Positions 1-64,000 of a stretch of DNA of 64,000 nucleotides are shown here, piece after piece. The DNA lies in assembly GCF_009914755.1 (NCBI RefSeq), contig NC_060926.1; one strand, given 5' to 3'. The stretch comes from the human T2T-CHM13v2.0 reference genome, Homo sapiens. How positions within the stretch are numbered: the first letter of the stretch is position 1; each line of letters starts with the position of its first letter. The notes under the pieces were generated by a model. The model had not been told where the DNA came from. It worked only from the letters and a program-made list of their open reading frames with translations, and did not search any database. Both the position numbers and the translations under genes were made by a program.

Positions 1-3457
<3,457 letters not shown>

Positions 3458-4402
3458 TAAGGTCACTGAAGTATGATAAATGAAACTAGGAGTCATTGGT
3501 TTGTTTCCAGTTTACCAGATTGGAAGTCAATGGGATTGTTGTCAATGGGACTGTTGACATTGAGAAGAGAAAAGGCCTAGTTATCCCATTACTAGTAGCA
3601 TCAAAATACAGGGACTGCAGCCACTATAAGGAGAAATGGGGATCTTAATAGGAAGATAGCAGGTGATAAGCGCAGAGCCTTTCTCTCTTCTCCATCCTCC
3701 CCTTGTGCCACTGCCAACCTTTTATACTAAATAACATCTCAATCTACCCAAGCAAGAATACATTGCTTTGGATATGGCACATTAAGAAAATGAACATGCT
3801 TTTACAGCATGGGACACAATTCTTAACAGCATATATTAATTGCTGATCAATTTAGTCACAAGTTGAGAATTTTGTGTGTATTGCATTCCTTTTCAGTAAA
3901 TAAAACATTTCTCATTGATACGATCTCTATGATATCCAGGAACACACCCCATAGAACATCTTGTACATAAACCATAACGTTTCATTTCATTTTGCATAAG
4001 CTTGAAGTCTTTAAATGGATTCCACAACTTCTTTATAGTAAGAAAGTCTTTGTTTTTAATAAAAGAACAAAGGATTCAATAAATTCAACAATTCAGTAAA
4101 CAGATTAAATATTTTAAAATAAAAATTTGTATGGTTACATTAAACTCCCTATTAGCTCCTTTTTGTATTTTAAAACAATTTGCAATAAGCACTACTCAGG
4201 AACTTGTGGCATGTATTTATTGATTGTCTTCACATAGAAGTAAAGGAATAGGTCAGAGGTAAGGTTCAGATCAAACGCTTGGAATAGCTTAAAATAACTA
4301 CTTCTCCCTTTAAAGCCTTTTTGTTTAGTATCAGGTTTCTAAAGTTAGACTTGGAAAGTTGTTCCTAAATGCAATAATTTTGTCTTTAGATAGAAATACA
4401 TT

Positions 4403-5700
4403 TCAAAAAACAAAAGCTGACGAGTGTTGGTGAGGTTGTGGAGAAATTGAAACCCTTGTACACTGTTGGTGGAAACGTAAAATGGTGCAGCCTCTATGAA
4501 AAACAGTATGGAGGGTCCTCAAAAAATTAAAAAATAGAGCTGCCATATGATCCAGCAATCCCACTTCTGGTATATATTCAAAAGAATTGAAATCAGGATC
4601 TTGAAGAGGTATTTGCATTCCCATGTTCATTGCAGCATTATTCACAACAGCCAAGATATGGCAACAACCCAATTGTTCATCAACAGATGAACAAAGAAAC
4701 TGTATATACAGTCATACGGCACTTAATGGGGATACATTTTGAGAAGTGCATTGTGAGGCGATTTTGTCACGTGAACTTCATAGAGTATACTTACACAAAC
4801 CTAGATAGTACAATCTTCCTATATATCTAGGGTAAATGGTATAGCCTATTGCTCCTGGATTAAAAACCTGTACAGCATGTGACTGTACTAAATAATGTAG
4901 GCAATTGTAAGTATTTATACAACTAAACATAGAAAAAATACAGTAAAAATATGATATAATCTTATGGGACCAGTCATATATGCAGTCTGTGGTTGACCAA
5001 AACATTGTTATGTGGCACATGACTGTACATACAATGAAATATTATTCAGCCCTAAAAAAGAAAAAAATCCTGCTATTTGCAACAACATGATGGACCTGGA
5101 AGACATTATGCTAAGTGAAATAAGTTACAGAATGACAAATACTGCATGATTTCTCTTACATAAGGCACCTAAAATAATCAAACATGGACTGTATGGACTA
5201 TAGAGGCAGACAATAGAATGGTAGTTACCAAGGGCTGTGAGGAAGAACATACAGGGAGTTGTTCAATGGGTATAAAGTTATAGTTAAACAAGATGAGCTA
5301 GTTCCAGAGATGTGCAGTACAACATAGTGTTTATAGTTAACAATAAGGTATTGTGCATTAGAGCTGGGCATGGTGGCACATGCCTGTAGTCCCAGCTACT
5401 TAGGAGGCTGAGATAGAAGGATCACTTGATCCCAGGAGTTCAAAACTAGCTTGGACAACATAGAGAGATCCTGATTCGAAAAAAAAAAATAGATCTCTTG
5501 TTAAGTGTTCTCACCACAAAAAAAATTAAAACAAACAAAAACTACAAAGGGACACAAGGAAACTTTTGGAAGTGATGGATATGTTTATTTTCTTGGATGT
5601 GATGTTGGTAACAAAAGTGTATACATATGTCCAAACTCACCAAATTGTATACATTATGTGCAGTTTTTTGTATACCAATTATATTTCAGTAAAACTAGAA
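4403..5700 (+). mobile_element. Old L1 (L1M) ORF2-end/3' UTR fragments, interrupted by a Tigger MITE and an Alu monomer
   Basis: L1-like motifs gtgttggtgaggttgtggagaaattgaaaccc, catatgatccagcaatcccacttctgg, ttatgctaagtgaaataag. Boundaries approximate. Confidence 0.75.
4709..5025. mobile_element. Tigger-derived MITE (Tigger3a/MER7-like)
   Basis: Terminal inverted repeats CAGTCAT...ATGACTG with TA on both sides; internal sequence resembles the recalled consensus. Confidence 0.8.
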
Positions 5701-6541
5701 AAAAGAAATATATTTCAGTCGACATAGACTGCCAAGTTATTGAACAAAGAGCAAAATATTTGCACCAAAGGGCATTTTATATTATATAAACTCTAGATTA
5801 TAGATTATTTTTAGTCTTAAGATTGTAAAATAGATTTTGGCTTACTGAATGTCTTCTAATAAGGCATGTCTGCTTGGAAGAAAGAACAGCAATTACTAGG
5901 GCATCCAACATATTGTGGGAACCCAATGAAAGGGGAAAGCTGACACCCTGGAGGAAAGGTTGTTACTATTATCTATGAACTCTCAACATTAATAAAGAAG
6001 ATATCATTTTTATTTTGTTTTTCTTTTTTTATTTTTTTAAGCCCTCATCCATATGTGTTGTCAAGGGTGATCATTTTTTAAAGGAGATGGATGCAGTAAG
6101 GAGAAGAAGAAATGACTCAGTGATATAAGGCTAATAACCAGCTTTTATTCTTGTTTTGACTTGATTGTGCTTCTCTGCTATCCAGGCTAGGCACTGTCTT
6201 TCACTGAGATATAGACTCCATGAGGGCAGATGCCATGTCTGGTTTGTTCAGGAGTATTACTCCAACATTGAGCACAGAACCAGGCATGTAGCTGACCTTC
6301 AATAAATATCTCCAGAAGTATTTAAATGAACCATGCTGTTCAATGATATTAAAAAACGTAGTTTTCCTTGAAATTTGAAAGTAAAAATTTTGCCTTACAC
6401 ATATTATATATATTGACCCAAGACATCTTAAGAAACAAGTTTGTTTTATTTGTAGAGACCAAAACAGTGTAATTGGGATGTCCATGACCTTAAATATTTG
6501 TCTTTTCTTTGTGTTAGAACCATCCAAATTCTTTACTTTTA

Positions 6542-6739
<198 letters not shown>

Positions 6740-7094
6740 CTATCAAACACTGAGCTTTATGTCATCCATCAAACTGTATCTCCCACCCATTTTCAACCAA
6801 AATATTCAGATGATTTAAAGTGATCATTTATTAGGTTTAAATGATCTGCATAATGCCACAGCTTTTTATTTTTGTAGCCCCAATATTGTTCTGAGATAGG
6901 AGCAAAGTGTTACTAAACACTTAACAACAAAGCAGAATTTGGGAAGTAATTTTTTTAACAAATATCTTCCAATTGCTTGTTGAAATTCTTTCTTCATGAG
7001 TCCCACGTAAGTCATTCATTTATTCACTAATTCAACAAATATTTGTTGATATTCCATTAGGTCCCAGATGCTGTGCTAGATACTGGGAATACAG

Positions 7095-9134
<2,040 letters not shown>

Positions 9135-9189
9135 TAATAGGTTGTCATTGTCTTCCCCCAGTCATTTCAAAGATTCTACTGTGATGCCA

Positions 9190-11330
<2,141 letters not shown>

Positions 11331-11744
11331 CTTTGTCTCCATCACCCTCTTCAATCTGAGAAAAACACCTCATGGCCTTTCACATTAGTATCCCTAGTAT
11401 TTGGCATATAGCCTGACCTATAGGAGCTCTAAATAATAATTCAAAGCTGCAGTTATCAAACTTTTGGTTTTGGGACCCCACTATCCTCTTAAAAACATTA
11501 TTGAGGACCTAAAAGAGCTTTTGTTTACATACATTATATCTGTTAATACTGAGCGTTTTAAAACTCATTCTTTCAAAAGTAAAAATCACTTATTATGTAT
11601 TAACATATATAGCATTTTTAAAAAATAATTATATTTTCCAGACAATTTGTGAGAACATTGCTTTACATTTTTGCAATTTTTTTTAATGCCTGGTTTAGTA
11701 AAAGGCACCAGGATTCTCATACCTGCTTCCACATTCAATCATCA

Positions 11745-12059
<315 letters not shown>

Positions 12060-12407
12060 TCATATAGCCTCTGGAAAACTCCACTATATGTGAATGGGAG
12101 TTAAAAAGGCAAATGATGTCTTCACATTATTATGAATATAGTTTGACCTTGTGGGCCCCCTGTAGGGATCCAGATCAGTCTTTGTGAACCACTAATTTAA
12201 ATAATTGTCATGCATTGAGAAAAGGGACTTTGATTCATTCAAGAAGTATTTACTGGGTCCTACTCTGTGCTGGGTATTGTTCAAAGCAGTCAACTAGATA
12301 GATCAGGTGTCTGTCCTCGGGTTGTTCACAGCAGGTGGGGCAGAAGGATCAGGGACTGCTGGAGTTGACATGTGAGCTGAGATGTGATTTGATTTGATTT
12401 GATTTGA

Positions 12408-12715
<308 letters not shown>

Positions 12716-12922
12716 TGACAAAGGGCAGGCCTATGCAGAGGTCTGGGGAAACAGTGTTCCAGGCAAAGGAAGGGGGCCCTCCAAAGTCTCTGAGCCCTGT
12801 CTGGCAAGAGAGCAGCCAGAAGTGAGGGTGGTTGGAGGTTGCAGACATAGGCAGGGCCACATTGAGCTAGGCCCAGGTAAGGAATTTGAAGCTTTAACTC
12901 TAAATTTCTTTTTTCCTCATTC

Positions 12923-13541
12923 TAAAACCATCCCAATAAAATTTATAAAAGTAATCAGGGAAGAAAGTGTGGGGGAGGGGACAAAAATAAACCAAGCTTG
13001 CAGCCAATTCGGCATTAATCATGAGGTCAGCTTCCTCTCTGACCTGCTTGCTCAGAGTTGTTTGGTGCCTATTGTCCTAGAATCATGCAGACCCTGTCAC
13101 AAGATTATAGTTCCCTTCTATTGCTCTATAGAGAACAACTTGAACATTATGAAATACTCAGTTTTCCCTTTGAGATAGTCTTTCAGATCCTGCATACCAA
13201 TGAAACTACTGCCTCAGCTGGCCTGAAGGATCCCACTGATGCCAGCTGGTCTGAGGAACCCGTGAGAAACTGATTCAGCAAAGAATGCAGCTTCCCTATC
13301 CTGATGATTTCATCTCCCTTACTCCGACCAATCAAGGACCCCAATTTTCCAGCCCCTCGCCCTCTGTGATCCTCTTAAAAACCTCAGCCCAGAACTCTTG
13401 GGAAGATAGATTCGAGGATCTCTTCCCATCTCTTTGCTAGGTGCCCTGCAATCATTAAACTCTTTCCCTGCTGCAAACTCTGCTGTCTTCGTGTAATGGG
13501 TTTGTTACTGCACAGCAGGCATACGAACCTGTTGATCCTAT
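12923..13541 (+). mobile_element. ERV1-class solo LTR (LTR26-like)
   Basis: About 620 bp with LTR layout: CCAAT (13328), TATA-like cttaaaa (13375), ATTAAA (13454). Start resembles the recalled LTR26 consensus. Confidence 0.6.
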
Positions 13542-13544
13542 ATC

Positions 13545-13828
13545 TCTATCACCTAGGCTGGAGGGCAGAGGCACGATCATAGCTCCCCGCAGCCTCCACC
13601 TCTTGGGTTCCAGAGATCCTCCCGCCTCAGCCTCCCGAGTAGTTGAGCCTGCAGGCGTGCACCACCACCCCTGGCTAATTTTGGGTTGGTTTTGTTTGTT
13701 TGTTTGTGTTTGTAGAGATGAAGTTTCGCTATGTTGCCCAGGCTAGTCTCGAATTCCTGGCCTCAAGTGATCCTCCAGCCTCGGCCTCCCAAACTGCAGG
13801 GATTACAGGCAGAAGCCACCATGCCCGG
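13545..13828 (-). mobile_element. AluJ
   Basis: Diverged antisense Alu immediately upstream of the BBS5 promoter. Confidence 0.85.
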
Positions 13829-13989
13829 CTAATAACCTGAATCTCTTGACGGTGAAGAGAAATAAGGAGAGGGGTAAAATGGCTAAAGGATGTCTGTTTG
13901 GAGGCAAGGAAGGTCGCCCAGAGGTCAGGCACGCTCCCCTTGGCGGACACAGCTGGGCTTCTCAGAGACTCCTAAATCCTGCCTCGCAT

Positions 13990-14560
13990 CTCAAATCGGC
14001 TTAACGACGCGAAAGAGCTGGGCGACGCGCGCGCACTCTCGCGGAAGCTTGAGTCTCGGCGCCCGCCGTAGACGTCGTGACAGAGGCGGCCCGTTGCCTT
14101 GGAGCCAGAGAGACGCAGCTAGGCCTCCACGGCTGTGGAGAGATCCTGCCACGGGCCTTGTTCACCATGTCGGTGCTGGATGCGCTTTGGGAGGATCGGG
14201 ATGTCCGTTTCGACCTGTCCGCGCAGTGAGTTTCCAAGATTCCCGAGGGATCTTCAACCCTGTAGAGGGCGCCGCCGTGCGCGTTAGGGACCCGCGGGCG
14301 GAGACTGCACCTCCGCAGCTCGCGGCCCTGGTGAGGGTGGGAGGCTTGCGCCGGTCGTCCGCGCCTCGAGAGACCTCAGGCTGGTTGGGCCACTGTGGCC
14401 CTCTCGAGGCCGGCGCCGCGGCAAGAGCGCATCGGCATTACACAGTTTTGGTCCCATGCGACCTCCGGTTCCCCCATCCTGGCCCGCGGGACGGATCAGG
14501 AATGTGAACCTGAGCACGACCGGGGCCACCCGGGGCTTAGCGTCCCGTATACACCCACGT
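13990..14560 (+). promoter_or_regulatory. BBS5: BBS5 CpG-island promoter
   Basis: Dense CpG/GC stretch spanning exon 1; ETS-like GCGGAAG at 14041; X-box-like GTTGCCTTGGAGCC at 14093. Confidence 0.85.
14167..14225 (+). CDS. BBS5: BBS5 coding exon 1 (BBSome subunit, PH-like domains)
   Basis: ccATG, MSVLDALWEDRDVRFDLSAQ, donor CA|gtgagt; 59 nt. Confidence 0.97.
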
Positions 14561-15018
14561 GAGCTTGGGATTTCAGTTTCATGGAAGGAACGTAGGTCAG
14601 GGACTCAGGAAACTAGGGTTCTAAAAGTAGATGTGTAATATCGACCCACAGTGTGGGCCCTTGAGCAGATGTCTTCATCATTCAAGCTAGAATCCTCATG
14701 TCTGTAAAATAAGGGAGGTGGGAGTAAGGCAGTCGTCAAAAATTACTAACCGCGCAAACTTTATGTCCTTGGTAAGCTTTCATCTAGTTATTCATATCAA
14801 TCACCAACAAGAAGGAGTCTTCTTTTGCAACCTGTTTTTGGAAATTATCATACATTAAATAGAAACCATGTTTTTGGAAAGTATCGTAAAGAAAAAGTGG
14901 TTAGAAACCTCCTGCTCCAAAATCCAGGGCGGGAAATGCCGGTTGGGTTACTAAGTGTTGAGAAACGCTAAAGCTAAGATTCCTGGATTAATGGCATGGA
15001 GCTTCTTAGCTACTTCTT

Positions 15019-15130
15019 ATCGTTCCTTATCATGGACCTCCCCTCCTTAGGTGGAATCGTTCCTTATCATGGACCTCACCTCCTTAGATGGAATCGTTCC
15101 TTATCATGGACCTCACCTCCTTAGATGGAA
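15019..15130. repeat. 37-bp tandem repeat, 3 copies
   Basis: ATCGTTCCTTATCATGGACCTC(C/A)CCTCCTTAG(G/A)TGGA starts at 15019, 15056 and 15093. Confidence 0.95.
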
Positions 15131-15210
15131 AAATGAAATATTGATAAATTTCTCAGGTTAAGTATAGCTAGATATCTAATGCTAACATGTTAGACCCTTT
15201 AAGAAGATGA

Positions 15211-15634
<424 letters not shown>

Positions 15635-16860
15635 TCAGTAACATTAGTAAACATTTATCCATGTTTTATTACGTGCTAGTTACTGGGCCGATAGCTAGAG
15701 ACAGAAAATAATAGGAAATGATATTCATATCCCCCCGTTGTAGTGCAGGAGATACATACAGACAACCACTATAATAAATGTGGTAAATACCATTCTGAAA
15801 AAATGAGCGAAAAGCTGAGACTCATAGAAACAGAACAATTTATTCTACCTGGTGAAGTCCTTGAAGAAGAATAAATATTCATAGTATTTGAGTTGTTCCC
15901 TGAAGAATGGGCAGAGCCTTGTCAGGGTAGACAGGAGGAGAGTATTCCAGAAAAGAAGAAAAGAATTTAGCGTTAGAAGCAGTCTTGGAGCTGTAACCTC
16001 ATTAGCTAAAGGCAGGGTCTGCTGCAGAGAGAGGTTGGAAGTACAAATAGATAAATTAGCCAGATTGTAACATTTTTAGCTCAGGATTTTGGACTTCAAC
16101 TTCTAGGCAGCAGGAAGATATAGAAAGCTTTTAAGCAGGGAAATGATATGGTCATATCTGTATTTTCAATAGGTAGTTGAGTTGGCTTTATGAAGAGTGT
16201 ATTAGAAGGCTCTTTTAGATATTTTGCTAGGTTTTTTTTTTTTGGACACTGTAGAATGTATTCTGTCTGTCAGCAAGCTGCTCTTATTTCCTTTTGTCAC
16301 CTGTATCTATTTGTCAAATTCCAAAGATGCTTTTCATACAGCTCTTCTTTAACCATTCCTTCTATAATTTCCTGATGTCCTTTCCTCTACTCAGAAACCT
16401 TTGGAGGTTCTCTCCTGTGCACAGGATAAGGCCTAAACCTATCAGACTGGCATTCTGAGTTCTCCATAGTCTGGTTCCTCCTTAGTTATCCAACAATATT
16501 TCTCTCACTACCTCCCAATATGGTCCTTCTTTCCAAGCTTGGCCAGCCTTCTCCCATGTCCTTACCATTTCTTATTCCTGGTCTTTAATCATGGACTCTC
16601 TTTTCTTTTCCTTTTATTTTTCAAAATTCAACACCTCCTACCAATCTGGCTTACTCCAGATGGCCCTGGTCACTCCAGGCCCCAACTGATCTTCAGGTTC
16701 TTGAAGTTCTTGAAGACCTTATTTCTAAATGCATGAACATTTGGTACAGTATTATTTATGCTGTTAGCTGTTTTATGTACATATGTCTCTTTTCTCCCTA
16801 AATAGATTGCAAGCAGGTATAGTTGTAGCTATAAAATTCAAACCTTTATATTCACTTTAG

Positions 16861-16943
16861 GCAAATGAAAACAAGACCTGGAGAAGTCCTTATTGATTGT
16901 TTAGATTCCATTGAAGACACCAAAGGAAATAATGGAGATAGAG
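16861..16943 (+). CDS. BBS5: BBS5 coding exon 2
   Basis: tttag|[29 protein letters not shown]|gtgagt; 83 nt. Confidence 0.97.
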
Positions 16944-18176
16944 GTGAGTATATTTTTAAATGTATCTTATATTCCTGGTTTAATTTACAAATGTTGAATC
17001 ATATTAGCTAGAGAATATATGAAACAGCATCATTTGTCAGTGTAATTGTGAGAATAGGAGAGTTAAATTCACATAAGACTTTTCTCAGATTTAAACAGAA
17101 GAAAGGATAGGTATTAAACATGTAGTTTGGTCCTTCAGTAAGTCCTGGTTCTAACATCACCTTTATCCATTGTAGCTGTTAAAACTCAAGTAGACCTGTT
17201 TGCAAGGGGCATTAGTTCTGACCGTTAGATCTGTCTTCCCAAAAAAGGATATGGGGTAGTGGAATATAAGTAGGTCATAGCTGTAGTACCTGGAGCCATG
17301 CTTCCTTTTCAAAAATTCAGAAGTAATGCACCATCAATCACCTATGGTTGTCACCTAGACATGGATATGCGGAGAGCAAATTTAGTCCTGCACTGTGAAA
17401 TCTATTTGTAGGTCAAGTACTAGAAAATCCTGTGAGTCTTCTCTGACTGTCACCAAGGACCAGCACAGCTGGACCCTAGAGCCCCTCCCAAACCAAATCT
17501 CCCTAAGGTTGGAACTTTTAAAAGTCCAGGCTGCCCATAGCAGCTATCTGTGGAGCCAGTGACCAGTAGGTCTTGAAAGCATCATTACTTCCAAGGAAAA
17601 AAAAATAGATGTGGAATGACAGCTTAATGTATCCAGAATATGTTTTAGTGGGAGAAGAAGTTTAGGAGGGAGGGATGTAAACCTCTTATTGGAAAGGGGT
17701 AAGAGGGGAAATAGAGCAGACTTCATTCAGGAAAGGGGGAATCAATAACTCATAGAGAAGGAACAGTAAACCTTATTAGCAGAACATGCTTACTGTAGCC
17801 CTTTGAGTGGCTGCTTGCTTCCTGAGACTTTCTTCTGACCTGCTCTGAGGTGGCATGTAGGCAGCAGGCCCTGTTGTAAGCCTGCTTCTCTGAGATTGGT
17901 TCCCCTCAGAGACCTTATTTTTAAATGCATGAACTTTTGGTACAGTATTATTTATGCTGCTGGCTCTTTTATGTACATATGTCTCGAACTCCTGACTTCA
18001 AGTGACCCACCTGTCTCAGCCTCCCAAAGTGCTGAGATTACAGGCATGAGCCACTGCTCCTGGCTAATGTACATATGTCTCTTAGTAGAGACATATTAGA
18101 TGGTAAATATGTCCCTAATAGATGGCAAGTAGGTATAGTGGTAGCTATAAAATTCAGACCTTTGTATTCATTTTAG

Positions 18177-18259
18177 GCAAATGAAAACAAGACCTGGCGA
18201 TGTCTTTATTGATTGTTTAGATTCGGTTGAAGACACCAGAGGAAATAATGGAGATAGAG
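18177..18259 (+). pseudogene. BBS5: Duplicated copy of BBS5 exon 2 (pseudo-exon or alternative exon)
   Basis: 77/83 nt identical to exon 2; tttag acceptor and G|gtgagg donor kept; encodes [27 protein letters not shown]. Confidence 0.9.
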
Positions 18260-18710
18260 GTGAGGGCAGTTCCCCTCAGAAGAAAGGCTTAGAAAGGGGC
18301 CTGCTGCCTACTTGCCACCACCTACAGGCAGATCCTTTTAGTGGCTAGGGCTCATCCTTAAAGTAATGCTTAGATCACACTTCTGAAATGCTTCCTGGTG
18401 TACATCAAGCTCAGATGAGAGTGGAGTATGAAGATCTGGCAGCAAACGAAAAGTCTTAGTTTGTGCTTTTGAGGGTGGAATAATAATCCCAACTATCAAG
18501 ATGGCTGTATCTTGACGAACTCAGAATTAACTTGAGAAAGCCAATAGAAAGTCTCATACAGATTGGCAGGAACTCTTCATAAAACATTTTTCGATTCCTC
18601 AGATATTCATTGAGCGCAGAATCCTATACTAATACTTTAGAGTAGGAAGGGCAGAAAGCTTCCCTGATCAGAAATCTCCAGTGCCTGAAATCCTACTATT
18701 AATAAAAATA

Positions 18711-19082
<372 letters not shown>

Positions 19083-19599
19083 TCATTAAGGAGTTAAAAA
19101 ATGGAAGGGGAATCCTGCCTTCTAGCCATCTCCCTCCCCTCCCTTTCAGCAGTTTGAAAATGACCAAGTTAAGACATTGCCAAGTTCAAGAGCCCCTTAT
19201 GTTAAAACTATATCCCAGAAGATTAGCATATTTAATCCATTTTCAACTGTTAGTACCCTGACTTGAAATTATCAGATTAACTTTGCACACTGCCCATAGC
19301 TCATAGCCCAGTTATAGAGATAAAATGCTGCTTAGGTGTAAAATGGCATAAGGAAAATATAACCAATGTATCTATAATCAGAAAGTAAGTCATAGAAATG
19401 AGTTTGTAAAGAATTAAAATATTATATTAAATAGCTGTGTGAGAATAAAAGGGACAGCCATATTTCAGTGTTTGGGAGATTAGTAGAAACAGGGACAACT
19501 ATACTTTGGTATTAGGCAGGGTAGAGAGGAAAGTCCATGTCTGGAACACTGGGTTTGGAGCCATAGGCTGGGGTTCTTCAGCAGAAAAGAGGTAGCATT

Positions 19600-20572
<973 letters not shown>

Positions 20573-22285
20573 ATTTAACAATAATAAAAACAGTAAAACA
20601 AAAAGTTTAAAGTAGATGCAGTCATATTTATTTTCAAATGAGGAAACTGAGGAATACAGAGGTTAGTTTACTTTTCCAAGGTCACGTAGCTAGGTGATGA
20701 ACCTAACTGCCTACATTGATTTCTAAACTGGGAGGGTCATATTATTTTCTTCTTAAAGATTTTTAGTCCTCCCCAATTCCAATCCTAAACCCCACCCCCA
20801 ACTCTACTGCCTCCATTGCTAATAGATCTAAGTCTGAATTTCTTTGTCTAGCATTAAAGAACTTCTAGTATGTCCAAAGACAACTTTTATCGCCTGTGCT
20901 GCTGTCTTCCATTTGTTCATCCAGGTCCAGCATTCTTCTCCACCCTTTTCCCCTTGCCCTGGAAAGATGACTTGTATAGAGTACATCTAAGGGTTCCTTG
21001 TATACTCTGGCTTCCAGTTGGAAGAGCCATGGCAGAAGATCAAAGGGAGGCAGGAGTTTGAGGTCTGGGTATTTATTGCCCTGGTTCCTTCCCAGTGAAG
21101 GGTTGGCTGTGTCTCTCCTCTCAAAGCAGTCAGCTCCATAGGACTCTTGTTTCTTCCAGATTTCATGAACTGCTGCTCCCTCTTTTGTAAATAAACCTCA
21201 GTTATCCTAACTTGAGTGTGCCATCTGTTTTCCGTTGGACCAATGACTGAAGGATGCTATACCTAGTCTTCTATGATCTTGTGTGAACTTTACACTCCAG
21301 CCATGCTGGATTACTTATTATTTGTCAAAGATATTCTGTAATTTTCCACAGTCTCCCTTGAGAATGCTTTCATCTTTTTTAGAGCCATGTTTGCTATCCA
21401 CTTTTCACTCCAGTATTCGTACAGACCTAGTTTCTCTGATTTTAGACATTATAGAGGTTTTCAGAAATAGTATGACCTGGCTGGCTATAGATTACTCATA
21501 AAAATAATTTTATGATTGTAATTTGTTGGTGAAATAATGTGTTTAAACAAAGTGAGTCTTATTATTTCAGAATATCTCAAAGCTATGATAATATGCTGAT
21601 TGTATTGTACATCTCTAATACACCTAGTATACCATTCTCAAATTTATTGTTTTTTTCTTGGAGCATCAGTAAGAGATCACTATTGTACAGGACACATTTT
21701 GAGAAATGAAGTATCTAACTTTGTATTTCAGTGTATGAACATCAGTCTGATGCTAAGATCAAAAAGTATAAAGCCTTAAATAGACTTCAGCCTGACCATA
21801 ACTTCTTAGGAACAAAATAGTTTGCTCACAGCAAAATTGTGTGTATAAATATATGGTTCATTTAAATGAGAACTGCTAAGAAAGTACTCATATAGAAAGG
21901 ATTAGTGTGTATGTGAGAGTTCTTTGAAAAGTGTGATTTCAGTGAATAGCTGTGTAATTATCCTATATTCATTCTCAGTTGTACACATATGACTTGCTGG
22001 GACCCAGAACAACTTCTACCAAGACAAAAAAACTAGTACACAATTCTTTCTTCAGTCAGTTTGAGTTAGAGCAAAGCTATTGGCAGAGAACATCTGTATC
22101 CCTTATATAACTGTCAAATTTTGTTTCTCTGGGATTCTGAATCATATGTTGTATACCTTATATAGGTTGGATATGCACAATATTTTCAGTTAATATATGA
22201 AAAATATCTGAGTGTTGCTTCTAATACTGGGCCAGAAGTTCCATATCCATCTCATTCAGTGCTGCAAAAATGGGTTCTTATTTAA

Positions 22286-22396
<111 letters not shown>

Positions 22397-23053
22397 TAGA
22401 TAAGTCTGAAGAAAAAAAATCCTTTGTCAGGTGAATTTGCATGGTGCCTTTGATACCAAAGAAGTATGTAGAAATATTAATAAAAATAAAAAACCTTCAG
22501 AAATCCTAGACATCATAATGCAAACAAAATTATCCATTATTATTTTGGTTTGTCCATTTTGTGTCTTGGACATATAGAAGATTAGGGCTTTAACCTTGGT
22601 TCTTGTTTTTTGATTATTTTTGAGAACATACTATCATCCCCTGTTTTGATTAATCCCAAAGAAGGAAGAAGCTCTAATAAAAGTATAATCTTTTCATTGT
22701 GTTAAATTTTGTTTCACTTATTTTTTTAAAGTATTTTAGATTATCCAGCTAGACTTGTTCTTTTTTAGTAGTAGTGCCAAAACTTTCAGTAAATAATACT
22801 GCAGAGGCTTTAGGGATGAAGACTTCCTTTTTCCTGTGTTATATTTTTGTTTGTTCAAGGAGACAGAATTGACCCTCTAGTTTTTTTAATTATTTAATTT
22901 ATAGTTATTTCTTTAAAACTTTTAAAAGTTTATTTCTATATATGTTTAATTTTTTAAACTGTTAAAAGTTCTGTGTATACTTTTTTTTTAGAAAAGTATT
23001 TTTTCTCAGTGTACCATATCATGCTCTTTACATTCTTTGCTTTTGGATTTTAG

Positions 23054-23103
23054 CTGTCGGTTACAATTGCATATTGAATATTACAACAAGGACTGCTAAC
23101 TCT
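23054..23103 (+). CDS. BBS5: BBS5 coding exon 4
   Basis: SVGYNCILNITTRTANS; 50 nt; donor gtaagt. Confidence 0.96.
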
Positions 23104-23216
23104 GTAAGTCTAAAAAATCTTATTGCAATATATATATAGTAAAGAAACTAGATATTTGAGATTGATGTTTGTTTTCACTATAAAGGAGAAATTGCTCTTA
23201 AAATCTGAACTTTTAA

Positions 23217-23414
<198 letters not shown>

Positions 23415-23421
23415 TAGACTG

Positions 23422-23887
23422 CAACAGTCCCCAACCTTTTTGGCACCAGGGACCAGTTTCATGGAAGACAGTTTTTCCACGAATTGGGTGAGGGTATGGT
23501 TTCAAGATGATTCAAGTGTATTACATTTATTGTGCACTTTATTTCTATTACTATTATATACTCACCATAATGTAGAATCAGTGGGAGCCCTGAGCTTGTT
23601 TTCCTGCAACTATATGGTCCCATCTGGGGTGATGGGAGACAATGACAGATCATCAGGCATTAAATTCTCATAAGGAGGGCACAGTCTAGATCCCTTGCAT
23701 GTGCAATTCACAGTAGGGTTTGCATTCCTATGAAAATCTAATGCCGCTGCTGATCTGACAGGAGGCAGAGCTCAGCTTTGCTTGCTCACTCACCCCCCAA
23801 CCACTCACCTCCTGCTGGGCAGCCTGGTTCCTAACAGGCCACTGACCAGTACCCATCTATCTGTGGCCAGGGGGTTTGGGACCCCTG
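23422..23887 (+). mobile_element. MER1A-like hAT-Charlie non-autonomous DNA transposon
   Basis: Ends caacagtccccaacc ... gggggtttgggacccctg; internal gctgatctgacaggaggcagagctcag. Confidence 0.75.
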
Positions 23888-24234
23888 TTTTAGAGAATAA
23901 AGCTTAGAAGTGTGGTACTGTCTTCCTCCAAGCTCTATTGTAAATATCAGGAAGATGTTGAGAACAACATGTTTTATTATTTAATAAACACTTTGAAGGT
24001 ATTTATAAAACACATAAAACTACTGAAGATTCATTAAAAATTTCTACTGACAACCAGATTAAATTAGCTACCAAGGTAGGTAAAGTGAAATAAAGAATTC
24101 ATTCAATATAGCTAAACAAGTTGCATAATTAATTAATTTAAAAGGTTATTTTTCTAGTAGGTAGAAGGCATGTTTGAGTGTTTTCCCTGAAGAGTTTTAT
24201 TGGTGTTTTGGTTTGTTTTAGGTTTGTGGCCTTT

Positions 24235-24855
<621 letters not shown>

Positions 24856-25097
24856 TTTTGTTTTTATATTTTTTCTTCTTGTTGTTTACTAAATTCTTCT
24901 CTTTTCACTACCTCGGCTTTTTTTCTTTTTTAAACAAGCCCTAAGTGCTATGATTTTTTTTAAGCTTTGCTAAGATGACAGGATATAGACACATAGGTAT
25001 GTGTATATATGTGTGTATATAATTGTTTAACTTGTATTTACCAGTGAGGTTGACATTTTTCATATATTTTTTGTATTTTTTGGCTTCTCATAAATTT

Positions 25098-25754
<657 letters not shown>

Positions 25755-25879
25755 AGGAAGCTAAATTTCTTAATTATACCCTTAGCTGTCATATATATTG
25801 CAAATATTATTTTTAGTTTCCTAGTTTATTTGATTTTTAATTTTATTGATGTTTTAGTCTATATAATGGCTTAATTTTT

Positions 25880-26420
25880 TAATTGAGATATAATTCACAT
25901 AAAATTTTACATAACAAAATTTACGATTTTAAAGTATACAGTTCAATAGTTTTAGTATATTCACAATACTGTTCAACTATTGCCAAGATCCAATTCCAGA
26001 ATATTTTCATCACTCCCAAAATAAATCCCTTACCCATAGCAGTCATTTCCCATTCCCTCCACTCCACAGCCCCTGATAACCTCTAACTTACTTTGTGTCT
26101 ATATGGATTTGCCTGTTCTGGAAATTTTATTTACATGGAATCATATAATATGTGGCCTTTTATGTCTGACCTCTTTCACTTACACAGTGTGTTCAAGGTC
26201 CATTCATGTTGTAGCATGTATCAGTAGTAGTAGTAGTTCATTCCTTTTTGTAGCTAAAGAATATTCCATTGTATGGGCATACCACATTTTGTTTATCCAT
26301 TCATGAGTTGATGGACATTTGGGTTTTTTACTTTTTAGCCATTATGAATAATGTTACTATGAACATTTGTGTATAAGTTTTGTGTCAACATCTGTTTTCA
26401 GTTCTCTTGGGCATATACCT
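25880..26420 (-). mobile_element. Old L1M fragment
   Basis: ttccagaatattttcatcactccc..., gatggacatttggg..., tctcttgggcatatacct. Confidence 0.75.
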
Positions 26421-27009
26421 AAACCTTAGCTCTTTATTTCACTGAGAGAAGTACTGTGAAATGAAAAGTTCTAAATGGAATATGAAGGGAACAGAAGCTG
26501 CTTTTCTTTAATAGTATTAAAAACACTATGTGCTTCCCCCCCAAAATAATTTATAGCATAAATAGTTTCTATTTCTTCCACTGGTTAAGTATTGATGATA
26601 ACAGCACTAAAGAAAATTAACATTTACAAGCAGAGTGCTAAAATTCTGCTCTTTCACAATTTAAATATTAGAAGATTAAAATAAAAATTAGAAGTTCAAC
26701 AATGAATATATGAATCTGTTGTTATTAAGGCTAAGAAAACTTTACTTTTGTTAAATAGGTAACTTAGCCTGTTTTATATGAAATATTAAAATTAATCAAA
26801 AGTTAATCAGGGTTTCTGTATTATCAATAGACATTGAAAAAGTTATAAGGATTTAATTCTCTTTCCCTCCCTCCCCCTGTCCTTTTTCCTCCCTCTTTCT
26901 CCCCCTCTCCCTCCCTGTTCTTCTCTTCCTCTTTCCCCCTTCTCCCCTTAGGGTCCCTTTTGGAATCAGTACAGATTCATTCTAGTTTTCTGTATAGAGG
27001 TAGACATGA

Positions 27010-27970
<961 letters not shown>

Positions 27971-28048
27971 AAAGAAATAAAAATATTAAAATGTATCATA
28001 ATTATTTGAGTAATGTTCATAAATACTAACAACTACATATTTTAGTAA

Positions 28049-28342
<294 letters not shown>

Positions 28343-28926
28343 TAAAATTAGCATTATAGGAAAGCGTATTACTTTTCAATAAGTACAAGTTAGGTTGATG
28401 ATAACATCCCTATTTTCTTTCAATACAATGAAATATCTGATAATCCTGGAATGTCTCCTTAATTAATGAATAAAAAATTTGCGGTGCTATGCTAGGTGGT
28501 AAAGATCTAACTATGGAACAGAGTAACTCCGCTCCTATCCTTATAAAGAATACAATCTAATGTATATTCATGGGGATTATTACATATGTTTTGTTTCTCT
28601 TACTACAACTCCTTTGCCTTAACCTATCCAAGGTTTTGAATAATAATTTTAGTAAGGTCTAACATTTAGGCACTGTGTTAGGATTGATTTACATGGGATA
28701 TTTAATCAGATCTCCATTTTACATTTGACAAAATACATCAAGAAGAAATTTCCCTATGGTCAGACAGTTGGTAGGTACTAATGGTTTAATGATTAGGCAG
28801 CCTGACTCCAAAGTCCAGGCTGTCACTCGTCTAATTGTACTGCCATCAATGAATGATGAAGTCATTGATACTCAATTTTGGTATTATTTGCTGCTGTAAT
28901 AAGTTATTCTGGTGATTAGAAAATAA

Positions 28927-29106
<180 letters not shown>

Positions 29107-29655
29107 TAATGTAAAATAAATATTTTTTGTTCAATAGTTAATTGGACTTTTAGATGAGTTCTTTCTCCCTTTTTTAAGTGGTAGCAGTTATTAGCTGAGA
29201 GCATATTTTAAAGATGCTGATAATTTACTATGAAATATTTCAATGTAGAAAAGATCCAATTGTACTGCATTCCAGAGAAGCAGCACCATTATCAACTTGC
29301 TATTAGAAGAGAAATATACTGGATTCTAAAAATTTAAATAGTAATACAGAGTAAGGTGTCTCTTGGATTCCATCCAGAGGGCTTTAGCTATTAAAGTTTT
29401 CTGTAACTTTTTCATGAGGCAGGTATGTGGTGCTTCCTTGGCATAGATTTAGCACACTGATCCACAGTTTTTCTTGGCTCTCTTGTCATTTTCTGCTCTA
29501 AAGCTTTTAAAAGCCAGAAGGAATTTATTAATTCTGCGAATGAACTGCTTTCATTGTATTTAGATACAGAATGTAATACAAGCTGGATTCATACCACAGG
29601 TTTAGTGAAAGGAATCAAGATGATTTTTAGTGATAATACTTTCAGCTTAAGTTCA

Positions 29656-29793
<138 letters not shown>

Positions 29794-30901
29794 TTAAAAA
29801 AAAAAAAAACTATGAAAATTCAAAATAAGAACTGACTATATCTGAGACCAGTTTGTTTTGGGAATAGGTAAAGATAGTTCTTTGTACTCTGCTGCTGCTA
29901 TGATAAATAAGTGACTCAGTGAAACAAACTGTAAACTTCAATACACTAAATAATTTTGTTTTATATAAACTACTTATAGAATTCTAGAACAAATTAGATG
30001 GAACATAAAAATAGTTAATGAAAATCCCATGAGATTATCCTATGATAATTGCCCTTATTGTAGGATATATAGTCTTAAGACTAAGGAGTTTTATTAATAT
30101 TTATTGAGTAGACAGAATGTATGTGATACCTGGAAAATACCGTTTTTAAGGAAAGAATTCCTGGCCCATGAGAAGAATAATTCTTTGCAAAATATTCCCA
30201 ACCCTATTTTTGGCTAAATTGTTTGATTTCAGAGTTTCTTTAAAATTTCTGATAATTCATTCATTTTTATGCCAAATTTTGAATACCTACTCTGTGCCAA
30301 GTGCTAGAGATACAATCATGAAAATCATGAACCAGTATACAGTTCCTGCCATCAAGGGGCTTTCAGTCTGTTGGAGAAAAGCAACATATTAAACAGAAAG
30401 CCATAGAATCTCATAGGAAGAAAATTATTTCTGGCTATCAAAAGGAATATAAGAGTTTGTAATCAAGGCTGGGACAATGTAACAAAATCTAGATAGGTAT
30501 TTGACAAATTGGTGTTTGTATTGCTATTGCTTTTTTATATTGCATTACATTAATGTGTTATAGCTTGCCTAACCTAACTTCTATTATGCTGAATAATTAC
30601 TGAGTAGTAAACAACCTTGTGCTTTCTGTTCTTTTTGTTATTTAAGAATAGAGTTGTCAAATATGGCGTCTGGAATTAATTCAAGTGGCCCAAACAACTT
30701 GCAATCTGATATCATCACAGTCTGTCACTGCGGCAGTCATAGTCTAACTTCAGCTCTACACCTCAGCCATTACCCTGACCCCACTCCTATAGATATTTAT
30801 ATCAGCTTCTTGCCAGTTTCTGTCTTACCAGCCTGTGTCACCCACAGACACCTGGTTAGATTACCTATTGAAAGCCAGAGTGCCAGTGTTCTGTGATTCT
30901 T

Positions 30902-31181
30902 TCTTTCCTTTTTAGACAGGGGTCTCACTCTGTCACCCAGGCTAGAGTACAGTGGCATGGTCTTGGCTTACTGCAACTGCTGCCTCCCAGGCTCAGGTGA
31001 TCCTCTCTCCTCAGCCTCCTGAACAGCTGGGACCACAGGCGTGCACAGCCACACCTGGCTAATTTTTTTGTAATTTTTGTAGAGACGGGGTTTCACCATG
31101 TTTCCCAGGCTGGTCTCAAATTCCTGAACTTAAGCAATCTGCCCACCTCAGCCTATATAGGCGTGAGCCCCCGCCCCTGGT
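30902..31181 (-). mobile_element. AluJ
   Basis: Antisense Alu with TSD cagtgttct(g/a)tgattctt. Confidence 0.85.
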
Positions 31182-31693
31182 CAGTGTTCTATGATTCTTA
31201 ACTGGGATTGTATATACTCTTGATGGGGTGTAAAGTAGCCCAGATGAAAGGCCAGGTTTTCGTAACAATTATCATCAAAGCCTTTCTTCTTTTTCTGAGT
31301 CTCTTTCTCAAAGTTGCCTATCTGTCTAGAAGCATGGTATCCCATCATCACCTGCCAGATTACCCTTCTCTGGGCTTTTGGTCTGCTGGTCATAGTGTTA
31401 GGTCCTCCGTGATTCTCCCCTACCCTGCCAGCAGGTACATTTTGTGTGACTTCTACAGGCCCTACCTGCCATTCTGCCTCTACTCTCCCCTTCTCCCAGG
31501 CCACTGGTTTCACCATCTATCTTCCACTAACCAAGCTTAGTCCTCACATCACATTTACCAGTTGATGTTAATTACACTTAATCTATCCCAACCTTCCTTG
31601 ATGTCTAGTGATAAATATTCAAACTTATTTTTAAAACTTAAATATTTTATATTAAACTTAAATAATTAAAATTATTTTTAAAACTTAGACTAC

Positions 31694-32159
<466 letters not shown>

Positions 32160-32866
32160 CTATGATGTAAGAAACAGAAGGCACATGTGACTTTAAAAAA
32201 CTAAACTAGGCTTAGGAGCTACAAAAGGCACGGCTTACCAAAACTAAAAGATTGCTAGCCTTTTGTTTAAAAGTTCAGTCTGGGCACTGTGGCTTATGCC
32301 TGTAACCCCAGCACTTTGGGAGACCAAGAAAGGAGGATTGCTTGAAGCCAGGAGTTCAAGATCAGCCTAGGCAGCATAGTGAGACCCCTATCTCTACAAA
32401 AAAGAAAAAATTAACTGGGCATGGTGACACATGCCTGTAGTCCTAGCTAATCAGGAGGCTGAGGCAGGAGGAGGATCCCTTAGCCCAGGAGTTTGAGGCT
32501 GTGGTGTGCTATGATCACACCATTGTAGTCTGGTCTGGGTGGCTGAATGAGACCTAATTAATTTAATTGTCTCTAATTTTTAAAAATGTTTACTCCCTGG
32601 AAGTGAGAAATATTTGAGTCCGGGAATTTTGTACATATTTCAGAGATGTCTTTCTTGTATTGCCTCTTAAAAGTTTGCCACCTATTTTCAGTATGAGTCT
32701 TGTTTCTTTTACTTGATCTCTGTGGCAGTTTAATGAAGGAAGGAGGGAGAATTCTGTTCTTTAGACTATGAAAAGTAAATACTGTGTAAAGTTTAAAAAC
32801 TGAGTTAAAGAGTCACTATTCAGTTAATAAAAACTTGCATGTTTTTCTTTTTCATTTTGTATCTAG

Positions 32867-32929
32867 CGTTCAATAAAGATTAGAGATTCAAAATTTGGTT
32901 TAGCTCTTGTCATAGAAAGCTCTCAGCAG
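32867..32929 (+). CDS. BBS5: BBS5 coding exon 8
   Basis: RSIKIRDSKFGLALVIESSQQ; 63 nt, phase 0/0. Confidence 0.96.
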
Positions 32930-33775
32930 GTAAGATCTTGTATATTTTTATTAATCTTTGATTTTTAAAACTATGTGACAGTCTAGATTTTTGGTTTTAT
33001 TTATATAGTAATCAGTTTACATCTGAGAAGAATATTAGCTTTAATATGAAGTTATATATGAAGTGTTTGAAGTCATACAGAAATTGTCCCCAGAGGAAGA
33101 ATCCTGCTTATATTTTTTTGTTGGACAGACATGATCATTTGTGATCATCACTTATTATTAATGACAGAATCAAGTCATTGTGCCGAGGGCTTTTCATGCA
33201 TTATCTCAATCTTTACACAATCCTACGATACAGCTACTATTTTTCCCCCATTTTATAGTCAAGGGAACTGAGGCTTTGAGAAGTTAGGAACCTTGACCAT
33301 GATCTCACAACTAGTAAGTGATGGGGCTAAGTTTTGATCTCAAGTCTGACTGATTTACCAAGACTGTCTTTGAGAAACACAAACATATATTTGTGTACAC
33401 ACACACAGTTTGAGGTCTTATATTCTCACACACAGATTATATGCTAATTATAATCTGTTATGCTCCATTATGCCAGGTTTTTGCAGAAATACATTTAAAT
33501 AAAACATGCTGGTCTCATGATAGTAGGTTTCACTGGCTAAGAAAAATTTTAAATACATTTTTAAAAGTGATTTATAAAATTACTTATCATCTACATTCTA
33601 AATTTAAACATGAATGTCTGCTTACTCCTTTCTCCTGGCCTACAGCTGCCATTTATTGAGTATTTACTCTGTTCCAAGAACTATACCAAATGTCATATAT
33701 ATGTTTATCTTATTTTATATGACAACTGGATAACCATTTTATGGTTAGAAAATTGAGGCTTAGAAAGGTTAAGGA

Positions 33776-34087
<312 letters not shown>

Positions 34088-34725
34088 CTAAGTATCCTAC
34101 AGCTAGTGAATTAGTGGTAGAACCAGAATTTGAACATTAAAAGCGTGTGCTCTTAACCCAGAACATATACTCTCACCTATTACAGTATGCTACTTAGTTT
34201 TTTAACACTCCTTTCAAAACACTGTATCATGGCCCAGTTTCTTTCCTAATTCTTCAAGGAGATAGCCTCAGATGGCCCATTTCCTTTCTTCTTTTCGTGT
34301 AGTCTGTTCCTTTTCAAGGCCTAGTTCAAGAAAAACTTAGTTCCCTTGGCCTTCACAGTCTACAGTGTATTTTTTAAATCTTGAAAGGTTACCTTTGATA
34401 TTTCAGATGAACTTATATTTGAATACACTTCAAAATAAGCCTGCGTTGGGGGAATGGTGTTCAGGTGAGGGCGAGGTTACAGATGAAACAGGGTTGTCCA
34501 CATGTTGCTGCTTCTTGAAGCTGGATGATGGCTCCGTGGAGGCCCCCTTGTGCTCTTCTGTTTTTGTATGTGCTTGAAATTTTTCATAATAAAAAGTTTA
34601 ATTGAAAAAATGAACTTACGTATTATGCTCTAAAATAAGGACAAATTGAGCTATAATTTATCTTATACTATAAATACTGTTCTTCAGACTTGTTGGGTTT
34701 TTTTTTATTATTTTTTCTCTTGTAG

Positions 34726-34869
<144 letters not shown>

Positions 34870-35444
34870 TGAGTATGTGAAATAAAGTTTGCATTGCTTT
34901 ATGCAGTCTATAAAATTCAGATGTAGATACCACTGTGCACCATTTAATTTTGAACTGTTTTTAAAATGGTGAATATACAGATTCTGCTCAAGTGGGCATA
35001 GCTCCTGGATTATCACTAATTTGTACCTACCACCTGTCTTCTAAGTGGCTGCTTCATCATTCATTCCTGCCCCGCATACCTGCCCTTGTAGGTGGGCAGC
35101 CACCTGAGTAAATTTCCATGTGCAGTGCTCCTCTGATACAGACTTGAGTCTCTCACTCTGTCAGATTTTTATTTTACTTCAGCCCCCTATGAGCATGGAC
35201 AAACCTTATAGTCCTCATGAATACCGTCTTCTGCCTTAGTACTCCACAATATAGCAACTCCAGGAGTAGGCTACATCAGCACGGCCTGCATCCATTCCTG
35301 TTGATCTGTACCTCTGCCATATCAGTTATGAAGTATTTTGCATATCCTGCCCACATGTCTGCTCTTTGTCTTCTTCATGATTTCTTTCCTGGTTGCTGCT
35401 ACTATTCCCTGCTCTCCAGGTACATGAGCTCTCTTTTGGCTTCA

Positions 35445-35822
35445 TTTGTCTCTCCAGCTGGGACCCTCATCATCCAGTCTATCAGTGATTTCCTCACTAC
35501 CTACTCCATTAGAGGTGTCCTTACTGTCCACTCTATCACCAGTACCCTTGCTAGAGGCGCTAGCTCTGATGTACTTGCTGTCCCCTCTATTGTTGGTGCC
35601 CCCCACTGTCTGCTCTATCACTGGGACAGTCACTCACCATTCTGTCAGAGGTGCTCTTTCCATTTGCTCCACTGCCATTGCCCTTGCTGTCCTCTCTGTC
35701 CTGGTCCCATCACTGATCACTCGATTGTAGACTCCCTTGCTGTCTGTTCTTTTACTGGCACCCTCATTATGCACTCTATTGTTGGTGCCCTTGCCGTTTA
35801 CTTTATAATCGGTGCCCCTGCT
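35445..35822 (-). repeat. Degenerate 27-bp tandem repeat, 14 copies (9-aa unit, about S-K/E-G-T-x-D/N-R-V-D)
   Basis: Minus-strand units such as agcaagggtactggtgatagagtggac and ggcaagggcaccaacaatagagtgcat; total 378 nt = 14 x 27. Confidence 0.85.
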
Positions 35823-36685
35823 GGGGCTTGGCATGCTGATCCATATCACAGCCATTACTTATATCTCTTCTTCTGCTCTTGGACTACAGCATGTGACTTT
35901 AGTGAGGCCCTTGTTGCCTGGTAGTGCTCCTTGTACTTAATTTTTTCTCTCCCTGTCGAATTCCATATATTTCTCCTTCTAGCTAAAACTTGCATCTGGG
36001 TTTCTGACATTGTATTACATACACGGTATGTATTTCATCATCTGAACCATCCTTTCTTTTTCTTCCCAACATGCTCTTCTTTCAGCAGTCTCCCTTTCAC
36101 TCTGCCTTCTCTGTATATTCCTTGGTAATATCACCTGCTCGTTCAGCTTCTTCAACTTGTACTTTTGTGGATGACTGTAGATCTTTCCTTCTGACCTTGA
36201 CATATTCTTTCAGCTTATGGTTCCAAATACCCTTGAATATTTTCATATAGTTGAGCATCCCAAATGCTACGAGTGGAATTTCTTATTTCAGATTTATCTT
36301 AGTAATTTAAATAATTATGCAAGTCAATAAGATACACCAGGACTTGGATGAGCATCTCAAACTTGGCATACCTAAAACTGGCCTCCTCATCTTTTTCTCA
36401 AAAGCAGCAACCTGCTGATTTATTGATTTGTTTACTTATATATTTTTGGCACTGTCAAAGTCAGCTGTACTCAAAACTTTGAAGTATTCCTTCATTTTCC
36501 CATTATCTCATTTTACACTTTCAGTCATACCAGTCTCTTCCCTGTTTCTAGTTATTACTCTTCTTTGTAGAATAATGTTGCAGAACAAGCATGGTCCTTA
36601 GAACCTGACTTTCAATCCCAGTTTCATCATTTATTTGTGATCCTAGGCAAATCTGAGCTTCAGTTTTCTCAAAATTGATATAGGG

Positions 36686-36995
36686 CTAGCCACGGTGGCT
36701 TATGCTTGTAATCCCAGCATTTTGGAGCAGCCGAGGTGGGAGAATCACGTGAGGCCAGGAGTTTGAGACCAGCCTCAACATAATAAGACAACATAGTGAC
36801 ACCCTGTCTCTACTAAATTTTTTTTAAATTTTAAAAACCAGGTGTGGTGGTGCCGGCCTGTAGTCTTAACTACTCCGGAGGCTGAGATGGGAGGATTGCT
36901 TGAGGTCAGGAGTTTGAGGCTGCAGTGAGCTATGATCATGCCATTGCACTGCAGCAATGACCTATCTCTTAAAGCAAGACCTTATCTCTTAAAAA
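36686..36995 (+). mobile_element. AluJ
   Basis: Diverged sense Alu. Confidence 0.8.
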
Positions 36996-38307
36996 AATAA
37001 AAGAGAAAAACAGACATAATCTTTCTTACAAAGTTATTGATCATGTCCATTAAATGCCTGGCACATGGGAGATGCTTGATAGGTTAGTTGCCCTACGCAT
37101 TCTCTAATTTTCGTTTGTTCTCTTCTCCTGTTCTTTGACCCCAGTATATAATAGCAGCTAGCTGTAATAGCTCACTGTCTCACCTCATGTGAGTCCCTAC
37201 TCAAATGCCATCTCTTCAGGATCTTCCCTGACTATTCTTCTAAAACAGCAACTCCCATCACTTTATTCTGCTTGCTTACTTTCTCTCTCCTTCCTCCCTT
37301 CCTTTCAGAATTAATCAGCCTCCTCCACTATAAATGATCTCCCTGAAGTCAGCGATTTTTGTCTGCTTAATGGCTATATCTCCAGCAGTCAAAACTAGCA
37401 CACGATAGGCTCTTAGTGAATATTCATAGTTGTTGGATGACTGTGTTAAACATCTGCTGTTTGTCATTCACTGCTCTAAGCACTTTATATGCACCATCAC
37501 ATTTAATCTTCCCAACAATACTGTGAGGCATATTATTATTATCCTTATCCCACAGTTAAGGAGACTGAGGCTTAGTTAATTTACTTGCACATAGTCACAC
37601 AACTCTGAGCGTGGTTGAAACACTAAGGCTATCCTCAGCTTTGTTATAACTGCTTTTTGTAGGTTGAAGCATATAATAGTGTTGATATTTTATCATTTTG
37701 ACTGATAAAAAATGGCAGTTTCTTTTGGTTCAACATAATATTTAGTTATCGGTCATTGTGTCTTATATTTTCCTCTACTCAGTAAATTATAAACCCTTTG
37801 TGAGTAAGGGTAGGATTTTATAACCCTTGGTACTACTGGCATAGTACCTAATATAACAAAGGGGATATTCAAACATTTGAAAAATGAACAAATAAATAAG
37901 TGTTAGTTCTACATTTTATTCTTTACCTTTAGAATATTCCATAAAAATATTAGTTCTTTTACTTTTCACAAATTCTATATAATGACTATTCTGAGGAAAA
38001 CTGAACATTTGCTGTTATGCAAAACTTAGTTTTTCTAAATAATGTGAAAGAAATGTGAAAGTCAAGTCAGAGTTTTTTCTTTAAAGATATCTGAGTATCT
38101 TAAGTATGTGTAAATTTCTCTTTCTGGTTCTTTTCGTGATGCTGACTTCAGATATGAAAGTTTAGGTTTAATTGATTAGTTTTATTACTTGTTAGTTTTT
38201 TAATAAAATAACAAATTATACCGTGATTTTTATAAGACTTTAGTAGTTTGTAATTGTTATTTTAACAGTATTTGCAGTTCTCATGGTACATTTAATATTG
38301 TCTCTGA

Positions 38308-38511
<204 letters not shown>

Positions 38512-39542
38512 TGAGATTTTGATGGTGTCTTAAACCTGAGTTTGAAGATAATATTTTTAGTGAGGGATTTCTTTTGTGACGATAACTTTTAAATTACCAA
38601 AATCAGAAATACTTTGAGGCCAGGTGCAGTGGCTCACACCTGTAAGCCCGGCACTTTGGAAGGCCGAGGTAGACTGATCGCTTGAGAGGATAGGAGTTTA
38701 AGACCAACCTGGCCAACATGGCAAAAATCCATTTCTATAAAAAAAGAAAAAAAAGGAAAGAAATGCTTTGAAAACACAGTTATTCAGAGGATTTTAGGAT
38801 TTTAGATATCTAAAGTTTTTTCATACTGTGAATAGAACATGTTAAATATTGTTAATTAAATTAATTTAAAATCTATACTTAATTTTTATGAAATGTTCAT
38901 CTCTTAATTTATAGGGATCTTGTTTTGAAATGGACATGTATTTGAACAATAGCTTTCCTATTTCCAAATTGGTATCATTTAACTTATAGCCAAAATAATA
39001 GTGCTTTCTCCATTCTATGGCTATGAATCTGACTAGAATACCTGTCTGGTAACAAATACTTTGAAACAAAGGTGTGAAATTAGTATAAAATAATTATAAA
39101 CTACTACTGCCTCAAACTGTATGCATCTGCTGACACATTGAAGTACTTGTTTTGTTTTGCCAGTATCATCTTCTAAACCAAATGTAGGGAAGAAATTGTA
39201 TAGCTTCTAAGTCATTCTTTTTCTTTTCTTTTTTTCTCTTTTTTACCTGTTTCTTGCCACATGATGATTAAGTCATTCTTTTTTATCTCCTTTCAAGTTA
39301 ACAGTGATAATCATACATTACAAAGCACATTTTTTACAACTTAAGGTATAACTCTTGTAGACATGAACAGAGTGAATTCTGCTACCAGCATTGTAGAGAT
39401 AGGTGAAAAAAACATTACACAGTAACAGAATGTGAAATACATTTAGTTATAAAATCATTCTGCATATTAAGTTCCTTAGCCCACTGATCTATTCGAATAT
39501 TATATGTCCAGTTTGTGAAATAGAATTTTCTTTGTCTTACAG

Positions 39543-39566
39543 GCTTATTTTGCTGATGGCAATAAG
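39543..39566 (+). CDS. BBS5: BBS5 coding exon 11 (24-nt microexon)
   Basis: ttacag|AYFADGNK|gtaagg. Confidence 0.95.
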
Positions 39567-39570
39567 GTAA

Positions 39571-39822
<252 letters not shown>

Positions 39823-39991
39823 TTGACCTTGAGTTGAGATGGATTTCTATTAAAGATATCTCTAGTTTAAAGATACTAGTCACCTGCCATAAGTCATGGA
39901 ATAGTTTTTATATTTACAGCTTTTATATTTAAAACTTGTAAGAGTTTTTTTAATGATTGAGGAAAAAGTCATTTAGAAAACTTCAGTTTTC

Positions 39992-40244
39992 GGCCAGCGC
40001 GTCGAGGGAGGGGCCAGCGACACATGGCCTAGTAACCGTCCGGCCGCGGCGCTGGCTTAAGCCATGGCTGAGGGTAGCTGGATTCCTCAGGCCCGGGCGC
40101 TCCTACAGCAGTGCCTGCACGCCCGGCTGCAAATTCGCCCAGCCGATGGGGACGTCGCGGCCCAGTGGGTGGAGGTCCAAAGAGGACTGGTGATCTACGT
40201 GTGCTTTTTCAAGGGAGCTGATAAAGAACTTCTTCCCAAAATGG
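39992..40244 (+). pseudogene. DTD2: Intronless 5' fragment of DTD2 (D-aminoacyl-tRNA deacylase 2) carried by an SVA
   Basis: gccATGg at 40064; [60 protein letters not shown] matches the recalled DTD2 N-terminus; lies inside the insertion TSDs. Confidence 0.88.
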
Positions 40245-41709
40245 CCGAAGCTGGACTGTACTGCTGCCATCTCTGGCTCACTGCAACCTCCCTGCCTGAT
40301 TCTCCTGCCTCAGCCTGCCGAGTGCCTGCGATTACAGGCGCGCGCCGCCACACCTGACTGGTTTTCGTATTTTTTTGGTGGAGACGGGGTTTCGCTGTGT
40401 TGGCCGGGCTGGTCTCCAGCTCCTAACCGCGAGTGATCCGCCAGCCTCGGCCTCCCGAGGTGCCGGGATTGCAGACGGAGTCTGGTTCACTTAGTGCTCA
40501 ATGGTGCCCAGGCTGGAGTGCAGTGGCGTGATCTCCGCTCGCTACAACCTCCACCTCCCAGCTGCCTGCCTTGGCCTCCCGAAGTGCCAAGAGTGCAGCC
40601 TCTGCCCGGCCGCCACCCCGTCTGGGAAGTGAGGAGCGTCTCTGCCTGGCTGCCCATTGTCTGGGACGTGAGCAGCCCCTCTGCCTGGCTGCCCAGTCTG
40701 GAAAGTGAGGAGCGTCTCTGCCCGGCCGCCATCCCATCTAGGAAGTGAGGAGCGCCTCTTCCCACCCGCCATCCCATCTAGGAAGTGAGGAGCTTCTCTG
40801 CCCGGCCGCCCATCGTCTGAGATGTGGGGAGCACCTCTGCCCGGCCGCGACCCCATTTGGGAGGTGAGGAGCAACTCTGCCCAGCCGCCCCGTCTGAGAA
40901 GTGAGGAGACCCTCCGCCTGGCAACCGCCCCGTCTGATAAGTAAGGAGCCCCTCTGCCCAGCAGCCGCCCCGTCTGAGAAGTGAGGAGCCCCTCTGCCCA
41001 GCAGCCACCCTGTCTGGGAAGTGAGGAGCGTCTCCGCCCGGCAGCCACCCAGTCCGGGAGGGAGGTGGGGGGGGTCAGTCCCCCGTCCGGCCAGCCGCCC
41101 CGTCCGGGAGGTGAGGGGCGCCTCTGCCCAGCTGCCCCTACTGGGAAGTGAGGAGCCCCTCTGCCCCGCCAGCCACCCCGTCCGGGAGGGAGGTGGGGGG
41201 GTCAGCCCCCCGCCCGGCCAGCCGCCCCGTCCGGGAGGGAGGTGGGGGGTCAGCCCCCCGCCCGGCTAGCCGCCCCGTCCGGGAGGCGAGGGGCGCCTCT
41301 GCCCGGCTGCCCCTACTGGGAAGTGAGGAGCCCCTCTGCCCGGCCAGCCGCCCCGTCCAGGAGGGAGGTGGGGGGGTCAGCCCCCCGCCCGGCCAGCCGC
41401 CCGGTCCGGGAGGGAGGTGGGGGGGTCAGCCCCCCGCCCGGCCAGCCGCCCCGTCCGGGAGGTTAGGGGCGCCTCTGCCCGGCCGCCCCTACTGGGAAGT
41501 GAGGAGCCCCTCTGCCCGGCCACCACCCCGTCTGGGAGGTGTACCCAACAGCTCATTGAGAGCGGGCGATGATGACAGTGGCGGCTTTGTGGAGTGGAGG
41601 TGGGGGGAAGGTGGGGAAAAGATTGAGAAATCGGATGGTTGCCGTGTCTGTGTAGAAAGAAGTAGACATGGGAGACTTTTCATTTTGTTCTGTACTAAGA
41701 AAAATTCTT
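40245..41709 (+). mobile_element. SVA retrotransposon (no CCCTCT hexamer; Alu-like part, GC-rich VNTR, 3'-truncated SINE-R)
   Basis: ccgaagctggactgtactgctgccatc start; gaagtgaggagcccctctgcccggc VNTR units; SINE-R ggaggtgtacccaacagctcattgag...tgtactaagaaaaattctt. Confidence 0.95.
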
Positions 41710-41739
41710 ACCCTAAAACTTAAAGTATAATAAAAAAAA
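41709..41739 (+). mobile_element. 3' tip of a primate L1 (L1PA-type) plus poly(A)
   Basis: taccctaaaacttaaagtataataaaaaaa matches the recalled L1PA 3' terminus. Confidence 0.8.
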
Positions 41740-41872
41740 AAAACTTCAGTTTTCTAAAAATTATATTTAAAATTGTAATCAAAATGTACCTAGTTTATAA
41801 ATGTTTATTTTGTACTTAATACCTGTAAAGTCTTAGTTTTCAGACATTAAGTGACTGTATCATGTTCGGTTT

Positions 41873-41878
41873 AATAAA
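41873..41878 (+). terminator. BBS5: Probable BBS5 polyadenylation signal AATAAA
   Basis: First AATAAA in unique AT-rich sequence downstream of the insertion. Confidence 0.6.
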
Positions 41879-42003
41879 GAATTTATGCAGCACCATTTAA
41901 CGTTTTGAAAGTATTATTTAAAAGAAAAAGACTATTCTTACGGAATAATCAAAATTCTGCTTTCTTAATTGTAAAAATCTGGTTTAAATATCCCATGGCT
42001 CCT

Positions 42004-42301
42004 GGCCAGGCATGGTGGCTCGTGCCTATAATCTCAACACTTTGGGAGGCCGAGGCAGGCAGATCACTTGAGGTCAGAAGTTTGAGACTAGCCTGGCCAA
42101 CATGGTGAGACCCGTCTCTACTAAAAATATAAAAATTAGCTGGGCGTGTGGTGGGCACCTGTAGTCCCAGCTACCTGGGAGGGGCACGAGAATCACTTGG
42201 ACCTGGGAGGTGGAGGCTGCAGTGAGCCAAGGATCGCACCACTGCACTCCAGCTTGGGCAACAGAGCAAGACTCCATCTCAATAAATAAATAAATAAATA
42301 A
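42004..42301 (+). mobile_element. Alu (AluS-like)
   Basis: Full sense Alu with (TAAA)n tail. Confidence 0.9.
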
Positions 42302-43521
42302 TCACATAGCTCCAAATGTAAACCAACTCTAATACAAATTGTAATCCTTAAACCTGTCATTTTTGTAAAAACTAAAAATTACAACTAACTCTGGAATACA
42401 TCAACCCCCCCTTTAAAGTGCTTTGGATGCTATTTTGTAAGAATTTCAATGTAGTTTTGGCAAGAATACATTTACTTTGTAAGAAAATAGCTTTGTTTAT
42501 TAACTTTCTCTTTGTATTTATTGAAACTTCTTTGAATTTTCAAAAATAGGATATTATTTTTCTCATTTCTTGGTTAGGTAAGACTTGTTGACCTCTCTAG
42601 GATCATTCGGTGTTTTTGACCACTGTTTCCGTGTAAAACACATTGTAAGGAATCTTTTTCAAATAATTGAAATTAGCCAAAGGAGCCCTCTTCTTCCAGA
42701 GGGAAAAGTATGTAAAAACATTTAAAATAAGATGCAAGTCTGTGTACAACCATAGACATACAGTACAACCAAGTGCTAACCTAAGTTTATTAAAAATCAA
42801 CAAAAGCTACAAATTGGCTTCTTCATTTAAATGGAAAAGGATTTCTACATTTTAAGGGTTGGAATTATAATAAACCACCTTTAAGACGAGGGGAAAGAAT
42901 GTATGAAAAATTTGTACTGGTCACAGATAAAACGCTGCCATAACTATTGTTTAAATATTGTTTTTTTCAAGCAAAAGAGACTATAAAATTGCTGACTAGT
43001 AAGGAATAATCTCAAATGTCATATGATGTTTGCATCTGACTCATTAATCTTTTCAAATGTTAGATGTTACATGTAGAGAGAAATGAGTCATTTATTGTTT
43101 AAACAAGGAAGCAGCTGTTAGTTTTTTCTGGTGTGTTAAAACCTTTAGTGGCATCTATAAATGGAAAAAGAGTCAATGAGCTCTTCTTTCAGCTGTTGTT
43201 TTAGCAGCTGACAGTACCATTGACTTCACTGTGATGTAAAATAAAAGAAAAGGCCTTTACTCATGGATAGAGACCTTGAAGTTTAAAAATACATAATTCC
43301 TTGATCTGGGGCATTCATTCATTCAACAAATACTTATAAAGCACTCACGAAACCCCTACGCTATAGCATTTGAAAAGAACAGACACTCCCACAATCCCTG
43401 TCTTCATGGAATTTGTTTTTGGGGGTATGTGTAAAAATACCAACTTTTGAAATTACAGTATTTCTACAGCCCTACTTGAGTTCAGATAATGTGACAATAT
43501 GACTGTGTAATAAAGTATTTA

Positions 43522-43843
<322 letters not shown>

Positions 43844-44789
43844 TTATACCATCTATATATAAACAAAGGACCGATTTTCTTTCAAATCATTACTTCTACC
43901 TCCATAATTAATATGGTATTCTATTATAATCAACAGCCTACGTTATGTCCCCAGTTATATACTCTTTAAAAAAAGGGGGGGCTGTTCTCTATGACCATTG
44001 TAGGAGTTCATCTTGATTTTGCTGTGTTTAGTGATAACATTGTTCTCATGGGGTTATATCTGTTCTATTTTTCACGTTTTATTTAATGAATGATAATTTT
44101 TGATATTTAAAATTACAGATTATCTTTTGTGATCTTATTTGAATGTGTGTGGACTTTTTCGTTCCCTAGATTGACTTTTAATTATTTTTTCTGGCTCTGT
44201 GATTCCTTTTAACCTTTTGCTTTTATTTTACCTTATTATCGTTTGCCACATTAGATCATTTGTATGACAAGGCAGGATATGAATAAATAATTTTATAATT
44301 TAATTCAATATTAATTACAGTTTTTCCATGTAAGAATAATTTGGAATGTTTTAGAAAATTAGCAATTCCTCTGCATTTCTTTTTTCAATTATCATGGCAA
44401 CATTAAAGGTTTTGTAAAACTAGTACAGAAGTAAACATCTTTAAGTTTACTACTTCTAAAAGAAATATCTATATCCCACTGTTCTGAGTAGAAAGTAAAA
44501 ATTTGTATGTTAACAATTATTGGAAATGAGATCTTGCTTATGAGTATTCAAATGAACACATCTCATATTCTTGACCTTTGCATCATTAATTCAGAGAGCC
44601 AAGTAGCTTGACACTAGAACATATTTAGAGGAGTGACTCATTTTTATGATTCATTTTTCTGTTAATTCAATAAACATTTTCTTGTAGTAGCCTTTATTAG
44701 TATATCTTCTAATGTGTTATGTATTTTTAAGCTTTCAACTTCACTTAAATGTCTTGTTTCTTAGCTGTTTCCCTAGTGATTAAAAGTTC

Positions 44790-44940
44790 CAGTTGTTACT
44801 TTCAATCTATAACAGCTGCAAGAACAACTCTTCTTTCCAAGCCAGCTCTCCTAAATTCCCGTTGTTAGAGTTGGTATCTATATTTAGCTAGTGGGATTAA
44901 ATTGCAAAGGCTTCAAGCTGGGCAAAGCACACTGATCTGC
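44790..44940 (+). promoter_or_regulatory. KLHL41: KLHL41 proximal promoter with muscle motifs
   Basis: E-box CAGCTG at 44813-44818 and consensus MEF2 site CTATATTTAG at 44878-44887, 130-200 nt upstream of the ATG. Confidence 0.65.
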
Positions 44941-44954
44941 CTTTTTACAGCTAG

Positions 44955-46199
<1,245 letters not shown>

Positions 46200-46454
46200 T
46201 GAATTATTCAAGCTGCTTGCATTTTACTCTAATTGATGTCCTATTCCAGTCCCTTGCACTTTTGCTGTATAGAGCGTTGACAGAAAAATATTTGACTGCT
46301 TTGTTAATGTGTAATAAAAAGTTTGGTGAATAATGAGGTTCTAATTCATGTTTAATGACTTAAGATGTTCTTTATACTATTTTACCAAAAATGCCTTGTT
46401 TATAGATGATCGTGACTGTAATCCCTCAAAGCCCAGTATTTTAGTAAAAACTAA

Positions 46455-46589
<135 letters not shown>

Positions 46590-49500
46590 TAAAAACTAAA
46601 TTTAATCTTGTATACTCTTACCTATTAAAAATAGTTAATGTCTTTCCCCAAATAGTTTCCCTAAATCAAAGTTCTTATCCATTATAAAGAAGTAATAATT
46701 GGTCAGATTTTCTTTTTTAATTTCTTTTTCTTCTTCATCTGCTGGCAGCTCTAAATTGGTCAGATTTTCTACCTTCTTCCAAGTTTCCCTGAACTTCATT
46801 TGAAGTTCTTGGAGGTAGCACTTCATCTCTTATTTATGGTTACTGCCTAAAATATAATTTTGTTGAAAATGAAAAAAACTTGTATATATATTCCACACAC
46901 TTTGGATTATCTTCTAGGAAAAACTGTCTACACAAAAGTCGCTAATTTGAATTAATTATAGTTAGAAATTTTTATTATATCACATTTATTTGGATCAGAG
47001 ATACATTTAGACATTATTAGAACTTAACAATCTGTTTTGTGAAACCACAGAATTTTCCAAGAAAATTAATTCTCCTAAACCAATATACCCTTAGTTGTTT
47101 GAAAGGAATTTGTCTTATATTATCAATGTGTTATACTTTATCAGTTTATGAAGGAGTTGGCTTAACTTTTGTCTTCCATAATGCCAATACCGAAACTTTA
47201 TAGCTTACAACTGGCTCAAAAGAGTTTGTTTAGGTCATAGCTAATCATGGCTGGGGCTTATGGGCACTTTAGTTGGAAAGGCCAAAGATAAGCAAGTATA
47301 CAATGTCATACCACAGTCACAGTATGCTCTCAAAGTGTGTGATATACTTTGCATTCACAAAATACTATTATACCTTTAATCAACTTTTTCTAATCTTGAA
47401 AAATGTAGTTGTGATAATACATATTAATCATGTTTCTTAATTTTCAAAGTTCCAGTGAAGAATGTTATAAGTATTTGAATGTGGGTCAGAAAATTTCCCA
47501 AGCCCTAATTTTAAAGTCAAATAAACTTCAAAAGTGGCAAAGTCAATGAAAAAGGCTATAAATACATCCAGGAAGTAAGAATGTTATAAAAACACAGATA
47601 GACAGATGACAGACATATAGGTAGATACCTACAAATGACAGATCCACGGAATAGTTGTTGCCATGGAATGATTCTCCAAAATTACTGGAGTTTTAAATTT
47701 CATTTCATATTTAATTTATTGAATATATCTATAACACGGTCCTTTTTACTTTCAAGTGTTCAGTTTAATCTTTGTCCTCTTCCAGCCTAATAAAACCCTT
47801 ACTTTTACTGACGCAGCTTCTCATTTTTGGTTCAAGAAACCTACTTAATGTTCTGTATAACAGAACATTAACAATAACAGTTATACAAAGTTGGAAGGTC
47901 AGCAAAGCAAATGCCTTGCTGCTTTTAAAAGGCACTAATAGAACGGTATGCCAGGATAAAAACACTTCACCATAAAAGAGGGTTGTGACTCATCAGACAA
48001 TATTTACATGAGAATTTCAGGTTTTATATTTTTCTGCTTGGTCACATCTATTTAAAATGCATTAATTTAGGAGTAATTTGACCTTTGATTGTATGCTGTA
48101 AATAGATTATGAGAATTTTTTACCTTGGTAAGGGAGGTTTTTTTCCCCCACTCATTAATTTGAATTAATAGATTCATCAAATCTTTGAACAGGTCTTAAA
48201 GTAATCTAGGTCCAAACCCTAATTTTAACAATGAGGAAAGTTGAACTCAGAGAAGTTAAATAGCTTGATAGTTCCTCTATAAAAGAGACTGGTAGGTAGT
48301 CTACTGTTCCATCTGCTAGAGAAAGTGCCCTCTAACAGGTAATATGGGAAGGTAGGCAGTACTGTACAGTATGAGAGTTAAGCCCACAGGTATGGGATTA
48401 TGATGGCTGCTGTTTCCATTTTTTAAAACCAACTGTGAATGTACATGGCTTGGATTTGAATATCACCTAAAAGTTCTGTGTATTTGGGAAAATTATTTAA
48501 TCTTCCTGTGCCTCGGTTTCCTCATCTGTAAAATGGGGATGATAGAAATGCCTATCCTGGAGAACTAAATGAGGTTACCTGTGTAAAGCATTTAGTTCAA
48601 AGACTATGACAACAGTCAAAACCCCATAAATGTTCATTATTATTTCTACTATATTACATACCACCTTCATGATCAAAGAATTTCTTTCAAAAGTGAAAAC
48701 ATAAGGGATCAAAATCTAGCTGTTGAAATTAGTGAATGCAAAGCTAAGAATGCACATGTGGAGATTAAACTTCTCATGTCATCTAGTCTTAATTAGCGCT
48801 TTGTTTAACTGAGGTTACTAGACCACATATAGATAGGCTTCCACAGACACCCCTGTCTATACCACAGCCATTTGTATGCACATCTATTCTTAGTATCCAG
48901 TGAAACTGGGTTTTATTCATTTTATTTTTGCAATCTAGAAGTGGTACCAGAGAGAACAACAAATCTGCAACTGTACTCTTGCAGAAAACAGTTTTCTTGT
49001 GCCTTAGTGTGCTAAAATGAAAAGTGTAAAATATTTAAATTACCAAAAGTAAGTGATGAAACAGATGCCACCATCATCTACCCCAGGGCATGGGCACAAG
49101 GAGATTTTCCTCCTTGGGAAAATCTTAAGCTTGCAGAAGTGGTGGTGACCAAAAATGAGCAGTTACTTATTAATATAAATTTTTTAAAAAAGAGAAGAGT
49201 ATTTCAAGGGACTCCCAACAACACACTAGGAAATTCACTTTAACGCCTGCCTGTATCAGGAATAATAAAGCAAAACACAGAGAACCTAAAATGTTTTTAA
49301 AGAAAGAAAAAAAGATATTGCCCAACATCCCAGTTGTTTGTGGACTGAGTGACAGGTCCAGCTGTCCCAGCTGCCGGCATGGGGAGCATGTTAAATATAG
49401 CACGCAGGGGTCATTCACATTCTGTGACCCTCCTTGTTATGACAACCTTTCTTTCCCCAGTGTCCTAAAAGTATGAGGATCTCCTGTTTCAAAGCTGAAC

Positions 49501-49683
49501 AAGGCAATATGGGAGAAAATTTGACAAGAAACCTCACAGTTGTAATTAACCTCTGGTGATTCTATTTTATTTTTTCTTTTCTTGAAGCCTTGAAGATTTT
49601 GATATCTTTATCTGGTAGGCCAAGTAGATTTACTCATTCTTCTTGGTAATTATGAGCTACAATGTGATACTTTGGGGTTGTAG

Positions 49684-49971
<288 letters not shown>

Positions 49972-50060
49972 TAAGTTGGCATGATATTCCTGTTCCCTAA
50001 GCATTCAAGTATATGCGTGCCTACAACATATTCATATTTTCAGAACCTGGAATTTACTGA

Positions 50061-50201
<141 letters not shown>

Positions 50202-50249
50202 TAAGTACCCTGAACTCTCATGATTTATGTCTAAATGACTTTTTATTAG

Positions 50250-50648
<399 letters not shown>

Positions 50649-51978
50649 TAAAATTTCAAGTCGCTGAAGTAAACATGTAGATACTCAGCATACTGCTAGG
50701 AATGAGCCTAATACCCCAATCATAAGCATCCTTACAGTCCAGGCAGTATCTAGGAGCATAATCAAGTCCTGTATTTCACTGATTTATAATTGTATTTTAC
50801 TACATTAAAACCAATGGGTTTTCTTATTCATTTAGCCATAAGTAGATAAAAATTGAAAGGTATCTTTAATGTAGTATTTAAAATATATCTTCTAAGACAA
50901 CTGTGCATAAAAAATATCATGGATTTGTACTTTACATTCATAAGAGGGACTTTAGATAGGTCAGTTTGAAAGAAAAGCGTGGTGATTGAAAAGAGGGAAG
51001 TAAAAAAGACAAAATAAAAACAAAAAATTAAGGCAATTATTTCCTCAGCAGTGTTCTTCCACATATTTACTCCCTGACAGAGGTAATATTCAAAATGGCT
51101 TCCAACTGTTCAAAACTGAGCTCCCAGTAGCACCCAGTATCTTGTGAGAAAACCAGGATGAGGTTTCATATATAAACCTAACTTGATTTCCAGTCAATTC
51201 TTAAGGAACCTGTAATCAGGAAAGAGATGTTATAACCCAGAGAGAGGAGAAGTGAGCTCCGAATGCTTCAGAGACAGTCAAACCAGTATAACCTGTCTAG
51301 TAAAATAAGCATTTTCAGTTTAGATGGTGAGAACTAATATTCTGCCCCTGAAAAATCTGCCTGATTTGGCTTGTCATCATTTGCCCAGGCCATTGAATTA
51401 ATAGTGATGTCCAACCCTGAAAAGGGAGCCAAAATTTAGAATTGTAAGGGCAAAGCAGGAAAGGAGAGTAAAATATAGAAATGTGTTAGATGTCAAGAAC
51501 TCTATTCTGGAGTTAATGATTATTGGGTATTAGTCAATTTAAATGGTAAATATAGCACAGAAAAGGCGATTTTAAAAAGCAATGGTTTTTAAACATCTAC
51601 CTGTATTCAAAGATAACATATTCTAAAATTTTTATATCCTCCCTAATCCCAGCTATTCCTATCAAATTTAAAGGAAGGTATATTATATGCTTACCTGGTG
51701 CCAGATCTTATTTTGGGCATTTTTCCTGAGTAAACTGAATGGAAAATCACTACTAAAGAGCATTCTGACTTTGGAAACACAGGAACCCTGCCAAATGATT
51801 TAAATTGTTTCCTTCAAGCAGCATTAGTAACTAGGAAATTGATATGTCAGTAAGAAGCATACAGTTCTTGTCAGTAGGAATATATCAATCTTGAGAATAT
51901 GATTAACTAACACAACACTGCTTGACAAATGTCAAAGTCAAGAACTTTGAAATGAGTCATTATCTAAAAGTAAGTGCT

Positions 51979-52896
<918 letters not shown>

Positions 52897-53331
52897 TCAT
52901 CAGCTCAGATGATTTGTTGTCTAATCCATAGTCCCAGATTTCTTAAAATGCACTGGTATGTTAGTGCTAATATAAAATAAAATGATCTATCATATAAAAT
53001 TTAAAGTAGGTATATTTGCACCTAATTATTCTTTAAGTTAACTGATTCGTTCCTAGGATATTCAGATAATAAATAAACTTACCATTTGTTATTGAGGTGC
53101 AATAAAAGGTTTATGATTTTATTTTTTACTCAAATAGAGTAAAAAAACTTCAATTGAATTTAGTAGATACGATTAAAATCAGCTGTGCCTGGGGTTCTAA
53201 GCAGCTATCCAGAAGTAAAGGTACCCTATCTTCCAACAGTAAAATTAAGTTATAGTTTTGGTCCCCACATTTGGGCTTGTCCTTTGTTTAGTGGCATATG
53301 TTCAAATTAAGAATTCTTTGGAGTTTTCTGA

Positions 53332-53616
<285 letters not shown>

Positions 53617-53929
53617 TGAGTTGCCACATCTTAGTATATAGCATGTGAACAACTATACATTTTAATTGTTAACTTTGGATAAAAAGTTATCTTTCTAATT
53701 AGGATGTGGGGAGGGGAGGGTACAGAGCCACAGATTACAAAGGAAGTATTTTCATCTGGGTTTCTTTTGTTGTTACTGGATGTAAATCTTGTCTAACATT
53801 CTGATGCATTATATGTCTGTAATCTGGAACACATGACCCTTAAGTCAGTGTTGTCATGCTCTATTTGTCCTTGTTATTAACTTTGTGAATTTAGAAATGC
53901 AAAGGTAATACTTGTGAATAATTATGATT

Positions 53930-55986
<2,057 letters not shown>

Positions 55987-56012
55987 TGCCTGGCCACTAC
56001 TTGAATTTTTAA

Positions 56013-56243
<231 letters not shown>

Positions 56244-56593
56244 TAAGTTCTCATCACTTCAATTTTCAGAATCACATATTAAATCAGATGACTGATAAAC
56301 TATTTTGTAGTAAACAATAAGCCAGATTTTCCCAACATGCAAGCTACTTCTTGGTAGTAGACTAAACACTTCAAACCTAATTGAACTTCTGTACATGCCA
56401 CTTACTTGAACAAGTATCTACTTCTAGTTAGCTCTGAGCCTGAGAAAGAAATCATCTGGGCGGGCCTGTTTCTTACTGTAAAATGAGAGTTGGACCTTTG
56501 ATACTCTCAGTTTCATTCCAGCTCTAAGAGTATAATGCTATAGGCATCCAGTAGAGTGAAAGCCTCTTTGCTCCAGAGTAGTTTATTTCCTAA

Positions 56594-56926
<333 letters not shown>

Positions 56927-57794
56927 TAAAGAAACATTTAACCTCTTGAGCTTTCCACTACTTCATTAGTTCTGTTTTCAATCTAATTTAAACAGCTTTC
57001 CAATTGTTTTAGGCTTCAGCTAATAAATGCTTTTTTAAAATGAAAAAAGTCAAAATAGCAATCCATTTTACCTGCCTGGAGGTGCCAGGCAGTTCTCCTA
57101 AGTATGACACTTGAAACTGTTACTCAATTGAACATTTTAGTGAGGCTATTAAAAAAAAAGTTTGTTTTTATTTTATTTTGAACTGAGATCGCGCCACTGC
57201 ACTCCAGCCTCAGCTACAGAGCGAGTCTTAAAAGAAAAAAAAAAAAAGAAAAAAGAAACACAGAATCCCAGACCCTACTGAATGAGAATCTGTATTTTTT
57301 AACAAGATTCTTAGGTGAATTGTTTGCACATTTAAGTTTATAAGTACAGCTTTGGAAGAGTGCCATTTATACTTAATCAGTGAAGGCATACCACTAAGCC
57401 TGAGAGTGAAAAGTGGGTATTATTTGTTCTATACCTTAACCAGCAGATGCTTTATTCCCAGATGCTGAACTAAAAAGGCTGAAAAGCTGGTACCTTAACC
57501 AAACAATGATTTGTGCATTAGACATCATTTCCCCATGTTGTAATATTAACTAGCTGTGTAGAGGGCAAGAAAAAAAGTGGCTATGCAAGGAAATTAACTA
57601 CTTTCCCTCCTCCCCCCAAAAAAGAGGGAGAAAGAGAAAAAAAATGAGATTTCCACGGAGCAAAGAGGCTAGAATTAGCAAAACAGTGAGATGGGGAAAA
57701 GCTGGAAGCAGTAGGAAAAAAGGATGAACTAATGAAGGCTGGGAAGGTTAGGGTTTTTTGGAAAACAGGGCCAGGTACCAAATATATAAATGGG

Positions 57795-57937
57795 CAGTGA
57801 TTCTCAACCCTAGCTGTATGTTACAATCATCTGGGATGCTTTTAAAATATACCAGTGTCTGGGCCTTAACACAGACCAATTATATCAAAATTTCTGGAGG
57901 TAGAGTTGAGCATCCCTAGTTCCTAAAACCTTCCCAG

Positions 57938-57968
<31 letters not shown>

Positions 57969-59125
57969 GGTGAGACAGAGTCTCACTCTGTCACCCAGGC
58001 TGTAGTGCAGTGATGTGATCTTGGCTCATTGCAACCTCCAGCTCCTGGGTTCAAGCGATTCTCCTGCCTCAGGCTCTGGAGCAGCTGGGACTACAGGTGT
58101 GCACCACCATGCCCGGCTAATTTTTGTATTTTTAGTAGAGATGGGGTTTCACCATATTGGCCAGGCTGGTCTTGAACTCCTGACCTCAGGTGATCCACCC
58201 ACCTCAGCCTCCCACAGTGCTGGGATTACAGGCGTCAGCCACCGAGCCCAGACCCAGATGATTCTAATCAGCAGCCAGGGTTGAGAAACACTGATATTAA
58301 GTAATTGTGCTGTCAATCAGTGGGACCTCCCTGAAGCCCTCCTGGTTCCTAAGGGTTATCAAAAGCCATGCTGCCCCTGCAGGGAACAGTTACAGGCAGC
58401 AAAAGAAAGTACAGAATCTCCTGCTATAAAAGTGGCCCTGACATTGTTTAGGGAACCTAAAAGAGGGATCCTCTCTGATTGTGGTTTATTTTGCGATTAG
58501 AGCAGTGGTTCCCAAAGTTGCCTGCACGTTCGAATCACCAGGGTGCTTCAAAAAATATTAACACCTCTATCCCACTTATATTGACTGCAATTTAATTGGT
58601 CTGAAGTATGGCCTGGGCTTTGGAAATTTTAAAAGATCCATGGATGTTTCTATATGTGTAGACAAGTTTGGGAACCACTGGATTGGGTAAAGAGAAGAGG
58701 GGGGCATTCATCACTATCTGCTTGGCTATTTTGAGACTGGTATTTCCTAATTTGGGGTAGGATCTGGAGCATGATTCTCAAACTTTGCTGCATATTAGAA
58801 ACACTTGGGGAGCTTTAAAAAATCCTGATGCCCAGGCCACCCTTCATACCAATTAACTCAATCTCTGAGAGTAGGACCTAGGCATCAGTATCTTTAACAT
58901 CTCCAGCTGGTTCTATTGGCAATTAAGTTTGAGAACCTGTAATCTACTACAGTGGTTCCCAAAGCAGCATCAGCCTCACCTGGGTACTTATCAGAAAGGC
59001 AGATTCTCAGGTCTCACTTCAAATCTGTTAAATTAGAAACTCTGGGGGTGATAGGGCCAGCGATCTGTGTTTGCACAAACCCTCCAGGTGACTTAGATGT
59101 GTGTTAAAGTTGAAGGCCGCCGATC
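57795..59125. mobile_element. Cluster of MER5-like hAT MITEs, one interrupted by an antisense Alu (57941-58255)
   Basis: Repeated termini cagtg(g/a)tt(c/t)(c/t)caa ... tt(g)agaa.cactg at about 57795, 58503, 58770 and 58950. Confidence 0.65.
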
Positions 59126-59647
59126 TAGAGAAACGTGGCTGCCTATTTGCCCTCAATTTCCTAGTGAACCTCCCTAACCACACATGCAGAGGTGAAAACT
59201 CTCAGTATACAACATTCTCAACATAGACCCTCTTACTATATGTAAAAAAAAAATTCCATTCTTGTATTTTTTTCTTGAAATCATTCCATTATTTAGGATT
59301 GACCAAGCTGAAAGTAAATATAACTGCCAGGAAGCAAACATTTTTAAACCTCATTTAACCTTAACCTCATATTGTTTAAATGTGGTCACTTTCTTTAGGT
59401 CATTTAAAACTATTATTTATCTCTTAATTTGTTGCCCTGAATTTTATGTAATTAAGGTTATTCCCTTTATTAGTAGCAAATATTTTTTGTATGCTTTCCT
59501 CTACATAAAAATCAGTGCATGGTACAATTATTGAGAACTAATTTGGAACATTGATGAAATTAAGTCAGAGCATGTCTTATGTAGGTACAAGCTAATTTTA
59601 ATAATTATTTTAAATCTCCATTCATCACAGAATGATTTGGGGTAAAT

Positions 59648-59927
59648 CTTTTTTTTTTTTTTTTTTTTTTGAGATGGAGTCTTGCTGTGCAATCTTGACT
59701 CACTGCAACCTCCGCCTCCCGGGTTCAAGCAGTTCTCTTGCCTCAGCCTCCGGAGTAGCTAGGATTACAGACGCACACTACCATGCCTGGCTAATTTTTA
59801 TATTTTTAGTAGAGACGGGGTTTTGCCATATTGGCCGGGCTGGTCTCAAACTCCTGATCTCAGGTGACCTGCCCCCCTCGGCCTCCCAAAGTGCTGGGAT
59901 CACAGGTGTAAGCCACCACACCTGGCT
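59648..59927 (-). mobile_element. Alu (AluS-like)
   Basis: Antisense Alu; TSD tgatttggggg(t). Confidence 0.88.
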
Positions 59928-60792
59928 GATTTGGGGTTGTCTTGTGCCAGGTCTTGACAATTTGTGGAGAGATATTAATATATTATTTGTCCTCAGATGC
60001 CTTTGAGGCTTGAGGACATTGATATTGGGGGGGGGAATTAAAATGGAGTGATAATTGCTATAATACCATATAAAGGATGATATGAGAAAGAGAAAGCAAC
60101 AAACTGTGCTTAAGGAAGGTGAGAAAGGTTTCAGAGAGAAGGCGGCATTTAGAAGCTTCCCACACAAAGAAAATATTCCAGGCACCAGGCAGAGCAGACA
60201 TGTTCAGCACACATCGTACAAGGGAATTCAAGTTATCTGTATCTTTATAACCTTGAATATTCAGAGATGAAGACCAGTTCTTACCTAAGTCAAGTGCAAA
60301 GTCTAAGAGTAGTCCTCAAACAGAACAATAAAGGGGAAGGGGAACAAATTTTCATAAAGTGACAGCTGTGTATCAGGTGCCATGCTAGGCACTAGTGTAT
60401 AGGAACAATTGAAGGCATAATTAAGTCTACCGATAGTCCCTGCTCTTCCTCAGTTCTTTCTCTTAAGCAAGAGTCTGCTTACTTTGACTCAGAGACCAGC
60501 CATCTTCATCAATTCAAAGGTGAATGAATGTTTAACTGCTTAGCTATTTATTCCTCTTCTCTGCAGTCTTTGATTCCCAGAGAATGCTGAACTGCCTAGG
60601 CATCCAGATTAAATACTGTGGCAGTAGTTCAGGCACATGCTCATCCAGACAATGCATATTTGGGAGATATTTAAGTTCTGTTCTACCAGGCAGGTGCATC
60701 TTCTTCTGAGTAAGAGCCACTAGGGTTTTTTCAAAGATCCACATTTGTATTCTGAACACAGGGAAACCTATGGAACTAAAGCTGCTTATTGA

Positions 60793-60927
<135 letters not shown>

Positions 60928-61129
60928 ACAAGGTGACAAAACATAATAGATTGGGAGGTGGTTTGTTTGGTGAATGGGGCTTTAATTTATTCTGTTTTTT
61001 AAAAGCTTGTACAGACACTCATGTAGAAATTATTCAAGAAGTTATTGTCTAAGAGATGAGCAGTAGGTAAGAAAACCTCAGTCATTGACTCTTCAATGTA
61101 ATGATCAGAGTTTAAAACCATTTTCTAAT

Positions 61130-61473
61130 AATAAATTAAATCTTCAGTTGAACAAATTATTTTGTGAATCTGTTTCACTCAATGGATTGTAAAGAAGGCT
61201 CCTAAATTTGAGTTGTTTGCTAATCATTTCATTTGCATCATTAGGGTATCCTTAAACTGATTTTCTATTACAATTGGAAGTGGAGAATATGTGCATCTAC
61301 ACTAAAAAAATGTTTAAGATATCAAAAACCTCTCCTCGTGCTTCAAAATGACAGGAATCCTGTGCATTATACTAAGAATTACATGCCATAAGATGACTTC
61401 AGAAATCCTACTTCAGAAGTGTAATAAATGGATGGGGAAATCGTTTGATGGGGAAAAGTCTCTTGTAAGTAAA
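61130..61473 (+). terminator. KLHL41: Candidate KLHL41 polyadenylation signals
   Basis: AATAAA/ATTAAA at 61130-61140, AATAAA at 61423-61428, AGTAAA at 61468-61473. Confidence 0.55.
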
Positions 61474-62713
61474 AGTAGTCAAATTCAAATGGCCTTTTCT
61501 CTCCATTCTTTTTGCGACACTGGCGTATTATTTGTGGTTTCCAAATCAAATTTTTAAAATTTTAATTTAAAACCAGTAAATCACAGTCTTCAAGCCATTA
61601 ACTACAGCATCTGTGGCAGGAGGGTGAGGGAGCACCCTTAGGAAATGGATTGATTCTTTAAACTGCTGGGACAGCAGTTGGGGTCAGTGGGTGATGTGGA
61701 GGAGGAAGTGTATTCACTGGTTTAAATTTTGGCTACACTCCATGAAAGGGCTACCTATTTGCTAAATTTCTGACAGCAAGGAAGGTGACTGTATTATTTC
61801 ATTTTCTGGGATGTGATATCCTCCATTCACTGTTCCTTCTTAGTGCATATAGTAAGTTGACTCCTCAATCTGCTCATAACCATCACATTCAACTCTGTGC
61901 AAGTCATCAATTAATCATCACTTTTAGCCACACACCAACTTATGAGTCTCACATAGCTTTCATAGACATATATTTGACTTCTATCCTTACCCATATTATT
62001 TTCTGAAAAACCTGACTTGGGACTAATTTGGAACATTCATGATTATTTGTCAAGGAGTTGCATAAAGAACAGATCTAAGTGTCCATACACCTTTTTTTCT
62101 CTACCATAAATACAGAAATATATTTAACAGAAACAAGTTTTATTTTGGGTATTTAAAGTAGAATCCTGATTACTTTTCTATATTGAAAAATACTTTTCTT
62201 AAATTATAGCATGAATACAGAATCATGAAATTCCCAAAGTGGAAAATCCTACAGGTTCTTCAACAAATAAACTGTTAGGAAGAGGAAGGGGCACTTATAA
62301 AGACAGACTCAAAAGTGTAGAGGAAGAGGGGGCCACAGGGATAATGGTGTCCGGAAATGTACATCTGGGTGATAAAACTGTAAGAAGTACTTACTATAAA
62401 ATCAGGATTGAGGTTAATTTTAGGGAGAGAATGCCAATCTACATAGATGTAAAATTAAGTTGTAAAAATAATGCTTCTTCCAGGGTTTGAGGATGATGAT
62501 GTTCTGGAATCAGATATGGGTGATGGTTGCACAAATATACTAAAAACCACTGAATTATACACTTTTAAAGGGTGAATTTTATAGTATGGGATTTATATCT
62601 CAATAAAAAATGCTTTTGTTTATAACAATCTAAGTTATTTAGATAGAAAAATCATCAATCAAAAAATAAGAGTATCTATATAAAGAAAACCATTTGAATC
62701 AGATAGCCTAGAG

Positions 62714-63001
62714 CAAGGGTCCCCACCTGGGCCACATAGCAAGAGGTGAACAGTGGGCAGGCAAGTGAGCATTACCACTTGAGCTCCACCTCCTGTCAGA
62801 TCAGCAGCTACCTTAGATTCTCATAGGGGGACAAACCCTATTGTGAACTGTACATGCGAGGGAACTAAGTTGCATGCTCCTTATGAGACTCTAACTAATG
62901 CCTGATGATCTGAGGGGGAACAGTTTCATCCTGAAATCATACCATCCCCCAACTGCTGTCCATGGAAGAACTGTCTTCCGCAAAAAGGTTAGGGACTGCT
63001 G
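62714..63001 (-). mobile_element. MER1B-like hAT-Charlie MITE
   Basis: Inverted termini caagggtcccca ... agggactgctg with 8-bp TSD gcctagag (62706-62713 and 63002-63009). Confidence 0.8.
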
Positions 63002-64000
63002 GCCTAGAGAGAGTAGGAGATGTGACAGGTAAAAAGTTAGATCATGTGTAACAACTAGTGAAAGTATACCAGGGTTATTCAATCAAGATTTCCATGTACC
63101 ACAAGTATATAATGACTAAATTTTTAATGATTTATATCCAAAGGAAACCCTTTATAACCCTCATCAGCCTAATCATTTTATTCTAAAGTTGCATAGTAAA
63201 ATATTTTAACCTATTCAATGGTCTAGTTCTTGTTATCACTTGCTTGAGAAATAGAACACATTTCATGGAAATTAAACACTGAATTTAGCATTTCCACTAA
63301 TATGACTATGAGGAAATTCAGAAAGAGGAAGAGACAATGAGACATCTTTCACTTACTATTCTGATTTTGTTTTTCACAAAACGTTTTGTGAAGTTAATAT
63401 TCCACAAAATCATTAAGTATTGGAGTTCAAATCATGCAAAGTCATTGGATATTTTAAACATGTACTTCAACTAAGCCTAAGCCAAACATCAGTGAAGCAA
63501 TTTACATGCAAGACACAAATTTTAAAGCTATGCTTATGATTGAAGGCACTCCAGCTACCAACTTATTTTGAGATAGTATGAATTGAGAAGGTCATGGAGT
63601 CAGAAGATAGCCACGGTTCAGATGGTCAATTACCTCCACCACCACCAGGTGGCGTAACTGAGAGTAGTTAGGCTGTGGCCTGCTGAGCACAAAACCATCA
63701 CTCTTAGAGGAAGGGTTGGGGATTATATCACACAGTAGGCCCTTAGTAACCATTTTATTGAATAAATGTGTTGTAAGACAGGGAGAAGCCATTATTCCCT
63801 CAATGTGTAGGATTACACCAGGTCAAGATGGTCCACTCAGCTACTACCCCATTTCTTTGCTTCCATTTAGGAGAAAATGTATCTCCTCCCATTTTCTCTT
63901 GAACCAGTCAGGCTTTCACATGCACCACTTCAAAACGACTATTTTCAAAGTACTAATGATTTTCATGTTGCTAAATTTAATAGCCATTTCCCATTTGTCA

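What the first reader, a model, noticed from the sequence alone, without database searches (positions are those of the whole stretch)
39977..41754. Three-part DTD2-SVA-L1 retrocopy inserted in the BBS5 3' UTR
Seen: one insertion flanked by the TSD AAAACTTCAGTTTTC (39977-39991 and 41740-41754), 155 nt after the BBS5 stop. It contains a CpG-rich 5' UTR and 60 intronless codons of DTD2, then SVA sequence starting at ccgaagctgg with no CCCTCT hexamer, then VNTR, truncated SINE-R, an L1 3' tip and poly(A). From recalled consensus, SVA has ...GCCGAG just before CCGAAG, so the junction ATGG|CCGAAG fits splicing of a DTD2 exon donor to an SVA cryptic acceptor. Established: SVA exon trapping and 5' transduction (as in MAST2-SVA). 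Inference: a DTD2 transcript spliced into an SVA in or downstream of DTD2 and was retrotransposed here, shuffling exons into a ciliopathy gene mRNA. A source SVA at DTD2 should exist or have existed.
Basis: partly seen in the sequence, partly recalled or inferred. Interest (0 to 1): 0.9.

Follow-up and report, generated by a model that had tools for sequence, protein, structure and literature searches.

The report
DTD2-SVA spliced retrocopy in BBS5 3'UTR
A 1.75-kb piece of the human BBS5 3' untranslated region is a retrotransposed copy of an RNA in which the first two exons of DTD2 (chr14) were spliced into an SVA element that still sits 15 kb downstream of them: a clean, traceable example of a known exon-trapping mechanism, not a new one.

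Summary
Window 39992-41739 is one L1-type insertion, with a 15-nt target-site duplication (TSD) and a poly(A) tail, in the BBS5 3'UTR.

It contains, in order:
- one untemplated G;
- DTD2 exon 1 (39993-40174) and exon 2 (40175-40244), with the 3.9-kb intron 1 removed;
- an SVA with no hexamer, starting exactly after the SVA's conserved AG;
- VNTR, 168 nt of SINE-R, a 25-nt L1 3' tip and poly(A).

The predicted source exists. It is a full-length sense SVA at G000 C14:25634370-25635843, 15.1 kb downstream of the DTD2 exon-2 donor and about 9.9 kb past the DTD2 stop codon. It has AG at the junction position and carries the same truncated SINE-R/L1-tip end. That junction occurs only twice in the genome.

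So the L1 tip was inherited from the chr14 parent and was not added at BBS5. The chimeric RNA skipped DTD2's terminal exon.

The mechanism is the known MAST2/SVA_F1 type of exon trapping. This instance has one offspring and no subfamily. No paper in the searchable library holds both gene names. Kwon 2013 lists only a BBS5 3'UTR SVA-D, and I could not read Hancks 2009 or Damert 2009.

Not tested: ape orthologues, present-day transcripts, effect on BBS5.

Verdict: a new member of a known kind, of moderate interest.

The parts
39721..41895 (+). BBS5 last exon (exon 12). Stop codon TGA at 39820-39822. The 3'UTR is 2073 nt, of which 1763 nt are the insertion plus one TSD copy.
   Evidence: Hub annotation (NM_152384.3)
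39977..39991 (+). 5' copy of the target-site duplication, AAAACTTCAGTTTTC
39992..39992 (+). Untemplated G at the 5' end of the insertion (DTD2 has C at this position). Inferred to be a reverse-transcribed cap, which would mark a full-length copy of an RNA started at the DTD2 promoter.
   Evidence: cap-G interpretation from PMC4859970 (passage)
39993..40174 (+). DTD2 exon 1: 71 nt of 5'UTR and codons 1-37 (ATG at 40064). Two CpG-transition differences from the gene, at 40037 and 40079; the second turns Arg6 (CGG) into Trp (TGG).
40175..40244 (+). DTD2 exon 2: codons 38-60 plus 1 nt, identical to the gene, ending exactly at the exon-2 splice donor.
40245..40597 (+). SVA Alu-like domain. It begins immediately 3' of the SVA's conserved AG. 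The hexamer and the 100 nt upstream of the AG in the parent are absent.
40598..41541 (+). SVA VNTR. Unit order is collinear with the chr14 parent; the BBS5 copy has two extra blocks (82 and 49 alignment columns).
41542..41709 (+). First 168 nt of SINE-R, truncated. It shares 6 private variants with the chr14 parent against 28 other SVAs.
41710..41739 (+). L1 3' terminus (25 nt, containing AATAAA at 41729) and poly(A). The boundary with the TSD's own AAAA is ambiguous.
41740..41754 (+). 3' copy of the target-site duplication
41873..41878 (+). Native BBS5 AATAAA, 17 nt before the annotated mRNA end and downstream of the insertion
   Evidence: hub annotation

Best explanation
Step 1 (earlier, on chr14). 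An SVA RNA was integrated by the L1 machinery about 9.9 kb downstream of the DTD2 stop codon, in DTD2's orientation, inside the 3' end of an older L1. Its SINE-R was cut short after 168 nt and joined to the last 25 nt and poly(A) of an L1 RNA. The join most likely arose when the reverse transcriptase switched from an L1 RNA to the SVA RNA, or when the two RNAs were ligated.

Step 2. A transcript started at the DTD2 promoter and spliced exon 1 to exon 2. It did not use exon 3 or the gene's poly(A) site, and ran on. The exon-2 donor was spliced to the AG that follows the SVA hexamer's long pyrimidine tract. The RNA was polyadenylated at the AATAAA in the SVA's L1 tip.

Step 3. L1 ORF2p copied this capped chimeric RNA in full into a T-rich nick (TTTT/CT on the bottom strand) in the BBS5 3'UTR. 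This left an extra 5' G, a poly(A) tail and a 15-nt TSD.

Result. The insertion makes up 85% of the RefSeq BBS5 3'UTR.

Shown: the anatomy, the exon boundaries, the parent element and the parent-offspring link. Inferred: the order of RNA events, the cap-derived G, the template switch, and any effect on BBS5.
For: Retrotransposition hallmarks:
- Exact 15-nt TSD, poly(A) tail and intron loss.
- The DTD2 part matches the two chr14 exons at 250 of 252 positions, and 40244 is the exon-2 donor.

Parent element:
- Window 40244-41739 aligns end to end with C14:25635744-25634380 on DTD2's strand. The SVA's first base after the AG lies 15,120 nt past the exon-2 donor.
- That element has a hexamer, its own 12-nt TSD and AG at the junction position.
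- 14 of 15 other SVA copies have AG there.

Parent-offspring link:
- The 31-nt SINE-R/L1 junction, allowing up to 2 mismatches, occurs exactly twice in the 3.1-Gb genome: the BBS5 copy and the chr14 element. The reversed-pattern control gave 0.
- The two copies share 7 private variants against 16 and 28 other SVAs.
- Their VNTR unit order is collinear.
- Direction is fixed. Only the chr14 copy has the hexamer, and the exons come from the gene next to it.

Other support:
- Exon 3, which carries the stop codon, is absent from the copy.
- The L1 identity of the tip is shown.
- The mechanism is in print. PMC4859970 describes transcription initiating in an upstream exon, splicing into SVA and retrotransposition of the chimera, and also cap-derived 5' G (passages).
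Against: - The last base of exon 2 and the G of the SVA's AG are the same letter. The junction is therefore ambiguous by 1 nt, and taken alone it would also fit a 1-nt microhomology template switch.
- The parent SVA is not inside the coding part of DTD2. Read-through of roughly 10 kb past the terminal exon is required, and I could not check whether any annotated DTD2 isoform or 3'UTR reaches that far.
- No transcript evidence for the exon 2-SVA junction was available.
- Parent and copy differ more in the SVA parts (17 of 551 non-VNTR aligned positions; 34 of 812 in the VNTR) than in the DTD2 part (2 of 252). I attribute this to constraint and hypomethylation of the gene's own exons, which is an inference.
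- The copy lineage carries about twice as many changes as the parent lineage: 12 against 6 in the Alu-like and SINE-R parts. This is unexplained; reverse-transcriptase errors are one possibility.
- Only 40 of 1076 and 40 of 2312 candidate SVA loci were scored in the DNA searches. The exact-pattern search is the only genome-wide count.
Confidence: 0.9

Rival explanations
1. Template switching rather than splicing. During one TPRT event, ORF2p copied the chr14-derived SVA RNA up to the position after the AG, then jumped to a DTD2 RNA and copied it to the cap.
For: There is 1 nt of shared G at the junction. Template-switch SVA chimeras have been proposed in print: SVA-CKS1BP in PMC12593883 (figure-legend passage). 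The L1 tip of the parent itself probably arose this way.
Against: The switch would have to leave the SVA RNA exactly at its AG and land exactly on the last base of DTD2 exon 2. In mature DTD2 mRNA that base is an internal position joined to exon 3. It would also be a coincidence that the SVA RNA came from the one SVA lying 15 kb downstream of that very gene on the same strand.
Confidence: 0.04
2. The chr14 SVA is a sibling, not the parent. Both copies descend from a lost SVA/L1-tip element, and the DTD2 exons were joined by trans-splicing or by chance.
For: Parent and copy differ at about 3% of non-VNTR SVA positions. No grandparent with the junction exists in this genome. The nearest other SINE-R found (chr19, 93% over 91 nt) has a full SINE-R.
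Against: This needs an unrelated coincidence: one of only two carriers of the junction lying just downstream of, and in the same orientation as, the gene that donated the exons. Cis-splicing explains that directly.
Confidence: 0.03
3. Separate adjacent insertions: a partial DTD2 processed pseudogene and an SVA landed side by side in the BBS5 3'UTR.
For: None beyond the composite make-up.
Against: There is a single TSD around the whole insertion, and no internal poly(A) or TSD at 40244/40245. The junction falls on an exon donor and an SVA AG.
Confidence: 0.01

Closest known systems
Human SVA_F1 (MAST2 exon 1 spliced into SVA) and chimpanzee pt_SVA_D6 (STK40 exon 1)
   Same: A GC-rich first-exon sequence of a host gene is joined at its exon 3' end to an SVA acceptor AG. 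The hexamer is lost and the chimera is retrotransposed by L1 (PMC6139936 passages; PMC4859970 passages).
   Different: - Two exons are carried here, with an intron removed between them.
- The acceptor is at the 5' start of the Alu-like domain, so that domain is kept whole. In SVA_F1 the acceptor is at its 3' end.
- The source SVA lies beyond the gene's last coding exon.
- There is one offspring, not a subfamily of dozens.
3'-LINE-1 chimeras (U6/L1, Alu/L1, mRNA/L1)
   Same: The chr14 parent has a non-L1 RNA in sense orientation fused to an L1 3' end with poly(A), inside one TSD. These chimeras are explained in print by template switching or RNA ligation (PMC13174262 passages).
   Different: The partner is an internally truncated SVA, and the L1 part is only about 25 nt. 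I saw no SVA/L1 case in the passages read. The chimera then served as a source element.
SVA-CKS1BP chimeric source element
   Same: An SVA fused to another RNA that then produced further copies (PMC12593883 figure-legend passage).
   Different: There the foreign part is at the 3' side and is attributed to template switching. Here the gene part is 5' and is attributed to splicing.
BBS5 3'UTR SVA as listed by Kwon et al. 2013
   Same: It is the same element. PMC3794087 lists BBS5 (NM_152384) among genes with an SVA-D in the 3'UTR (abstract and results passages).
   Different: In the 3 passages of that paper naming BBS5, which are all I read, only the SVA and its subfamily are named. The DTD2 exons, the chr14 source and the L1 tip are not mentioned there.

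Membership tests
L1-mediated (TPRT) retrotransposition insertion | Target-site duplication flanking the whole insertion | tested here: met
   Exact 15-nt TSD at 39977-39991 and 41740-41754
L1-mediated (TPRT) retrotransposition insertion | 3' poly(A) tail abutting the TSD | tested here: met
   An A-run runs from 41732 into the TSD
L1-mediated (TPRT) retrotransposition insertion | Endonuclease-type target site (bottom-strand TTTT/AA) | tested here: inconclusive
   The site reads TTTT/CT on the bottom strand. The T-run matches the consensus; the two following bases do not (read).
L1-mediated (TPRT) retrotransposition insertion | Copy of a processed RNA (introns absent) | tested here: met
   The 3.9-kb DTD2 intron 1 and the 15.1 kb between exon 2 and the SVA are absent
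SVA exon-trapping chimera (SVA_F1 type) | The host part ends exactly at an exon's splice donor | tested here: met
   The gene continues with gtatgt after the base matching 40244
SVA exon-trapping chimera (SVA_F1 type) | The SVA part starts directly after an AG in the source or consensus SVA | tested here: met
   The parent has GCCAAG before the first retained base. 14 of 15 other SVAs have AG there and 1 of 15 has GG.
SVA exon-trapping chimera (SVA_F1 type) | A source SVA in sense orientation downstream of the donor exon, on the same transcription path | tested here: met
   C14:25634370-25635843, minus strand like DTD2, 15,120 nt past the donor. It lies past the last coding exon, so read-through is inferred.
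SVA exon-trapping chimera (SVA_F1 type) | Amplification of the chimera into a subfamily | tested here: not met
   The DTD2 part has no further copy (3 matches: itself plus the two exons). The SINE-R/L1 junction occurs twice only. This is a single insertion, not a subfamily.
Canonical full-length SVA | CCCTCT hexamer, Alu-like, VNTR, complete SINE-R, poly(A) | tested here: not met
   The BBS5 copy lacks the hexamer, and its SINE-R stops after 168 nt. The chr14 parent has the hexamer but the same truncated SINE-R.
DTD2 processed pseudogene | Copy of the mature mRNA including the last exon and its own poly(A) | tested here: not met
   Exon 3 (C14:25646041 to the stop at 25645716-25645718) is absent. 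Only residues 1-60 are present.
3'-LINE-1 chimera (applies to the chr14 parent) | Non-L1 RNA in sense orientation joined to an L1 3' end plus poly(A), within one TSD | tested here: met
   The parent's 12-nt TSD encloses the SVA, L1 tip and A18. The tip matches a bona fide L1 terminus at 23 of 25 positions.

The most novel reading that the evidence does not exclude
The chr14 SVA may still act as an alternative terminal exon for DTD2, giving a 97-aa DTD2(1-60)-SVA product. Its retrocopy may have rewired BBS5 in hominids in one or more of three ways. The 1.76-kb GC-rich module carries a CpG-island fragment from the DTD2 promoter-proximal region and an L1-derived AATAAA 144 nt before the native poly(A) signal. 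The module could change BBS5 polyadenylation. It could change BBS5 mRNA stability or translation. It could also drive transcripts of its own, as reported for the MAST2 part of SVA_F1.
Probability: 0.1. Interest if true: 0.6.

Novelty: new member of a known kind. Interest (0 to 1): 0.4.

Why it matters
- **A fully traceable case of SVA exon trapping.** The donor gene, both exon boundaries, the acceptor AG, the surviving parent element and a unique marker (the L1 tip) tying parent to offspring are all visible in one genome.
- **Splicing can reach an SVA beyond a gene's terminal exon.** It also shows that an SVA/L1-tip chimera can serve as a source element.
- **Variant interpretation in BBS5.** For this ciliopathy gene, 85% of the reference 3'UTR is young retrotransposed sequence that includes foreign coding exons. 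This matters when judging 3'UTR variants, mapping short reads (DTD2 reads can mis-map here) and designing probes.
- **No new mechanism.** No functional effect on BBS5 has been shown.

Tried and rejected
**Papers not held**
- Hancks 2009 and Damert 2009 were requested by DOI and by PMC id, and the Hancks & Kazazian 2010 review by PMC id. None is held. I cannot say whether their text or tables already list this element.

**Closed or empty sources**
- The 4 supplement files of PMC6139936 hold no BBS5, DTD2 or C14orf126.

**Literature searches**
- SVA+DTD2 gave 2 papers and SVA+C14orf126 gave 1. From their titles and abstract starts they look unrelated, and I did not open them.
- DTD2+BBS5 and C14orf126+BBS5 gave 0 papers.

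**Sequence work that led nowhere or was limited**
- Pfam scans of ORFs around two chr14 L1 ends gave nothing useful. The PDB sequence search identified L1 ORF2p instead.
- I searched for a grandparent SVA with the parent's private SINE-R variants. The best other copy (chr19) is 93% identical over 91 nt and has a normal SINE-R, so no grandparent was identified.
I used the 28 SVA loci already held, of which 15 contained the 5' end.
- My first translation was out of frame and was corrected.

- The ape empty-site test, because no ape genome is held.
- DTD2 TSS and 3'UTR annotation on chr14, which was not available.

Full report
**1. The observation**

The 15-nt repeat AAAACTTCAGTTTTC stands at 39977-39991 and 41740-41754, both copies exact. 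It is the only long direct repeat in 39800-41900 outside the VNTR. A third, 73% copy at 41827 looks like chance.

The repeat lies in the last exon of BBS5. The TGA is at 39820-39822, and the native AATAAA at 41873 is downstream of the insertion. Of the 2073-nt RefSeq 3'UTR, 1763 nt are the insertion plus one TSD copy, so the ancestral 3'UTR would be 310 nt (hub annotation).

Composition changes sharply at the edges of the insertion.

| Segment | G+C | CpG count |
|---|---|---|
| 5' flank, 492 nt | 33% | 1 |
| DTD2 part, 253 nt | 63% | 19 |
| VNTR | 74% | 67 |

**2. The DTD2 part**

The frame opening at 40064 gives 60 residues that align with residues 1-60 of mouse DTD2 (PDB 5xaq_A, E 1.1e-29). 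Pfam Tyr_Deacylase is seen only below its cut-off, at 21.2 against 25 bits.

In the window's own genome, 39992-40244 finds three places only: itself and two minus-strand segments of contig 14. Reading those segments shows the following.

- Exon 1 corresponds to 39993-40174 and is followed in the gene by gtaacg.
- Exon 2 corresponds to 40175-40244. It is preceded by ag and followed by gtatgt.

So an intron of about 3.9 kb is missing, and 40244 is exactly the exon-2 donor.

The copy differs from the gene at 2 of 252 positions, both CpG transitions (40037 and 40079). The second turns Arg6 into Trp.

The first inserted base, G at 39992, is not in the gene, which has C there. Extra 5' G on full-length SVA and L1 insertions is attributed to the cap in PMC4859970 (passage). 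I take it as a sign that the RNA began at the DTD2 start site, which is an inference.

The rest of DTD2 is one exon, C14:25646041 down to the stop at 25645716-25645718. It is absent from the copy.

**3. The SVA part and its acceptor**

From 40245 the sequence is the SVA Alu-like domain, then VNTR (40598-41541), then SINE-R.

I checked what precedes the first retained bases in other SVAs. Of the 28 SVA loci I held, 15 contained that region. The hexamers found were:

- GCCGAG in 12;
- GCCTAG in 1;
- GCCAAG in 1;
- GCTGGG in 1.

So 14 of 15 have AG at that point, behind the pyrimidine-rich hexamer region.

**4. The source element**

A local BLAST of the insertion against 120 kb around DTD2 aligned 40244-41739 end to end with C14:25635744-25634380, on DTD2's strand. 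Read out, this is a full-length SVA at about 25634370-25635843. It has these features:

- hexamer repeats;
- GCCAAG immediately before the first base retained in the BBS5 copy;
- VNTR;
- the same SINE-R break, the same L1 tip, and 18 A's;
- its own 12-nt TSD, GAAAAGTTCTGG.

It sits inside the 3' end of an older L1. The first retained base lies 15,120 nt past the exon-2 donor, and the element's 5' end is about 9.9 kb past the DTD2 stop.

The 31-nt SINE-R/L1 junction, with up to 2 mismatches allowed, occurs exactly twice in the 3.1-Gb genome: these two elements. The reversed control pattern gave 0.

Pairwise differences between the copy and the chr14 element:

| Region | Differences / aligned positions | Notes |
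|---|---|---|
| Alu-like | 10 / 352 | 6 at CpG |
| VNTR | 34 / 812 | plus blocks of 82 and 49 extra columns in the BBS5 copy |
| SINE-R plus tip | 7 / 199 | |

Against 16 other copies (Alu-like) and 28 other copies (SINE-R), the two share 7 private variants. Of their mutual differences in those two regions, 12 fall on the BBS5 lineage and 6 on the chr14 lineage.

Direction is unambiguous. Only the chr14 copy has the hexamer and the pre-AG sequence, and the exons belong to its neighbour gene.

**5. The L1 tip**

Bases 41710-41734 match, at 23 of 25 positions, the terminus of an element on chr14 (L004, position 825) that is followed by poly(A). The ORF 183 nt upstream of that terminus is L1 ORF2p residues 1075-1275 (8sxt_A, E 9.1e-135).

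Other SVAs align with 41620-41739 only up to about 41709 (38 of 40 scored places; 1076 candidates). A chr19 SVA continues past that point with ordinary SINE-R sequence. So SINE-R is truncated after 168 nt and joined to the L1 tip, with one shared T at the joint.

Because the parent's own TSD encloses the tip, the fusion predates or coincides with the chr14 insertion. It was not made at BBS5. It fits the class of 3'-LINE-1 chimeras, explained by template switching or RNA ligation (PMC13174262 passages). An alternative I cannot exclude is a tiny L1 insertion into a lost grandparent SVA, followed by polyadenylation at the L1 signal.

**6. Mechanism**

The best reading has three steps.

1. The chimeric SVA/L1-tip element lands downstream of DTD2.
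2. A DTD2-promoted RNA splices exon 1 to exon 2, skips exon 3 and its poly(A) site, splices into the SVA AG, and ends at the AATAAA in the L1 tip.
3. L1 ORF2p copies this RNA in full into a T-run nick in the BBS5 3'UTR.

This is the fourth class of SVA transcription described in PMC4859970. It is also the route that produced SVA_F1 (MAST2) and chimpanzee pt_SVA_D6 (STK40) (PMC6139936 passages).

The main rival is a template switch from SVA RNA to DTD2 RNA, which is allowed by a 1-nt ambiguity at the joint. It requires three coincidences: leaving at the AG, landing on the exon's last base, and the SVA RNA coming from the one SVA next to DTD2. I give it 0.04.

**7. Age**

The per-lineage change in the non-VNTR SVA parts plus the DTD2 part is about 13 of 773 positions on the BBS5 lineage and about 7 of 773 on the chr14 lineage. 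For CpG-rich sequence this suggests several million years. That fits the SVA-D label given by Kwon et al. (PMC3794087). This is a rough inference, since no ape genome could be consulted. The insertion is in both the RefSeq mRNA and this assembly.

**8. Known or new**

The presence of an SVA-D in the BBS5 3'UTR is in print (PMC3794087, abstract and passages).

- No paper in the searchable library holds DTD2 or C14orf126 together with BBS5 (0 and 0).
- The 3 papers holding SVA with either DTD2 name look unrelated from their titles and abstract starts, and I did not open them.
Prior listing cannot be excluded.

The mechanism is established. The instance has some uncommon details: two exons, an acceptor at the start of the Alu-like domain, a parent beyond the terminal exon, and a parent that is itself an SVA/L1 chimera. 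It produced no subfamily.

It is a new member of a known kind, of moderate interest.

Noticed in passing
L005:3494-4991 (= G000 C14:25634358-25635855, minus strand): The parent SVA sits inside the 3' end of an older L1 of the same orientation, about 85 nt before that L1's own A-run. Its 12-nt TSD is GAAAAGTTCTGG.
   Followed up: partly
window 40064-40357: The DTD2 start codon opens a 97-codon frame: DTD2 residues 1-60 (with Arg6 changed to Trp), then 37 residues read from the SVA Alu-like domain. It lies in the BBS5 3'UTR, and there is no evidence of translation.
   Followed up: no
window 41729-41734 and 41873-41878: There are two AATAAA signals 144 nt apart: one brought in with the L1 tip and the native BBS5 one. 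The inserted signal could give a slightly shorter BBS5 mRNA end.
   Followed up: no
window 40245-41709 vs the chr14 parent: The BBS5 copy carries about twice as many lineage-specific changes as the parent (12 against 6 in the Alu-like and SINE-R parts), and 131 more VNTR bases in two blocks. The cause is unknown. Reverse-transcription errors or different methylation are possibilities.
   Followed up: partly
L048 (G000 C19:41659280-41659570): A chr19 SVA shares some of the otherwise rare SINE-R variants of the parent/offspring pair, at 93% over 91 nt, but has a normal SINE-R. It may be a relative of the parent's lineage.
   Followed up: partly
window 1-3182: This is the longest masked repeat in the window according to the hub table. 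I did not examine it.
   Followed up: no
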